Assembly (NCBI GenBank): GCA_051531975.1
Contig: JAOPTT010000004.1
Coordinates: 226,243-290,242 of the forward strand
DNA from: Spirochaetaceae bacterium
GTDB lineage: Bacteria; Spirochaetota; Spirochaetia; DSM-2461
DNA: 64,000 nt
Direction: 5' to 3'
Shown here: piece after piece, positions 1 through 64,000 of the stretch
How positions within the stretch are numbered: position 1 is the first letter of the stretch
Layout of the letters: every line of letters starts with the position of its first letter
The notes under the pieces: generated by a model
Told to the model about the DNA's origin: nothing
The model's database searches: none
What the model saw: only the letters and a program-made list of their open reading frames with translations
Position numbers and translations under genes: made by a program

Positions 1-793
1 CCCTTGAGGTATTAATTATTACTTCTCCTCGGTTATTAGCTTCAAAAAAGAGTAAAACTTCTCTGTCGAAGGTGATTTCTCCTTTTTTACGGGCTTCTTT
101 CATAATATTTACGAACCCACCCATAGATAACCTCTCTGACTTGTCCATTATTGATGTGTCATCTTTTAGACTTGGAAATTCATCGGGATGGTTTCGAATA
201 AAATCTTTGACTTTTTCTATGTCAACATTTCCCATCCGTAAATTCATGGTAAGTGGCTGACTTAAACCGTCACATTCTCTTCCTTTTATACAATCAACAC
301 CCGCCATGTATGATAGATCGGCATCTCCTGTCCCATCTATGTAAACCTTTGCGGAATATGATGAAAGTCCCGACTTATTACATACTCTAAGGTTTTCTAT
401 TTTATTCTCTTTTACCGAGACGTCAGCTAACATAGTGTGGTAGAGAAGAGTCCCTCCTGCTTCAAGAAACATCAACTCTAATTCTAGTTTCATTCCCTCT
501 GGATCAAAAGGGGTTACAGAGTAGGTATATCCTGTTGAATCTGAGATATGCCCGGGGGAGAATCCCTTAGATTGCAGTCGATTAATTAGTTCTCCTGTTA
601 TACCCTGGACTACTTGAATATCTCCAGCATGGAATGTCATCATAGGGCCCACTCCCGCACCTGTTAACATGCCACCAAGGTATGCATTTTTTTCTATTAT
701 CAGAGTCTTTACTCCGCCTCGAGCAGCAGCTATTCCTGCTACAGATCCGGAGATACCACCTCCAACGACTATTATATCAAAGTTATTATTCAT
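1..793 (-). CDS. FAD-dependent oxidoreductase (FAD_oxidored-like), runs off the window edge
   Basis: Not in the ORF track. Manual translation from ATG 793 gives MNNNFDIIVVGGGISGSVAGIAAARGGVKTLIIEKNAYLGGMLTGAGV, with a GxGxxG Rossmann motif and a later IDGTGDADL motif. Confidence 0.85.
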   Translation of the reverse strand, partial: MNNNFDIIVVGGGISGSVAGIAAARGGVKTLIIEKNAYLGGMLTGAGVGPMMTFHAGDIQVVQGITGELINRLQSKGFSPGHISDSTGYTYSVTPFDPEGMKLELELMFLEAGGTLLYHTMLADVSVKENKIENLRVCNKSGLSSYSAKVYIDGTGDADLSYMAGVDCIKGRECDGLSQPLTMNLRMGNVDIEKVKDFIRNHPDEFPSLKDDTSIMDKSERLSMGGFVNIMKEARKKGEITFDREVLLFFEANNRGEVIINTSR

Positions 794-799
794 AAAATA

Positions 800-853
800 A
801 TAATATCATAGACAAAGAAATTGTATGTGGGTGTTTTTCATGAGTTTGTGGGA
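800..853 (-). promoter_or_regulatory. Direct-repeat activator box plus extended -10 (copy 1)
   Basis: + strand GTGGGT 827-832 and GTGGGA 848-853 (21-bp period). On the - strand TGaTATTAT lies 18 nt after the proximal box and 6 nt before the ATG. Confidence 0.7.
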
Positions 854-858
854 TGATT

Positions 859-2358
859 TCAGCTTTTAAAGTTTCTTGGACTCTGGCCAAATTTTCTTTT
901 AAAAACTTCGCTAAAATGTCTATAATCAGTGAACCCTACATGCTCTGCGATTTCGTATACTTTTAGATCAGATGTTGTGAGCAGTTTTTCTGCTTCTGCC
1001 ATTCTAACGTCAGTTAAATAGTCTTTGAAATTTTGACCTGTATATTTCTTAAAGTGTCCACTAAGATAATTAGGGTGAAGATATACTAGATCTGCTAGAT
1101 CCTGGAGCCTAATGTTTTCTGAGAAATGACTTTCAATATATTTTTTTATCTTGTCAATTTCAGGATGGGTTTTACTATCTTTATATGATTGGAATTCTAG
1201 ATATATATTTTCTACATGGGAATGGAACCATTTGAAAAGTTCATCGTATGAGAATAGTTTATAAGCTTCGTTTAAAAAGGTCTGATCATCAAGCTCTAAA
1301 ATATTCAACTGTATGTTATCAGCTTCTAGGTTTTTTTTCAGAGAAACCACTGCTCCTAGGCAAAAACTTATAGTAGCTCCTTTATTTCCGAAAGTTACAT
1401 CTTTTAAAACTTTTAGGTATGAATTAGTCGCTTCATCAATAGGCTTACTTGTGCATTTTGTAATTGCTTCTAACAGTCTTTCCTGTCGTGTATAAAGATC
1501 CTCTAGGGAGTAGCGTTTTATCATTGTATTTTTATAGTGAAGAAGTTCCTTCCCATCGTAAAAGAATCGGTTTTTTATAGTTTCCTGAGAGGTTCTAATT
1601 GCCTCATTTATAAAATTAAACCCATCAACGGATTTTCCAGCTGCAACAATTAACCTCTGACCAAGTTTCTCCTTAATAATAATTATTATCTGTTTACTAT
1701 GCCTTTTCATTACAAAATTAAGTTGTTCCTTATTTGTGTGATAATACATAATGAACAGATTATTATCCCTTTCTACAATAAAATGATTTTTCTCCACTTC
1801 TTCAAAATAATCTCGGATAAGATTTACAGCAGAGAAAGAAATTATATTTTGCTCTTTTTCTGTAGATTTTGAAAATTCTTTGTAGTCAATACATACTTGA
1901 ACTATAGAGTAGAATCCAGGGCCCATATCCGGTAATTCAGGAGAGCTTTTACTCTGTATTTCTTGTGCTATGTCTTCTGTTCCTAACCTAGAGGTTTTAA
2001 GTGCTTTTGATAGTGCTGATTTGAGCTGTACCTCGTTTATCGGTTTGAGTAGGTAATCTATCGCACCATATTTTACTGCAGCGTGGGCATATTCAAACTC
2101 GTGAAATCCACTGATAAATATAACCTTTGTCTCAGAATTTTCCGAGTTTAAAATTTTCAGGAGTTCAATACCAGAGAGACCTGGCATGTTTATATCTGAA
2201 ATAAGCAGATCTGGCTTTTTTTTACGAAGTAGTTCCAGGGCTTCGGTTCCATTGGATGCAGTACCAACTATTTTAATCCCCATCTTCTCCCAGTCAATAA
2301 GCTTGTTTAATCCCTTTACTATTATTGGTTCATCATCAGCTAAAATAGCATTTATCAT
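859..2358 (-). CDS. Response regulator, REC plus AraC HTH (YesN-like)
   Basis: ILADDE, SDINMPG and YLLKP receiver motifs; C-terminal AraC HTH (LKVYEIAEHVGF...FKRKFGQSP). Confidence 0.92.
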   Translation of the reverse strand: MINAILADDEPIIVKGLNKLIDWEKMGIKIVGTASNGTEALELLRKKKPDLLISDINMPGLSGIELLKILNSENSETKVIFISGFHEFEYAHAAVKYGAIDYLLKPINEVQLKSALSKALKTSRLGTEDIAQEIQSKSSPELPDMGPGFYSIVQVCIDYKEFSKSTEKEQNIISFSAVNLIRDYFEEVEKNHFIVERDNNLFIMYYHTNKEQLNFVMKRHSKQIIIIIKEKLGQRLIVAAGKSVDGFNFINEAIRTSQETIKNRFFYDGKELLHYKNTMIKRYSLEDLYTRQERLLEAITKCTSKPIDEATNSYLKVLKDVTFGNKGATISFCLGAVVSLKKNLEADNIQLNILELDDQTFLNEAYKLFSYDELFKWFHSHVENIYLEFQSYKDSKTHPEIDKIKKYIESHFSENIRLQDLADLVYLHPNYLSGHFKKYTGQNFKDYLTDVRMAEAEKLLTTSDLKVYEIAEHVGFTDYRHFSEVFKRKFGQSPRNFKS

Positions 2359-4154
2359 ATATTAACTCTCTTTATTACGGGAATTGTAATGGTCATTAGG
2401 GCTCCGGTTCCTTTTCGGCTTGTAATCTCAATACCATAATCACTACCGTATATCAGTTGGATTCTTCCCTGTACATTACTTAACCCGATGTGTTCCCCTG
2501 AAGTATCGCTGGTTAGTGCGGCAATGTTATACATTTTAGCCTGTAGCTCAATCACCTGTTCCTCCGCCATACCAACTCCATCGTCTATAATCTGTATTTC
2601 TAAATTATCATCGATTACGTTGGCACTTAACTTCACTGTGCCCTTTCCATCTTTGGGTTTTAGTCCGTGTACGACAGCATTTTCTACTAAAGGTTGAATC
2701 ATCAGCTTAAGAACTTTTAAATCCAACAGTTCTAATGGAACATCCATATCCAACCTTATCCGCTGTTCATAGCGGTAATGTATGATATCGAAATATCTCT
2801 GCACCATTTCAAGTTCTTGCTTTAGCGTTACTTCTGGTTCGGAATATTCAATCAGATATTTCATCTGTTCAGATAACGCGATGATCATTTTTTGTGTATT
2901 CCCAGCGTTTTCATCGAGAGCTGACATCCGGATTATTTCCAATGTATTGTAAAGATAGTGGGGACGTATCTGGGTTCTTATGGCATTAAGATCGGTTTCC
3001 TTCTGTTTTATTTGGGCTATATAAGCTTTGTTAATGTGATCGTTCAGCCTTTTTACCATTCTGTTAAATGCTTGTGCTAACTGATGGATTTCATCGTGGG
3101 TTTTAACCCTGACCTCAGAAGTCAGATCTCCTGATTCCACGAGCTTCATCTGATTCATAATATTGTGGATAGGTTGAGACAGTTTTTTTGAGAATGCCAA
3201 GGCGATGGATACTAGAGCTATTATTAATAAAGATATGATTAAAAAGCCTAGTTTCTTTGTTTCATTGATTAACTGATAGATGGAACCTTGTTGAAGCTGA
3301 TAAATAATGAGCCAGTCTGCATTTTTTATCTTTCTGTAAAAAAGGTATCCACTATCGGAAAGTATTACTCCATTGTCATCTATTTGAGCCTGGGTTGATA
3401 TTTGATTATAAAAGTCATCAATTTTTGACTGTTCAACCTGTATAGAGGACTTAAATATCGGATAGCCTAGACCATCAAGGACATAAACTTGTTCATCCTT
3501 ATTCATTGATAGTGGGGAAATAATCTCTTTAATAAAATCGGTGTTAACTTCGATGGAAAATATAGAGATAACTTTTTCCACATCAGGAAGATACTTTATG
3601 TCGAGATAATTTCTAACTATACTAATAACAGTTGACTCAGAACGAAAAAAATAGTCTTCTTCGTGGGCTGGAAGTATCGTCAATTTTCTTTTGTTAAATG
3701 GAATCTGTTCTGTTTTAGGGTATCGAGACATATTAAATCCCTCTACAAAGGTAGAGGCATTCTGAGTAAAGTAGTTTTCTATATTTAGGTTTTCATCTAA
3801 TAAAAAAGCACTTTCAATATGTTTTTCTGAGTAAACCGTACTTCTTAGAAAGTCTTCAAGAAGATGGGATTGTCCTTTCTGTTGAATTTCAGTTATAGAA
3901 CCGAATTCCCGTGATTTGTAATTATATATTAACTTACTTATCTGGTTATATTCACTTATTTTCATTTCGATATTTTTACTGGCGTATAAAAGCATTTGAC
4001 TGTAGTTAGAGATCAAATCTTTTTCCATATCATCAGGTAGTGTTTCAAAGATGAAATAGCTAATACCTATAAGGGGTAGTAGGCCTACAATGGCAAAGGC
4101 CAATACAAATTTGACGAATATACTTTTAAATAAATATCGTTTTTCAGGTTTCAT
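2355..4154 (-). CDS. Sensor histidine kinase (YesM/LytS-like: 2 TM, HAMP, His_kinase, HATPase)
   Basis: QIRPHYLYNTL H-box, QPLVENAVVHG, DDGVG and HIGLSNV. Start moved from 4229 to ATG 4154 (MKPEKR), which follows TGaTAGAAT. Confidence 0.9.
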   Translation of the reverse strand: MKPEKRYLFKSIFVKFVLAFAIVGLLPLIGISYFIFETLPDDMEKDLISNYSQMLLYASKNIEMKISEYNQISKLIYNYKSREFGSITEIQQKGQSHLLEDFLRSTVYSEKHIESAFLLDENLNIENYFTQNASTFVEGFNMSRYPKTEQIPFNKRKLTILPAHEEDYFFRSESTVISIVRNYLDIKYLPDVEKVISIFSIEVNTDFIKEIISPLSMNKDEQVYVLDGLGYPIFKSSIQVEQSKIDDFYNQISTQAQIDDNGVILSDSGYLFYRKIKNADWLIIYQLQQGSIYQLINETKKLGFLIISLLIIALVSIALAFSKKLSQPIHNIMNQMKLVESGDLTSEVRVKTHDEIHQLAQAFNRMVKRLNDHINKAYIAQIKQKETDLNAIRTQIRPHYLYNTLEIIRMSALDENAGNTQKMIIALSEQMKYLIEYSEPEVTLKQELEMVQRYFDIIHYRYEQRIRLDMDVPLELLDLKVLKLMIQPLVENAVVHGLKPKDGKGTVKLSANVIDDNLEIQIIDDGVGMAEEQVIELQAKMYNIAALTSDTSGEHIGLSNVQGRIQLIYGSDYGIEITSRKGTGALMTITIPVIKRVNI

Positions 4155-4322
4155 TTCAGAAACAATTCTATCACAGGAATCTCTATGGGCGAAGAGTTTC
4201 GTGAATTTTCGAGATTTATAGTCTTTCACTTTGATATTTTAAGACATCTATTTTATTCTGGCATTCCAACCCTTCCAGTCTCATCGGAAGGGTGTAAGGT
4301 TTGCAGTTATATATGGATGCTG

Positions 4323-5153
4323 TCACCCTTTGGCCGCTCCTGTTGTGAGTCCTTTAACAAAGTATTTTTGTAGCATTACAAATACGATGAAAACGGGAAC
4401 TAGCCCACAGACAACTCCTGCAAAAACAATGTCCCATCTACTGGAGAATTGATCGATAAATGCGTAGATCTCCACGTTAACTGTTTTGGCTTTATGGGAT
4501 GGTAATACAAGCATTGGCATTAGGAAGTCATTCCATATTCCTAGTCCATTTAGTATTATCATTGATGCTGTTACCGGCTTAAGTAGGGGGAATATTATCC
4601 GCCAAAATGCATGAAATACACCACAACCGTCTATAGTTGCCGCTTCTTCAATCTCTATGGGAATGGTTTTCATGAAGCTGGTGAATAGAAGAACTCCAAA
4701 TGGAATTGATCCTGATAGATAGATCATAATTGGACCACCCATGTTACCGTAGAGTCCTAGAACTTTTAACTCCTTAAAAAGGGCAATCATAAAAACCTGA
4801 AATGGTATCATCATGGCAGCTAGAAACATTGAGTAAAGAAAGGGTGTTATCTTCTTATTTCCTCTAGCAATACCGTAGGCAGTCATAGGAATAACGATAA
4901 GTATTGCTATTTCTGATACAACGGTTAAAACTACACTATTCACAAATGCTTGCGGATACTGGGTTTTGGAAAAAAGAAAAATAAAGTTATCGAAATTAAA
5001 CCAGGATTTAGGCATTGCCGTTGGATCTCTCATAATTTCACCATTGCTTTTTAAAGCTGATATAAAGGAGAAATAAAGTGGCATTACATAAAATGCTACA
5101 CCGATTACAACAAGTCCAAATATAATCCACTGGCCGTAGTTTTTCTTTTTCAT
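4323..5153 (-). CDS. Carbohydrate ABC transporter permease (MalG-like)
   Basis: EEAATIDGC EAA loop; hydrophobic; ends KGLTTGAAKG. Confidence 0.92.
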   Translation of the reverse strand: MKKKNYGQWIIFGLVVIGVAFYVMPLYFSFISALKSNGEIMRDPTAMPKSWFNFDNFIFLFSKTQYPQAFVNSVVLTVVSEIAILIVIPMTAYGIARGNKKITPFLYSMFLAAMMIPFQVFMIALFKELKVLGLYGNMGGPIMIYLSGSIPFGVLLFTSFMKTIPIEIEEAATIDGCGVFHAFWRIIFPLLKPVTASMIILNGLGIWNDFLMPMLVLPSHKAKTVNVEIYAFIDQFSSRWDIVFAGVVCGLVPVFIVFVMLQKYFVKGLTTGAAKG

Positions 5154-6034
5154 AGTTGAACCTCTCTTCTTTTAAGTATAACAATCTGTAATAAGGTCAC
5201 AATTAGTACAACACCAAATAGTACAAGGGCTAGGGCAGTTCCATATCCCTGCTTAAGTTCAGCAAAAGCAACTCTATAGATTAGATATGTTATTGATTCC
5301 GTTGCGAATCCTGGACCACCATCGGTCATTACGGCGATCTGGTCGAAGACCTTGAATCCATAAATTAAAGCAAGTGTCATATTTACAGTAAATGAACCAG
5401 ATAACAAAGGAAATGTTATATGTTTGAATTTCTGAACAGCGTTAGCACCATCAATTTGGGCAGATTCAAGAAGTTCCCTTGGAATACTCTGAAGACCCGC
5501 CAAGTAGATAACCATGTAATAGCCACCTCTCTGCCATAACATTACAAATATAATTGACATTATAGCGTGGGGCATTGCACCAAGGAAATTTATTTCTAAT
5601 GGGATACCTATTTTTAATAAAAGGGAATTAATGATTCCAAAGCTGTAGTTGAACATTATTGTCCAGATAAAACCGGAAATAACGCCACTTATCAGTACGG
5701 GTAAGTAAAACATACTCCTGAAAAAACTCTTACCTATTATTACATTATCTACTATCATAGCTAGTCCCAAGGATAGGATATTCGCCAGTATGGTAAAACT
5801 TAGCCCAATTATAATCGAATTTATCAGAGCGTTGTAAAAGCGTTCGTTGGCAAATATTAGTTTAAAATTTGTAAAGCCAATATAGTCGTATTTGGGGTTG
5901 ATTCCATCCCAGTTTGTTAGACTAAGGTTTATACTATTAAAAACGGGAATCACAATAAACGTTATAAATAATATTAGAGCGGGTATAACAAATAATAAGC
6001 ATACGTTCTCTCTTTTCTTTAATAATCCTGTCAT
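5150..6034 (-). CDS. Carbohydrate ABC transporter permease (MalF/UgpA-like)
   Basis: LAGLQSIPRELLESAQIDGA motif; MTDGGPG. Confidence 0.92.
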   Translation of the reverse strand: MTGLLKKRENVCLLFVIPALILFITFIVIPVFNSINLSLTNWDGINPKYDYIGFTNFKLIFANERFYNALINSIIIGLSFTILANILSLGLAMIVDNVIIGKSFFRSMFYLPVLISGVISGFIWTIMFNYSFGIINSLLLKIGIPLEINFLGAMPHAIMSIIFVMLWQRGGYYMVIYLAGLQSIPRELLESAQIDGANAVQKFKHITFPLLSGSFTVNMTLALIYGFKVFDQIAVMTDGGPGFATESITYLIYRVAFAELKQGYGTALALVLFGVVLIVTLLQIVILKRREVQL

Positions 6035-6113
6035 TATTATACCTCATTTTGATCTTGAATTGATAAGAAGATCGAACTCCCTCATGGGAGATCGACCATT
6101 ATTATATTAGTTT

Positions 6114-7424
6114 TTATTTAGTAGGATTGAATTGAGATGCTTCTACGTCCCATTCCTTATCAAGTTTAGCTGTAAACTCATCAACAGTTTTGTCGGAAGT
6201 TACAAATTCTTGGAAAGCTTTGTAGGCATAATTTCTGAATGATCCAGGAAGCTCGTTTTCTCCCCAAAGAGTGTTCCAGTTCCCAGCATTAAAAACACTT
6301 GAGTTCATTGCTGCTGAAACATCAGAAAGAATACTTGATTCGTAAGGTATATCCATCTTTGCTGATGCTGCGGATAATTGGTTTGTTTTTTGAAGATATT
6401 CTGTGTAATTTTCAGGAGCAAACCAAAACTTATTAAATTCTTCAAATGCTTTAACTTTTGCTGGATCCATTGATGCTTCTTTTGAAAGAGCCCAACCAGC
6501 AAGTTTAGGACCGAACATTAGTTTCAGAGTTCCATCGTTATCAGGTATTGGAGCCCAACCTAAGTCAAACTCTGGGTCAGCATCTATAACTTGTTGTATC
6601 ATCCATGTTCCTGAAATAAACATAGCAGCCTTTCCAGTAATTAGGAATGAAGCGATCTGGTTATCTCCAGTACTAAGAAATCCTTTCTCAATATAACCTT
6701 TTTTCCATAAATCGGCATATTCTGTAAAACTAGCCTTCATATCTGGGTCAGAGAAGCTTACTTTTCCTCTGTATCTGTCTGCTGTCCAGTTAGGGTTTTT
6801 AGAGGCAACGTTGTTTACCCAAAAGTGACCCCATGAGAATCCCATATGCCAGCCATCTTTTCCACCTACAACTATAGGAGCAGTTCCACTATCTTTAATA
6901 GTTTCACAAATATTTAGGAAGTCATCATATGTTTTAGGTTCTTTTAGACCTAATTCGTCAAATAATTGCTTATTGTAATAGATTCCTCCGGCAGCCGGAG
7001 CAATGGAGATAGGAGCAACGTAATATTTACCATCAAGTGCAGGAGCTTCTTTAACAAGGCTTTTTACACTTGCTGGAAGTTCTGCTATTTTATTAGCTCT
7101 AACCCATACGGCTGTGTCTCTAGAATCGATCATATCCGGGAATTCACCAACGGCGTCTTTTGTTTTTAGAAATTCTAGGTAGGCACCTGATCCTGAAGGC
7201 ATCTGTATAACATTATACTGAGGGTTTTCTTCCATGAACTTCATTACTCTATCCGCTGTCATTTGCTTAACTAGAGGGTCTCCACCGGCATAACCGAATG
7301 TGATTGTAATCTTTTCTACCTCTGGTACACCTGCATCGGCAGTTTCATTCTGCCCACCTGCGAAGAGTGAAGTTGCCATAAGAGCCATTGCTGCTAATAG
7401 TAAACCTAATTTTTTTAAACTCAC
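6114..7424 (-). CDS. ABC transporter extracellular solute-binding protein (SBP_bac_1-like)
   Basis: Signal peptide ending SLFAGGQNE; GIYYNKQLF, PKTYDDF and GKAAMFISGTW motifs; RBS AAGGAG upstream of GTG. Confidence 0.9.
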   Translation of the reverse strand: MSLKKLGLLLAAMALMATSLFAGGQNETADAGVPEVEKITITFGYAGGDPLVKQMTADRVMKFMEENPQYNVIQMPSGSGAYLEFLKTKDAVGEFPDMIDSRDTAVWVRANKIAELPASVKSLVKEAPALDGKYYVAPISIAPAAGGIYYNKQLFDELGLKEPKTYDDFLNICETIKDSGTAPIVVGGKDGWHMGFSWGHFWVNNVASKNPNWTADRYRGKVSFSDPDMKASFTEYADLWKKGYIEKGFLSTGDNQIASFLITGKAAMFISGTWMIQQVIDADPEFDLGWAPIPDNDGTLKLMFGPKLAGWALSKEASMDPAKVKAFEEFNKFWFAPENYTEYLQKTNQLSAASAKMDIPYESSILSDVSAAMNSSVFNAGNWNTLWGENELPGSFRNYAYKAFQEFVTSDKTVDEFTAKLDKEWDVEASQFNPTK

Positions 7425-7476
7425 TTGTTTCTCCTTTTAGTCCATTATACATGAACTGTATTGTTAATATAAAAAA

Positions 7477-7530
7477 ATAGTACCATGTCAATTTCAGTCC
7501 ATGGTGGGTGAAATTCACTAATTTGTGGGT
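7477..7530 (-). promoter_or_regulatory. Direct-repeat activator box plus extended -10 (copy 2)
   Basis: GTGGGT at 7504-7509 and 7525-7530; TGgTACTAT 18 nt after the proximal box on the - strand. Confidence 0.7.
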
Positions 7531-7538
7531 AAAATTAA

Positions 7539-9101
7539 TTAGTACTCACTTTCAAGAACATGAGCTGCCCATGTTGGGTCAGCAGTTAACCTCTGAATAA
7601 CAGGATCAATATCCCTCTCTAAAATAAGAGTGTTAAATAGTTTCATTTCCATTGAGGATTGAATATTTGAATACTGTGATAGATTATATAGATTATAGGA
7701 CTCTTTAGGATCTTCATTTAAATTGTAGAGTTGTCCACCTGTGTCTCCTGCATAATATACCAGTTTCCAGCCATCGTCTCTTATAAGGACATGCTGATCC
7801 GGAAAGGCAACACTCAGAGTAGAACAGACGTGATGTACAGTTAGAGAAGATCTCATTTTATCCCTATTCCCGCAGAAAAGATCTTTCTGAGAAATTCCAT
7901 CGTAAGGCATAATTGGTAGGTCATTTGAACCCTTTATTCCAGTAAAATCTAGTATTGTAGGAACTATGTCTATAAAAGAAAAAAGGGCATCACTTTTATC
8001 GCCTTTTAGGATATACCCAGGGTATGAGGCTATGAAAGGAACGTTTATGTACTCTTCCCAGCAAACTCCACCTTTAGCCATCATCCCATGTGCTCCCATA
8101 AATTCTCCATGATCTGTAGTAAAAATAACTAGAGTATTATCTCTTTGTCCAGTCTGCTCTAATGCCTGGAGTATTCTACCTACATTTTTGTCTATAAGAG
8201 AGACCGACCCCCAATAAGCCCGTGTTATAATATCTATATCGTTATCATCTGAAATTTTATGTCCTCCACCATCGTAGTCGGGAAACTTTCCATTTTTAAG
8301 GTATTTCTTCATGGTTAGGGGATAGTTTTCTAGGTTAGGGTCATTAGAAAAAGAATCATATGCTGTATCTATAGGTGTATCCTTATACATCTCGTAGTAT
8401 TCAGGAGGTGTCATTAGAGGCCAATGTGGATCAGGAAAACTACTGAAGCAATAAAAAGGTTCATTATTTTTTGATGCCTTTTCTATAAAATCTACTGTTT
8501 GGTTCCCCACATATGTTGAAGAATGTACTTCTTCAGGAATTTGAGTTCTATAGACTCCTTGGCCACAACTTACTGGCGCAGATTTAAGATTTTCCTCGAA
8601 AAAGAGTTTAATTTTATCATCGTGATTTTTTTTCATCCATTGCCCATAGTGACCGGTCAGGGGATTACTATGCCCAAGAATAATATCCACAGATTCAAAT
8701 CCGGCATATGGACCATTCCAGCCATCATATTTTCCATTAACCCAGTCTTCAATAGATTCTTCTGTCCCTTTAGTCTGCTGAGATTTGAAATGAGGTTTAC
8801 CTATGAAATGTGTTAAGTATCCATTTTCTTTTAATATCTCTCCTAAGCATCTCTCCTTGTCAGGAAGACTACTGTTGTGCTGTGTGGCTCCATGATGAAT
8901 AGACTTTCTGCCTGTTATCATAGTATTTCGTGAAGGAATACTAATAGGATTTTCACAATAGGCTTTATCCAAAGTTATTCCTGATTCCGCTAATTTGTCG
9001 AGATTGGGTGTTTTTATTAGCTTATTTCCATATGCTCCCAGGGTTCTTTTTTGCTGCTGATCTGTTGTAATAAACAGTATATTGGTTGGCTTTTTCATCA
9101 T
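7539..9101 (-). CDS. Sulfatase, Ser-type (S-x-P-x-R), no signal peptide
   Basis: NILFITTDQ, NPISIPSRNTMITG, IGKPH, DPHWP and TTDHGE motifs. Confidence 0.88.
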   Translation of the reverse strand: MMKKPTNILFITTDQQQKRTLGAYGNKLIKTPNLDKLAESGITLDKAYCENPISIPSRNTMITGRKSIHHGATQHNSSLPDKERCLGEILKENGYLTHFIGKPHFKSQQTKGTEESIEDWVNGKYDGWNGPYAGFESVDIILGHSNPLTGHYGQWMKKNHDDKIKLFFEENLKSAPVSCGQGVYRTQIPEEVHSSTYVGNQTVDFIEKASKNNEPFYCFSSFPDPHWPLMTPPEYYEMYKDTPIDTAYDSFSNDPNLENYPLTMKKYLKNGKFPDYDGGGHKISDDNDIDIITRAYWGSVSLIDKNVGRILQALEQTGQRDNTLVIFTTDHGEFMGAHGMMAKGGVCWEEYINVPFIASYPGYILKGDKSDALFSFIDIVPTILDFTGIKGSNDLPIMPYDGISQKDLFCGNRDKMRSSLTVHHVCSTLSVAFPDQHVLIRDDGWKLVYYAGDTGGQLYNLNEDPKESYNLYNLSQYSNIQSSMEMKLFNTLILERDIDPVIQRLTADPTWAAHVLESEY

Positions 9102-9108
9102 ATTCTGA

Positions 9109-9162
9109 ATATTATCATGTGATAGATTTTTTATAGTGGGTGATCTACATAATATAGTGGGT
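9109..9162 (-). promoter_or_regulatory. Direct-repeat activator box plus extended -10 (copy 3)
   Basis: GTGGGT at 9136-9141 and 9157-9162; TGaTAATAT 18 nt after the proximal box, then 7 nt to ATG 9101. Confidence 0.7.
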
Positions 9163-9299
9163 AAAGTTAACCAGTGTTGGAATAGCTATTCACTTTTCAT
9201 AAAGTATATAAATTTTTACAAATAAAATCTCGTAATAATAGTCTACTATTTTACATGTGCTTCTTTAATTATAAAAAATAATAGTTTGAAAATATCTTC

Positions 9300-9338
9300 A
9301 TGCAACCGCTTGCATTATGTGGAATCTCATGTTATATT
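9300..9338 (+). promoter_or_regulatory. Sigma70 promoter overlapped by a LacI/cre-type palindrome
   Basis: ATGCAACCGCTTGCAT at 9300-9315; TTGCAT-N17-TATATT with extended TG. Confidence 0.6.
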
Positions 9339-9487
9339 TTAATATATTCGTGTGAAAGAAGTCACTTATTGTTGATATCTTGCCCGAAAGCGGGCAAAAT
9401 CAGATAGTTTATAGCATTATTTGAACTTTTTTCCTAAAAACTATGGAAAAAAGAGTGCATTTTGGTAGTATTTACAGGAGAAAGCGT

Positions 9488-9760
9488 TTGAGTGAAATCA
9501 GCCTAGAAGAAAATTTTGAAAAGTATCTTTTGTCATCCTACTCTTTAGAGCAGAATGAACTTTATCAGTTGTTAGATGAATTGTCTGGAGCTTTTGATAG
9601 CTCTGTTGAAAACTATATTCAGCGAAGACATGTTTCTCTTCAGAAAGAGGGAAAAAAGAATGCTACAATTTACGAAATACTTCAGAAGGAGATAAGAGCA
9701 CAACGTTTTCGTGGACCTGATTTATCAGTCAGGCAGATACGTAGAGCAATCTACGGTTAA
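9488..9760 (+). CDS. Small helical hypothetical protein directly upstream of glmS
   Basis: RBS AGGAG 9476-9480 favours TTG 9488 over ATG 9443; ends LSVRQIRRAIYG, 14 nt before glmS. Confidence 0.75.
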   Translation: MSEISLEENFEKYLLSSYSLEQNELYQLLDELSGAFDSSVENYIQRRHVSLQKEGKKNATIYEILQKEIRAQRFRGPDLSVRQIRRAIYG

Positions 9761-9774
9761 TTTAGGAGAACTAT

Positions 9775-11610
9775 ATGTGCGGAATTGTTGGTTATATCGG
9801 CCCTCGGAAAGCTGTTTCTGTTTTAATGCAGGGACTTAAGCAGTTAGAATACAGAGGGTATGACTCTTCAGGTATTAGTGTTTTAAATACAGGAAACATT
9901 AAAACATTTAAAAGTATTGGTAAATTAGTTAATTTAGAATCAATTGTCCCAGAAAAAAGTCGAGCAAAATCTGGAATTGGTCATACACGTTGGGCAACCC
10001 ACGGTAAAGTAACAGATAAAAATGCCCATCCCCATATAAGTAATTGTGGAAAAATATCAGTTGTACATAATGGAATTATAGATAACTATATCACACTAAA
10101 AAAAGAATTAATAGATTTAGGTTATACATTTAATAGTGAAACTGATTCTGAGGTTTTAGTTCACTTAATTCATTCATATATAGAGAAAGGAAATGAACCC
10201 GTTGCATCGGTACAAAAGGCTTTAGAGCGTCTAGATGGAACCTATGGTGTTGTTGTTCTATTTGCTGAGCACCCAGATATGATAATAGGAGCAAGGAATG
10301 GTAGCCCATTAATTGTAGGTGTTGGTGATGGTGAAATGTTTTTAGGTTCAGATGCAACAGCTTTTATTGGTCTTTCAAAACAAGCGATATATTTAGACGA
10401 TGGTGAGTTAGTTGTTTTAACAGCAAAAAGTTATCAGACAATAAATAGGAATAATAAGGTTGTGGAGAAGGAGTTAGAAGCTATAGCTCTTGAAACGACA
10501 AAAACATTAAAAGGTGATTACCCTCATTTCTTTTTAAAAGAGATACATGAACAACCAGAATCTATTCGACGTGCAATTGGTGACGGAGGACGACTACTTC
10601 CTGAATTTGGTACGGCTAAACTTGGTGGTTTAAATCTAGATAAAAGAGATTTTTTTGATATTAAAAGAATACATATCATAGCTATGGGTTCTGCACTATA
10701 TTCTGGTATGGTTGGAGCATCTGTTATAGAGAATTTAGCACGAATACCAACACAAGTTTTTGATGCATCGGAACTTAGATATTCAAACCCAATTGTAGAT
10801 AAAGAGACTCTTTTTATTGCTGTTAGTCAGTCTGGAGAGACTGCGGATACTATTCTTGCAGTAAAAGAGATTCTTAACAAAGGTGGTAGGGTATTAGGAG
10901 TTATTAATAGTGTGGGATCTACTCTTGCTAGACTTACACATGGTGGAATGTATATTCATGCTGGGCAAGAGGTTTCTGTTGCCGCAACAAAATCTTTCTC
11001 TAATCAGATTACAGTATTAAACTTATTTGCATTAGTTTTAGGTCGAATGAGAGATGTTCCTTTAAGTCGTGGAAAAGAGTTAGTTCAACAACTTTTATCT
11101 TTACCAGATAAAGTAGAAGAAGCTCTTAAATGTAAAGAAATTGTAAAAAAAATTGCTTATAAATATAAAGATTCTAGTAGTATACTATTTTTAGCTAGAG
11201 GAACTAATTATCCTATAGCCTTAGAGGGAGCTCTAAAAGTTAAAGAGGTCAGTTATTTACATGCTGAAGGATTCTCTGCTGGAGGCCTGAAACATGGACC
11301 ATTAGCTCTTGTTTGTCCTGAAACTCCATCTGTATTTATTGTAACAGAGGGAGAATATTTTGAAAAAATGATAGGTAATATTCAAGAGGTTATAGCACGA
11401 GATGGTAAAGCTATTATTATAACTACATCAAAAGATAAGAGGTTAGAAGAACTAGCAGATGACTATATTCAGGTCCCTGAAATTGATGAACTTCTATCAC
11501 CATTATTAACTATTATCCCAATGCAGTTATTTTCGTATTATATATCTTTAGCGTTAGGTCGAGATATTGACCAACCAAGAAACTTAGCCAAAAGTGTAAC
11601 AACAGAATAG
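9775..11610 (+). CDS. glmS: Glutamine--fructose-6-phosphate transaminase (isomerizing)
   Basis: MCGIVG N-terminus, LEYRGYDS, GHTRWATHG, SQSGETAD and C-terminal DQPRNLAKSVT. Confidence 0.98.
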   Translation: MCGIVGYIGPRKAVSVLMQGLKQLEYRGYDSSGISVLNTGNIKTFKSIGKLVNLESIVPEKSRAKSGIGHTRWATHGKVTDKNAHPHISNCGKISVVHNGIIDNYITLKKELIDLGYTFNSETDSEVLVHLIHSYIEKGNEPVASVQKALERLDGTYGVVVLFAEHPDMIIGARNGSPLIVGVGDGEMFLGSDATAFIGLSKQAIYLDDGELVVLTAKSYQTINRNNKVVEKELEAIALETTKTLKGDYPHFFLKEIHEQPESIRRAIGDGGRLLPEFGTAKLGGLNLDKRDFFDIKRIHIIAMGSALYSGMVGASVIENLARIPTQVFDASELRYSNPIVDKETLFIAVSQSGETADTILAVKEILNKGGRVLGVINSVGSTLARLTHGGMYIHAGQEVSVAATKSFSNQITVLNLFALVLGRMRDVPLSRGKELVQQLLSLPDKVEEALKCKEIVKKIAYKYKDSSSILFLARGTNYPIALEGALKVKEVSYLHAEGFSAGGLKHGPLALVCPETPSVFIVTEGEYFEKMIGNIQEVIARDGKAIIITTSKDKRLEELADDYIQVPEIDELLSPLLTIIPMQLFSYYISLALGRDIDQPRNLAKSVTTE

Positions 11611-11621
11611 AAGGATAGTAT

Positions 11622-14378
11622 ATGAAAAGGTTTTTCCAGTTAGTGCTTATATTTACTGTTTCAGTTAATTTATGGGCTCAGTATGACCCGTCTACTAATT
11701 GGAAAAAACTTAAGACAGAGCATTTTAATATCGTTTTTGATTCCAGAATCGAAAACGATGCACAAAAAATAGCAAATGATATGGAGTTCTTATATAAATC
11801 GTTAACTGAAGATATGGGTGGAACAATAGATAGATATACAATTGTTCTTCCTGCTGATCTTGTAGATAGTAATGGTTATGTTAGTTCAATAAATAACACC
11901 AGTGTCTTTTATTCTGTTCCTCCTATTGATGCCTTTGCTGGATCTGTGGAATGGTATCGAATATTAACCATTCATGAGACTAGACATATGGCCCAGTATT
12001 CTAATATCAGAAATTCTGTTCTTCAAAAAATATTGGAAATTCTATTTGGTTCTGGAGGTGTCTTAGGTGCAGTTTTAATACCCTCATATTTTTATGAGGG
12101 GGATGCTATTTTATCAGAAACACTGTTAACGGATTATGGGCGGGGAAGATCCCCTAATTTTGAACGTTCATTAAGAACAATTTTATTAAACAATAAAGAG
12201 TATTCCTTTGCAAAAGCATTTCATGGATCAAATAAAGATTATTATCCAAACGAATATGTATTAGGTTATTATCTAATGACCAATTTAAAAAAAGAGTTTG
12301 GCTTCGATATTTTAGAAAAAATAAGTTCTGCTGCTGGTAATAACCCGCTGCCTATGAACTTCTCTGCTGCAGCAGCTAAAGAGACAGGAAAGTCTATTGT
12401 TTCAGTTTATAAAGATACAATGTCTGAATTAAAACAGTTATGGACAGAACAAGATAATAAGGTTAAACCTACAAAAACAGATGTTATTTCTTTACCTAAA
12501 AAAGTAAGATTTTCAAACTTAAAGTACCCAACAATAGGGTCTGATGGTAATTTACTCTATCTAGAGTATCATTATGACCGTGATGTAGCATATAAGCAGT
12601 TTTTAGTTTCCCAGTCTACAAATGACAAAGTTGAACATATAGCTCTATATGGTGATTTTTCAGAATTTAATTCCAATGTAATTTATTCTAGTTTTGCATA
12701 TAATTCTAGATGGAGTTATACTGAGTATTCCAACATTCATAAATATAACTTAAACACTAAAACAAACGTAACATTAACAAAAAAACAGCGCTATTTTAAT
12801 CCTGTATATTCTAAAAATGGGGAAATAATCGCTGCTATAGAGCACTCTACGAATAGGATTGTTTCTATTGTGTTATTAGATTCAGAATCAGGAAACTTAA
12901 TAAAAAAGGTAGAACTTAATAATGTTGATATGGTCACTGGTCTGTCTTGGGGTGATAATGGTAATATTGCTATTTCGGCAATAAACTCCCAAGGTAGTTT
13001 TATTGGAATATTAGAACCAGATTCTACAGAGATAACTTTTATTACAGAACCTGATAATTTAGAGAGAAGCTTTCCCATACTATATGAAGATAAAATACTG
13101 TTTTTAACTTCTTATTCAGGGATTGAAAATATACATGCTATAGATCTAAATACCAAAGAAGAATTTCAATTAGTTTCAACTCGATTTGGAGCAAACTATC
13201 CAGAAGTAAAAGGTGATGTCTTATATTTTTCTAGCTATGGTTTAGATGGCTATAGTATAACTAGTCTTGAATTAAAAAGTTCGGATTGGATTCCTTTAGA
13301 TATAATAAAACAAGATCATGTCGACTATTTTAAGCCACTTGTAAATGATGATAAAACCCCTATATCTGAAGATCAAGAATTTATTGAGTATAATTCTGAA
13401 AAATATAACCCATATACCCATTTAATTGATGTTCATAGTTGGGTACTAAATCCTTTTATTCCTGTAATAACAAATACAGACCTTTATAATGCAGAAACAG
13501 AAACTTATTTTGATACTATGGAGTTGGTACTGTTTTCTGATGATCATTTAGATTATTTAAGTTTAATTGGATATGGGCATTATAAAATATCTACTGAATC
13601 ATGGGACTTTGGCTTAGAAGCAGCCTTTTCTGGACTTTATCCTGAAGTAACATTGGATATAGATCTTTACTCCGATGAATTGGGTTCTGGTCTTACTACA
13701 TTAGAAGTTGACTTTACTAGTTATATTCCATTTGACTTTTCAACTTCATCTAGGGCGACGATTTATTCTATAGGTATAAGTCCCTACCATTATCAGGACT
13801 TTTCTGCTGATTATATATATACAAAAATGTATTACTTTATAGATCTGTCTATATTAGATGCCTCTGGCTTTGAATTAGATATTCAGTTACTTTTTGGACA
13901 CGGAATTGATATAGATGAAGATAATACATTAGGGCTGATTTCAGAATTTCAACTCCCTGGTTTTTATGGAAACCAGACTCTTTCAATTACAAGTGAACAA
14001 AAAGTAAATGTAGAAGGCTATTCCTCGGTTACTAGTTCCTTGTTGAGCTTGGTTGATGATTCGCTTTTAACACTTGATTTAGAAGAAACGGCTTTTATGT
14101 CATATCAAAGTCTAAAATATAATACACCATTCTTTTATCCTGATCTTTCAATATTTAATTGGGCTTATTTAACAAATTTCACATTCTCGGCAGGATATGA
14201 ATCTATTTTTTCTTTAGATTCCGATTATAATAGCCTAGCGTTTGGTGAAATATCTATGGGTTATTTTTTATTAAGGATCCCAATAGAGTTATCTACAAGT
14301 TTTACATATTTTTATAATATAGATGCTGAAACTTGGGACTATAAGTTCAATCCTATAAACTTTGATTATTCAATATGA
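11622..14378 (+). CDS. Exported protein: zincin-like (HExxH) domain, TolB-like beta-propeller and putative beta-barrel
   Basis: Signal peptide; HETRH plus downstream FYEGDA; propeller-like repeats (YFNPVYSKNG); amphipathic aromatic-rich C-terminal strands. Confidence 0.6.
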   Translation: MKRFFQLVLIFTVSVNLWAQYDPSTNWKKLKTEHFNIVFDSRIENDAQKIANDMEFLYKSLTEDMGGTIDRYTIVLPADLVDSNGYVSSINNTSVFYSVPPIDAFAGSVEWYRILTIHETRHMAQYSNIRNSVLQKILEILFGSGGVLGAVLIPSYFYEGDAILSETLLTDYGRGRSPNFERSLRTILLNNKEYSFAKAFHGSNKDYYPNEYVLGYYLMTNLKKEFGFDILEKISSAAGNNPLPMNFSAAAAKETGKSIVSVYKDTMSELKQLWTEQDNKVKPTKTDVISLPKKVRFSNLKYPTIGSDGNLLYLEYHYDRDVAYKQFLVSQSTNDKVEHIALYGDFSEFNSNVIYSSFAYNSRWSYTEYSNIHKYNLNTKTNVTLTKKQRYFNPVYSKNGEIIAAIEHSTNRIVSIVLLDSESGNLIKKVELNNVDMVTGLSWGDNGNIAISAINSQGSFIGILEPDSTEITFITEPDNLERSFPILYEDKILFLTSYSGIENIHAIDLNTKEEFQLVSTRFGANYPEVKGDVLYFSSYGLDGYSITSLELKSSDWIPLDIIKQDHVDYFKPLVNDDKTPISEDQEFIEYNSEKYNPYTHLIDVHSWVLNPFIPVITNTDLYNAETETYFDTMELVLFSDDHLDYLSLIGYGHYKISTESWDFGLEAAFSGLYPEVTLDIDLYSDELGSGLTTLEVDFTSYIPFDFSTSSRATIYSIGISPYHYQDFSADYIYTKMYYFIDLSILDASGFELDIQLLFGHGIDIDEDNTLGLISEFQLPGFYGNQTLSITSEQKVNVEGYSSVTSSLLSLVDDSLLTLDLEETAFMSYQSLKYNTPFFYPDLSIFNWAYLTNFTFSAGYESIFSLDSDYNSLAFGEISMGYFLLRIPIELSTSFTYFYNIDAETWDYKFNPINFDYSI

Positions 14379-14470
14379 TAATTCTGATTTGTACTATTAC
14401 AAATAATTAACTTGCAGGCAGTGGCTCAAATGGTTAAACTACAAAGAAGTTTGCAAACAAGGGAGAATAC

Positions 14471-16444
14471 GTGAATTACAAAGAAATATTTATCCAAATA
14501 ATGACACCACCCAAAAAGAAGGTAGATAAGAAATGGTATTTTGCCCCACTTATACCTGCTGTTTTATGGGTTATATTCTCTTTTATATCATTATTTACAA
14601 TTAATTTTAGTGTTATATCAGATCCATTTGTTTTAATCTCTATTCTTTCTAGGTTTCTATTTCCTATATATTCTATTTATTTTATTAAAAAATTCTATTA
14701 TACCGGAAAATTAAGAAGTTTAGATTATAACCATATGTTAAATTTTATTGGTTACAGTATCTCTATTACTTACGTTTCATATATGTTACCAGCTGTGGTT
14801 TTAGATTTTTATCAAAGTGGTACCCCATCTCTAGTTTTCACAGTATTAGTTATTTTATCTGCTCTGTGTCCCATGGTTCTTTATTTACTACTTAGAAGCG
14901 GGGTGGTTAAATTAGCGTCTACTTATTTTACTTCCGAGGATATTTTAAACCAAAAGAAATCAAAAAAAGATAAAAAACTAAAAAAGCAGCTTCATAAAAA
15001 ATTAAGAAAGCAGCGGAGTTTTCTTCAGAATGTTTGGTTTGAAGCATTAGACCCTTTGATGTGGGCAATTTTATGGGTACTTATTATTAATAACTCAATT
15101 TTCCAGCTATACGAAATTCCATCTTCTTCGATGGTTCCAGAGTTTCTTGTAAAAGATAGGGTTGTGGCAAGCAAACTATTTAGTGGTCCTGCTATTCCAT
15201 TAACAAAATATCACCTTCCCGAGCTTTCTAAACCAAAAGTTGGCGATATCGTAACATTTAATAACCCAAAGGTTGACGATGTAGATTCTGATCTTCATTA
15301 TAAAAATGTATTTACTAGAATTTTCCAACCTTTTGTTTTTATGTTGTCTTTTTCTAAATTGGATATTGATACTGATGATTATGGTAATCCAAAGGCTAGG
15401 CAACTTGTAAAAAGAGTAATCGCAGTGCCTGGAGAAAAAATCTCCATGGTTAATGATAAGGTTTATAAGAAAGTTCAAGGTGGAGAGTGGACTTTAATGA
15501 GTGATATCCCTGGTCAAAAAGAGTGGGGACATAATGATCTTTTTGAATTAGATAGTAAAAATAGTGGAGTTCAGTATATGAACCCTAAACTAAGAGAAGA
15601 GCTTGATCTGGCTGCTGAGTTAGTCTTGGAAAGTAACGCTACAAACTTAGAACGTGAATTAGAAGTTCAGAAAGATAAATTCCTAGAGCACCTTAGATTA
15701 GTAGATACTGTTCCATTTTTAAATACTTTAATGTCATATAATAGAACAAACTCATCTAGGATAATAGAAATATTAGAAGGTTTAGGGACTAATTATGGTC
15801 AGATGATGCAAGTTAATAGAGCAGATGCACCTTTAAAGTATAAGAAAGCTGCTTTTGACTCTTTTAATGAAAATTTAGAACGATATGAGTTATGGGTATA
15901 TTCCCAAAAAATAAATGAACTTGGTGTTTATTTACAAGATGGTCCAGATCTAATGAATAATAGATTAAGTACTAATGTATCCATACCCTCCGATGCTTCT
16001 CCATATGAATCCTTTGTAATAAAACTTAATGCATTAACAAAATTAAAATCACTTATACTATTTAACCAAATTTTGGAAACTGGTGAGCTTAAAAATGGTA
16101 GTACAATAAATAAAGAATTAAAAGCTCTATCTATTTATACCAAAGGATTGGAGCTTGGATTAGATTCTCCGATGTCTTTCTTTGGGCAGGGTAATTTACC
16201 AGAATATCCTGCAGGTACAGACAATTATATTTCGGAAAATGAATATTTTGTATTAGGTGATAATAGATATAATTCATTAGATAGTAGAATGGGTGATCTT
16301 ACATACTCTGTTCCTTTAGCACCAGGAGACGTTTTCTCTGAGAATGTTATTGTTAGTTGGGAGCCTCATACAATTGATAGTAAATATATACATGGTAAGG
16401 TGAAACTAATTCTATTCCCATTTACTCACTTCAAGCTTTTTTAA
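14471..16444 (+). CDS. lepB: Signal peptidase I with extra N-terminal TM domain and internal insertion
   Basis: IPSSSMVP (catalytic Ser), VKRVIAVPG (catalytic Lys) and GDNRYNSLDSR box E. Confidence 0.9.
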   Translation: MNYKEIFIQIMTPPKKKVDKKWYFAPLIPAVLWVIFSFISLFTINFSVISDPFVLISILSRFLFPIYSIYFIKKFYYTGKLRSLDYNHMLNFIGYSISITYVSYMLPAVVLDFYQSGTPSLVFTVLVILSALCPMVLYLLLRSGVVKLASTYFTSEDILNQKKSKKDKKLKKQLHKKLRKQRSFLQNVWFEALDPLMWAILWVLIINNSIFQLYEIPSSSMVPEFLVKDRVVASKLFSGPAIPLTKYHLPELSKPKVGDIVTFNNPKVDDVDSDLHYKNVFTRIFQPFVFMLSFSKLDIDTDDYGNPKARQLVKRVIAVPGEKISMVNDKVYKKVQGGEWTLMSDIPGQKEWGHNDLFELDSKNSGVQYMNPKLREELDLAAELVLESNATNLERELEVQKDKFLEHLRLVDTVPFLNTLMSYNRTNSSRIIEILEGLGTNYGQMMQVNRADAPLKYKKAAFDSFNENLERYELWVYSQKINELGVYLQDGPDLMNNRLSTNVSIPSDASPYESFVIKLNALTKLKSLILFNQILETGELKNGSTINKELKALSIYTKGLELGLDSPMSFFGQGNLPEYPAGTDNYISENEYFVLGDNRYNSLDSRMGDLTYSVPLAPGDVFSENVIVSWEPHTIDSKYIHGKVKLILFPFTHFKLF

Positions 16445-16568
16445 GCCTTTTTTATTAAATATTTATTAAATAAAGTACTTTTTTAGTACTTTTTATAAAT
16501 AGTTAGTTGACGTTGGAAACTTATTGCCTCATTATAGATATATAAGATAAAAATATCAGGAGGGATAC

Positions 16569-19073
16569 ATGAGTATTCAAGAACAAAATAGCTACGGATA
16601 TTTCGATGACGCCAAAAGAGAATATGTTATCACAAGACCAGATACACCACTTCCATGGTTAAACTACCTTGGACAAGACGACTACTTTGGGCTCTGCTCA
16701 AATACAGCTGGTGGTTACACTTTCTGGAAAGATGCAAAACTAAGAAGATTAACAAGATATAGATATAACAATGTACCCTACGATTTAGGTGGAAGATACC
16801 TATATATTAACGATAATGGATCTGTATGGAATCCAGGTTGGAAACCAGTAAAAGCTGCAGATGTTAAATATGAATGTAGACATGGTATGGGTTATTCCAC
16901 TATTACTGGAGAGAAAGATGGTTTAAAAGTAGAAACTACTTACTTTGTTCCAACTAAAGAGAATTTAGAAATATGGAAAGTAAAAGTAACCAATACATCT
17001 AAAGTAAGAAAAACTCCAACTATTTTTTCCTACCAAGAGTTTTGTTTCTTTGATGCATTAAACGATATGAATAACCTTCAAAGAACACTTTCTATTGGTG
17101 AAGTAGAAGTAGACGGAAACGCTATTTACCACAAAACTGAATATAGAGAGAGAAGAGATCATTATACACTGTTTGCTTCTACTAAAGACATTGCAGGTTT
17201 TGATACAAGTAGAGATGCTTTTGTTGGTATCCATGAAGGTCTACATGAAGCAAAAGTACCATTTGCTGGAAAATGTACAAACTCAGAAGCATTTGGTTGG
17301 AATCCAATCGCAACATTACAACATGATTTTGATCTTGCTCCAGGTGAATCTGAAGAGTATTCTTACCTTTTATCCTATGTTGAACAAGGTGAAGAGAAGA
17401 AATTTGATGCTCCAATGGTTATGAATAAATCTATAGGTAAAGCTATAATAGAGAAGTGGTCGAAGCCAGGTGCTGTTGATGCTGCTATTAAAAACCTAGC
17501 AAATACTTGGGACGATTTGTTAAATACATTCCAAGTTGATACACCTAATGAACATGCATCTAGAATGGTTAATGTTTGGAATCAGTATCAGTGTATGGCA
17601 ACATTTAATATGAGCCGTTCAGCTTCAATGTTTGAAGTAGGAATTGGTCGAGGTATGGGTTTTAGAGACTCTAATCAGGATTTATTAGGTTTTATACATA
17701 TGGTACCTTCAAAAGGTCGTAGAAGAATATTAGATATTGCTGCTACCCAGTTATCTGATGGTACATGTTTCCATCAGTACCAACCTTTAACTAAAAAAGG
17801 GAATGCTGAAGTTGGTGGTGATTTTTACGATGATCATTTATGGTTAGTTCTTTCCACAGCTGCATATATAAAAGAGACTGGAGACATCTCTATATTAGAT
17901 GAACCAATTGGATATGCAGATAAAGAGTATCAGGTTGGAGAAGTTGGATTTGATGGTGAACCTAGATTAATTAATGCTGAAACTTTATTACACCACTTAG
18001 AGACTTCAATTGCATATACTATGAAAAAACGTGGACCACATGGTCTTCCTTTAATAGGACATGCAGACTGGAATGATTGTCTAAACCTTAACTGTTTCTC
18101 TACTGAACCAAATGAGAGTTTTCAGCTTGCTGGTGACGTTGATGGATCAAATGCAGAATCTGTACAGATCGCGGGTCTATTTTTATATGCAGCTAGAGAG
18201 TTTGCAGATTTATACAAATTCATGAAAAGAGATAACGATGCTGAAAGAATTTTAGCAGACTACAATACTATGCTTGATATTGTTGAGACTAAAGCCTGGG
18301 ATGGAGAGTGGTATACTAGAGCATTTGATGCTGCTGGAAACCCTGTTGGTTCTAAAGAAAACAAAGAGGGGCAGATCTACATCGAAAGTCAAGGTTGGTG
18401 TGTCTTAGGTGGTGCTGGAGCTACTGGTAAATATGCAGGCAGAGCTAAACAAGCTTTAGAAAGTGTTCACCAGCAGTTGTATACTAAAAATGGTATTGTA
18501 TTACAACAACCAGCATATACTGAATATGATCTGAACTTAGGTGAAGTTACATCTTATCCTCCTGGTGTGAAGGAAAATGCTGGTATCTTCTGTCACAACA
18601 ATACTTGGATTCACCTTGCATGGTGTTTAATGGGTGATGGTGATAGAGCTTTAGAATATTATTTATCAATTTGTCCTAGTGCTAAACAGGATCAGATAGA
18701 GACTTATAGATCAGAACCTTATGTATATGCTCAGATGTTAGCAGGTAAAGATGCATCTTGTTTTGGTGAGGCTAAAAACTCATGGTTAACAGGAACAGCT
18801 GCCTGGACATTTGTATCTGTTTCCCAGGGTATTTTAGGTATTAAACCTCAGTTTGACGGTTTAAAAATTGAACCTTGTATTCCAGGATCATGGGAAGGTT
18901 ACTCTGTAAGAAGAGAGTTCCGAGATGCTGTATATCTAATAAAAGTTGAAAACCCAAATAGTGTTTGCACTGGTGTTAAAAAGCTAGTTGTAGATGGCCA
19001 AGAGATTGTAGGTGATGTAATCCCAACATTTGGTGATAACAAAGAACACAACGTTGTTGTAACCCTAGGTTAA
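16569..19073 (+). CDS. Cellobiose phosphorylase (GH94)
   Basis: GRGMGFRDSNQDLLG, ADWNDCLNLNCFS, KENAGIFCHNN and NSWLTGTAAW motifs; promoter TTGACG-N17-CATTAT at 16507-16535; RBS AGGAGG. Confidence 0.88.
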   Translation: MSIQEQNSYGYFDDAKREYVITRPDTPLPWLNYLGQDDYFGLCSNTAGGYTFWKDAKLRRLTRYRYNNVPYDLGGRYLYINDNGSVWNPGWKPVKAADVKYECRHGMGYSTITGEKDGLKVETTYFVPTKENLEIWKVKVTNTSKVRKTPTIFSYQEFCFFDALNDMNNLQRTLSIGEVEVDGNAIYHKTEYRERRDHYTLFASTKDIAGFDTSRDAFVGIHEGLHEAKVPFAGKCTNSEAFGWNPIATLQHDFDLAPGESEEYSYLLSYVEQGEEKKFDAPMVMNKSIGKAIIEKWSKPGAVDAAIKNLANTWDDLLNTFQVDTPNEHASRMVNVWNQYQCMATFNMSRSASMFEVGIGRGMGFRDSNQDLLGFIHMVPSKGRRRILDIAATQLSDGTCFHQYQPLTKKGNAEVGGDFYDDHLWLVLSTAAYIKETGDISILDEPIGYADKEYQVGEVGFDGEPRLINAETLLHHLETSIAYTMKKRGPHGLPLIGHADWNDCLNLNCFSTEPNESFQLAGDVDGSNAESVQIAGLFLYAAREFADLYKFMKRDNDAERILADYNTMLDIVETKAWDGEWYTRAFDAAGNPVGSKENKEGQIYIESQGWCVLGGAGATGKYAGRAKQALESVHQQLYTKNGIVLQQPAYTEYDLNLGEVTSYPPGVKENAGIFCHNNTWIHLAWCLMGDGDRALEYYLSICPSAKQDQIETYRSEPYVYAQMLAGKDASCFGEAKNSWLTGTAAWTFVSVSQGILGIKPQFDGLKIEPCIPGSWEGYSVRREFRDAVYLIKVENPNSVCTGVKKLVVDGQEIVGDVIPTFGDNKEHNVVVTLG

Positions 19074-19086
19074 ACAAAAATCTCCT

Positions 19087-19130
19087 GTATAACCGGAGGA
19101 AAATTCTCCGGTTATACTTCCTTTCTTTCT
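19087..19130 (+). terminator. Intrinsic terminator
   Basis: GTATAACCGGAG / CTCCGGTTATAC 12-bp stem followed by a T-rich tract. Confidence 0.8.
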
Positions 19131-19184
19131 AAAAACTGAACTTTTTGTGCATAGTTACCGATACTAAAATATGAGGAGTTAACA

Positions 19185-19379
19185 ATGTTAAAGCTTAATA
19201 GTTCAAAAACAGTTCATGTCAAAAAGTTTAAAGTAGCTCTTGAAGTCTTAAAAGAAGAGTTGTCAGTTTTAGGGTTTGCCAGAAAGTATAAAATCAATCC
19301 TAAAGAAGCTAGAGAATTTAAAAAATGGTGTCACGAAACATACTATTATAAGTCATATAAAACTCCATCTCATAGCTAG
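19185..19379 (+). CDS. Small protein resembling the IS3 OrfA/transposase N-terminal HTH
   Basis: RBS GAGGAG; KFKVALEVLKEELSVLGFARKYKINP pattern; hairpin GAGTCCATAA/TTATGGATTC downstream. Confidence 0.55.
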   Translation: MLKLNSSKTVHVKKFKVALEVLKEELSVLGFARKYKINPKEAREFKKWCHETYYYKSYKTPSHS

Positions 19380-19614
19380 TTTGGTAAATATATTCAACTA
19401 ATAAACTAAGAGTCCATAATCTTAAGTGTTAACCTTATGGATTCTCTCTATTTTTCGCGTGTAATATTCGTCACAAATCTAATCTTCATGTATAAAATTT
19501 AGTAATATTCTCTAAAAAACGATTTACCAAAATTAAATTCGTTATATGTTGATTATACCTCTTTTTTTAGTCTATACTTCATAGAAATAATCCAGTATAA
19601 GGTGAATTAGATAT

Positions 19615-20616
19615 ATGAGTAATGCAATAGAAGAGACAGTTAATGTTCATAGAAAAGGTACCTGGTTAACTGTCCGAGAAGATGTAAAGATAGTGGATTG
19701 TACAATTAGAGACGGTGGGTTAGTAAACGATTATCATTTTTCAGATGAGTTTGTTAAAGCTGTCTACGATACTTGTGTTGTATGTGGGGTAGATTATTTC
19801 GAAATAGGAAAGATTGTTTCTAAAACCGTAATGAGTCCAGATGAATATGGACCATGGAATTTCTGTGAAGAAGAGGATATTAGACGTATTGTTGGGAATA
19901 ATGATACTGATATGAAAATAGCAGTAATGGCTGATATTGGCAGAACCTTTAAAGAGGAGATCATTCCAAAATCAGAAAGTGTTGTAGATATGATTCGAGT
20001 TGCTTGTTATATACATCAGATTCCAGCAGCTTTAGATATTGTAGAAGATGCACATGCAAAAGGATACGAGACAACTGTAAATTTAATGGCTATATCAAAG
20101 ATCTCAGACTCTAATTTAGATGAAGCTTTAACTTTAATTAGCAAATCTAATGTCGATATAATATATCTTGTTGATAGTTATGGAACATTTTATTCTGAGC
20201 AGATTAGAGAGTTAACAGTTAAGTATACAGAGCTTGCTAAAGCTTGTAATAAAAGTATTGGTATTCATGCCCATAATAACCAGCAATTAGCATATGCAAA
20301 TACTATAGAGTCTATGATTGGTGGTACTAGTTATTTAGATGCAACTATTGCAGGTTTAGGCCGTGGTGCAGGTAATTGCCCTATGGAACTTCTATTTGGG
20401 TTTCTAAGAAATCCAAAGTTTAGAATATTGCCACTACTAGATTTTATACAAGAATATATAATTCCATTAAAAAAAGAGATTAACTGGGGTTATGATATTC
20501 CCTTTATGATAACTGGACAACTAAATGAACACCCAAGGTCTGCAATTGGTTTTAACAAACACAGAAGAACAGACTATAAAAAATTATATAACGAATTAAC
20601 TGACGCCGAGGAGTAA
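19615..20616 (+). CDS. DRE-TIM metallolyase, 4-hydroxy-2-oxovalerate aldolase-like
   Basis: DCTIRDGG, VDSYG, GIHAHNN and GLGRGAGN motifs. Confidence 0.8.
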   Translation: MSNAIEETVNVHRKGTWLTVREDVKIVDCTIRDGGLVNDYHFSDEFVKAVYDTCVVCGVDYFEIGKIVSKTVMSPDEYGPWNFCEEEDIRRIVGNNDTDMKIAVMADIGRTFKEEIIPKSESVVDMIRVACYIHQIPAALDIVEDAHAKGYETTVNLMAISKISDSNLDEALTLISKSNVDIIYLVDSYGTFYSEQIRELTVKYTELAKACNKSIGIHAHNNQQLAYANTIESMIGGTSYLDATIAGLGRGAGNCPMELLFGFLRNPKFRILPLLDFIQEYIIPLKKEINWGYDIPFMITGQLNEHPRSAIGFNKHRRTDYKKLYNELTDAEE

Positions 20617-21108
20617 TTATTTTACTTTTGGTATTTTCGGAGTTGGTGATTTCGGTATAATTACCCATTTTGGCAGCTCCGATCTGTCTTTTAATTGAAC
20701 CCATGTCTGTGCTCGGCCAAATGGACCTATTTTACCTTTAACAATAAGTTGACCGTTTTTTATCCACATATCACATGAATATATTTTACCTGGAACTGGA
20801 TCAAGAATTTTTCCTTTACTCCATTTTTTCTTTTTCTCTATGAGACCCCAAATAAAATCTAGACCAACATATGTAGGTTCCCCTATTATACTATCTGCTG
20901 ATTTTTTGTTATCGGATAATTTTCCATCATCTTCGTATGTTACTAATAATCTACCGTATATTTTTCCTTTATACTCATAGATTAAAGTTATTGATTGTAG
21001 AAGGCCTGTCTCATCTGAGATAATTTTCCAGATTCCTGTTATCTTTTCTGCAGAAAAAAGTGTTATGGAAAAAGATAGTACTAATAGTATTAATATTATT
21101 TTCTTCAT
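20617..21108 (-). CDS. DUF2147-family exported protein
   Basis: Signal peptide; GIWK, GKILDP..GKIY and GRAQTW motifs; promoter TTGACT-N17-CATAAT 6 nt before the ATG. Confidence 0.82.
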   Translation of the reverse strand: MKKIILILLVLSFSITLFSAEKITGIWKIISDETGLLQSITLIYEYKGKIYGRLLVTYEDDGKLSDNKKSADSIIGEPTYVGLDFIWGLIEKKKKWSKGKILDPVPGKIYSCDMWIKNGQLIVKGKIGPFGRAQTWVQLKDRSELPKWVIIPKSPTPKIPKVK

Positions 21109-21148
21109 GTAAAAATTATGATTTTTGTTTAAACCTAAGTCAATTCTT

Positions 21149-23152
21149 TTAGTTTTTAATTTCTAACTTACCATCAATATGAAATGTATCGTAAACTTCA
21201 TCTAAAGCTTTTGCTAAGTATATAAATGTTGCATTACTTTTGACATCCATTCTTGGTAGCTTTCTCATGGTTTTACTTTTGTTTGTGGAGAATAAAAATA
21301 GATCTTTTCTATCTATCTCTTTTAGGCAAAATCCTTTCCAATGTTCTGTATCAACTATTGATATCGTTGGCTTTGGAGTAGGGTTACCTGTTTGTATAAA
21401 ATTTAAGAAGTAAGTTTTTTCCTTACTGTTCTTTTGATTAAAACTAAGGTTTTCCATTTTTCTTCTTGTTTTATTATTAGGTTCTTGGGTCCTCATTACA
21501 GCACTTACAACTTTTGATTCTCTAGTTACTGTTAGATCTTTTCCAAGGATCGGATTTAATATAAAGTCATTATTTGTTGTATGAAACTGATTGTCACACT
21601 CTAATAAATAGTCCTCTGAGTGTATTTGCCAACTTATTGTTTTGGCTTTATCAGAAAGGATTTCATCAAATATTACTAGATCTTCTGTCCCTCGGTAAAA
21701 GAAGTGACGTTTAAAATGTTTAACCCCAAGTTTTTTATTATATACTTTTGCTAGGTTAACTACATAGTAGACTATGTTATCTCTTTGCTCAAATATTTCA
21801 ATTGATGCGTGGATCTCTTTTTTAATATGATGAAAAATATCATCTTTACCTTCATCGATATATCCCATTCCATCAAAAAGAACCATATTGTGATCCGATG
21901 CCTTAACTTCTCTGTTATATCCATCGTCAATTATATAGTTATTGTAACCTTTCCATAAAATAAAAGAGCCATCATCAGGGTGCTGGTGCCTTAAACATCT
22001 TCTACTAAAGTCCTCTTTTTCCTGTAGTTTCCATGACTCTTCCCACTGTTTTTTCCCACCAGGGTGCCCCGCTTTTACAGAAAAGGCAAATGCATCTGGG
22101 TACCAACTGGACCGACAACTTAACAGTCCTAGATCGGGAAAAAACCGTGATTTAGGTAAACTAGTAGGGGATTTCTTTTTTATAGCCGGGTTATACCATA
22201 ACAGTTCCAAAAATGCTTCAGGTAGTATTCCAGGTTTTACTCTACTTTCGTATTCCTCACGGTGTAAAAAGTTTTTAATTACATTTTCTCCCATCCATTG
22301 AGAGACCTCTATGTTATATTCTGATGCTAATTTAAAATATGCTGCAGCTGAATGACCACTTCTTTTGTCATGACAGTCTCCAAAGTTATAGTTCTGTTCA
22401 AAAACCGGTGCACACTGATATAATCTATAATAAAATGTATTTTTTAAGAATTTAGATTTTCTAAAAAAATCAGTTCCATCTTCAGTCTTTATTAGATGTG
22501 CATACTGAATTAACCATATAATTCCATAACGCCAATATGCTACTCCCTCATAATCACTTCCATCGTCTGGTAGTAGTTTAAAAACCATATTAAAATTTTC
22601 TTTAATCTCTTTCAGCCATCTATCACATCTTTCAAAATAATCGTCTTTTAATGCATATGCAGCAGTAGCAATACATGTATAATTTATCCAGTTATGATTC
22701 TGCCAGTATTGCACTGGCCAGCTATCCTTAGAGTGTTGTACTTTATAATCCCAGAGTTTAATGCACTCCATTAAGAGTTTAGTCTTAAATTGTTCAATCT
22801 CTTCATCGTTTAAATGTTCTGCTATCCAACTGTAACTAAGGCCTAACCCATATATTAACCAACTGGCACTATGCCCAAGCCATTCTTTGTAGCTTAAGAT
22901 AGTAAATATCCACCTTTTGGCCTCATCAATCCATCTCTTCTCTCCATTAATAAGTGCCAACATCGAGAGGTTTGCTGCAGCCATTCCCATGTAAGCGATA
23001 TTTTTTTCAGGGTGTTTAGAGGGCAAGTTTTGAATTTCGTAAAGATTACATTGCTCAATTAATCTTTTATATAAGTTGCTATTTTTCTGAGTTTTTAATT
23101 TAAGTGAATTTAGATCTTCAATGAATAGGTAGCTATTTTTTCCCACTTTCAT
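21149..23152 (-). CDS. Heparinase II/III-family (DUF4962-type) oligosaccharide lyase
   Basis: QNHNW, DGSDYEGVAYWRYG, HQHPD and DHNMVLFDG motifs. Start moved to ATG 23152, which follows TTTACT-N17-TATACT-N6. Confidence 0.78.
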   Translation of the reverse strand: MKVGKNSYLFIEDLNSLKLKTQKNSNLYKRLIEQCNLYEIQNLPSKHPEKNIAYMGMAAANLSMLALINGEKRWIDEAKRWIFTILSYKEWLGHSASWLIYGLGLSYSWIAEHLNDEEIEQFKTKLLMECIKLWDYKVQHSKDSWPVQYWQNHNWINYTCIATAAYALKDDYFERCDRWLKEIKENFNMVFKLLPDDGSDYEGVAYWRYGIIWLIQYAHLIKTEDGTDFFRKSKFLKNTFYYRLYQCAPVFEQNYNFGDCHDKRSGHSAAAYFKLASEYNIEVSQWMGENVIKNFLHREEYESRVKPGILPEAFLELLWYNPAIKKKSPTSLPKSRFFPDLGLLSCRSSWYPDAFAFSVKAGHPGGKKQWEESWKLQEKEDFSRRCLRHQHPDDGSFILWKGYNNYIIDDGYNREVKASDHNMVLFDGMGYIDEGKDDIFHHIKKEIHASIEIFEQRDNIVYYVVNLAKVYNKKLGVKHFKRHFFYRGTEDLVIFDEILSDKAKTISWQIHSEDYLLECDNQFHTTNNDFILNPILGKDLTVTRESKVVSAVMRTQEPNNKTRRKMENLSFNQKNSKEKTYFLNFIQTGNPTPKPTISIVDTEHWKGFCLKEIDRKDLFLFSTNKSKTMRKLPRMDVKSNATFIYLAKALDEVYDTFHIDGKLEIKN

Positions 23153-23184
23153 ACTGGCAGTATATCCTAGTTTTTGAATATAGT

Positions 23185-23224
23185 AAAAGATCCGGAAGTT
23201 TAAATTAGAGAATAAACTTCCGGA
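23185..23224 (-). terminator. Intrinsic terminator
   Basis: TCCGGAAGTTTA / TAAACTTCCGGA perfect 12-bp inverted repeat, followed by TCTTTT on the - strand. Confidence 0.7.
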
Positions 23225-23386
23225 AAACATTGTGTGGAGTCTCATATTTTTTAGGAAAACAAATGAGAAAAATATTTAATCAGATTAGTAACACTAACCC
23301 TAATAAATAACATAGTGTATCTTAGAAAGTAACCCTAGAAACTCTAGGGCACTATAAGATATGTTTTGTTAATATTGTTATAATAA

Positions 23387-24418
23387 CTACCGTTGAACTC
23401 TACCAGAACCGTCTCCACCAAGTAAGTTAAGCACTTCTGCTTCTGTTACTAGGGCTACATCTCCAGGTATTGAATGTTTAAGGCACGAAGTTGCAACAGC
23501 AAAATTAAGCGCCTTTTCATCATCAGTTGTAAAAGTAGTTAAACCATAAATCAGACCTGCAGCAAAAGAGTCGCCTCCTCCTACACGGTCAATAATATTT
23601 TTAATCTCATACTTAGTAGAGACAAAAAAGTCAGTTCTGTTATTGATAATAGCAGACCATGAGTTGTGGTCAGCTGAGTGACTCTCTCTCATAGTAATTG
23701 CAATTTTTTTCATGTTAGGGAATTGGCTTAATACTAAGTCAGAAATAGCTTTGTATCGCTCAACACCTAATTCAGCTTTAGTTACGTCTGCTTCAGACTC
23801 TATGCCTAAACACATTTGGCAGTCTTCTTCGTTTGCAATAGCGACGTCTACATATTTTGTTAATTCATTCATGATTTCAGGAGCAGTTTTTCCATATTTC
23901 CATAATTTCTTTCTAAAGTTTAGGTCACAAGAAACTGTAATTCCTCTTTTTTTAGCTTCTTGCACTGCAGCTAAGGATAGCTCTGCACCGTTAGCAGATA
24001 TTGCTGGTGTGATTCCCGTAATATGGAAAAATGTTGCATCTTTAAATACTACATCCCAATCAAAATCAGATACTTTAGCATTACATATTGCAGAATCTGC
24101 TCTATCGTATACAACTGCAGATGGTCTCTGGTTTGCACCTGTTTCTAAGTAGTAAGTTCCAACTCTATCCCCTTGTCTAATAATCCTAGAAGTATCTACA
24201 CCTCTAGATCGTAAAGCTGCAATTGCACCTTCACCAATTGGGTTCCTAGGTAATGCTGTTACAAAAGCTGTATCTTTACCAAGTAAAGATAGGGCAGAGG
24301 CTACATTAGACTCTCCACCACCAAAAGTTGCTTCTAATATAGGACTTTGAAAAAATCTTTCGTTTGCAGGTGATTTAAATCTAAGCATGATCTCACCCAT
24401 TGTTACTATTGTACCCAT
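23387..24418 (-). CDS. kdgK: 2-dehydro-3-deoxygluconokinase (PfkB family)
   Basis: [24 protein letters not shown] and [12 protein letters not shown]; coupled to eda. Confidence 0.9.
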
Positions 24419-25074
24419 TATCTATTTCTCCATTCTGTTACTAGATCTACTGCATCTTTACAAAGTTGCTCAATTTTATCAAATTGTCCGTTGTTAATTA
24501 GGTCAGATTTAACCATCCATGAACCACCACAAGCACAAATATATGGTGACTCTAGGTATGAAAGAACATTTTTAAGATTAACACCACCAGTAGCCATAAA
24601 TTTAACTTTATCACCATAAGGAGCAGTCATTGATTTAACCATATTAATCCCTCCTGAAGCTTCAGCTGGAAAGAATTTTAGAACGCTAAGTCCTTTTTCT
24701 AAAGCTGCCTCAATTCCTGATGGGTTATTCACACCAGGGTAGATAGGAATGTTATTGTCGATACAATAATCAACAACTGTTGGGTTAAAACCTGGGCTTA
24801 CAACAAATTTTGATCCAGCATCTACAGCTTGTTTCGCTTGATCAATAGTTAAAACTGTACCGGCACCGGTTAATATCCCAGGGTACTTTTTACTAATTAC
24901 AGAAATTGCTTCTCTTGCCGCAGCTGTTCTAAATGTTATTTCCGCAGCAGGAAGACCTGCATTAACCAATGCTTCCGCTAATGGTTCTGCATCTTTAACG
25001 TTGTCTATTGCTATTACTGGTATAATTGCAATTCTTTCAATCTCTTTGGCTATGTCGTAATAATTTTTGTCCAA
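24418..25074 (-). CDS. eda: KDPG/KHG aldolase
   Basis: EITFRT, GAGTV, FVVSPG, LKFFPA and ATGGV motifs. Confidence 0.93.
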
Positions 25075-25086
25075 ATGAATACTTCC

Positions 25087-25866
25087 TTACTCTGTTATTT
25101 TATGATATCCCAATAACTGGGATATTTGTTCTGCGCACTTTTTTAAAAGTGGCATATACTTTTCTGTTTTCTGTTTGTAGTCCCCAAAGAATGGAATACT
25201 AACTGCTGCAATAACAACTCCCCTAGAGTCATAAATTGGTGCCGCTATAGCATATATTCCTTCAGATTCTTCCTGATAATCAAAAGCTACAGCATCATCT
25301 TCTATAACCCTCAAAATCTTTTTTAATTCTGTTATATTTGTAACCGTATAATCCGTATATTTCTTAATTTTTATATTTGACAACGTCTCTAGCTGGTAAC
25401 TTTGCCCCTCTGGTGTCATAGCTAATAATAGTTTTGCTGCAGCTCCAATATATGGAGGGAAAACTGTAGCTGAGTCTAAAGTTATTCTCATAGCCTTTTT
25501 ACTCTCTGCGCTATTTAGTAGATATACAACATCTCCACGCATAATACTTATTTTTACCATCTCATCTAATGAATCTGATAGCTTTTCTATTAATGGTGTA
25601 GCAACAGTATTAAGGTCTAATCTTTTATTAACAATATTTCCTAAAGTTAAAAGTTTTGCACCTAATGAATAAAATCCAGTTTTTTCATCCTGCTCTATAT
25701 AACCCATACTTACTAAGGTATTTAATAGTCTAAATACTGTAGCTTTTGATAGGTCTAACTTTGTACATATAGCAGTTTGACTCAAACTGTTATGTTCTGA
25801 AGCTAAGAGATTAAATATTAAATTCATTTTGTTAATAGCAGGTACATCACTGTTTTTTTCAACCAT
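25087..25866 (-). CDS. IclR-family transcriptional regulator (KdgR-like context)
   Basis: LSKATVFRLLNTL HTH; EESEGIYAIAAPIYD..G.VIAAVSI effector domain. Confidence 0.9.
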   Translation of the reverse strand: MVEKNSDVPAINKMNLIFNLLASEHNSLSQTAICTKLDLSKATVFRLLNTLVSMGYIEQDEKTGFYSLGAKLLTLGNIVNKRLDLNTVATPLIEKLSDSLDEMVKISIMRGDVVYLLNSAESKKAMRITLDSATVFPPYIGAAAKLLLAMTPEGQSYQLETLSNIKIKKYTDYTVTNITELKKILRVIEDDAVAFDYQEESEGIYAIAAPIYDSRGVVIAAVSIPFFGDYKQKTEKYMPLLKKCAEQISQLLGYHKITE

Positions 25867-25904
25867 GATCTATTAATAACCTGAGTTTTTTAATCTGTCA
25901 ATGA

Positions 25905-25939
25905 GTTTCATATAAAAAACTGTATTTCATATAAGAAAT
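25905..25939. promoter_or_regulatory. Tandem imperfect palindromes, candidate IclR operators
   Basis: GTTTCATATAAAAAAC (25905-25920) and ATTTCATATAAGAAAT (25924-25939), next to the TTGACA -35 of iclR. Confidence 0.5.
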
Positions 25940-25959
25940 ATGTTATGATAGTTAATAAG

Positions 25960-26003
25960 ATGTAAATTTCTGATGATTATGTAAAATACTGATTATATAC
26001 AAG
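25960..26003 (+). promoter_or_regulatory. 44-bp uronate-locus regulon motif (copy 1)
   Basis: ATGTAAATTTCTGATGATTATGTAAAATACTGATTATATACAAG. Confidence 0.7.
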
Positions 26004-26042
26004 ATTCATTTGCAGAGCATATTATAGTTACAGGAGTTTTTA

Positions 26043-27917
26043 GTGGAACTATTTTCAAATTTAAGCTTATTAAAAAAATACTCAAATGACTCAACAAAAT
26101 TCAAAGGACAATTTATTACCTTACAAAAAGAAGTTTTAGATTTTTATGATAATTTTGACGATGATCCAATAATTTTAAGTGGTTGGGGACATAATTATTT
26201 TTGTGAGCAGGATGGGGGTAAATTAATTTTTAATTTAAAAACTCCAAAATCTCATATATGTGAAGTTTGTGGTAACGAGTATAGTTCAAAAAAATATAAC
26301 AGTACCTGGGTTTATATGTATAGATATAGAGCATTTGAAATAGCATATAAGGCAGCTATTATATATAAGATAAAAAACGATTCTAAGATGTTAGAAATAA
26401 TTGTAGGGTTATTAATATTTTATGCTACCAATTATTCAAACTTTAAAGTTCATGCCAAAGATAAAATAAATGTTATAGAAAATGGTGTTACTGGGTTTGG
26501 TAAAATTATGCCCCAGGGTCTAAATGAGGCCATTATGTTAACTTCTATAATAAATACTTTGTTGATAGTTTCTTCTGATATTTCTTCTGATGATAAAAAA
26601 ATTATAGATTCATTTGTTAATAATATCACTCTCTTTTTATTTGATCAGAGGAAAGCGTACCACAATATAATATGTTGGATTGATTGTGCTATAACATGCT
26701 CAGGAATATATTTAGATAATATAGAATACATAGACTCAGGTCTGAATTCTAAATATGGTCTAATTAATCAGTTAAACCATGGCTTAACAAAGGATTATTT
26801 CTGGTATGAGGGTTCTCTTCATTATCATTTTTTTACAGTTGAGGCACTGCTAAACCTATTATTGGTATCAGAAATTAGCAATTATAAGATTGAGTCTATA
26901 AAAGAATTTACAAAACAGATGTTAATTTCTGCTTCAGAGGTAGCGTTTGATAACTTAGTTCTGCCAAATCCAAATGATGGTTGGCCAAATATTAGTTTAA
27001 AAACTTATTCCCATCTCTTTGAGATTGCAAATAAAGTTTTTGATGATATACAGATCTGGACAATAGTTAATAAGATTAGAACTTCAAATTTACAAAGACA
27101 AAAATTGCCACTATGTGAACCTATATTTCTTGATGGCCTTGGGCTTAATAGACTGCTTTTTTCTAAAGACTTTAACACTAAAGAGATGAATCATTTTACT
27201 GGGAAATCTAAAAATTTTAAAAGTAGTGGGTTTGCTGTTATCAAAAATGAATATTTTAACATGTTTTTTAAACATGGGCATAAGTCTCAGAGCCATGCCC
27301 ACCCAGATCTTGGTAATTTTGAGTTAACAATAAAAGACAAAATAATAACCAGGGATCTATCTAATCCTGGTTACGGAGCAGTCTTATATGATGAATGGTA
27401 TAAAAAAACATTAGCCCATAATACTGTAATTATTGGGGGGAAGGATCAGGAATATTCTGAATCCAGCAATGTTTTGAAATATACTGACAGTGGAATTCAC
27501 GCTAAGTTCCTTGGTTGTTATAAAGATGTAGAACTTAATAGAAGAATAATATTAGACGGTAATACTGTTTATGACCACTTTATAGTTAATAAAAATAGTG
27601 ATGATATCTCAGATTACATTGTTCATTTAGAAGCAGAACAAATATCAAACCTTAATACAACCGATGGAGATATTTTATTTAACTCAAATGGATATGAGCA
27701 TTTAAAAGATGTAAAAAGAGTAATAAGTAAAAAGTCTCAAATCGATATTAAATGGTCTAAAGATTATATTAAATTTACAACCCGGTTTTTTATAAAAGAT
27801 AAAGAGATGTTCATTTGTAAGAGTTACGATAATCCATCTAACAAATTTAGAAATACCATTATTTTAAGAAGTAATGGAAAAAATATACAATATGAAATGC
27901 TAATTATAGCAGAATAA
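26043..27917 (+). CDS. Heparinase II/III-family polysaccharide lyase
   Basis: YHNIICW, WYEGSLHYHFF, PNPNDGWP, SHAHPD and LAHNTV motifs; RBS AGGAG before GTG. Confidence 0.8.
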   Translation: MELFSNLSLLKKYSNDSTKFKGQFITLQKEVLDFYDNFDDDPIILSGWGHNYFCEQDGGKLIFNLKTPKSHICEVCGNEYSSKKYNSTWVYMYRYRAFEIAYKAAIIYKIKNDSKMLEIIVGLLIFYATNYSNFKVHAKDKINVIENGVTGFGKIMPQGLNEAIMLTSIINTLLIVSSDISSDDKKIIDSFVNNITLFLFDQRKAYHNIICWIDCAITCSGIYLDNIEYIDSGLNSKYGLINQLNHGLTKDYFWYEGSLHYHFFTVEALLNLLLVSEISNYKIESIKEFTKQMLISASEVAFDNLVLPNPNDGWPNISLKTYSHLFEIANKVFDDIQIWTIVNKIRTSNLQRQKLPLCEPIFLDGLGLNRLLFSKDFNTKEMNHFTGKSKNFKSSGFAVIKNEYFNMFFKHGHKSQSHAHPDLGNFELTIKDKIITRDLSNPGYGAVLYDEWYKKTLAHNTVIIGGKDQEYSESSNVLKYTDSGIHAKFLGCYKDVELNRRIILDGNTVYDHFIVNKNSDDISDYIVHLEAEQISNLNTTDGDILFNSNGYEHLKDVKRVISKKSQIDIKWSKDYIKFTTRFFIKDKEMFICKSYDNPSNKFRNTIILRSNGKNIQYEMLIIAE

Positions 27918-27927
27918 GGGAGAAAAT

Positions 27928-28248
27928 ATGTTTGTATTTAATGAGAAAGTAGAGTTACAGGACTTAGGTGGAGGAATTAAGAGAAAGGTCTTAGCATACT
28001 GCGATAAGATTATGGGCGTTGAAGTTTATTTCGAAAAAGGTGCAATTGGTGCAAAACATTCACACCCTCATGTACAGTTAACCTATGTTTTAGAAGGCGA
28101 GTTTGAGTTTACAATTGGTGATGAAACAAGAATTGTAAAAAAAGGCGATACGTTACAAAAAGATCCTAATATTATTCATGGATGTGTCTGTTTAGAAGAG
28201 GGTGTTTTATTTGATGTTTTTACACCACATAGAGAAGATTTTATATAA
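27928..28248 (+). CDS. kdgF: KdgF-like cupin
   Basis: GIKRKVLAY, HSHPHVQLTYV and DVFTPHREDF motifs. Confidence 0.82.
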   Translation: MFVFNEKVELQDLGGGIKRKVLAYCDKIMGVEVYFEKGAIGAKHSHPHVQLTYVLEGEFEFTIGDETRIVKKGDTLQKDPNIIHGCVCLEEGVLFDVFTPHREDFI

Positions 28249-28269
28249 TTAATACAAAGAGGTAATAAT

Positions 28270-30024
28270 ATGAAAAAAATGAGTGACTATATCAAAGATG
28301 ATATTGTAGGACAACTAAAGTATTATTTTGATCTAGTAACTAAAGATAAATTAAATTTAGAGGTTGATGGTATAAAAGCTTTCAATCCTAAAAGTCAGTT
28401 TGTTGAAGGTAAAGTAATAAATGCATTTAGTTATATCTATGAAACCTTGGATTCTACAGATGAAATTCCAGGTATAGAGCAGAACTTGATGGATATTATA
28501 GACCTAATGTCTTTAAGAGAATATGAGACATGGGGAATGTTAAACTGTATTACCTCTATAAATAGACTTCATTCTAAGAAGATGTTAAATAAGGTTATAA
28601 GCCCTGAGGCATTAGAGCGATTTAAAGAAAAACTTGATTGGCGAACATTTGTTAATATTGGTGATTTAACTCTAATTAACTTACCAACAAACTACTATGG
28701 TGTAGCTTTTGGTGTTGCTAAATATAGAGAATTATTAGGTTTTGAGCCGGTTGGTTACAGTGATAAATTATTAGAGAAGTTATTAAAACATGTAGATAGT
28801 TATTCTGGTGAGTTTAGTTACATGGACGAAACTTTGGGGCAGGGTCGTTTTGATAGATACAGTACTCTAATTCCTGCAGAAATTTGTTCAATGTTACATA
28901 ATACAGGCCAAGAAATACCAGATAAGTTAACTTCTATGTTAAGAAAATCATGTGAGTTATATCTTAATTTAGCAAACATTCATGGACATGGTTTCTCTTA
29001 TGGTAGAAGTATTGGTGCTTATGGTGATACAGCTTCCTTAGAGGTTTTATCTATAGGTGCCAAGCTTGGAATTTTAAAAAGTGAAGAAATAGATCTTGCG
29101 TACTCCTATAGCACAGCTATTATTGATAAATTTGTAAACTTCTGGATCGATCCAAAAACTAAATCGTTAAATATGTGGGATAACGGTAGAGCAACTGATA
29201 CATATAGAAATAAAAATAGAATCTTAGGTGAAAATTTAAGTTTATCAATGCAGATAATCAGTAGCTATGAATACTGGAATGAATCTGGTTATGAAAATAT
29301 TGAACCTCTTGAAGATTTAGAAGAGAAACTAAAAGAGTTACCAAGGATTTCTAGATATAAGTTTGCAGAAGGTGATTATTCAAGAAGTTTGTACATTGTT
29401 AGAGATGAAAATCATGTTTTTAGTTTACCAATAATTAATGGTGCTAAAAAATATTATAAAGAGACTCCATACCTACCAATTCCAAATGAATTTAACGTTT
29501 TTACATCTGCAGCTAATAGTTCACATCCTAATTTAATACCAAAACTTATCTTCGAAGATGGTACTGAAGTTATGCCCTTAGTTTATATCAATGATATTAA
29601 GGATAACTTGGATGCCAAAAACAGTGATGAGTTTGTTGTTGAAATTAATGTAGATAAACTTACTACATTAAAAGAAGAATCCCCTGTTCCATTTGATGGT
29701 TTTTCAGCCACAATTAAATATACTTTTAAGAAAAACAATATTAAATCTGAGGTCGTATTTAATAACAGTAAATCAGTTCCTTGTACTGTAGAAATGGAGT
29801 TTGCTTCCTTTGGTACAAACCCATTAATTACAGATCAGAATGTATTATACAAAGATTCTGATATTACAAATGTTAAAACTATGGGCTTTGATAAGTGTTA
29901 TATTAAAAATATTAGTGCTGATGATAACTATTCAACTCCAATTGGTGGATTAAAAAGTGTCATTACTTGGACCTCTTCAGATTTTAAACAACTAAAGTTT
30001 AGTTGGGATATCGATTATAAATAA
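28270..30024 (+). CDS. Uncharacterised protein (helical N-terminal part, beta-rich C-terminus), probable carbohydrate-active enzyme
   Basis: Long ORF in an operon with the lyase and kdgF; motifs LPTNYYGVAF, DETLGQGRFDRYS and YGRSIGAYGD. Confidence 0.55.
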   Translation: MKKMSDYIKDDIVGQLKYYFDLVTKDKLNLEVDGIKAFNPKSQFVEGKVINAFSYIYETLDSTDEIPGIEQNLMDIIDLMSLREYETWGMLNCITSINRLHSKKMLNKVISPEALERFKEKLDWRTFVNIGDLTLINLPTNYYGVAFGVAKYRELLGFEPVGYSDKLLEKLLKHVDSYSGEFSYMDETLGQGRFDRYSTLIPAEICSMLHNTGQEIPDKLTSMLRKSCELYLNLANIHGHGFSYGRSIGAYGDTASLEVLSIGAKLGILKSEEIDLAYSYSTAIIDKFVNFWIDPKTKSLNMWDNGRATDTYRNKNRILGENLSLSMQIISSYEYWNESGYENIEPLEDLEEKLKELPRISRYKFAEGDYSRSLYIVRDENHVFSLPIINGAKKYYKETPYLPIPNEFNVFTSAANSSHPNLIPKLIFEDGTEVMPLVYINDIKDNLDAKNSDEFVVEINVDKLTTLKEESPVPFDGFSATIKYTFKKNNIKSEVVFNNSKSVPCTVEMEFASFGTNPLITDQNVLYKDSDITNVKTMGFDKCYIKNISADDNYSTPIGGLKSVITWTSSDFKQLKFSWDIDYK

Positions 30025-30027
30025 TGA

Positions 30028-30052
30028 ATCCACCCGGAAGGGTGGATCTTTA
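30028..30052. terminator. Hairpin terminator between convergent genes
   Basis: ATCCACCC-GGAA-GGGTGGAT. Confidence 0.75.
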
Positions 30053-30082
30053 GAGTATTGAGGGTTTCTCTCCGGCAATTTA

Positions 30083-30844
30083 CTATCTAGCTAACCATCC
30101 GCCATCAACAGCAATTGTATAACCATTTATATAACTTGAAGCTTCTGAAGCTAAAAATACAATAGGTCCTCCTAAATCTGAAGGAAGTCCCCATCTGTCT
30201 GCAGGAATCCTCTCACGAATAGCTGATTCTCTGGCAGGATCTGCTCTTAAATCCTTAGTATTCTCTGTTGCCATATAACCAGGAGCAATTGCATTTACAT
30301 TTATGTTATCTTTTGCCCATTCGTTAGCCATTAACCTTGTAACACCCATTACTCCACTTTTAGACGCAGTATATGATGGTACTCTGATTCCACCCTGGAA
30401 TGATAACATAGAAGCTATGTTAATTATTTTTCCACCAGTTTTTTGTTTCATAAATTGTCTTGCAACTTTCTGAGCAAAAAAGAAAACTGTTTTTACATTA
30501 AGATTCATAACATCATCCCAGTCTTTTTCACTAAAGTTAATAGCATCTTCCCGTCTAATTGTGCCCGCATTATTTACAAGAATATCCACATGACCAAATC
30601 TGGCTACTGCATCTTCTACAATCTGTTCTAATCCAGTAATTTCCATTAGGTTTGCCCTGATATGCATAAACTCTCGGCCTAGTTCTTTAACTAATTTTTC
30701 TGTCTCGTCACCATCGCTATAATCAACGCCTACAATATTAGCTCCTGCATTTGCAAGTGCTAAAGCCATACCTTGACCTAAACCTCTTGAACACCCTGTT
30801 ACTATTGCAACTTTACCTTCTAAACCAAAACCACTTAAATCCAT
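30083..30844 (-). CDS. kduD: 2-dehydro-3-deoxy-D-gluconate 5-dehydrogenase
   Basis: SDR with ASMLSFQGGIRVPSYTASKS and VDGGWLAR, typical of KduD. Confidence 0.95.
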   Translation of the reverse strand: MDLSGFGLEGKVAIVTGCSRGLGQGMALALANAGANIVGVDYSDGDETEKLVKELGREFMHIRANLMEITGLEQIVEDAVARFGHVDILVNNAGTIRREDAINFSEKDWDDVMNLNVKTVFFFAQKVARQFMKQKTGGKIINIASMLSFQGGIRVPSYTASKSGVMGVTRLMANEWAKDNINVNAIAPGYMATENTKDLRADPARESAIRERIPADRWGLPSDLGGPIVFLASEASSYINGYTIAVDGGWLAR

Positions 30845-30895
30845 AAAAATCTCCTAAAACTAATTTATGAATTAATAATAATCCTAGTAATGTTA

Positions 30896-30939
30896 ACAGT
30901 ATATAATCTAATTTTTACCTCTGTCCCAAAAATTGTCAT
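30896..30939 (-). promoter_or_regulatory. 44-bp uronate-locus regulon motif (copy 2)
   Basis: ATGACAATTTTTGGGACAGAGGTAAAAATTAGATTATATACTGT on the - strand. Confidence 0.72.
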
Positions 30940-30994
30940 AGGTGGTTATTTATCAAAAAATGGTGATTAATTTAATTCTTGTGATAATTATTAT

Positions 30995-31042
30995 AAATAA
31001 AAAAGCCTACACATTAGAAGGAGAAGTAACTAATGTGTAGGC
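30995..31042 (-). terminator. Intrinsic terminator of kduI
   Basis: GCCTACACATTAG / CTAATGTGTAGGC 13-bp stem plus T6 on the - strand. Confidence 0.85.
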
Positions 31043-31062
31043 GACTGTATTTTATTTTATTG

Positions 31063-31899
31063 TTATTTTAGGTCCTGCATATCTACAGCTTGCATATCAC
31101 CAAATGTCTGGTTCTCACCACACATACCCCATATGAAAGTATAGTTACTTGTTCCAACACCTGAGTGGATAGACCAACTAGGAGAGATAACTGCTTGCTC
31201 GTTACTCATAACAATATGTCTTGTCTCGTTAGGTTGACCCATAAAATGGAATACTTTTGTCTCTGGTGCCATATCGAAGTAGAAGTAAACTTCCATTCTT
31301 CTTTCGTGTGTATGACATGGCATTGTATTCCAAACATTTCCTGGTTCAAGTAGTGTCATACCCATTAATAATTGACAACTTTCACATACTGCTGGGTGAA
31401 CAAACTGGTGAATAACTCTTTTATTTAAGTTTTCATCACTACCCATTTCAACTTGCTTAGCTTTTGAGATATCAATTAAAACTGTTGGGAATGATCTGTG
31501 CGCAGGACAACTGTTTAAGTAAAATTTTGCTGGATTTTTAGGGTCTTCACTTCTAAATGAGATCTCTTTTGTTCCCATTCCAACATAAGCACCTTCTCTA
31601 GCTTCTAAAACATAATCTTTACCATCAAGAATAAGAGTACCTTTTCCACCAATGTTAATAACACCCATCTCTCTTCTTTCTAGGAAATACTCAACACCCA
31701 TCTCTTCACCAGCATTTAGTACTAATGTCTGATTGGCTGGCATAATACCACCTGTTATAATTCTATCTACATGAGAATAAGTAAAGTTGATCTCATCCTT
31801 TGTAAATAAGTTCACTATTAAATAGTTTTTTCTATTCTCTGTAGTATCGTACTTTTTTGCATCATCTGGATGATTTGCATACCTAACATCTAAATTCAT
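31063..31899 (-). CDS. kduI: 5-dehydro-4-deoxy-D-glucuronate isomerase
   Basis: YSHVDR, FLERREMG, WNTMPCHTHERRMEVY and SPSWSIHSGVGT motifs. Confidence 0.97.
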   Translation of the reverse strand: MNLDVRYANHPDDAKKYDTTENRKNYLIVNLFTKDEINFTYSHVDRIITGGIMPANQTLVLNAGEEMGVEYFLERREMGVINIGGKGTLILDGKDYVLEAREGAYVGMGTKEISFRSEDPKNPAKFYLNSCPAHRSFPTVLIDISKAKQVEMGSDENLNKRVIHQFVHPAVCESCQLLMGMTLLEPGNVWNTMPCHTHERRMEVYFYFDMAPETKVFHFMGQPNETRHIVMSNEQAVISPSWSIHSGVGTSNYTFIWGMCGENQTFGDMQAVDMQDLK

Positions 31900-31949
31900 A
31901 AAACCTTCCTCTTGTTAACGTAAGTTAATGATAGTGTTCTAAGGTCAGG

Positions 31950-31993
31950 ACTGTATATAATCGCTTTTTTACATGATACTCAGATTTTGACAT
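31950..31993 (-). promoter_or_regulatory. 44-bp uronate-locus regulon motif (copy 3)
   Basis: ATGTCAAAATCTGAGTATCATGTAAAAAAGCGATTATATACAGT on the - strand. Confidence 0.75.
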
Positions 31994-32011
31994 TTACTTG
32001 TAAAAAATGCA

Positions 32012-34246
32012 TTAATCTAGTTCATCTGGATCTGATAATGTTTTAGCAAATTTCCCTGGAGATATTCCTGTATATTTTTTGAAGGTTCTTAAAAATGTAT
32101 TAGTACTATTAAAACCTACTTTTGTTCCCAGGTTATATACTTTAATATTAGGGTTTTGTTTTAATAGCTCTTTACTTATGCTAACTCTTTCATGACTTAG
32201 TAGGTCTTTGAAATTTCTACCTGTATAATCCTTAAATATTCTACTTATGTAAGCTGGGGAAAGTGTAAAATACTCTGCAATATCAATCAGAGATAAATTC
32301 GGATCAGAGTAGTTCTGTTTAATATATTTAAGAAGCTTATCAGCAAAAGTCTTTTGCTCACCTAAAGACGTCTCTTTAATATATTTTAATATGTTTCTAA
32401 ATACGTCTAAAATATTATTAACTTCAGAACTTCTACTTTCTGAAATAATGTAGTCGGTGAGTGATGTACTGTCGCCTATTATCATATTTTCAGGTCTGTT
32501 TAGCTGAGTTAAAACTCTTTTTATTGTTCTTATCATTGCTCTAACAAAACTTTCCCACTCTTTTTTTGAAAGATGTAACGAATCACTATTTCTTTCTAAG
32601 ATTGAATGTATAAGAGATATACTTTCATCTTTACCAGCTGTAACATATTTAATTATTCTTCTCTCTGTTTCTAATGGATAAAAGAAACTAACAGATCTGT
32701 TATCTTTATCTTCATTTAGAGCTGGCAGTAAGTTTTTACTAATACCACTCCATTTATCTAGTTCTGACATAGCAGAAAAATATGATCTTTTTAAATTGAT
32801 AAATTTATTAACAGTAATACCCATAGATACAGTTATATCAAGTTCAGCATTAGAGCTCAATTCTAATAAAATTTTATTAAATATTGTCCTAAGTTCACTT
32901 TCGTCTAGATCAAAAATAATCGCAGTTGAACTTAAATAACTAATTTCAACAAGCTCAAAATTACACTTAAGAGTCAGGTGTTCCTTAATTATATAAGAAA
33001 CTTTATTTCTTATATTTGTGATTGTCTCATTTGTAAAATTATTCATAAGTTCTTCGTCATCATTAAAATGTATAATCACAGCAGTTATTTTATCTGTGGT
33101 AACTTTAATATTATATTTATTTAAGTTTTTCTCTATTTCATCTTTTCTTATAAGTCCATTAAGGCAATCACGTAAAAACTTTACTCGTAGAGGAATCTTC
33201 TCATCTAGTATACTTTTTGTCAGCTCTGTATTTGCATCTTGAATTTTTTTAGTAGTATCCTGAATGAATTTAAACTCATCCCTATCTGTTCCCTCATAGT
33301 TTAAGGTATCTAATATTGTACCAATTGGCTGGTAACTTTTTTTTGTTAATATTATAGATAATATAATACTGAAGAGAACTAAAATCAGGTATATTACGGA
33401 GCTTTTTATCAAATCACTTTTAGGAAACTCCTTCCATCTGTTTTTAGGGGTAATATATAGGATACCTCCATTTGGAATTACGTTTGATTTGGATATATAA
33501 ATGTTATAATCCTCTGGAAGTGTTCCTGTGTCAAAAAAATCTTTAACTATAAAAGGATCAATTGTTGAACTATTCATTAAAATACGTTTGTTTTCAAATA
33601 GTATTAAAGCTTCATCTTTATTAACAATATTTTTGGGGAATATAGATTCTTCATAAAATACTAAAAAGAATAATAAGTTTGCTTCTCCACTATTTATACT
33701 CTGTAAAATTGTAATGCTTTTACCAATAAATGGAGAATCGGATGTATCTAAGCTGCTTTCTAGGTAACCTTCAATAACTGGTAACTCCCAACCTTTATTA
33801 AAACTTTCTTTTATGGCTCCTAAATTATGTATTGGTATCCCTGTTTCCAGTAAAAAATCTTTTAAATTTCTTGTTCCATAGGGTGTAATAACCATATTAG
33901 TATTCTCTTTGATCATACTTACTATGTAACCTAATTCTGAAAAGCTTGTTTGACTTTGAGATAGGGTAGATTTTAATTTGAATGCTAGATAATAATCTAT
34001 ATCTTCTTTTTTACTATAATCGATTAAATATTCGTTGTACCTCATATAATTTAGTACATTTCGAGCCATAATAAATTTAGTATCTAAATTTTGTTTTATC
34101 TGTGTAATAAAAACAGTGTTCTTTCTGTTTAATGTATCGACATTATGATTCTTTGAATTATACATAATAAATCCAAAAATCAATAATGAATATCCAAAGG
34201 TTATAGAGACTAGGGTAATAAGCAATCTTTTGTAAAATTTATTCAA
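32012..34246 (-). CDS. Membrane-anchored AraC-family regulator (YesS-like)
   Basis: Two TM segments around an extracytoplasmic domain; FYPLETE; C-terminal AraC HTH (VGFNSTNTFLRTFKKYTGISPG). Confidence 0.85.
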   Translation of the reverse strand: MNKFYKRLLITLVSITFGYSLLIFGFIMYNSKNHNVDTLNRKNTVFITQIKQNLDTKFIMARNVLNYMRYNEYLIDYSKKEDIDYYLAFKLKSTLSQSQTSFSELGYIVSMIKENTNMVITPYGTRNLKDFLLETGIPIHNLGAIKESFNKGWELPVIEGYLESSLDTSDSPFIGKSITILQSINSGEANLLFFLVFYEESIFPKNIVNKDEALILFENKRILMNSSTIDPFIVKDFFDTGTLPEDYNIYISKSNVIPNGGILYITPKNRWKEFPKSDLIKSSVIYLILVLFSIILSIILTKKSYQPIGTILDTLNYEGTDRDEFKFIQDTTKKIQDANTELTKSILDEKIPLRVKFLRDCLNGLIRKDEIEKNLNKYNIKVTTDKITAVIIHFNDDEELMNNFTNETITNIRNKVSYIIKEHLTLKCNFELVEISYLSSTAIIFDLDESELRTIFNKILLELSSNAELDITVSMGITVNKFINLKRSYFSAMSELDKWSGISKNLLPALNEDKDNRSVSFFYPLETERRIIKYVTAGKDESISLIHSILERNSDSLHLSKKEWESFVRAMIRTIKRVLTQLNRPENMIIGDSTSLTDYIISESRSSEVNNILDVFRNILKYIKETSLGEQKTFADKLLKYIKQNYSDPNLSLIDIAEYFTLSPAYISRIFKDYTGRNFKDLLSHERVSISKELLKQNPNIKVYNLGTKVGFNSTNTFLRTFKKYTGISPGKFAKTLSDPDELD

Positions 34247-34386
34247 TTACAGTCCTTTTTAATGATCTAAATCATTGTACATCCACATTAATAATACTCC
34301 TATCACCACTTTTTAGCTAGTTAAAGAAGTGGTGTGATTAATTCTCAGAAGTTTAAAAATCACCACTATTTTGCAATTCTAAAGTT

Positions 34387-34430
34387 ATGACAAAAATTGA
34401 TGTCTATGTAAAAAACAGATTATATACAGT
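34387..34430 (+). promoter_or_regulatory. 44-bp uronate-locus regulon motif (copy 4)
   Basis: ATGACAAAAATTGATGTCTATGTAAAAAACAGATTATATACAGT. Confidence 0.75.
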
Positions 34431-34485
34431 TTTTAAATCTGGGCACTAATATGAATTAACAACAAATAGAAAGGAGTATATATCT

Positions 34486-35424
34486 ATGAGTTTAACTAAA
34501 ACATATGAAATTACATTATGGGAAAAGATCAAGAAAAACTTATCAGTTAATAAGATCTTATACATTATGTTAATTCCATTTGTAGCATGGTATTTAGTTT
34601 TTTTATATAAGCCAATGTACGGGCTACTAATTGCTTTTAAAGATTATAGCCTTTGGAAAGGTATGGCTGGAAGCCCCTGGTCAGGATTGGAAAACTTTAA
34701 AACTTTTATGGGTAGTCCTTATTTTTTTAGAAGTTTAAAAAATACATTTTTATTAAGCTTTTATAGCCTATTAATAGGATTCCCTATTCCGATTATATTA
34801 GCACTTCTTTTAAACGAGATTAGAACTAAATGGTTCAAAAGTGTAATACAGACAATGACTTATTTACCACACTTTATATCAGCGGTTGTAATTGCAGGTA
34901 TAGTTGTAAACTTTTTAGCTCCTAGTAATGGTTTGATTAACATCTTAATTGATAAGTTTGGTGCTGAGAAAGTTTACTTCTTAATAAAGCCAGAATATTT
35001 TCGAACCATATATATAACTATGAACATTTGGAAAGAGGCTGGTTTTGCAGCAATTATCTACATTGCTGCATTAGGTGGCATAGACCCTCAGTTATACGAA
35101 GCAGCAGTTATCGATGGTGCAGGGAAGTATAGAAAACTAATAAGCATAACTTTGCCAGGAATAGCTCCAACAATAATTATTATGTTAATTATGCGTATTG
35201 GTAAATTATTAGATGTTGGGTTCGAAACTGTAATTCTTCTGTATAACCCCGCAACTTATGAAACAGCAGATATCTTAAATACCTATATTTATAGAGCTGG
35301 TATTCAGGGTGGAGAATATGGTTTAGCAGCCGCCGCCGGATTTTTTAATGCAATTATCGCATTTATCTTAGTATTTAGTGCAAATAAAGTAAGTCAGAAA
35401 GTTTCTGAAACAAGTTTGTGGTAG
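34486..35424 (+). CDS. ABC permease (LplB/AlgM1-like)
   Basis: PMYGLLIAFKDY, YLPHFISAVV and LYEAAVIDGA motifs. Confidence 0.92.
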   Translation: MSLTKTYEITLWEKIKKNLSVNKILYIMLIPFVAWYLVFLYKPMYGLLIAFKDYSLWKGMAGSPWSGLENFKTFMGSPYFFRSLKNTFLLSFYSLLIGFPIPIILALLLNEIRTKWFKSVIQTMTYLPHFISAVVIAGIVVNFLAPSNGLINILIDKFGAEKVYFLIKPEYFRTIYITMNIWKEAGFAAIIYIAALGGIDPQLYEAAVIDGAGKYRKLISITLPGIAPTIIIMLIMRIGKLLDVGFETVILLYNPATYETADILNTYIYRAGIQGGEYGLAAAAGFFNAIIAFILVFSANKVSQKVSETSLW

Positions 35425-35433
35425 GGGGAATAT

Positions 35434-36303
35434 ATGATCCATTCAAAATCAGAAAAAATTAGTTCCGCAGTTATATATGTAATTGTAGGTATTATAGGTA
35501 CTTTAGCACTTTATCCATTTATCTATGTTTTATCATCATCCTTTAGTTCTGGTGATGCTGTTAATACAGGGAAAGTTCTACTATTTCCAAAAGAGTTTAC
35601 TCTAAATGCATATAAAAAAGTATTTGAAGAGGATGCTCTTTGGTTAGCATATGCCAATACATTTTATTACACAATTTTTGGTACGATGGTTAACTTAATC
35701 CTAACAATTTTAGGAGCTTATCCACTGTCTAAAAAAAGACTTAAGGGTCGAAGTCAGATAAGTTTTTTCATAGCATTTTCTATGTGGTTTAATGCGGGGA
35801 TGATTCCTTTTTACCTAAACCTAAGGGATCTACACCTACTTAATTCGAGATTTGGTATTTTAATTGCATTTGGTATTACTACTTTTAATGTAATTTTAAT
35901 GAGAACTTTCTTTCAATCAGTTCCTGTATCTTTAGAAGAGGCAGCACAAATAGATGGTGCATCGGATTGGTACATTTTAACAAGAATATATCTACCAATA
36001 TCTAAAGCATCTATGGCTACAATTGGTCTGTTTTATGGTGTTAGTCGTTGGAATGGTTATTTCTGGTCAATGTTACTTTTATCAGACGATAAAAAAGTTC
36101 CACTACAAGTAATTTTAAAGAAACTTATCGTAGAGATGTCAATGAACGAAGAGACTATGGATATGGTAACATCCGCCGAATTCTCAAAAGAGACATTTAT
36201 GTACGCAACAATTATTGTATCAATTATTCCAGTACTAATAGCATACCCATACCTACAAAAGCATTTTACTAAAGGTGCAATGGTAGGTTCAGTAAAAGGT
36301 TAA
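35434..36303 (+). CDS. ABC permease (LplC/AlgM2-like)
   Basis: LEEAAQIDGAS; ends YPYLQKHFTKGAMVGSVKG. Confidence 0.92.
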   Translation: MIHSKSEKISSAVIYVIVGIIGTLALYPFIYVLSSSFSSGDAVNTGKVLLFPKEFTLNAYKKVFEEDALWLAYANTFYYTIFGTMVNLILTILGAYPLSKKRLKGRSQISFFIAFSMWFNAGMIPFYLNLRDLHLLNSRFGILIAFGITTFNVILMRTFFQSVPVSLEEAAQIDGASDWYILTRIYLPISKASMATIGLFYGVSRWNGYFWSMLLLSDDKKVPLQVILKKLIVEMSMNEETMDMVTSAEFSKETFMYATIIVSIIPVLIAYPYLQKHFTKGAMVGSVKG

Positions 36304-36351
36304 TACATGGCATTGCCATTTATTATATAATAAAAATATCAGGAGGAAGCG

Positions 36352-37929
36352 ATGACTAATAAATTAGCTCGTATTTTAATCACAGGATCAATTTTACTAT
36401 TGTCAACATTTTCATTAATGGCAAAGAACCAAAATGAGACTGAAACCCTAAGCACATTTGAAGCAAGTGCAGATAACCCACACCAAATTACTGCAGAACC
36501 ATTAACACTATCTATTTGGTTTCATGCACGGAACTTCATTGTTTACGATAATGAGTGGGCTGTAGAGAAAGCAGCAACTGAAATGACAAATATCTCTTTA
36601 GATTCAGTTGCACCAAAAAACTCTACTAGTACTAAAGAATCTTTCCAGATTCATTTAGCATCTGGACAATTAGCAGATATCGTAGGTTTAGACAAAGGTC
36701 GAGATGACTTTATGACATATGGTGAGGAAGGTGCTTTTTTACCTTTAAATGACTTAATCAAAGAACATGCTCCTGACTTACAAGCGTTCTTAGATACTCA
36801 CCCATCTTCAAAAAACTACATTACAGCTGCTGATGGAAACATATACTTTATTCCTTACATCGCTGATGGTGCTGCTGCTGGTGGATTTTTTATTAGACAA
36901 GACTGGTTAGATACACTTAACTTAGATACTCCAGATACTGTCCAGGATTATTACGATGTTTTAACAGCATTTAAAAACTTAGACCCTAACGGAAATGGTG
37001 AAGCAGATGAGATCCCATTCTTCGACAGAGCTAACGATGCAAAAGAGACTTTTAGACTTGTTACTTTATGGGGTGGACACTCTGAAGACTTCTATGTTGA
37101 AGGTGGAAAAGTTAGTTACTCTGCAATGCAACCTGAATATAAAGAGGGTATGATTAACTTAGCAAAATGGTACCAAGAAGGTTTAATCGATGCTGAGGTT
37201 TTAACTAGAGGTAAAAAATCTAGAGATATTCTTTTTGGAAACAACACTGGTGGTGGAACCCATGACTGGTTTGGTAGTACTTCTGGATATAGTGATAAGA
37301 TGAAAGCTTCAATTCCTGGTTTTAATTTAGTATCATTTGCTCCTCCTACAAATACAAAAGGTGAAAAAATAGAAGAGTTTGTTAGAGCACCTCATAAACC
37401 AGATGGCTGGGCAATTTCAGCTTCTAATCCACACCCTGTAGAAACTATTAAGTACTTTAACTTTTTCTTCTCTGAAGAAGGAAGACGATTAGCTAACTTT
37501 GGTATCGAAGGTGTTCACTATGACATGGTTGGTGGTAAACCAATGTTCAAGCCGGAAGTATTAAACGCTGACTTAAGTGTTTTAGAGCAATTAAACCAAG
37601 CTGGTGCTCAGATTCCTAGAGGATTCCAACAGGATTTCTCTTATGAGTTACAGTGGATGAATGATGCAGCTAAATCCGGTGTTGAAATGTATATTAATAA
37701 TGGTTACCTAATTGAAGCATATCCTGTTCTTTCATTAAATAAAGCAGAGAAAGATGCCTATGATAAAGCTTATACTAATATCGATACTTATGCTGACGAA
37801 ATGAGACAAAAATGGTTACTTGGTGCTGAAGATGTTGAAGCTGGTTGGGATGAATATATTGAAACATTAAAAGAGTATGGTGTTGAATCTTTAGTTTCTT
37901 CACAACAAACTGCATACGATAGACTTTAA
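36352..37929 (+). CDS. Solute-binding protein resembling the uronate-oligosaccharide binder AlgQ
   Basis: DGNIYFIPY, IRQDWL, DPNGNGEADEIPF, THDWF, PDGWAIS and GAQIP motifs recalled from AlgQ1/Q2-type SBPs. Confidence 0.82.
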   Translation: MTNKLARILITGSILLLSTFSLMAKNQNETETLSTFEASADNPHQITAEPLTLSIWFHARNFIVYDNEWAVEKAATEMTNISLDSVAPKNSTSTKESFQIHLASGQLADIVGLDKGRDDFMTYGEEGAFLPLNDLIKEHAPDLQAFLDTHPSSKNYITAADGNIYFIPYIADGAAAGGFFIRQDWLDTLNLDTPDTVQDYYDVLTAFKNLDPNGNGEADEIPFFDRANDAKETFRLVTLWGGHSEDFYVEGGKVSYSAMQPEYKEGMINLAKWYQEGLIDAEVLTRGKKSRDILFGNNTGGGTHDWFGSTSGYSDKMKASIPGFNLVSFAPPTNTKGEKIEEFVRAPHKPDGWAISASNPHPVETIKYFNFFFSEEGRRLANFGIEGVHYDMVGGKPMFKPEVLNADLSVLEQLNQAGAQIPRGFQQDFSYELQWMNDAAKSGVEMYINNGYLIEAYPVLSLNKAEKDAYDKAYTNIDTYADEMRQKWLLGAEDVEAGWDEYIETLKEYGVESLVSSQQTAYDRL

Positions 37930-37962
37930 TATCAATTATTACGTTATCAAATAAGATAATTT

Positions 37963-38001
37963 AACCCTTTAAGCAATTAATATTGTTTAAAGGGTTTTTT
38001 C
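37963..38001 (+). terminator. Intrinsic terminator
   Basis: AACCCTTTAAGCAAT / ATTGTTTAAAGGGTT plus T run. Confidence 0.82.
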
Positions 38002-38096
38002 ATTGTTTTAGGTAATAAAAAGCTTGCTTAAAAGTTATATTTCTATCATTATAAATGAAAAATTACATAATTAAACTAACTAATTAGGAGTTATAA

Positions 38097-38423
38097 ATGG
38101 CAGAAGGTAAGGGATTAAATAAAGCAGTAACGCTAAAGAGCGATTTAGCATCATTTCTTGGAGCTACAGAGTTACCAAGAACAGAAATAACTAAAAAATT
38201 ATGGGACTATATTAAGGCTAACGGTTTACAAACTAAAACTGAAAACGGTGCTGCTATGAATGCAGGAAAATATATTGTTGCTGATGCAAAGTTATTACCA
38301 GTATTCAAAAATACTAACTCGACTAGTAAGTCTGGAAATGTTACTGATTTAAGAAACATGTCTGAAGGTCAAACTATTAACATGATGCAGATGGCTGCAA
38401 TAGTAAGTGCTAACGTAGAGTAA
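38097..38423 (+). CDS. Stand-alone SWIB/MDM2-domain protein
   Basis: LASFLG..ELPRTEITKKLWDYIKANGLQ and IVADAKL SWIB signature; RBS AGGAG; own terminator. Confidence 0.8.
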   Translation: MAEGKGLNKAVTLKSDLASFLGATELPRTEITKKLWDYIKANGLQTKTENGAAMNAGKYIVADAKLLPVFKNTNSTSKSGNVTDLRNMSEGQTINMMQMAAIVSANVE

Positions 38424-38445
38424 TTAACTCTCGTAAACTTAATAG

Positions 38446-38475
38446 TCCTGGGCTTTTAAACCCAGGATTTTTTTT
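38446..38475 (+). terminator. Intrinsic terminator
   Basis: TCCTGGG-N8-CCCAGGA plus T8. Confidence 0.85.
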
Positions 38476-38478
38476 GCT

Positions 38479-39267
38479 CTATATTCTTTCTAAAAGACTA
38501 CCAAGTCCACCTAAAACAGACCCTTCACCTTTAGATGATCCACCTGCTGATGGTGCATGTTTTAAAATTCTATTAGCCATTCTTGAAAATGGTAAACTTT
38601 GTAAATATACAGTTCCGTGACCTTTTAGTGTTGCTAAAAATAGCCCTTCACCACCAAATACCATAGACTTTAAATTACCAGCCCTCTGAATATCGTAGGT
38701 TATTCCAGAAGTAAATCCAACAATACAACCTGTGTCTACTTTTAACGTTTCGCCAGTTAACTCTTTTTTAACAATTGTTCCACCAGCATGTATAAAAGCT
38801 TTTCCATCTCCAGTAAGTGTCTGAAGTATAAAACCTTCTCCACCAAAAAAACCTGCACCTAGTTTTTTATTAAATGCGATATCAACTTTAGTTCCTAAAG
38901 CGGCACATAAAAAAGCGTCCTTTTGACATGTTATCTGTCCACCAATATCGGCTAAATCTAAAGCTATAATACTCCCTGGATATGGAGCAGCAAATGCAAC
39001 TCTTTTTTTCCCTGATCCGCTATTTGTGAAGTGAGTTATGAAAACTGACTCTCCGGTTATTGCTCTTTTACCAGCATTTAATAGTTTGTCGAACATTCCT
39101 TTTTCTGGTTCAGAACCATCACCCATTTTTGATTCATAATCTATACCGTCATCCATCCAGTTCATTGCACCAGCTTCTGCAATAACCGTTTCCGATGGGT
39201 CTAGCTCTATCTCTACAACCTGCATGTCGTCACCAAAAATCTCATAATCTACTTCGTGTGATATCAT
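38479..39267 (-). CDS. AIM24-family (TIGR00266-like) protein
   Basis: [26 protein letters not shown] and VYLQSLPF motifs. Confidence 0.88.
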
Positions 39268-39326
39268 ATTTATCTCCTATTTCTTAAATTCTATACATAA
39301 ATATAACTTCTATTATATAATATCAA

Positions 39327-40817
39327 ATGAAATTTATAAACTATATTTTATTATTAACAATATTACTTTGTTCTTGTGAAGAGCCATCAAGTACACCTGT
39401 TTTAGAAGAACCTTCTATTCCTAACTATATTGAAGGAAGTGGAACTACATATTATATTTCAGAAGGTGGAAATGATAATAATAGTGGTACTACACCATCA
39501 TCACCTTGGAAAACATTTAATAACTTAGACTCTATAGAACCTGGAGATAAAATACTTTTTAATAAAGGTGATACCTTTTCAGGTCCATTATATCCACAAA
39601 GTGGTAATGCCAATAACTGGATAAAATATGGTAGCTACGGGACTGGTAACAAACCTATTATTAAGGGATCTGTTGATTTAAGTAGTGATACTAACTGGGT
39701 AGATCAAACTGGTAATATCTGGAAATCAAATATACAATCAGATAATTATGAAGTTGGATCCATATTTATGAATAATTTAGATATTGTAGGTACAAAAGAG
39801 TGGGTTAAGCCTGATATAGATACTCAAGGAGATTTCTACTTTGATGAATCAGACAGATTTTTATATGTTTATTCACTTGGAAATCCTGGATCTTATTATT
39901 CCAATATTGATGTTTCTTTAACTAATCATGTTATACATATCGATGATACAAGTTATGTTCTGTTTGAAGACTTGCATATTACACAAGGATCAGCCCATGG
40001 TTTTGGTGGATCAGATACAAATAATCTAATAATTAGAGGCTGTAATTTTAGTTTTATAGGTGGTGGAGCCTTGGCAGGTCTAGATAGGGTTAGATATGGA
40101 AATGGAATTGAGTTTTGGGGTAATTCAAAAAACTTATTAGTTGATGGAAATAATTTCTGGGAAATATTTGATACTGCAGTGACAAACCAAAATCATACAC
40201 AAACAACAACTCAAGAGAATATCTATTACATAAATAATGTTATGAGAAATTGTGGACTAGCAAGTTTTGAACTTTGGAATAGACCTAATAGTTCAAAAAT
40301 AGAGAATATATATTTTTTACATAATACAAGTATAAATCCGGGTCATGGATGGGGAGATGTAAGAGAGGATAAAAACTCTTACCATGTGGCATCTTTTGGC
40401 AGTAGTGCCAGTGCATCTAATTTAGTCATAAAAAATAACATATTCTATACTTCAGAAACACCAGATGGGGTAGATAACAGATCTAATTTTCATCTGTTCT
40501 TTTTAGATGAAAATATAAATGGGAATTACTCTAATTATGTCATTGATTATAATATATGGAGTATTCCAGACCCTTTATGGGCTATATCTACTTCGGATTT
40601 AAACCCTCCAGATACATTAAATATTTGGCAGGATTTGAATAATCAAAGTATTCATGGTATTATTGATGCCCCAATATTCACAAACTTTGCAGAGAATGAT
40701 TTTACTTTAACAGTAGGATCTCCAGGGATTGATGATGGGGTTTTGTCTGAAAGAACCACAGACTTTTATGGTATTACTGTAGTTGGGACGCCAGATATTG
40801 GAGCCTATGAAAACTAG
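39327..40817 (+). CDS. Lipoprotein with right-handed parallel beta-helix (pectin-lyase-like fold)
   Basis: Lipobox LLCSC; TTYYISEGGNDNNSG..SPWKT; Asn-rich repeats; ends PDIGAYE. Confidence 0.7.
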   Translation: MKFINYILLLTILLCSCEEPSSTPVLEEPSIPNYIEGSGTTYYISEGGNDNNSGTTPSSPWKTFNNLDSIEPGDKILFNKGDTFSGPLYPQSGNANNWIKYGSYGTGNKPIIKGSVDLSSDTNWVDQTGNIWKSNIQSDNYEVGSIFMNNLDIVGTKEWVKPDIDTQGDFYFDESDRFLYVYSLGNPGSYYSNIDVSLTNHVIHIDDTSYVLFEDLHITQGSAHGFGGSDTNNLIIRGCNFSFIGGGALAGLDRVRYGNGIEFWGNSKNLLVDGNNFWEIFDTAVTNQNHTQTTTQENIYYINNVMRNCGLASFELWNRPNSSKIENIYFLHNTSINPGHGWGDVREDKNSYHVASFGSSASASNLVIKNNIFYTSETPDGVDNRSNFHLFFLDENINGNYSNYVIDYNIWSIPDPLWAISTSDLNPPDTLNIWQDLNNQSIHGIIDAPIFTNFAENDFTLTVGSPGIDDGVLSERTTDFYGITVVGTPDIGAYEN

Positions 40818-40818
40818 T

Positions 40819-42195
40819 TTAAGTTGGTAGTATAATATGAATTATAGTACCAGCTCCGTAGTTTGAATTTGCATAAATACTGCCTTTATGAGCTTTGATA
40901 ATTCCTCGACTTATGGCCAAACCTAAACCACTACCACCATGTTTCCTGTTTCTAGCACTATCTGTCCTGTAAAACCTCTCAAATATTTTCTCAAGATCTT
41001 CAGGTTTAATTCCACATCCGCTATCCGATATTTTTATATCTACATTTCCATTCAAACTTTTTGAACTTATTTCAATTTTTCCACCCTCTGGAGTATGTCT
41101 AAATGCATTTGTAAGAATATTTGTTAATACCTGTTTTAGTTTATCTAAATCTGCATCTATGGTTATTGGTGAATTAGCATTAATATACTTTAGTTCTATA
41201 TCTTTTTTTATTGCTTCGGGTTTAAATATATCCATACTGTTTTCAAATAGATCATTAATATTAAACTTACTTCTGTTTAGAGTCATTGCTCCTGAATCTG
41301 AACTAGAAAGTTGCTGAAGTTCTTTAACCAACCTAGACAGTACTAGAGTCTCCTGGTATATATTTTCCAAATGGACCATCTCTGGTTTATATACACCATC
41401 GATAATCATCTCTAAATTCCCTTGAATTAGAGCAACTGGTGTCCTAAGTTCGTGGGCTGAGTCTGCGATTATCTGTTTTCTCCAAATATCGTTATTTTCT
41501 AAAGTCTTTGCCATATTATTAAAAGAATTTGATAATATTGATATCTCATCATCACCACTTACATTAACTCGACTTCTAAAATTACCAGCCTCAATATCAG
41601 ATACTCCATTAGATAGAGCAGTTAAAGGGTTAGTGAGTTTTTTTGAAAAGTAGTTTGCAAACAGTATAGAAATTGTAAGAATAAAGATTGAAACAAGAAC
41701 AATTACCGATGTTGTCTTATTTAGAAATTTATCCTCTTTTTCCGATAATCCATTAGTTATCATTGTTCCTGTATAAACATAAGCGATGATTTTATTCTCA
41801 TATGTAATAGGTTCTCCGGTACCATTTTTTATAGTTTTAAATCTATTTTTTGGTATTGTGGAATATATTGTTTTCCCCCTAGTATCAGTTAATAGAATAG
41901 GGGGATTCATCATGTTGGGAGCCTCACGCTCCTGTCTTCTATTTTGCATCATATTATTTCTTTTAGGTACTGGTCGACGTAAAATATCCTCGACACCATC
42001 CCAACTATTTTGAAAGGAATAATAAGATTCTAGTGTATACGCAAGTTCTCTGTTGTAAGATATATCGTTCTGTCTTGCAAAGGTTTCGTATCCACTTCTG
42101 GTTGTATAATTAATAATTCCAACCATTAAAAAAGTGCCAGATAAAATTATAACTGTAAAAGCTAATACTATTTTATATTGTAAATTAAGTTTCAC
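40819..42195 (-). CDS. Sensor histidine kinase (BaeS-like; HAMP, HisKA, HATPase)
   Basis: AHELRTP, NILTNAFRH, DSGCGI and GGSGLGLAI motifs. Confidence 0.93.
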   Translation of the reverse strand: MKLNLQYKIVLAFTVIILSGTFLMVGIINYTTRSGYETFARQNDISYNRELAYTLESYYSFQNSWDGVEDILRRPVPKRNNMMQNRRQEREAPNMMNPPILLTDTRGKTIYSTIPKNRFKTIKNGTGEPITYENKIIAYVYTGTMITNGLSEKEDKFLNKTTSVIVLVSIFILTISILFANYFSKKLTNPLTALSNGVSDIEAGNFRSRVNVSGDDEISILSNSFNNMAKTLENNDIWRKQIIADSAHELRTPVALIQGNLEMIIDGVYKPEMVHLENIYQETLVLSRLVKELQQLSSSDSGAMTLNRSKFNINDLFENSMDIFKPEAIKKDIELKYINANSPITIDADLDKLKQVLTNILTNAFRHTPEGGKIEISSKSLNGNVDIKISDSGCGIKPEDLEKIFERFYRTDSARNRKHGGSGLGLAISRGIIKAHKGSIYANSNYGAGTIIHIILPT

Positions 42196-42898
42196 TGTTA
42201 TCTCCTTCAGTAAACCTATAACCTACACCCCAGACAGTCTCAATATAGTTGGGGTTCGAGGGAACTTCTTCTAATACTTTACGTATATTTTTAATATGTA
42301 CATCTATAGTTCTCTCATAACCCTCAAATATATCTTCCTGGAAAGATGTTAATATCTGTTCTCTGGTAAAGACTCTGCCTGGGTTATTCATAAATAATTT
42401 AACTATATTAAACTGTACAGATGTTAAATTGATCTTTAAAGAGCCTCTATGTACAATCATCTTCTGAATATCCATACAGATGTTATCAACATTTATTATA
42501 TTCTCAGGTTCTTTAGACTGTTTTTCTGATGAAGAAAATTCTACTCTTCTAAGTAGTGACCTAATTCTCGCGGCTAACTCTTTTAGGCTAAAAGGTTTTA
42601 AGATATAGTCATCTGCGCCCATCTCTAAGCCCATAAGTTTATCGGCTTCTTCAGCCTTAGCTGTAACCATAATAATTGGAACTGTGGATCTTTCTCTAAT
42701 ACGTCTGGTACAATCGATACCATCAATACCTGGCATCATAATGTCCATTATAATTAAATCTGGTTGTCCTGATATAAACATAGAGACTGCATCGACACCA
42801 TCGACTGCTGTTATAGTCTCAAAACCTACAGCTTCTAGGTAATCGCATATCATTTTTCTCATTTTCTCTTCGTCGTCTACAACTAATATTTTTTTCAT
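42185..42898 (-). CDS. OmpR-family response regulator
   Basis: LVVDDE, DIMMPG, KPFS, ERTIDVHIKNIR and ETVWGVGY. Start 42898 preferred over 42904 because TGgTATTAT lies 7 nt upstream. Confidence 0.93.
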   Translation of the reverse strand: MKKILVVDDEEKMRKMICDYLEAVGFETITAVDGVDAVSMFISGQPDLIIMDIMMPGIDGIDCTRRIRERSTVPIIMVTAKAEEADKLMGLEMGADDYILKPFSLKELAARIRSLLRRVEFSSSEKQSKEPENIINVDNICMDIQKMIVHRGSLKINLTSVQFNIVKLFMNNPGRVFTREQILTSFQEDIFEGYERTIDVHIKNIRKVLEEVPSNPNYIETVWGVGYRFTEGDNSET

Positions 42899-42917
42899 AT
42901 CCATAATAATACCATAT

Positions 42918-42948
42918 AAAAAATCCCCTTTAATAGGGGATTTTTTTT
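42918..42948. terminator. Intrinsic terminator hairpin
   Basis: AAAAAATCCCCT-TTAAT-AGGGGATTTTTT. Confidence 0.8.
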
Positions 42949-42953
42949 AGTTT

Positions 42954-43505
42954 TTAATTCTCATCTTTATCCTTGTTCACATTTGATCTACCACCTCGGT
43001 GACCCTTAGGACCACGTCGGCCACCCATGTTTCCCATATAACCATAGTTCATATCTGTAAGATCTATTTCTATCTCTTTTCCATCAATAATAGCTTTAGT
43101 TAACATAAGTGTTTTTTCTTTACCATCCCACTGAAGTCTTCTTTGGTTTGTTTCGACACCTTCTATTGTCACTGTCATACCGTCTTTTACTTCTAGTTCT
43201 AATAGCTGTTCTACGGGTCCAACTATTGTAAAAACTACACCGTCTGAATCAATTGTTGGAAACTCATCGTTAATTAATGTTATTGGTCCAGTAACTGTAA
43301 CAATCTCTGAATTTTCTAAGAACTCTTCCATCATCTCTTTATGGTCGTCTTCACTCATACCACGTCCACGACCATCTTTGTCGTCAAATCTCATTCCACC
43401 TCTTGGTGAGTTTCTATAATCAACATCTTCTTCTTTGTTACTTGAAGCTGATAATAATAGCCCACATCCAGTTAATAATACTAAAAATAGTAATGTCTTT
43501 TTCAT
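42954..43505 (-). CDS. Exported protein with Gly/Arg/Met-rich flanks and an OB-fold-like core
   Basis: Signal peptide; RBS GGGAG; beta pattern VTVTG...VKDGMTVTIEG. Confidence 0.6.
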   Translation of the reverse strand: MKKTLLFLVLLTGCGLLLSASSNKEEDVDYRNSPRGGMRFDDKDGRGRGMSEDDHKEMMEEFLENSEIVTVTGPITLINDEFPTIDSDGVVFTIVGPVEQLLELEVKDGMTVTIEGVETNQRRLQWDGKEKTLMLTKAIIDGKEIEIDLTDMNYGYMGNMGGRRGPKGHRGGRSNVNKDKDEN

Positions 43506-43551
43506 CTTGTTTCTCCCTAAACTTTGTTATGATTTAAATCTAAACCCTAAA

Positions 43552-43568
43552 TGTGAAGGAAGTATGAA
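43552..43568 (-). promoter_or_regulatory. OmpR-type direct-repeat box
   Basis: TTCATA-N5-TTCACA on the - strand (11-bp period) upstream of the 43505 gene. Confidence 0.5.
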
Positions 43569-43630
43569 CAAGATCTGTTTCTTTTATTAAAGAAGCTTGG
43601 ATAGTTGTTTTTAGAAAAGGGATTGTTGTA

Positions 43631-44143
43631 TTAGTCCTTAAGGTACTCTTTAACTTCTGTTGATGTTGCATCTATAGACCCACTAACAAGTACAGGAGAT
43701 GAGCTAATATTCTCGGCATGCATCATAGAAGCAAGTCTCTGTAGGTTTGATAAGATCATATTTCTTTCCCACTCTTCTAGGCATTCTAATTTGCTTGTAA
43801 ACTCTTCTTGTAATACTGATGGATTATCTTTTAATAAATCATAGCTTTTATCTGTTAATACTATATTTACTTTTCTTTTGTCATCTAATGAACGAACTCT
43901 TTTTGCAAAATTATGTTGCTCTAATCTATCAAGAATACTTGTAACTGTAGCTTGGGAAAGGCTTACATTTCTAGCAATTGCAGAAATAGGTTGGTTCACA
44001 TTCTTTTTAATTTCTTTTAAGACTAATAATTGTGGACCTGTTAACCCATATAGTTTTACTAACTTCTTTGATTGTAGATCTATAACTCTAATTATTTGTC
44101 TTAATGTAGATACAACAAGATCTGTATTTTCTGAACTGCTCAT
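43631..44143 (-). CDS. MarR-family regulator, EctR/CosR-like
   Basis: LRQIIRVIDLQSKKL...GLTGPQL, LSQATVTSILDRLE and LEEWE..MILSNLQRLASMM.A...SSPVL. Start moved to ATG 44143. Confidence 0.8.
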   Translation of the reverse strand: MSSSENTDLVVSTLRQIIRVIDLQSKKLVKLYGLTGPQLLVLKEIKKNVNQPISAIARNVSLSQATVTSILDRLEQHNFAKRVRSLDDKRKVNIVLTDKSYDLLKDNPSVLQEEFTSKLECLEEWERNMILSNLQRLASMMHAENISSSPVLVSGSIDATSTEVKEYLKD

Positions 44144-44265
44144 ATGAATACGATATATTAAAAACTCAGTAAAGTTAAGTCTCAAACACTATTTAGCACT
44201 TTTATATTTATAGCCCTAAATTTTACTGCCCTAAGTAAAATTTAGACGATTATCGACTACTCACA

Positions 44266-44301
44266 TTGATTATGTGTCTTAAATTCATTAGTATACTAAG
44301 T
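44266..44301 (+). promoter_or_regulatory. Promoter with a palindromic operator over the -10
   Basis: TTGATT-N17-TAGTAT; perfect palindrome TTAGTATACTAA at 44288-44299. Confidence 0.6.
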
Positions 44302-44357
44302 AATTATTGATATGTTCGTAACGTTCTATTCAATAATGCTAATAACAAAGGAACAAT

Positions 44358-45482
44358 ATGAAAATTTTAAAATTAAAAAAAAGACTCTCTGGAGATCATG
44401 ACTTTAAGGGTCACACTATATTAGGTTCTATGTGTACAGAGCCTCATTATCTTGCTAAAAGAACATTTAGAAGATTTTTATCAACTAACGTTGGTGATCC
44501 AGGACTTTTTCCAAACTTAATAGATTTAGAAACAGAATATATTGCATCGTTAGGATATTTATTACATGACAATACAGAAGCCAAAGGTATGGTTGTATCT
44601 GGTGGGTCAGAAGCAAATATTCTTGCAATGTGGAGTGCCAGAGAGATGGCTGGTGAAAACAAAAGAGATGTTATAATACCAGAAACATGCCATTTTTCAT
44701 TTGATAAAGCAGCTATGATGTTAGGTTTAAACCTAGTAAAGATACCAGTAGATTCAAAACATAAAGTAAGAATAGATCTTGTAGAGAAAGCTATAAATGA
44801 AAACACTATGGCTATTGTAGGTATTGCTGGAACAACTGGTTCTGGTGCCTGTGACCCAATAGACGGATTATCGGAATTAGCAGTTAAGCATAACTTATAC
44901 TTACATGTTGATGCCGCATTTGGAGGTTTTGTATTTCCTTTCTTAGATAATCCTCCACTATTTGACTTTAGACTTCCAGGTGTTAAATCTATAACAATGG
45001 ATCCACATAAAATGGGCCGTGCTGTTATTCAATCTGGTTGTATTATCTATAGAAACCAAGAAGTATACGATTCTGTTAAAGTACCTGTTGGTTATTTAAG
45101 TGGTGGTAAAACTATTAATAACTCTATCTTGGGTACAAGAAGTGGAGCATCCATTGCATCTTCTTGGATGGTTTTTAACTATTTAGGTTTTGAAGGATAT
45201 AAAAAAGAGGTTGATAAATTAATGTTATTAACAGCTTGGTTTGCAGAAGAGGTAAAAAATATACCTGAGTTAAATACAATAATAGAACCTGAATGTAATA
45301 TTGTTGGTATATGTTCTTCTGGGGATGTTGATATTAAAGTACTGTTAAAGAAGCTTCGAAATAAGGGTTGGGCGTTATCTGAGTGGTCTAATTATGTACG
45401 GATTACAATGATGCCTCATGTTAAAAAAGCCTACTTAAAGAAGTTCTTGAAAGATATTAAAAGTATTTTAATTACCCTTTAA
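44358..45482 (+). CDS. mfnA: Group II PLP-dependent decarboxylase, archaeal MfnA-like (L-tyrosine/L-aspartate decarboxylase)
   Basis: ILGSMCT, NVGDPGLF, SGGSEAN, HFSFDKA, GIAGTT, HVDAAFGG and DPHKMG (PLP lysine). Confidence 0.78.
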   Translation: MKILKLKKRLSGDHDFKGHTILGSMCTEPHYLAKRTFRRFLSTNVGDPGLFPNLIDLETEYIASLGYLLHDNTEAKGMVVSGGSEANILAMWSAREMAGENKRDVIIPETCHFSFDKAAMMLGLNLVKIPVDSKHKVRIDLVEKAINENTMAIVGIAGTTGSGACDPIDGLSELAVKHNLYLHVDAAFGGFVFPFLDNPPLFDFRLPGVKSITMDPHKMGRAVIQSGCIIYRNQEVYDSVKVPVGYLSGGKTINNSILGTRSGASIASSWMVFNYLGFEGYKKEVDKLMLLTAWFAEEVKNIPELNTIIEPECNIVGICSSGDVDIKVLLKKLRNKGWALSEWSNYVRITMMPHVKKAYLKKFLKDIKSILITL

Positions 45483-45809
45483 TTTAGTATCTAAGAAAGC
45501 TTTTATAAACCTAAATCTCTAATACCTATGCAATCGAAGTATTTGTGGCCATGTATAAATTATGATGTAATTGTATCATATTAATCCACTTTCCATTTTC
45601 ATCTATACAGTTTTTAAACCAGCAATAGATTACATATATTATATATGATTTAATAATATTTTTTTCATTGCTGCTAAGTTTTGCTAATGGATTCCTAAGA
45701 CTTATATCTTCAATTATCAATCTGAATCCCTTTTTATTACTATTTTTTTATATTTAAATTTTGCACCTATTAAATTATGGGTCTGGTTTTCTTTTATGTA
45801 AATCCAACT

Positions 45810-45872
45810 AAAGTTACATTTTTGGCTATTTACTAGTGAATCCATGGAGTTATACGGTCAAAATGTAACTTT
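45810..45872. repeat. 13-bp perfect inverted repeat, candidate regulator sites
   Basis: AAAGTTACATTTT (45810-45822) / AAAATGTAACTTT (45860-45872). Confidence 0.6.
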
Positions 45873-45949
45873 TATATAACTTTTTGCTTCACTCTTTTTG
45901 TCCTGAATTGTGTAAAATTCAAAAATTAAGAATACATTAGGAGAAAGTG

Positions 45950-46513
45950 ATGACACAAGTTACAAAGAATGAAGTAGAAAGATCATGTGAGTTTACCGAA
46001 GAATTATGGAATGAGATTGCTCAAAGTATTTGTTTAATGAACGATTTTGATTCAGAAACAAAGACAAAAGTTTTAAAACATAAAGTGCTTAAGACTATAG
46101 CCGCAACACCATATTTAGCAGGTTGTAATAACCCTTTAAGAACTGCAATGAGCCATGTAGCTATATACTTTTTAGCAGCATCGAAAGCTGGGAAACAGAC
46201 TTTTGTTCATACAGCAGATGATGATAATAATTATTTATTAAGACTTGAAAGGATCTCACATTTTGATGGTGGGAATAAACAAGTTATACAAAAAGCTATG
46301 GATCTATTGGCATTAGTTATGATTGAGGATTATAGTAGGGATATGGACGAAGATAGACTAAACAATAAATATAACCCTTTTATTTCAGGAACATGGCACT
46401 ATCTTAAAATTAAAAATGAATTAATTGGCAGAATTTCAAAAAATATATCTTCAGAATTAGATGAAATATTAGATATACATGAAGCTCATAATACATATTG
46501 GGATATTCTTTGA
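45950..46513 (+). CDS. Hypothetical helical protein with an Asp-rich motif
   Basis: RBS AGGAG 45939-45943, 6 nt before ATG 45950; EDYSRDMDED...KYNP; C-terminus YWDIL. Confidence 0.75.
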   Translation: MTQVTKNEVERSCEFTEELWNEIAQSICLMNDFDSETKTKVLKHKVLKTIAATPYLAGCNNPLRTAMSHVAIYFLAASKAGKQTFVHTADDDNNYLLRLERISHFDGGNKQVIQKAMDLLALVMIEDYSRDMDEDRLNNKYNPFISGTWHYLKIKNELIGRISKNISSELDEILDIHEAHNTYWDIL

Positions 46514-47361
46514 GTGATTCAATATTTCTAATACAAAAAAGGATCTCTAAAATATTAATTATTATGGGCTCTATAGCCATAGTATTTAATGTTTTTACGG
46601 CAATATTAAATTCCTATTCTCTCATTCAATTAATACTTATGCCTGGAATTTTATTTGTAGCTATTTTTGTAATTGCTCTTTTATTAACTCATAATGTTGA
46701 TAAAAGAGCTGTAAGAATTTTCCATGTTACATTGTTTTTATTAAATGCATTTATATCAATTCTAGATCAGTATGACTCTTTCTATGGATTGGGATTATAT
46801 ATTCTTGGCATTATTATCATGTACCGTTATAGGTATTTTAAGAAATTTCCAAAGATTAAAATATTAACTCTGATGATATTTTTAATAATCACTGTTGAAT
46901 TATCTTCATATATAATAAGTAGAGACTTTTTAGCTTTTTCATTGTCTGTAATTATATTTGTTATCTTTTTTATATTGCTAATTTTTACTCTGTATAAAGA
47001 TGAAATTAATAAAGTTCTGTTTTTAGAAAAAAATAACAAAAAATCTATAGATGCGATGATAATTGAGAGAAACAAAACACTTGATGATATGGAATTATTA
47101 AAGAAAAAAGTTGCTTTACTTGAATCAGATATATCAAATGCTAAAAGTTCCCCAAAGGGGTTAGATGAATATAGCTTCACTGTTAAAGAGCTTGAAGTCA
47201 TTGAATTATTATGTCGAGAGAGACTAACTAACCAGGAGTTATGTGATAGGTTATTTATCTCGGTAGGAACAATAAAACAACATTTAAGTCACATTTTTAA
47301 TAAATGTGGAGTTAAAAATCGAGTAAATGTAATTTATCTTTTTCAGGATAATTTTAAATAG
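46510..47361 (+). CDS. Multi-TM one-component regulator with C-terminal LuxR HTH
   Basis: About 5-6 hydrophobic helices, a coiled coil, then FTVKELEVIELL...LTNQELCDRLFISVGTIKQHLSHIFNKCGVKNR. TTG 46510 overlaps the upstream TGA. Confidence 0.82.
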   Translation: MSDSIFLIQKRISKILIIMGSIAIVFNVFTAILNSYSLIQLILMPGILFVAIFVIALLLTHNVDKRAVRIFHVTLFLLNAFISILDQYDSFYGLGLYILGIIIMYRYRYFKKFPKIKILTLMIFLIITVELSSYIISRDFLAFSLSVIIFVIFFILLIFTLYKDEINKVLFLEKNNKKSIDAMIIERNKTLDDMELLKKKVALLESDISNAKSSPKGLDEYSFTVKELEVIELLCRERLTNQELCDRLFISVGTIKQHLSHIFNKCGVKNRVNVIYLFQDNFK

Positions 47362-47433
47362 AATACCTATCCTCACTTAATGTTCTAATAAAAAAATAAT
47401 TCCATATCTCTCTGTTATCTGATATTATGACAC

Positions 47434-50235
47434 ATGGAAATATTTGTACTTATTTTAGTTATAATAGCACTGGTTGCTGCAAGGCTTTTAAGAAATAGAA
47501 TCATCGATTTGGAAGATAACCAGGAAACTCTTTTTAAAAGGATAAAATATCTTGAAAGTCTTAATAATGTAGAAAGTATTAAACCCTTAGAAAAAGAGAC
47601 AGAACTTAAGGTAACTAGAGTTGCTGTACCACCTCCTGTTTATAAAGAAGTATTATCATCCCCAGTTATAAAAAAGGATGTAAAAAATAAGGTTATTAAA
47701 AGTAATAAACCACCAAAGGAAAAGGGTATATTGTTAAATAAATTCCTTGAAAATGGTACAGGTATAATAGGTGTTTTAGTCCTTGTTATGGGGTTAGCAT
47801 TTCTAGGAATATACTCAGCTATTAATATGTCAGCTTTTCCAAGGTTTTTAATGTTTTGCCTATTTAGTTTAGTGCTATTTGGTGGATCATATATACTAGA
47901 AAAAAAGATGAAGTGGAACCGGCTATCTTTATGGCTTAGAAGTGCAGCTGGAGCAATATTCCTTTTCTCTTGTATCGGTTCTACAGGTATCCCTGGTTTA
48001 GTTTGGATCGATAATCAGATATCAGGACTAATGCTTATTATAGCAGGAATTCTATTAAATATTGTTTTAGGTGGTATTTCTAAAAAAGAAGTAGTCTCAT
48101 CTACCCACCTGTTTTTAAGTCTAGTAGCACTTGCAATAGCTCCTCCAACCATGTCTATTTTAATAGTTGCAGGAGTTATCACAATCTATGGAATATATCT
48201 AACTTATAGAAAGAAGTGGGATATAAACTTGGTTATAATAATTTCAATGTTTGCTATTTTCCATACCTATTGGCACTATAGGTTGATAGATTTAGGAACG
48301 GATTTAAGCATCTCCCAGAGTGCTGTTTCTCTATCTTTAATAGTTTTAATAACACTCGCTACACTATTTTCTCATTATAGAACAATTTATAGTGTTGAGA
48401 AGTTTGAATCTCTACCTTTCTTTACTCACTTTCTAAACTGGTGTTATTTAGCAGTAGGAATATATCTATATAACTCTATAATTCCTTTTGAATTTTTCAT
48501 GTTCTCTGGGGGATCAATATTAGCCCTAGTTATTGCAAATAGAGCAACAAAACTTAATATTGGTTGGTTAAAGGTAACTGATACACTAGTAGCAAATTTA
48601 TTAATGATATTAGCTGTACTTTCACTTTATCCTAAAGGTATCAATCTATTTTATATCTCAGAAATTCTATTCTTAGAGTCTATAATATTTTTAATTGTTA
48701 TGTGTTTCCAGAAGCAAAAATTACTTAGTAAAATCGCTTACATTTTAGTATTTTTATTTAGTATCATAATCTTTATATCTAACTGGTCTGATGATGTAGA
48801 CTTTAAAACTCCTTTATTGGTTATTACCATTTTAGGATTTGGAACACTCTACTACTTAAAAAGTTCAAAACCATCATTTTTTAAAACTATAGATCTAAAA
48901 TATCGTTCAATATTATCTATAATGTATCCACTTTATGCATTCTCAATTTTTACTAATCATATAGAGTCTATGTGGATAACAGCACTATTTGTTGGTGTAA
49001 TGGCTCCGGTTTTAATATTCAGAAACATACTAAAAAATGATATTGTTTATAGATTTTCTAAAATAGTTATTGTTCTTGTAAGCTTGACTTCTATTATTGT
49101 AATTGCTGATAATTCTGTATCTTTTGGAACTATTTATGCAATCCCACTACTAGTTGGGTTAATACTTTTAACAATACTGTCATACTCTTATAAAAAAGAG
49201 TGTTATAAAAATAGATTCCTAATAGTTTTTACAGGATTAACTTATGTTGCTATAACGTATGTTATTTTTAGTCAAATATCAGAATTTTTACCTGGTGTTA
49301 TTTGGCTTGTAAGCATTTTAGGGAACTTGCTTCTCTCCAGTTTCTTAGTTAATAGAAAACCGAATTTAAAATTCCTAGCTAATGTAAATAAGTATCTATA
49401 TGTGCTCTCTTATATTATTTTTGCAATTTATGTTTTAGTTAATATATTTGTATACTTAGACATCGATTCAACTATTGGTATATTCAAAACTAGATACCTT
49501 TTAGAAGCTTTAGCTATTGGTATTTTAGTTTATTGGATTCAGAGTAAAGGGACTAAAATTAAAGGGTTTGTTTTAGAGATCGCCCTACTATTTATTATAT
49601 TAGCAATTGTAACTGAGGTTAATTATAAAGAGAGATCTTTAGTTTTAATCATAATCGCTATAGCCTCTTTAATGTTAAATAAGATTAAAGGTAACAATAG
49701 TCGATTACGTTTTTACTCTGTAGTCCTTAGTTGGATTTCAGCTGTTTTTATAGCAACTACTAGCTTGAGTAATCACAACTGGTTCTCAAGCATTACAGCT
49801 ATAGTTATTTTTTGTATCTATCTAGTTATGTTAAATAGATATGGTAAATTAGATAAAGTAAGATTCCCAAAATATCTTAGTAGCTTAGGACATCTTAGTA
49901 CTAAAGTTCACCATAAAATTAACTTATGGGTTTTTTATCCATTTTTTATATCTGTCGCCTTATACATTTATTTTACATTTAACCAGAATATAATAACCCT
50001 CTGTTTTGTGCTGTTAAGTTTAATAATATTTATTTTAAGTATCGCATTAAAAGAGGAGAACTTTAAAATAATATCTCTTTTAGGTTTAGGTGCCAGTTTA
50101 GTTAGAATGATATTTGTAGACTTATCTAATTCTGGGACAATAACACGGGCCTTAGTATTCATAGGTGTTGGTTTAGTTATGGTTTTTATGAATATTATCT
50201 ATGTTAAATTTAATAGAAATGATTCTTTGGAATAA
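47434..50235 (+). CDS. Large polytopic membrane protein (DUF2339-like)
   Basis: N-terminal TM plus coiled coil; GIIGVLVLVMGLAFL; C-terminal FVDLSN..TITRALVFIGVG. Confidence 0.75.
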   Translation: MEIFVLILVIIALVAARLLRNRIIDLEDNQETLFKRIKYLESLNNVESIKPLEKETELKVTRVAVPPPVYKEVLSSPVIKKDVKNKVIKSNKPPKEKGILLNKFLENGTGIIGVLVLVMGLAFLGIYSAINMSAFPRFLMFCLFSLVLFGGSYILEKKMKWNRLSLWLRSAAGAIFLFSCIGSTGIPGLVWIDNQISGLMLIIAGILLNIVLGGISKKEVVSSTHLFLSLVALAIAPPTMSILIVAGVITIYGIYLTYRKKWDINLVIIISMFAIFHTYWHYRLIDLGTDLSISQSAVSLSLIVLITLATLFSHYRTIYSVEKFESLPFFTHFLNWCYLAVGIYLYNSIIPFEFFMFSGGSILALVIANRATKLNIGWLKVTDTLVANLLMILAVLSLYPKGINLFYISEILFLESIIFLIVMCFQKQKLLSKIAYILVFLFSIIIFISNWSDDVDFKTPLLVITILGFGTLYYLKSSKPSFFKTIDLKYRSILSIMYPLYAFSIFTNHIESMWITALFVGVMAPVLIFRNILKNDIVYRFSKIVIVLVSLTSIIVIADNSVSFGTIYAIPLLVGLILLTILSYSYKKECYKNRFLIVFTGLTYVAITYVIFSQISEFLPGVIWLVSILGNLLLSSFLVNRKPNLKFLANVNKYLYVLSYIIFAIYVLVNIFVYLDIDSTIGIFKTRYLLEALAIGILVYWIQSKGTKIKGFVLEIALLFIILAIVTEVNYKERSLVLIIIAIASLMLNKIKGNNSRLRFYSVVLSWISAVFIATTSLSNHNWFSSITAIVIFCIYLVMLNRYGKLDKVRFPKYLSSLGHLSTKVHHKINLWVFYPFFISVALYIYFTFNQNIITLCFVLLSLIIFILSIALKEENFKIISLLGLGASLVRMIFVDLSNSGTITRALVFIGVGLVMVFMNIIYVKFNRNDSLE

Positions 50236-50281
50236 CGATATATTGCCCAAATTATTATTTTAATTCTTTCCACTTTTTTAT

Positions 50282-50312
50282 TTGACTTTGACCTTAGGGC
50301 AAGGAATATCCT
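50282..50312 (+). promoter_or_regulatory. MerR-type promoter (19-bp spacer with dyad)
   Basis: TTGACT-N19-TATCCT; dyad TTGACCT-T-AGGGCAA in the spacer. Confidence 0.65.
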
Positions 50313-50342
50313 TAGATTAGATTGTAAATTAAGGGGATAAAA

Positions 50343-51044
50343 ATGGTCGAAGTAAAAAGTTTGTATAAAAAATACGGTGATAAAACTGCTGTAAATAACA
50401 TCTCATTTAAAATAAACCAAGGTGAGATTTTTGGTATTATGGGGCCAAACGGTGCAGGTAAAAGTACTACACTTGAATGTATTCTTGGAACAAAAAAGAA
50501 AGACTCTGGAGATATTCTCATATTAGGTGAACACAAAATAAAAAAAGAGATGTTTAATAATATTGGAGTTCAGTTTCAGGAATCTTCTTACCAAGCTAAT
50601 ATAAGGGTTTCAGAGATTTGTGAGTTTACATCTGCACTATATAATATAGATATAGACTATTTAGCTATGTTAGAAGATTTTAACCTTTTGGATAAAAAAT
50701 CCTTAGTAATATCTTCATTATCTGGAGGAGAGAGACAAAAACTATCTATATTATTAGCATCTATTCACTCTCCTGAACTGCTTTTTTTAGATGAACTAAC
50801 AACTGGGTTAGATCCCATTGCAAGAAGGGAGACCTGGAAATTTATTAAAAATCTAAACAATAATGGAACCACAATTATTATTACATCCCACTTTATGGAC
50901 GAAGTTGAATTTTTATGTGATAGGGGATTTATATTAAAAAATGGTGTAATAAAAGCAGAGGGTTCAATTGATCAATTGGTAACATTTGGTAAAGGGAAAA
51001 ACTTGGATGAATCATATATTAATATTTTAGAAGGGGTTTTATAA
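50343..51044 (+). CDS. ABC-2 type exporter ATP-binding protein
   Basis: GPNGAGKST, LSGGE and LFLDELTTGLD motifs. Confidence 0.93.
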   Translation: MVEVKSLYKKYGDKTAVNNISFKINQGEIFGIMGPNGAGKSTTLECILGTKKKDSGDILILGEHKIKKEMFNNIGVQFQESSYQANIRVSEICEFTSALYNIDIDYLAMLEDFNLLDKKSLVISSLSGGERQKLSILLASIHSPELLFLDELTTGLDPIARRETWKFIKNLNNNGTTIIITSHFMDEVEFLCDRGFILKNGVIKAEGSIDQLVTFGKGKNLDESYINILEGVL

Positions 51045-51757
51045 TGAAGAGGTTGTTTATTTTAACATGGACAGAACTAAAGTTATCAATCCGTAATTTT
51101 GATGCAGTTTTTTTTGGTATCGTTATGCCACTAATAATTATAACAGTCATATATTTTATTGATAAAAGTATCATTACAACAAACTTTGGAGCGTACATCT
51201 CTATTGGAATTTGTGCTATTGGCTTAATGGGGCTTCCTATAACTTTATCGGATTATAGAGAGAAGAAAATCTTAAAAAGACTACAGGTTACACCTATAAC
51301 CCCAAGGACTTTGTTATCTATTCAAGTTTTAGTACAATCTATAATGGCTATAAGTTCTGCATTATTAACAACCGTTGCTGGTATTCTGTTTTTTAAAGCT
51401 AATGTACTTTCAAATGTGTTTCCAACTATTGTAGCCTATCTGATTGTTCTGATTTCGATATTTTCTATTGGTCTACTAATTACAAGTATATCTCCAAATG
51501 TAAAAAAGGCTGGTTTTATATGTTCATTAGTATATTTCCCAATGTTACTATTTTCAGGAACTACAATACCTTTATCAGTATTCCCGGTCGCAGTGCAAAA
51601 AATTTCTATGGTACTACCTTTAACCCAGGGTGTAGTACTGTTAAATGGTGTCATTGATGGGACATCGATCTTTAACTTTCCTGTCCAATTAACTATTTTG
51701 GTTCTTGTCTCCATAATTTCCATTTTAACTTCTATTAGGCTGTTTAAATGGAGTTAG
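51044..51757 (+). CDS. ABC-2 type exporter permease
   Basis: Six TM helices; YREKKILKRL; FSGTTIP. Confidence 0.88.
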   Translation: MKRLFILTWTELKLSIRNFDAVFFGIVMPLIIITVIYFIDKSIITTNFGAYISIGICAIGLMGLPITLSDYREKKILKRLQVTPITPRTLLSIQVLVQSIMAISSALLTTVAGILFFKANVLSNVFPTIVAYLIVLISIFSIGLLITSISPNVKKAGFICSLVYFPMLLFSGTTIPLSVFPVAVQKISMVLPLTQGVVLLNGVIDGTSIFNFPVQLTILVLVSIISILTSIRLFKWS

Positions 51758-51773
51758 ATTGTAAATAATAAAT

Positions 51774-51812
51774 ATAACTTATAGTTAAATAAACTTAACT
51801 ATAGGTTATTTT
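51774..51812 (+). terminator. Hairpin, probable terminator
   Basis: ATAACTTATAGTTAA / TTAACTATAGGTTAT plus T run. Confidence 0.55.
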
Positions 51813-51878
51813 TAAAATATTATGTAGCTCAATAAAAATATTGTATAATAATATTTATACAATATTTTAGGAGTTCAT

Positions 51879-53663
51879 TTGTTAAAAAAATTATTTCTAT
51901 TAAGTTTTTTATTAACTATGTTTTATTGTTATTCTGATCAATTCATAAATTTAGACAAAGATATAGGACAATATAATGTTGGTAAATTTATTGAGTATTA
52001 TGTAGATTTAACAGATGAATTGACTATAGATGATTTTCTAGAAATGAATACCGTTGAATTTACAAGATCAGAAGTTGATAACTTAAATTTTGGATTTTCC
52101 CAAGATGTTCATTGGATAAAGTTTAATATAAAGAACTCACAAATTACAGAACAAGAAATTCTTTTAGAATATCAACACCCTCATATGGATAATGTTGATA
52201 CTTTTGTTGTACGTAATAATAAAGTTGTAAACTTGTTTCATGGTGGAGACTTTTATGCATATGATTATAGAGAGATTGATTATCAGAACTTAGTTTACCA
52301 GATATTTATTCCTCCCAATTCTAAATCAACTATTTTCATGAAGTTTAAAACCCAAGGTTCTATGCAAATTCCTATTAAGTTATGGTATCCAATACCTTTT
52401 GCAGAGAAAATTAATAAAGAACAACTTTTCTTAGGTATTTATTTTGGAATATTAATTGGACTATTGCTTTATAATATCTTCCTATTTATTTTTATAAAAG
52501 ATAAGAACTACTTCTATTACCTATTATATTTAGTTGTAATAATACTATTACAACTTGGGATAAATAGATTAGATGTAGAATATTTGTGGCCTAATTTTAT
52601 CTATTTTGCCAATATTAGTTTTCCTATGTTTTACAATTTAGGTTTCATTTTTGCAGGTTTATATTCTAGGTCATTTTTAGAAACAAAGGTCAGAGCACCA
52701 CTCCTGGATAAGTTAATTTTAGTTTTTATGGGAATTGGTGTTATTGGTCTTCTGTTATCTTTTTTTGTTGGATATAATGCGGGGTTCTTTCCTGTTCTCT
52801 ATATCCTGGCTATATTTGAACCTATTATTTTACTTATTGCGGGTATTGTTTGTTGGAAACGGGGTTTTAAAACTGCAAGATATTATACTATTGCATGGTC
52901 AGGATTAATAGTCTCATCATTAGTTTTTAATTTACGTAATATAACTGTATTACCAAGTGTATTTATTACAGATTATAGTCTCTATTTTGGAACTACTTTT
53001 GAAGCACTGTTTTTATCAATAGCATTAGCAGATAGGATTAATACTATTAAAGCAGAAATTCTAACAGTTCAGCAGAGGTTTACTAAGGAACTTGAAATCA
53101 AAGTCTTAGATAGAACTTTAGAATTAGAAGAGATGAATAAAAAGTTATCTACACTTTCAAATGTAGACGGTTTAACAAGTTTATATAACAGGAGATATTT
53201 TGATTCATCTATGAACAAAGAGTGGGAAAGGTCGGTTAGATTAAAACTTCCACTGTCGCTTATAATACTAGATATTGATCACTTTAAACTGTTTAACGAT
53301 AATTATGGACATCAGGCAGGAGATGACTGTATTAAAAGAGTTGCAAAATGTTTATTAAAATCTGTAAATAGAGCTACTGATATAGTTGCCCGTTATGGTG
53401 GTGAGGAGTTTGCTATTATTTTACCAAACTGTGATAGTGATGGGGCAATGTTTGTCTCAAGCATTGTCCAGAATGTAATACTAGAAGAAGCAATAGTTCA
53501 TGGCTTCTCAAGTGTCTCAGATACTATTACCCTTAGCATCGGTGTTTCTACAACACTGGCAAATAATGATCAAAATTTTGATTCTTTAATTAAATTAAGT
53601 GATGATGCTTTGTATATAAGTAAAAAATCAGGTAGGAATAAAATCTCAATTTTAGATACCTAA
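51879..53663 (+). CDS. Diguanylate cyclase with 7TM-DISM sensor
   Basis: LNFGFSQDVHW extracellular domain, seven TM helices, DGLTSLYNRR, DIDHFK, RATD I-site and RYGGEEF. Confidence 0.92.
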   Translation: MLKKLFLLSFLLTMFYCYSDQFINLDKDIGQYNVGKFIEYYVDLTDELTIDDFLEMNTVEFTRSEVDNLNFGFSQDVHWIKFNIKNSQITEQEILLEYQHPHMDNVDTFVVRNNKVVNLFHGGDFYAYDYREIDYQNLVYQIFIPPNSKSTIFMKFKTQGSMQIPIKLWYPIPFAEKINKEQLFLGIYFGILIGLLLYNIFLFIFIKDKNYFYYLLYLVVIILLQLGINRLDVEYLWPNFIYFANISFPMFYNLGFIFAGLYSRSFLETKVRAPLLDKLILVFMGIGVIGLLLSFFVGYNAGFFPVLYILAIFEPIILLIAGIVCWKRGFKTARYYTIAWSGLIVSSLVFNLRNITVLPSVFITDYSLYFGTTFEALFLSIALADRINTIKAEILTVQQRFTKELEIKVLDRTLELEEMNKKLSTLSNVDGLTSLYNRRYFDSSMNKEWERSVRLKLPLSLIILDIDHFKLFNDNYGHQAGDDCIKRVAKCLLKSVNRATDIVARYGGEEFAIILPNCDSDGAMFVSSIVQNVILEEAIVHGFSSVSDTITLSIGVSTTLANNDQNFDSLIKLSDDALYISKKSGRNKISILDT

Positions 53664-53668
53664 TGTTA

Positions 53669-54340
53669 CTATTTTACTTCAAATAGTTTTGTGACCTCTT
53701 CTGTTATAGAGTCATATAGATAATGTATTTTTGTTTCATTAGTATTAAATGTTATCTGGTTATTGTCTACTAAAGTATAGTTAATAACATCTTCTGCTAG
53801 TTTTATAACATTTTCCCCATACTTATTGGAGATATAGAGGTCTGTTCTGTCATCAGCTGTTAAAAATGTATTTTGATTTGTATCATCTGAGATTATTAAA
53901 TATATGTTTTTATTGAAATTAAAACCTTTCTCTCTGTTTTCTCGGGATAGTTCGTAATGTTTTATTAATAAATCTTCCTGAAATAGGTAGTGTCCTTTTT
54001 GGGTATCAATAGAGTAAAAAAACATATTTACTGAGGGGGTTCCTCTTCCTATATATTTTGACCCAATGGCTAGACGGTCAAATCCACCAGATGTTCTTTT
54101 AACAATTTTTTCTGAACTAACTTCATAGGTTATAATATTATCTAACTTTCTTATAACATTATAGTTTTGTTCTATTTTACTGTCTGAATCATCAATCTCT
54201 ACTATTTCTACTCCCCTAGGTTTTGAAGGTATTATTGAACTTATTAATTCTTTTAGTAGGAATATTGATGTCAGGATTAAACATACGAATATAATAATGG
54301 AGTTAATGTTTCTTATTTTTCTTAAAATATATTTTTTCAT
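53669..54340 (-). CDS. Hypothetical membrane-anchored protein
   Basis: N-terminal TM helix; promoter TTTACA-N17-TATATT 5 nt before the ATG. Confidence 0.6.
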   Translation of the reverse strand: MKKYILRKIRNINSIIIFVCLILTSIFLLKELISSIIPSKPRGVEIVEIDDSDSKIEQNYNVIRKLDNIITYEVSSEKIVKRTSGGFDRLAIGSKYIGRGTPSVNMFFYSIDTQKGHYLFQEDLLIKHYELSRENREKGFNFNKNIYLIISDDTNQNTFLTADDRTDLYISNKYGENVIKLAEDVINYTLVDNNQITFNTNETKIHYLYDSITEEVTKLFEVK

Positions 54341-54374
54341 AAGTTAATATAATCCTAAGTTTTATCTATGTAAA

Positions 54375-54430
54375 CAACTTCTAGTTTTAAGAACGCAACC
54401 TCTAGTAGTTATAAAGCAACCTATAGTTGT
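54375..54430. promoter_or_regulatory. Three phased imperfect palindromes, candidate XRE operators
   Basis: CAACTTCTAGTTT (54375), CAACCTCTAGTAG (54396) and CAACCTATAGTTG (54417); 21-bp period. Confidence 0.6.
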
Positions 54431-54466
54431 TTGTTATTCTATGTTGTTTTTTATTATACTTTTAAT

Positions 54467-55141
54467 ATGAATATAAGTAATGAAATACATAGAGTCAGGA
54501 AACTAAATGGTTTAACCCAGGAGAAGTTTGCGGAATTAGTAGGTGTTAGTAGGCAAGCAGTAGCTAAATGGGAATCAGGGGAGTCTGTACCAGAACTAGA
54601 TAGACTTTTAATAATAAGTGATAAGTTTAGAGTTTCTATGGATATTCTAATTAAGGGAGAAGTTCCTTGTAGTCTACCTAGTGGGGCTAAGTCTGTGGAT
54701 AGTTTAGATGTTAGAGAGTTTTTATGTCGGGCTAAAATAAATACATATGCAGGGAAAGGGGCTGAAGTAAGTTCTAGTAGGGTTAAATCACATGACTTAC
54801 AATATTCTGAGGATGAGCTGTTATATTTGGATACCTATTTAGGAAGTACCAAGTTTACTGGTGAGGAGGCTGTATGGGTATCTTCAACACCAGTTTGGGC
54901 TATGAACTATACAGGGCGGGTGATAGGTGATTCCTTCTCTGGAGACTTTTTAAAAGAGTGCCTTAGTATGGTAATTCCAGAAAACCCTTTTAGAGGTCCT
55001 GAACTATATAGTAGTGGAGATTATACCTATTGTTGTAAAACTATTGGGGACTTTTCATGGTTTAGTGGAACAGAAGAGATTTATTTTCGCGGAATCAAAG
55101 TCTATGAGTGTCTTTTCCATGGAGGAGCTGTTACGGAATAA
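54467..55141 (+). CDS. XRE HTH regulator fused to a DUF5680-like domain
   Basis: LTQEKFAELVGVSRQAVAKWESG; AKINTYAG, YLDTYLG, WAMNY and FHGG. Start at ATG 54467, after TATACT-N6. Confidence 0.8.
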   Translation: MNISNEIHRVRKLNGLTQEKFAELVGVSRQAVAKWESGESVPELDRLLIISDKFRVSMDILIKGEVPCSLPSGAKSVDSLDVREFLCRAKINTYAGKGAEVSSSRVKSHDLQYSEDELLYLDTYLGSTKFTGEEAVWVSSTPVWAMNYTGRVIGDSFSGDFLKECLSMVIPENPFRGPELYSSGDYTYCCKTIGDFSWFSGTEEIYFRGIKVYECLFHGGAVTE

Positions 55142-55529
55142 CTTCAGTACTACTTTCTAACATCTCCTGTGTTAATGTTTTTCTTGTATATAAATATATG
55201 GAAACTGATAGTCCTATAATTATTAGTACTGTTTTTAGCCATATTTTATCTATAAAAAATATTATTGTAATAGACATGAAAAAAGACATTAATAATATAG
55301 CTATAATCTTAGATTTGACTGAGATTGCTCTGTATTTTAAGTATGAACCAATGTATTTACCAAATACTTTATGATTCGTTAACCATAGATAAAGTTTGGT
55401 AGAACTATTAAGAAAACAGGATGCAGATAGAAGTAAAAATGGTGTCGTTGGTAAAACTGGTAATATAATACCAATTATTCCTAATATAAGGGATATTATT
55501 CCTATAGCTATTAATAATACTTTTTTCAT
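55131..55529 (-). CDS. YbaN/DUF454 membrane protein
   Basis: GIIGIILPVLPTTPFLLLS signature. Confidence 0.9.
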   Translation of the reverse strand: MKKVLLIAIGIISLILGIIGIILPVLPTTPFLLLSASCFLNSSTKLYLWLTNHKVFGKYIGSYLKYRAISVKSKIIAILLMSFFMSITIIFFIDKIWLKTVLIIIGLSVSIYLYTRKTLTQEMLESSTEVIP

Positions 55530-55578
55530 ATAATAAATATATAATATTTATAAAGAAATATAAATAAAAGGTTACAAT

Positions 55579-55875
55579 ATGGATAAAATTTCAAGAGAAA
55601 AGAAAATAGTTAACCTTATGATTCTATCTTACTGTAAAAAAATCCATAAAAGCAAACAGTTATGCCCTGAATGCAATAATCTAACTATCTATTCTAATAG
55701 TAAATTAGATCTGTGTAGGTATGGTACAGATAAACCAAATTGTAGGAATTGTAATACTCATTGTTATAATAAGGATAATAAAAAAAGCATAAAAAAAATC
55801 ATGGGTTATATTGGGCCTCGGATGTTATATTTAATGCCAAAAGAGTTTATTAAACACATACTTAACTTTGATTGA
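55579..55875 (+). CDS. YgbA-like (nitrous oxide-stimulated promoter family) Cys-rich protein
   Basis: REKK.V..MI..YC..H, LCPEC, KPNCRNCNTHCY and GPRML motifs. Confidence 0.85.
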   Translation: MDKISREKKIVNLMILSYCKKIHKSKQLCPECNNLTIYSNSKLDLCRYGTDKPNCRNCNTHCYNKDNKKSIKKIMGYIGPRMLYLMPKEFIKHILNFD

Positions 55876-57337
55876 GTATAATTTTATTACTAAAACGTTT
55901 ATTACAATAATCCAAAATACTGCTTGTAGTATCTAATCTCCTAGATAAGTTCCCATCTCGAATATAGAAGTTCTCTTGCTTCTCTCCATCCTTATTCTTC
56001 ATTATCGTAAATAGAGGTTTTGAGCTTTTTAGAATTGTAACCTTACAGATTTCTTTTCCTTTATTAGTAATAAACTCAACAGCTAAGTTTTTAATAGCAT
56101 ATGTCCCATACATTCCTGAAACTATATTTCTAAGGTGTAGTTCAAATCCATCTTTATCCGTCGACTTTAGGGTATTATAGTCATTATTAAGACCTAATAT
56201 TTTTCCATTATCCTCTACTCCTATTAAAAGAGTTCCACCATAAGCATTAGCAAATGCTGCAATTGATTTAAGTATTACTATTTCCAGCTTTTTATTTACT
56301 TTGTCTTCTTTAATATCCCACCTAAGTGATGACTTAAACTCAAGATTAGAGCTCTCACCTTGGTTTATTAGTTTTTGTAATAACTCATCCTTAGTAAATC
56401 TATTATTCAACCTGTATCTATGAATAAAAAATAGTGAAGACAGAGATAAAAACAGCAGTAGAAGTGGGATAGAAGCTAATATATACATCTGATTAAATTG
56501 ACTAAAAAATAGTTCTGATTCAGGTATTATCAGGCCAATATTTCCAGAATAGTTTTCTAAATTATATGGAAGAACAAACCATATCTGCTGGTCATATTCG
56601 ATTAGGAAAGGTCTGTTTTCTAGTTTATCTTCTGATTCTTTAATAGCATATTGTGTTAATGACTTATAATACTCACTGTTTTTTTTGTTATCAAAGGGGA
56701 AAGTAAGTGCTTCTTCATATTTAAATGACGTATACAGAATTGCATTTGGGCTAAATATATTTTTGAAATATTGCTTAAACATTGAAACTGAAATATCAAT
56801 TGATATAAAATATTGTGGGTTATTCACTAATTGGTAAATTATTGAAAATCCTTTCTCATTATTTGATTTTAAAATATTTAGGTCTGTTAGATATAATTTG
56901 CCATCTTTATCTGAATCTACAATAGGGTAGATGTTTTTATAATAATTATTGATACTTTCTATATTTTGGCTTTTTACTTTATCATCTTCTAAAATAAAAG
57001 AAATTCCACTTTCATTATTAAAATAATTTATAGAAAATACTCCTGGTAGAGTCTTAAAAAGTTCTTTATCTAGAAGTTCTATGTTGAAGTTAGAGTTTTT
57101 AGGATCTGGGTAGTTTCCAGATTCTATCCAAAATGCACTATTATATAGGTATGAAAAATAGTTTGGTAATATTGTTTGCAGTTCAGAGTATGGTCTAGAC
57201 ATTATTGAATCTGACATGAAATCATTTAAACTGTTTTTTAACCTATTATTACCAGCCATTACAAAAATTAGAAAGAAGGCGATTAGTGCTGAAACTATTG
57301 AAACTGTAAGACTCTTTCTACTCTGATAAAACCTCAT
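55862..57337 (-). CDS. 2-TM receptor: extracytoplasmic Cache-like domain plus cytoplasmic AlbA_2/Schlafen domain
   Basis: TM helices near aa 10-28 and 285-305; GESSNLEFKSS, IAAFANAYGGTLLIGVEDNG and FYIRDG. Confidence 0.8.
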   Translation of the reverse strand: MRFYQSRKSLTVSIVSALIAFFLIFVMAGNNRLKNSLNDFMSDSIMSRPYSELQTILPNYFSYLYNSAFWIESGNYPDPKNSNFNIELLDKELFKTLPGVFSINYFNNESGISFILEDDKVKSQNIESINNYYKNIYPIVDSDKDGKLYLTDLNILKSNNEKGFSIIYQLVNNPQYFISIDISVSMFKQYFKNIFSPNAILYTSFKYEEALTFPFDNKKNSEYYKSLTQYAIKESEDKLENRPFLIEYDQQIWFVLPYNLENYSGNIGLIIPESELFFSQFNQMYILASIPLLLLFLSLSSLFFIHRYRLNNRFTKDELLQKLINQGESSNLEFKSSLRWDIKEDKVNKKLEIVILKSIAAFANAYGGTLLIGVEDNGKILGLNNDYNTLKSTDKDGFELHLRNIVSGMYGTYAIKNLAVEFITNKGKEICKVTILKSSKPLFTIMKNKDGEKQENFYIRDGNLSRRLDTTSSILDYCNKRFSNKIILNQS

Positions 57338-57573
57338 TTAAACTCCATAATATCTTTATGTTTTATGGTATGATGATGTTGATATTAAATCAATATTCAT
57401 TACAAAACTATAATATAACTATTTGTTAATATGTCTGATTATAATTTTGATAGTAGTATTGATTATCCTTATAAATAATATCTAAAAAAACAGAGTTAAT
57501 TTTTGTTTATAACTATATATAATGTTGCTTTCTACATCAGAAGGTTTAAAATTATATAGAGGACAAAATAAAG

Positions 57574-58800
57574 ATGTCTATAAAACTGAAAAAGCGAAAG
57601 TTATTATGGGTAATCTCAGGAGCTATAGATTTAGTAGGTGTCACAGATATATCCCATGGTAAAAGAGTTGCATATATAGCATCGATTATTTTATCTAAGT
57701 TAGAAGGCTTTCCTTGGAGTTTAGATGATGTAATAACTTCCTCACTATTACATGATTGTGGAGTCTCATCCACAGATGTCCATGAAAAATTAGTTCATGA
57801 AATGGAATGGAGCCTGGCTAATGTTCACTGTAAAAGAGGTGAACAATTATTACTTCTTCAACCTGAATTTAACTACTTAGCAGCTGCTATTGGTAGACAC
57901 CATACCCGTTGGATTGATTTACCAAAAGATAAAAATAGTTCATTAGCAAATCTAATTTTTTTAGCTGATAGACTTGATGTACTAATTGCAACTGCTGAAG
58001 GTCCTATTTTAAAAAATAAAGAACAAATAATAGATAAAATTAAAAATTATAGTGGCAGTTTATTTTCTCCAGATCTTGTAGAGAGTTTTTTGCAAGTATC
58101 AAACAACGATAATTTTTGGATAAACTGGTCTAAGTTTAGTGATTGTGAATATTTAAAAGAGTGGATGGATGAAATAGATAAAGAAACTATCTCTTATAGT
58201 TCATTAAAAGATCTATTTGCATTTTTTGGAGCTTGTGTAGACGGTAAAAGTCATTTTACCTATAGTCACTCAGTGGGAGTAGCTTCTTTATCACGGAAAA
58301 TTGCTGAATTAAATGGAATATCTGGTGAAATGTTAGATGAGTTAGAGCTAGCAGGCCTTATACACGATATGGGAAAGTTAAAAGTTCCCGATGAAATATT
58401 AGATAAACCTGAGAAACTACTATCTGATGAACGGTATATTATACAGTTTCATAGTCAAGATACATATAATATCTTATCCCAGGTTAAAGAGTTGGAGCAT
58501 ATAGCAAAATGGGCTTCTCAGCATCATGAAAAATTAAATGGTTCAGGTTATCCTAATTCAGAAAAGGGTAAAAATCTCCCCGTTGAAGCCAGGATAATAG
58601 CCATAGCAGATATTTTTCAGGCATTGGCTCAAAATAGACCATATAGAAAAGGCCTGCCTATTAGAAATATAATGGATATTCTTGAGGATATGACTCTATA
58701 CGATGAGTTAGATCGGGATCTTGTAGAGTTAGTAGAACATAATCAAGCTGTCTGTTTAAAAGCAGCATTTACTGAATCATCATATAAGTTATCTAGTTAA
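57574..58800 (+). CDS. Tandem HD / HD-GYP phosphodiesterase
   Basis: LLHDCG in the first domain; IHDMGK, HHEKLNGSGYP, IADIFQAL and RPYR in the second. Confidence 0.88.
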   Translation: MSIKLKKRKLLWVISGAIDLVGVTDISHGKRVAYIASIILSKLEGFPWSLDDVITSSLLHDCGVSSTDVHEKLVHEMEWSLANVHCKRGEQLLLLQPEFNYLAAAIGRHHTRWIDLPKDKNSSLANLIFLADRLDVLIATAEGPILKNKEQIIDKIKNYSGSLFSPDLVESFLQVSNNDNFWINWSKFSDCEYLKEWMDEIDKETISYSSLKDLFAFFGACVDGKSHFTYSHSVGVASLSRKIAELNGISGEMLDELELAGLIHDMGKLKVPDEILDKPEKLLSDERYIIQFHSQDTYNILSQVKELEHIAKWASQHHEKLNGSGYPNSEKGKNLPVEARIIAIADIFQALAQNRPYRKGLPIRNIMDILEDMTLYDELDRDLVELVEHNQAVCLKAAFTESSYKLSS

Positions 58801-58943
58801 GTAATTAAAAACTGTTAAAAGTAATTATACCAACTTCTTTTGTTCATATATTTCAAGGATTAACTTCATTTAAGATTTAACAAAATGTTATTATTCAAAT
58901 TATATAGTAGATATAACTATTATAATGAGGTATTTTTATCTAT

Positions 58944-59348
58944 ATGACTGAAACTGGTAAACAGATTGTTGAAAAGATTAAACCTCTAATTGATAGTGAT
59001 ATAGAACTTACAATTTTATATGGTTCAGCTGCTACAAATAGGTTAACAGACAGAAGTGATATAGATATTGTCATTGGTAGTAATAAGAAAATCTCAAATG
59101 ATAAATCTCTAGAGTTATCACTAAAGTTAACTCATCTGTTAAATAGGGAAGTCTCAGTAATTGATATTTCAAAGATGGAAGGTGTTATTCTTTACGAAGT
59201 ACTAAATAAAGGTCTTACTGTAAAAAACTCAGACCCACTGTTAAAGGCTCTATATATTTCAAAGATGATTACATTTACAGAGGATATTCTTCCATATCAT
59301 ATGTTGTCATATAAAAATAAAATTAAGGACTTTTTAAATGATGAATGA
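58944..59348 (+). CDS. mntA: Minimal nucleotidyltransferase antitoxin (MntA-like)
   Basis: LYGSAA...RSDIDI (GSx10DxD). Confidence 0.82.
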   Translation: MTETGKQIVEKIKPLIDSDIELTILYGSAATNRLTDRSDIDIVIGSNKKISNDKSLELSLKLTHLLNREVSVIDISKMEGVILYEVLNKGLTVKNSDPLLKALYISKMITFTEDILPYHMLSYKNKIKDFLNDE

Positions 59349-59748
59349 AGTTATAATTAAAAAAATAGAGTCTCTAATTAGATGTATAAAGCGGATAGAG
59401 GCTAAAAGACCAGATGAATCAACTGCTCTAAAAAGTGATTATGATCTCCAGGATATCATATCTGTTAACCTGGAAAGAGCTGTTCAGATCTCTGTGGATA
59501 TTTCTGCAATAATAATTTCAGAACGAGATATCAAGCCATCAAATACAATGGCCGGAACATTTAAGGCCCTTTCTGATAACAGTATTCTTCCTGAAGAGTT
59601 ATCAATAAAGCTTCAAAAGTCTGTTGGTTTTAGAAACATTTCTGTGCATGAGTACAATGATATAGATTGGGAATTTGTATTTGACATAATTCATAATCAT
59701 CTTTCGAACTTTAAGTTTTTTATTAAAGAGATCAATAATTTATATTAG
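59338..59748 (+). CDS. hepT: HEPN/DUF86 RNase toxin (HepT-like)
   Basis: FRNISVHEY (Rx4H followed by Tyr); overlaps mntA. Confidence 0.85.
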   Translation: MMNEVIIKKIESLIRCIKRIEAKRPDESTALKSDYDLQDIISVNLERAVQISVDISAIIISERDIKPSNTMAGTFKALSDNSILPEELSIKLQKSVGFRNISVHEYNDIDWEFVFDIIHNHLSNFKFFIKEINNLY

Positions 59749-59817
59749 TGATTAGCTTTTTGTTTAGTAATACTATTATTTTCGTTTGAAGTGTATATAT
59801 TTAGTGCAAAACAAGAG

Positions 59818-60612
59818 TCATATCACGTAAGAATGAGATATCTTCTTATCGCTTTTATAGAATGTAGGTGATTCCCCTTGAAAATTTTTAAAGGCTTTCG
59901 AAAAACTATAGCTATCGTAAAATCCCAGTGACTGTGCTATTTCGTAAATTTTCATCTCAGTTTTTTTAAGAAGAATTTTAGCATGATTCATTTTTACTCT
60001 GTTAACGTGTCTTCCAAGGGATTCTCCACATAGCTCTTTAACCTGATCTGAAAAATAATTACTACTTTTCCCAAAATGACCTGCAATCTTACCAGAGGTG
60101 AGTTTTTCTCCAATATGGTTCTGAATGTAATTATCCAACTCATATAAAAGCAGATTATTAGGAGACATTAATAATCTAAGTGGTTTGTTTACATCTTCTA
60201 GCTCATCAAAAAGTTCAGCAATAGATGCGGTGTAATAGATTCTACCCCAGGGTGATTTTTTATCCCAAAGCTCACCGGTTGTTAATAACCGGTTGAAATA
60301 ACGAGAGTTTTTCAGATGAACACAGCTTGGGTAATGGTCTATTACACCAAATATGTCCGCTTTATTTAAAACAAAATGGTTATATCTGATACGGGAATTA
60401 TCTATGTAGGAACAAACATAATCTACATCTGGAAAAAAGAATAGAATATTCCCAGGGAGTAGATTATAAACCTTATCTTTAACAGTAAGCTCTATTTCCC
60501 CCTCAAGAATTACCCAGAAGTTGTAATCACTAATGGATCTGGACTCTAGGTAACCTTTGGGATGGGTTATTATACCTGTAGATTTAATATCAATATTGGT
60601 GTATTTATGCAT
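59818..60612 (-). CDS. AraC-family regulator
   Basis: N-terminal cupin; IYEIAQSLGFYDSYSFSKAFK. Confidence 0.88.
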   Translation of the reverse strand: MHKYTNIDIKSTGIITHPKGYLESRSISDYNFWVILEGEIELTVKDKVYNLLPGNILFFFPDVDYVCSYIDNSRIRYNHFVLNKADIFGVIDHYPSCVHLKNSRYFNRLLTTGELWDKKSPWGRIYYTASIAELFDELEDVNKPLRLLMSPNNLLLYELDNYIQNHIGEKLTSGKIAGHFGKSSNYFSDQVKELCGESLGRHVNRVKMNHAKILLKKTEMKIYEIAQSLGFYDSYSFSKAFKNFQGESPTFYKSDKKISHSYVI

Positions 60613-60686
60613 TTATAAGTATATTTTACATCTTTATCTTAAAATTAACCATGGGCTTTAAAGTTTAGCTAATTTAATATCCTTTT

Positions 60687-62414
60687 ATGATGAAAAATTA
60701 TCCAATATATACAAATAGAAAAGTATCCAACCTTCATGGACTTTGGGATTTTACATTCCTTGGTGGTGATATTAATAGTTCAGAAGTTGATCTTCAGAAG
60801 ATAAAGTTCGATGATGTTATGGATGTGCCAATGGCTTTTGATGCTACCCCTAATTATGCTGGAAAAAAAGGTCTGTTTGCCTATAGAACAATTCTGCAAA
60901 TAACTTCAAATACTAACTCCTTATTAAAAATAGGTGGAATGGGGATGTGGAATGCTTTTTATTTAGATGGGGAGTTGATCCATATTAATAGTCTTCCATA
61001 TTCAGGAATAACTATACCCATTCTCCCATCGGATAAAGAGTCCAGAGAACTTATTGTTCTGTGTGATAACCGTATTAATCACAATACAACGCCACTATTT
61101 AGTCATAGATTTGATTTTTATTCTTATGGTGGCTTTTTCCGATCAGTAGAACTTCATGAATTACCCACAAATTGGATTGATAGAGCATATATTACAACCC
61201 TGAATTTAGAAGAGGGTCTGTTAGGTGTTAAGCTTAATCTGAAAGGAACTGTTTCCAATGGAAAAAGTCTTATAAAAAAGTTAAAGGTATCAATATCATC
61301 TAAAGAGTTACCAATACAAAATCTACAGAATGAGGGGATGTCATTTAACTTTAATTTGAAGATCGAAAACCCGGTAGAGTGGAGTCTGGAGAATCCTTTC
61401 CTGTATCAGTTTTGTTTTGACTTAGGTTTTGACCAGGTAATAGAGAGTTTTGGTTTAAGGACTATTGAGACAAAGGGTAAGGACATTCTATTAAATGGTA
61501 AAGCTGTAAAACTAAAGGGTTATTGCCGTCATGAAGCACATCCACAATTTGGACCTGCTCTGCCCTATGGACAGTTGGTTCAGGACCTGCAGATACTTAA
61601 GGACTTAGGTTGTAATTTTGTTAGGGGTGCCCATTACCCCCAGGATCAGCGGTTTCTGGATCTGTGTGATAAACTAGGTATCCTTGTTTTTGAGGAGACT
61701 CTGGGTTGGCAGAATAACTCTGAAGACTTTAATAATCCAGATTATTTTACACAGCAGGAAGAGCAGACCAAGTTGATGGTTCGTAACTCTTTCAACCATC
61801 CTTCAGTTATTATATGGGGTTTTTTAAACGAGGGCGACTCTCATGAAGCGAGTTCTAAAGAGATGTATATCCGTCTTGCAGAAATTCTTAGGGAAGAGGA
61901 TTCATCCAGACTAATAACTTATGCAACTAACCATATTTTAGAGGATAAATACCTCGATCTTTGTGACATTATTTCAGTTAATATGTACCCTGGATGGTAT
62001 AGTCTGGGAGAGCATGCATGGTACAGCCAGGGGGAGGGGAGTGTAAGACCTCTTATGGAGATCGATAACTGTATTGATGTTGTTCAGAAACATCTATCCG
62101 TAACTGGGCAGGGTAAAAAACCCCTTATTCTAAGCGAAATTGGTGCAGGTGCAATATATGGATGGAGAGATCCTATCCAGGGGATTTGGTCGGAAAACTA
62201 TCAGGCTGATTATCTGGAAACGGTATGTAATCGTGTAGTAAATGATAAGGGAATCGCTGGTGTTTCACTGTGGCAGTTCAGTGATTGCCGGACTTATCAG
62301 ACTGCCCGAGCTATAGGAAGACCCCGATCCTTTAATAATAAAGGGATACTTGATGAGTATCGTAGACCTAAAATGGGCTATGAAGTTGTAAAAAAGATTT
62401 TTAGAAGCAACTAA
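60687..62414 (+). CDS. GH2 beta-glucuronidase-like hydrolase
   Basis: RHEAHP, RGAHYP, WGFLNE (acid/base), SEIGA (nucleophile) and the N-x-K motif in FNNKG. Confidence 0.85.
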   Translation: MMKNYPIYTNRKVSNLHGLWDFTFLGGDINSSEVDLQKIKFDDVMDVPMAFDATPNYAGKKGLFAYRTILQITSNTNSLLKIGGMGMWNAFYLDGELIHINSLPYSGITIPILPSDKESRELIVLCDNRINHNTTPLFSHRFDFYSYGGFFRSVELHELPTNWIDRAYITTLNLEEGLLGVKLNLKGTVSNGKSLIKKLKVSISSKELPIQNLQNEGMSFNFNLKIENPVEWSLENPFLYQFCFDLGFDQVIESFGLRTIETKGKDILLNGKAVKLKGYCRHEAHPQFGPALPYGQLVQDLQILKDLGCNFVRGAHYPQDQRFLDLCDKLGILVFEETLGWQNNSEDFNNPDYFTQQEEQTKLMVRNSFNHPSVIIWGFLNEGDSHEASSKEMYIRLAEILREEDSSRLITYATNHILEDKYLDLCDIISVNMYPGWYSLGEHAWYSQGEGSVRPLMEIDNCIDVVQKHLSVTGQGKKPLILSEIGAGAIYGWRDPIQGIWSENYQADYLETVCNRVVNDKGIAGVSLWQFSDCRTYQTARAIGRPRSFNNKGILDEYRRPKMGYEVVKKIFRSN

Positions 62415-62472
62415 TATTGGATTCACCCCAAATAATGAATAACTAAATATTGTTGAATTATTGTGGGGAAAT

Positions 62473-63222
62473 CTAATGATTCTTCCTAAAGTAACCAGGG
62501 GGAACCTGAAGATATTTTTTAAATATTCTTGAAAGATGATATTCGTTGTTTAATCCAGTTTTTGTTGCAATTTCATTAAAAGTAAGGTCTGTCGAAATAA
62601 CCAGATCTCTGGCTCTTTCAAGACGTATACGCCTTACTTCATCCATTGGTGTTCTGCCTGTAGACTGTTTATACTTTCTTAGAAAAGTATATTTATTCAT
62701 ATTAAATATATTTGCCAATATTTCTAAAGATAATGATTTATCTAAACGCTCAAATATAGATATTTTTACTTTCTGGACAAAGTCATCTATTTTTTTAAAT
62801 GCGTTTTTTTCTACTTCGTATAGAATCGTCTGTAACATGTTATCTTCAGCTTTTTCCTGGTTAACAATGGAATTTTTATAATCTGATAAAATCCATTCTG
62901 AAAGTATTCTTATTCGACCATGATTATCATGTATTATACGTGGGGGATTTATATCAGGTCCTTCCCAATCGAGGTATATTATTTCTAGTGGGATTTCCTC
63001 ACTATTCCACTCTTTATGAGGTGTCTTTTGTGGATAAAAGACAACGTCTCCTGCCTCTGCTATAAAAATTTCATCGTCAATTGATACTGTCATTTTACCT
63101 TGATAGATTATAATTATCTGATAAAAACTGTGGCTATGAAGATTCCTTTTCCAGGAAGAGGGGCAAATTAAACGTCCTCCATTAAAAAATAAGGGTTTGA
63201 TATTATTTCTATTATTTTCCAT
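62473..63222 (-). CDS. AraC-family regulator
   Basis: HSHSFYQ cupin; EIATKTG...HLSRIFKK. Confidence 0.88.
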   Translation of the reverse strand: MENNRNNIKPLFFNGGRLICPSSWKRNLHSHSFYQIIIIYQGKMTVSIDDEIFIAEAGDVVFYPQKTPHKEWNSEEIPLEIIYLDWEGPDINPPRIIHDNHGRIRILSEWILSDYKNSIVNQEKAEDNMLQTILYEVEKNAFKKIDDFVQKVKISIFERLDKSLSLEILANIFNMNKYTFLRKYKQSTGRTPMDEVRRIRLERARDLVISTDLTFNEIATKTGLNNEYHLSRIFKKYLQVPPGYFRKNH

Positions 63223-63460
63223 GTTTTTTTAGTATACCATAAAACTTATTAGGTTTTTATTAGACAAAATTAAAATCTGGTTATGAATTCTACATTTTCG
63301 AGAAATCACCCTAATATCTAGGGTGTTTTATACAATGATCTGAAATTTTTAAGGAGCTTCATCCAAAGATTGACCCCCATGACCTAAAGAATGGACTTTG
63401 ACGGTTGAAAAAACCAGTGTTAACATTTTTTTAGTGATTAAAAATTACACGGAGGATACA

Positions 63461-64000
63461 ATGAAAAGAAGATTTATTGCACTTTTATGTGCAAGCTTGT
63501 TAATTGGAACAATGGTTTTTGCTGGCGGTAACAACGAAGCTACAGCAGAGGTTGTGGAAGAAAATTCCACAAATGTTGAAGTATTACACTGGTGGACATC
63601 AGGTGGTGAAGCTGCCGCATTAAATGTTTTAAAGGATGATCTAGAAAAGAAAGGAATTTCTTGGACAGATTCTCCTCTAGCTGGTGGTGGTGGTGGAAAT
63701 GCAATGACAGTTCTACGATCTAGAGCTGTTGCTGGAAATCCTCCTGTAGCTGCACAGATGTTGGGTTTTGATATCCTTGACTGGGCTGAACTTGGTTTTC
63801 TTGCCAATCTAAATGATTTAGCAAAAGAAGAGAATTGGGATGCTGTAGTTCCTGAAGCATTAAAAGGATTCTCTAAATATAATGGAGTATGGGTTGCCGC
63901 TCCTGTAAATGTTCACTCAACAAACTGGGTATGGGCAAACAAAGAAATTCTTGACGATCTATCTATAGAAATTCCTACAACATGGGAAGAGTTTGTTACT
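63461..64000 (+). CDS. Sugar (glucose/mannose-type) ABC solute-binding protein, runs off the window edge
   Basis: Not in the ORF track. [17 protein letters not shown]...FAGGNNE...[16 protein letters not shown]...AGNPP. Confidence 0.85.

Follow-up and report, generated by a model that had tools for sequence, protein, structure and literature searches.

A conserved gene pair of Spirochaetota may join an isoprenoid-synthase-like protein to a six-helix membrane sensor

Two overlapping genes in a 64,000-nt window of spirochaete DNA (the whole stretch that was analysed) recur side by side in Spirochaetota and may represent a conserved two-gene sensory module of this phylum. The pair itself, its domain architecture, the resemblance of the gene 1 fold to isoprenoid enzymes, the conserved residues, the linkage and the exchange of output domains are directly supported by the data presented here. 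We tentatively propose that gene 1 handles an isoprenoid diphosphate and serves as the input partner of a new MASE-like sensor, a reading to which we give slightly less than even weight.

Many polytopic membrane sensor domains lack outside loops, and for most of these no signal is known. In the present case, a sensor with six transmembrane (TM) helices has a conserved soluble partner whose fold and invariant residues are suggestive of isoprenoid diphosphate chemistry, which points to a concrete class of ligand. If gene 1 makes or presents an isoprenoid cue, lipid-carrier or isoprenoid metabolism would be linked directly to gene control in spirochaetes. Either way, two unannotated families, that of gene 1 (~230 clusters) and that of the 6-TM domain, can be named with a working hypothesis. 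As far as could be found, the gene pair has not been described so far: no description of it was found in the literature searched on DUF5685, on transmembrane LuxR or one-component regulators and on ComQ/ComX, and the family has no name to search by.

Layout of the gene pair

The source of the gene pair is a marine spirochaete. The preliminary description reported two genes overlapping in a TTGA, which is confirmed from the sequence (45950-46513 and 46510-47361). The elements of the pair are as follows:

45939..45943, + strand: Shine-Dalgarno-like AGGAG, 6 nt 5' of the gene 1 ATG, read from the sequence
45950..46513, + strand: gene 1, 187 aa, cytoplasmic and all-helical; ATG at 45950, TGA at 46511-46513
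46510..47361, + strand: gene 2, 283 aa, a membrane-anchored one-component regulator

The TTG start codon of gene 2 (46510-46512) shares bases with the stop codon of gene 1 in a different reading frame. This start is also that of the collection's gene call (P0153, 283 aa), and an in-frame TTG at 46498 provides an alternative upstream start for gene 2. An in-frame GTG is found just upstream of the gene 1 ATG, at 45947. A second overlapping pair, paralogous to genes 1 and 2, is present elsewhere in the same genome. Because of this paralogous pair and the recurrence of the arrangement in 35 of 43 related loci, the pairing is not a matter of chance. A promoter scan yielded 13 promoter-like sites as compared to 16.9 expected and a terminator scan found none, neither of which is informative, and an Rfam search of positions 43000-51000 gave no match.

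Gene 2 encodes a putative membrane sensor with a LuxR-type HTH

The AlphaFold model of gene 2 (pLDDT 85.9) consists of six hydrophobic N-terminal helices that span 161 residues, a long helix and an HTH:

46510..46992, + strand: six-helix membrane domain (helices 2-33, 45-60, 66-86, 91-106, 114-136 and 141-161) with very short loops
46822..46860, + strand: basic loop Y-R-Y-R-Y-F-K-K-F-P-K-I-K between TM4 and TM5, consensus YKYGFL..K
46996..47145, + strand: long single helix, residues 163-212, in the AlphaFold model
47173..47337, + strand: LuxR-type HTH (Pfam GerE)

The GerE match (E 4.6e-9) covers residues 226-280 of the 287-aa frame with 36.2 bits, above the cut-off of 23.5, and the modeled HTH superimposes on the C-terminal domains of DosR, DegU and NarL with Z-scores of 11.2-11.4 and an rmsd of 1.2-1.3 Å. 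No receiver domain (Response_reg) was found in gene 2 at Pfam E <= 0.1, and gene 2 does not classify as a two-component response regulator. The architecture read earlier from the sequence (5-6 TM helices, a coiled coil, a LuxR HTH and no receiver) agrees with the modeled helices and the GerE match. According to the model, the long helix is likely a dimerising coiled-coil linker; its length differs among homologues and it is short or missing in some of them (alignment A3). Conservation within the membrane domain is highest in the basic TM4-TM5 loop, in which K117 (numbering of P0153) is found in at least 90% of 24 sequences (A3). By the positive-inside rule, this loop would face the cytoplasm.

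Residues 1-200 of gene 2 match no Pfam family, MASE included, at E <= 0.1. The Atlas returned MASE7, MASE2 and 6TM_PilS at 0.88-0.89, scores that by the tool's own standard (below 0.9) are mere leads. Like these domains, the membrane part of gene 2 is a compact multi-helix domain with minimal loops and swappable outputs (LuxR HTH, HisKA_2 kinase and another HATPase_c kinase). It differs from the MASE domains in that it has no Pfam MASE match and is accompanied by a dedicated soluble partner gene, a trait that to our knowledge has not been described for MASE domains.

Gene 2 moreover fits the definition of a transmembrane transcription regulator (TTR) given in a survey, i.e., at least one TM segment and a DNA-binding domain in one chain, and the survey describes TTRs as enriched in Spirochaetota (PMC10269533). 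The combination of membrane segments and a DNA-binding domain in a single chain is shared with ToxR/ToxS, CadC and BcrR. While a single-pass TTR has an N-terminal winged helix, gene 2 has six helices, a predicted N-in/C-in arrangement and a C-terminal LuxR HTH. ToxR functions with a partner protein that is encoded beside it. This partner is periplasmic and chaperone-like, whereas the gene 1 partner is cytoplasmic and has an enzyme-like fold.

Gene 1 is linked to the membrane domain rather than to the output domain

In a census restricted to Spirochaetota, 43 loci with gene 1 homologues were read. A gene with the 6-TM domain adjoins the gene 1 homologue in 35 of them, mostly downstream on the same strand and often overlapping. 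The output is a LuxR HTH in 26 and a histidine kinase in nine of these adjoining genes; the identity of the kinase was checked in three of the nine, and HATPase_c or HisKA_2 was confirmed in all three. The linkage of gene 1 homologues to TM-LuxR genes, which the preliminary description named as a check, holds at 26 of 43 loci. Kinases beside gene 1 homologues are matched by the A3 profile in their TM part (E 1.5e-11 to 1.7e-7), and hhalign relates the TM domains across output types at 89% (E 2e-6). Furthermore, the versions with a kinase output retain the adjacency to gene 1 in two further lineages. Since the same 6-TM domain carries either a LuxR HTH or a kinase, gene 1 is tied to the membrane domain and not to the output.

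Conversely, a search of the family's 38 genomes gave 29 full-length TM-LuxR matches, of which 19 abut a gene 1 match, seven are orphans, two lie in a tandem array behind a gene 1 match and one is not judgeable. Seven loci carry gene 1 without a sensor. These seven sensor-less loci and the seven orphan TM-LuxR genes imply that there is no strict mutual need in cis. At the level of genomes (n=38, with kin that are not independent), 17 contain both genes, three only gene 1, one only TM-LuxR and 17 neither. Sequence identities of gene 1 correlate with those of the TM domain (r 0.82) and of the HTH (r 0.71), which is not counted as evidence because the pairs share a phylogeny.

Gene 1 is predicted to adopt an isoprenoid-synthase-like fold

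The gene 1 model is all-helical with 12 helices (pLDDT 94.9). Based on the model, gene 1 resembles a half-sized class I terpenoid or trans-prenyl synthase. In a comparison with 48,161 chains using VIA-align, all of the best 50 matches are prenyl-diphosphate enzymes, 48 of them soluble synthases or transferases and two UbiA-type. MoeN5 ranks first among the matches listed (Z 8.3, rmsd 4.7 Å, 164 of 187 residues aligned), and heptaprenyl diphosphate synthase (HepPPS) is matched at Z 8.1; according to the tool's caveat, Z-scores below about 13 (here ~8, with an rmsd of 4-5 Å) can be reached by a common helical arrangement. A second structural comparison agrees and places gene 1 residues 60-183 on the C-terminal half of terpene synthases (rmsd 3.5-3.6 Å over 114 residues). 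Foldseek gave no match below E 0.4 (best 0.42). The isoprenoid-synthase-like fold suspected from the sequence is thus supported at the level of the model. In comparison to MoeN5, squalene/phytoene synthases and the small subunits of GPP and heptaprenyl synthases, gene 1 is ~60% as long and its helices are much shorter. Moreover, MoeN5 and its kin are metabolic enzymes or subunits thereof without linkage to a sensor, whereas gene 1 is sensor-linked.

Other candidates were set aside. HD-domain phosphohydrolases appear as weak Foldseek hits (E 0.5-2.4) and are absent from the 50 VIA-align matches. A trypanosome surface glycoprotein, the sole profile match in the PDB (E 0.13), was dismissed as chance. 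The Protein Atlas assigned gene 1 to generic helical-repeat clusters (0.90-0.92) with a recognition under threshold, and this result was disregarded.

The family of gene 1 carries no annotation and comprises 232 representative clusters at E <= 1e-3 (~230 clusters at 50% identity); its members measure 66-218 aa among the best 150 representatives. Neither Pfam (E <= 0.1) nor NCBIfam gave a match. Word-indexed homologue searches retrieved 2, 3 and 14 proteins, for which the sole name is 'hypothetical protein'. Related-locus searches found nothing in genome contigs with gene 1 alone and nothing in metagenome contigs with the 3-sequence alignment A4.

Profile-profile comparison with isoprenoid enzyme families likewise revealed no significant homology (P 0.07-0.36). 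The polyprenyl synthase family PF00348 is matched neither by gene 1 (E <= 0.1) nor by 74 family members (E <= 0.05), and hhalign of the gene 1 family against 17 spirochaete polyprenyl synthases was not significant (P 0.15 and 0.36). The squalene/phytoene synthase family PF00494 (SQS_PSY) has no Pfam match in gene 1; the hhalign alignment covers residues 110-146 on the second motif (P 0.071 and 0.12) and places, at this non-significant level, the stretch DYxRDxxxDxxxGKYNP on RDxxED...YxP. The uncharacterised DUF5685 is weakly matched by two of 74 family members (best E 0.017), and its D-rich motif IDAxDDFxxDxKxxKxN aligns with D127-N142 of gene 1 without significance (P 0.09-0.14). DUF5685 is ~270 aa long with an N-terminal Cys motif as compared to 187 aa for gene 1, and genomes that encode both have it as a gene apart from the gene 1 homologue.

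The residues noted earlier for gene 1, i.e., the DDD (90-92), EDYSRDMDEDRLNNKYNPFISG (126-147) and the HNTYWDIL end, were read as described, and its helical nature is confirmed by the 12 modeled helices. Two stretches stand out in the family:

46220..46243, + strand: D91-D92 ... R98, in which the acidic pair is conserved in part and the Arg almost throughout
46340..46378, + strand: D131-x3-D135 ... K140-Y141-N142-P143, the motif with the highest conservation in the family

Among 131 family sequences, R98 is conserved in 129, D135 in 128, N142 in 127, P143 in 126, D131 and Y141 in 114 each and D91 in 110; position 92 is Asp in 79 and Asn in 28. With D131 and D135, the check for a conserved Asp motif that the preliminary description named has a positive outcome. 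The canonical DDxxD first motif is absent from gene 1, which has no Asp at +4 from D91. Its acidic motifs comprise a single D-x3-D pair (D131 and D135) and a degenerate candidate, D91-D/N92 with R98. Judging from sequence, D131-x3-D135...KYNP is a putative Mg/diphosphate site and D91-D92...R98 is possibly a degenerate first Asp-rich motif. In the non-significant profile alignment (P 0.15), the D91-R98 stretch falls on the DDxxD...RRG of polyprenyl synthases.

Proposed mechanism

In our working model, gene 1 would be the dedicated cytoplasmic input partner of the 6-TM membrane domain. Gene 1 might bind a Mg-(iso)prenyl diphosphate and either convert it into a lipophilic cue or present it as such. 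The genome holds two polyprenyl synthase genes, a possible supply of substrate. The membrane domain, a novel six-helix sensor almost without periplasmic loops, would read the cue from the cytoplasmic leaflet. A cue from the membrane or the cytoplasm would be in keeping with the very short loops of the sensor. The cue might then alter the geometry of the long helix that leads to the LuxR/NarL-type HTH and thereby change DNA binding, and in other lineages the same input pair would feed a histidine kinase. Our inferences from the data concern the ligand, catalysis, signalling direction and physical contact between the two proteins. The preliminary description had offered a small isoprenoid signal or a role of gene 1 as protein partner as alternatives to a fusion of ComQ and ComX; these alternatives fit the evidence at least as well as the fusion does.

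A partner protein without an isoprenoid ligand

Gene 1 might instead be a non-catalytic regulatory subunit, i.e., an anti-activator or co-sensor. Bound to the linker helix or, from the cytoplasmic side, to the 6-TM domain, it would control dimerisation and DNA binding with no isoprenoid ligand involved, and its fold would be an evolutionary relic like that of the small subunits of prenyl synthases, which are non-catalytic. This arrangement is consistent with a linkage that follows the TM domain whatever the output, and with the basic loop, inferred to be cytoplasmic, as the best conserved part of the sensor. The structural matches listed also include non-catalytic members of the fold, namely the small subunit of GPP synthase (3qkc) and a GGPPS recruiting protein complex (5xn6), together with a heptaprenyl synthase heterodimer (9kp1), and the missing canonical DDxxD points in the same direction. 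PilS senses a protein within the membrane, and 6TM_PilS is among the weak Atlas leads. However, the invariant D135 and the nearly invariant R98, together with N142 and D131, are what one would sooner expect at a ligand, metal or catalytic site than at an interface between proteins. Gene 1 is moreover retained in the seven loci that lack a partner, and no fusion of gene 1 with the sensor was found among the best 150 representatives, which also argues against a pure partner. We regard this reading as unlikely and give preference to the isoprenoid-handling input partner.

The C-terminal Trp and the comparison with ComQXPA

Gene 1 ends in HNTYWDIL, with W184 at the fourth position from the end:

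46496..46510, + strand: Y183-W184-D-I-L, an aromatic residue and a Trp conserved almost throughout, ahead of a short tail that varies

The Trp is present in 71 of 74 and in 126 of 131 family sequences (two alignments), and the preceding residue is aromatic in 101 of 131. The tail after the Trp comprises two residues in 32 and three residues in 18 of the 71 Trp-bearing sequences; the Trp is thus third or fourth from the C-terminus in 50 and second to fourth in 55 of 71. A conserved near-terminal Trp followed by a short variable tail, for which the preliminary description named a check, is a property of the family. In four relatives at 53-76% identity, the tail begins with YWD, and in three of them with YWDV. 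Residues 181-187 have a mean pLDDT of 91 and belong to the confidently folded domain.

The position of this Trp resembles that in ComQXPA and in the related PalQ/PalX and StheQ/StheX systems, in which a protein of the trans-prenyl-synthase fold is likewise encoded beside a polytopic sensor with a LuxR-type output. The modified Trp of ComX is located third or fourth from the C-terminus and ComQ(RO-E-2) acts only if the Trp is second to fourth from the end (PMC5331326), while the Trp of StheX is second from the end (bioRxiv 10.64898/2026.08.29.745113). Gene 1 has its conserved Trp within this range of 2-4 residues from the C-terminus. Gene 1 might combine ComQ and ComX in one chain and prenylate its own Trp with a cellular prenyl diphosphate. 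The lipidated tail could be clipped to yield a pheromone, or it could remain attached and reach the 6-TM domain as a tethered ligand in the cytoplasmic leaflet. The C-terminus of trans-prenyl synthases sits at the mouth of the active site. Ord1, an indole prenyltransferase with the same fold, is among the structural matches (Z 6.0). The receptor, too, parallels ComP/ComA, being a polytopic sensor whose output is a kinase or of the LuxR type.

Several observations argue against self-prenylation. ComQ is a member of the Pfam polyprenyl_synt family with an essential DDxxD, whereas gene 1 is outside the ComQ family (no PF00348 match, P 0.15-0.36) and has 187 aa as compared to the 286-309 aa of ComQ (PMC4008528). 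The activity of ComQ-type enzymes depends on their first DDxxD (PMC5331326; bioRxiv 10.64898/2026.08.29.745113 for StheQ), where gene 1 has only D91-D/N92 left. ComX is a separate, hypervariable peptide of 52-73 aa, whereas the Trp tail of gene 1 is part of a folded protein and, with the YWD common to the four relatives, not hypervariable. Because genes 1 and 2 overlap, there is no room for a separate precursor-peptide gene between them. Furthermore, an external peptide would find hardly any outside loops on the sensor, the cassette lacks a signal peptide, a protease gene and an exporter gene, and gene 1 is retained at seven loci without the receptor. A further difference from ComQXPA is that ComP and ComA are two proteins with a phosphorelay, whereas gene 2 unites sensor and regulator in one chain without one.

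The fusion of ComQ and ComX envisaged in the preliminary description thus stands with regard to fold, Asp motif, Trp and linkage and fails with regard to the ComQ family, the DDxxD and the hypervariable tail; we consider it rather improbable. In other lineages the 6-TM domain occurs fused to histidine kinases, which lends some support to the idea of a receptor that resembles a fused ComP and ComA. If the Trp of gene 1 is prenylated, ComX-type chemistry would reach a new phylum and a new architecture. Self-prenylation would, if true, be without precedent in two respects, as a protein signal prenylated on Trp outside the ComQ family and as an enzyme that shares one chain with its substrate, and it would couple isoprenoid supply or cell density to transcription (LuxR) or phosphorylation (kinase).

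Absence of mechanistic coupling

A lack of any mechanistic coupling, with gene 2 as a local operon regulator or gene 1 as an unrelated co-transcribed small enzyme, would account for the seven sensor-less gene 1 loci, the seven TM-LuxR genes without gene 1 and the divergent rather than co-transcribed arrangement at two loci (L008 and L010), but appears very improbable given that the constant partner is the membrane domain and not the DNA-binding domain, kinase versions included, that at several loci the start codon of one gene overlaps the stop codon of the other, and that the pair persists while the flanking genes vary among loci.

Gene pair and its surroundings

Gene 1 and gene 2 overlap on the forward strand, in a region whose G+C content is low (0.27-0.34) and equal to that of its surroundings. 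The sequencing run containing the window is labelled as a marine metagenome.

Features of the gene pair region (positions in the window)
40819-42904, -, HAMP-HisKA-HATPase kinase and OmpR-type response regulator, signalling genes near the pair
43631-44185, -, MarR-family regulator, divergent, adjoining the decarboxylase
44358-45482, +, PLP-dependent decarboxylase, NCBIfam archaeal-type tyrosine decarboxylase MfnA (409.6 bits vs 299.4)
45483-45949, 465-nt AT-rich intergenic region upstream of gene 1, short ORFs on the minus strand only
45950-46513, +, gene 1, ATG 45950 to TGA 46511-46513, 187 aa
from TTG 46510, +, gene 2, overlapping the gene 1 stop (TTGA), 283-aa product (P0153 in the protein collection)
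47434-50235, +, 933-aa protein, 72 nt 3' of gene 2, coiled-coil-like at the N-terminus, with many membrane helices
50343-51757, ABC-2 transporter pair
51879-53663, +, 7TMR-DISM diguanylate cyclase, a signalling gene near the pair

Read directly from the sequence, an AGGAG lies 6 nt 5' of the gene 1 ATG; TTG 46498 is an alternative start of gene 2. No Rfam family matches the gene-pair region or the upstream intergenic region, and promoter-like signal in the latter does not exceed shuffled expectation. The 933-aa protein matches DUF2339 only below threshold (E 0.066, 12.4 bits vs a cut-off of 33.6) and is not conserved beside the pair in other loci. An MfnA-type decarboxylase is unusual for a spirochaete.

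Gene 1 carries DDD at residues 90-92, EDYSRDMDEDRLNNKYNPFISG at residues 126-147 and the C-terminus YWDIL, in which W184 is the fourth residue from the end; the overlap, the DDD and the position of the Trp are as the preliminary description had them. It has no Pfam or NCBIfam match at E <= 0.1, and neither a signal peptide nor a hydrophobic stretch is found in its sequence or model. Its AlphaFold model is confident (pLDDT 94.9) and consists of 12 helices. The likewise confident model of gene 2 (pLDDT 85.9) places six helices within residues 2-161, followed by a long helix (163-212) and the HTH. This HTH scores above the Pfam cut-off as GerE LuxR-type (E 4.6e-9, 36.2 bits vs 23.5), with weaker, sub-threshold Pfam matches of other HTH families to the same stretch, and its model superimposes on DosR, DegU and NarL (Z 11.2-11.4, rmsd 1.2-1.3 Å). 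The Pfam search found no receiver domain, and Pfam and the model agree on the proposed membrane LuxR architecture lacking one.

Linkage of gene 1 to a six-helix membrane domain

We examined 43 distinct loci with a gene 1 homologue in sampled Spirochaetota genomes. A 6-TM gene stands beside gene 1 with a LuxR HTH output in 26/43 loci, in line with the linkage to TM-LuxR genes that the preliminary description named as a check, and with a kinase output in another 9/43, three of which were checked for HATPase_c and found to have it. Seven loci have no 6-TM gene beside gene 1 and one (L038, at a contig end) cannot be judged. In the 35 linked loci the sensor is mostly on the same strand and 3' of gene 1, frequently overlapping it; exceptions are divergent (L008, L010) or convergent (L105).

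The kinase-type neighbours share the membrane domain of gene 2. In f33, a Spirochaetota lineage of low G+C, gene 1 is followed in 7/8 loci, i.e., all that can be judged, by a protein beginning with the 6-TM domain, matched by the profile of gene 2 homologues (A3) over positions 4-143 or 4-185 (E 1.5e-11 to 1.7e-7). Three of these proteins, read whole, have 473-480 aa; two were tested, and each has a HATPase_c kinase domain at its C-terminal end (1.1e-10, 4.6e-13). At L099, a high-G+C Rectinemataceae locus, the gene 1 homologue overlaps (ATGA) the gene of a 411-aa protein that carries the 6-TM domain (hhalign 89%, E 2e-6) together with HisKA_2 (3.6e-24) and HATPase_c. LuxR and kinase outputs thus occur on the same 6-TM domain, and therefore the partner of gene 1 is the membrane domain, regardless of output. 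A role of gene 2 as a mere local regulator of gene 1 is opposed by this constant partner across outputs. At L098 (G061:C6:93500-97600), the gene 1 homologue (ORF 3424-3969) is followed first by a 201-aa 6-TM ORF without output domain (2803-3408); next comes a 6-TM histidine kinase of 473 aa (ORF 1210-2631).

Joined to either output, the 6-TM domain is a MASE-like sensor module. It has no match in Pfam, and Atlas leads are weak (MASE7, MASE2 and 6TM_PilS at 0.88-0.89); one structural match of gene 2 is to the six-helix membrane portion of the Rv1625c adenylyl cyclase (Z 8.5, 124 residues). Because the loops are only a few residues long in the gene 2 model, the sensor probably reads a cue in the membrane or at its cytoplasmic face. 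Conservation of the sensor in A3 peaks in the basic loop between TM4 and TM5 (consensus YKYGFL..K), which we infer to be cytoplasmic.

Among the unlinked loci, gene 1 sits behind a chemoreceptor gene in L013 and L016 and alone in L018, L019 and L101. In the latter three, gene 1 has an rlmH-like gene on its upstream side and a gene of 436-450 aa on its downstream side. L102 and L103 share these flanks but possess the TM-LuxR gene; hence the receptor alone appears to have been lost in L018, L019 and L101, with gene 1 and its terminal Trp kept. In L015 (G029:C110:11525-15034), a TAG lies in frame in gene 1 and its ORF is shortened; the expected place of the sensor is taken by a transposase-like ORF, and the cassette is probably disrupted. 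One further member (L104, G005:C138:1-3800, ORF 643-1209) ends in VMDC, lacks the terminal Trp and has no adjoining sensor gene.

In the reverse direction, 29 full-length TM-LuxR matches occur in 38 genomes of the window's family: 19 abut gene 1, two stand in tandem behind one, one is at a contig start and seven have no gene 1 nearby. Both genes are present in 17 of these genomes, gene 1 only in three, TM-LuxR only in one and neither in 17, counts that are descriptive and not a test, the genomes being related. One of the seven orphans is a third full-length 6-TM LuxR paralogue of the window's own genome (286 aa; L108, G000:C15:40176-44006, ORF 1477-2337), directly behind an adenylate/guanylate-cyclase-like gene. 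At G028:C142:10503-14054 (partly in L014), a gene 1 homologue precedes a tandem of three 6-TM LuxR paralogues, all in its own orientation.

Fold and conservation of gene 1

Foldseek against the PDB gives no match to gene 1 below E 0.4, its best rows being terpene synthases, a GGPP synthase and CrtM (all E >= 0.4), and a PDB profile search nothing below E 0.13. All 50 of the matches listed by VIA-align against 48,161 representative chains are prenyl-diphosphate-using enzymes: trans-prenyl synthases, MoeN5, Ord1, terpene cyclases, squalene synthase, DabA and two UbiA-type transferases. MoeN5 (Z 8.3, rmsd 4.7 Å, 164 residues) and a heptaprenyl diphosphate synthase (Z 8.1) lead this list; helical bundles can reach Z below ~13 by common arrangement, and we rely on the list holding no other kind of protein, not on Z. 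A second structural comparison agrees, placing residues 60-183 on the C-terminal half of linalool/isoprene synthases (rmsd 3.5-3.6 Å, 114 residues). We conclude from these models that gene 1 has the terpenoid-synthase fold at half length, as the anticipated isoprenoid-synthase-like fold would have it, and that it is outside every described family of that fold. By hhalign, the gene 1 family matches SQS_PSY (P 0.07-0.12) and polyprenyl_synt (P 0.15-0.36) without significance; in the weak SQS_PSY alignment, D127-P143 falls on RDxxED...YxP.

Searched exhaustively with HMMER, 1.84 billion representatives yield 232 clusters of the family at E <= 1e-3, of which 138 reach E <= 1e-10. Sources name members only 'hypothetical protein', among them an NCBI entry of a Rectinemataceae bacterium, and no fused form occurs among the best 150 of 232 clusters (66-218 aa). 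Homologues are present in 20/38 genomes of the window's own family and in 14/401 of an even phylum sample, the window's genome counted.

Conservation of gene 1 residues in 131 sequences of at least 150 aa
R98, 129/131
D135, 128/131
N142, 127/131
P54, G108, P143 and W184, 126/131 each
D131 and Y141, 114/131 each
D91, 110/131
position 92, D in 79/131 and N in 28/131
aromatic residue before W184, 101/131

Both the Asp motif and the near-terminal Trp proposed earlier are accordingly conserved. In a 74-sequence alignment, 71 carry the terminal Trp, followed by two residues in 32 and three in 18; it is third or fourth from the end in 50/71 and second to fourth in 55/71.

Possible mechanisms

Gene 1 retains an Arg and an Asn besides its invariant acidic pair, and known members of the fold bind Mg-prenyl diphosphate. 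Since two polyprenyl synthase genes are present, the genome makes prenyl substrates. We tentatively favour, at somewhat short of an even chance, a role for gene 1 in handling a prenyl diphosphate as input to the 6-TM sensor: gene 1 would bind the diphosphate and make a lipophilic cue, or present one, for the 6-TM domain, which would transmit via the long helix to the HTH. That gene 1 instead acts as a ligand-free protein partner seems unlikely.

The preliminary description took gene 1 for a self-prenylating ComQ+ComX fusion, which we regard as rather improbable. In ComX, the modified Trp is third or fourth from the C-terminus and the enzyme acts only with Trp second to fourth (PMC5331326); StheX has it second from the end (bioRxiv 10.64898/2026.08.29.745113), and PalQ is reported as selective for a C-terminal Trp (PMC10853753). 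The terminal Trp of gene 1 lies in this same window, a likeness to ComX. However, gene 1 fails the tests of ComQ family membership, with no Pfam match, polyprenyl_synt at P 0.15-0.36 and no first DDxxD motif, which enzymes of the ComQ type need. Nor is its tail hypervariable like that of ComX: it is folded and conserved, reading YWD in four relatives of 53-76% identity and ending YWDV in three. Moreover, the 6-TM sensor shows almost nothing to the outside, and the cassette holds no protease or exporter gene that would speak for processing or export of gene 1. Fewer difficulties face a variant in which the tail, once lipidated, remains on the protein and works from the inner leaflet. The idea deserves to be kept alive, and prenylation of the gene 1 Trp, if true, would be categorically new. 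Two genes without any mechanistic coupling are very improbable.

Relation to described systems

ComQXPA was confined to Firmicutes in a 2014 census (PMC4008528), and ComQ-like pairs are reported from Chloroflexi too in a preprint of 2026 (bioRxiv 10.64898/2026.08.29.745113). A survey reports membrane-bound transcription regulators as enriched in Spirochaetota (PMC10269533), and its main text does not mention GerE or LuxR. We found no description of the gene pair in the literature; the family is nameless, so its absence from print is not proven. The finding joins two families, both unannotated, in a membrane sensor equipped with an accessory protein for its input. DUF5685 genes of f33 genomes (L057-L064) carry the motif IDAxDDFxxDxKxxKxN, on which D127-P143 of gene 1 falls in a weak, non-significant hhalign alignment (P 0.09-0.14; D127-N142 in the family), and by this sequence likeness DUF5685 may be a distant sister family with a like site.
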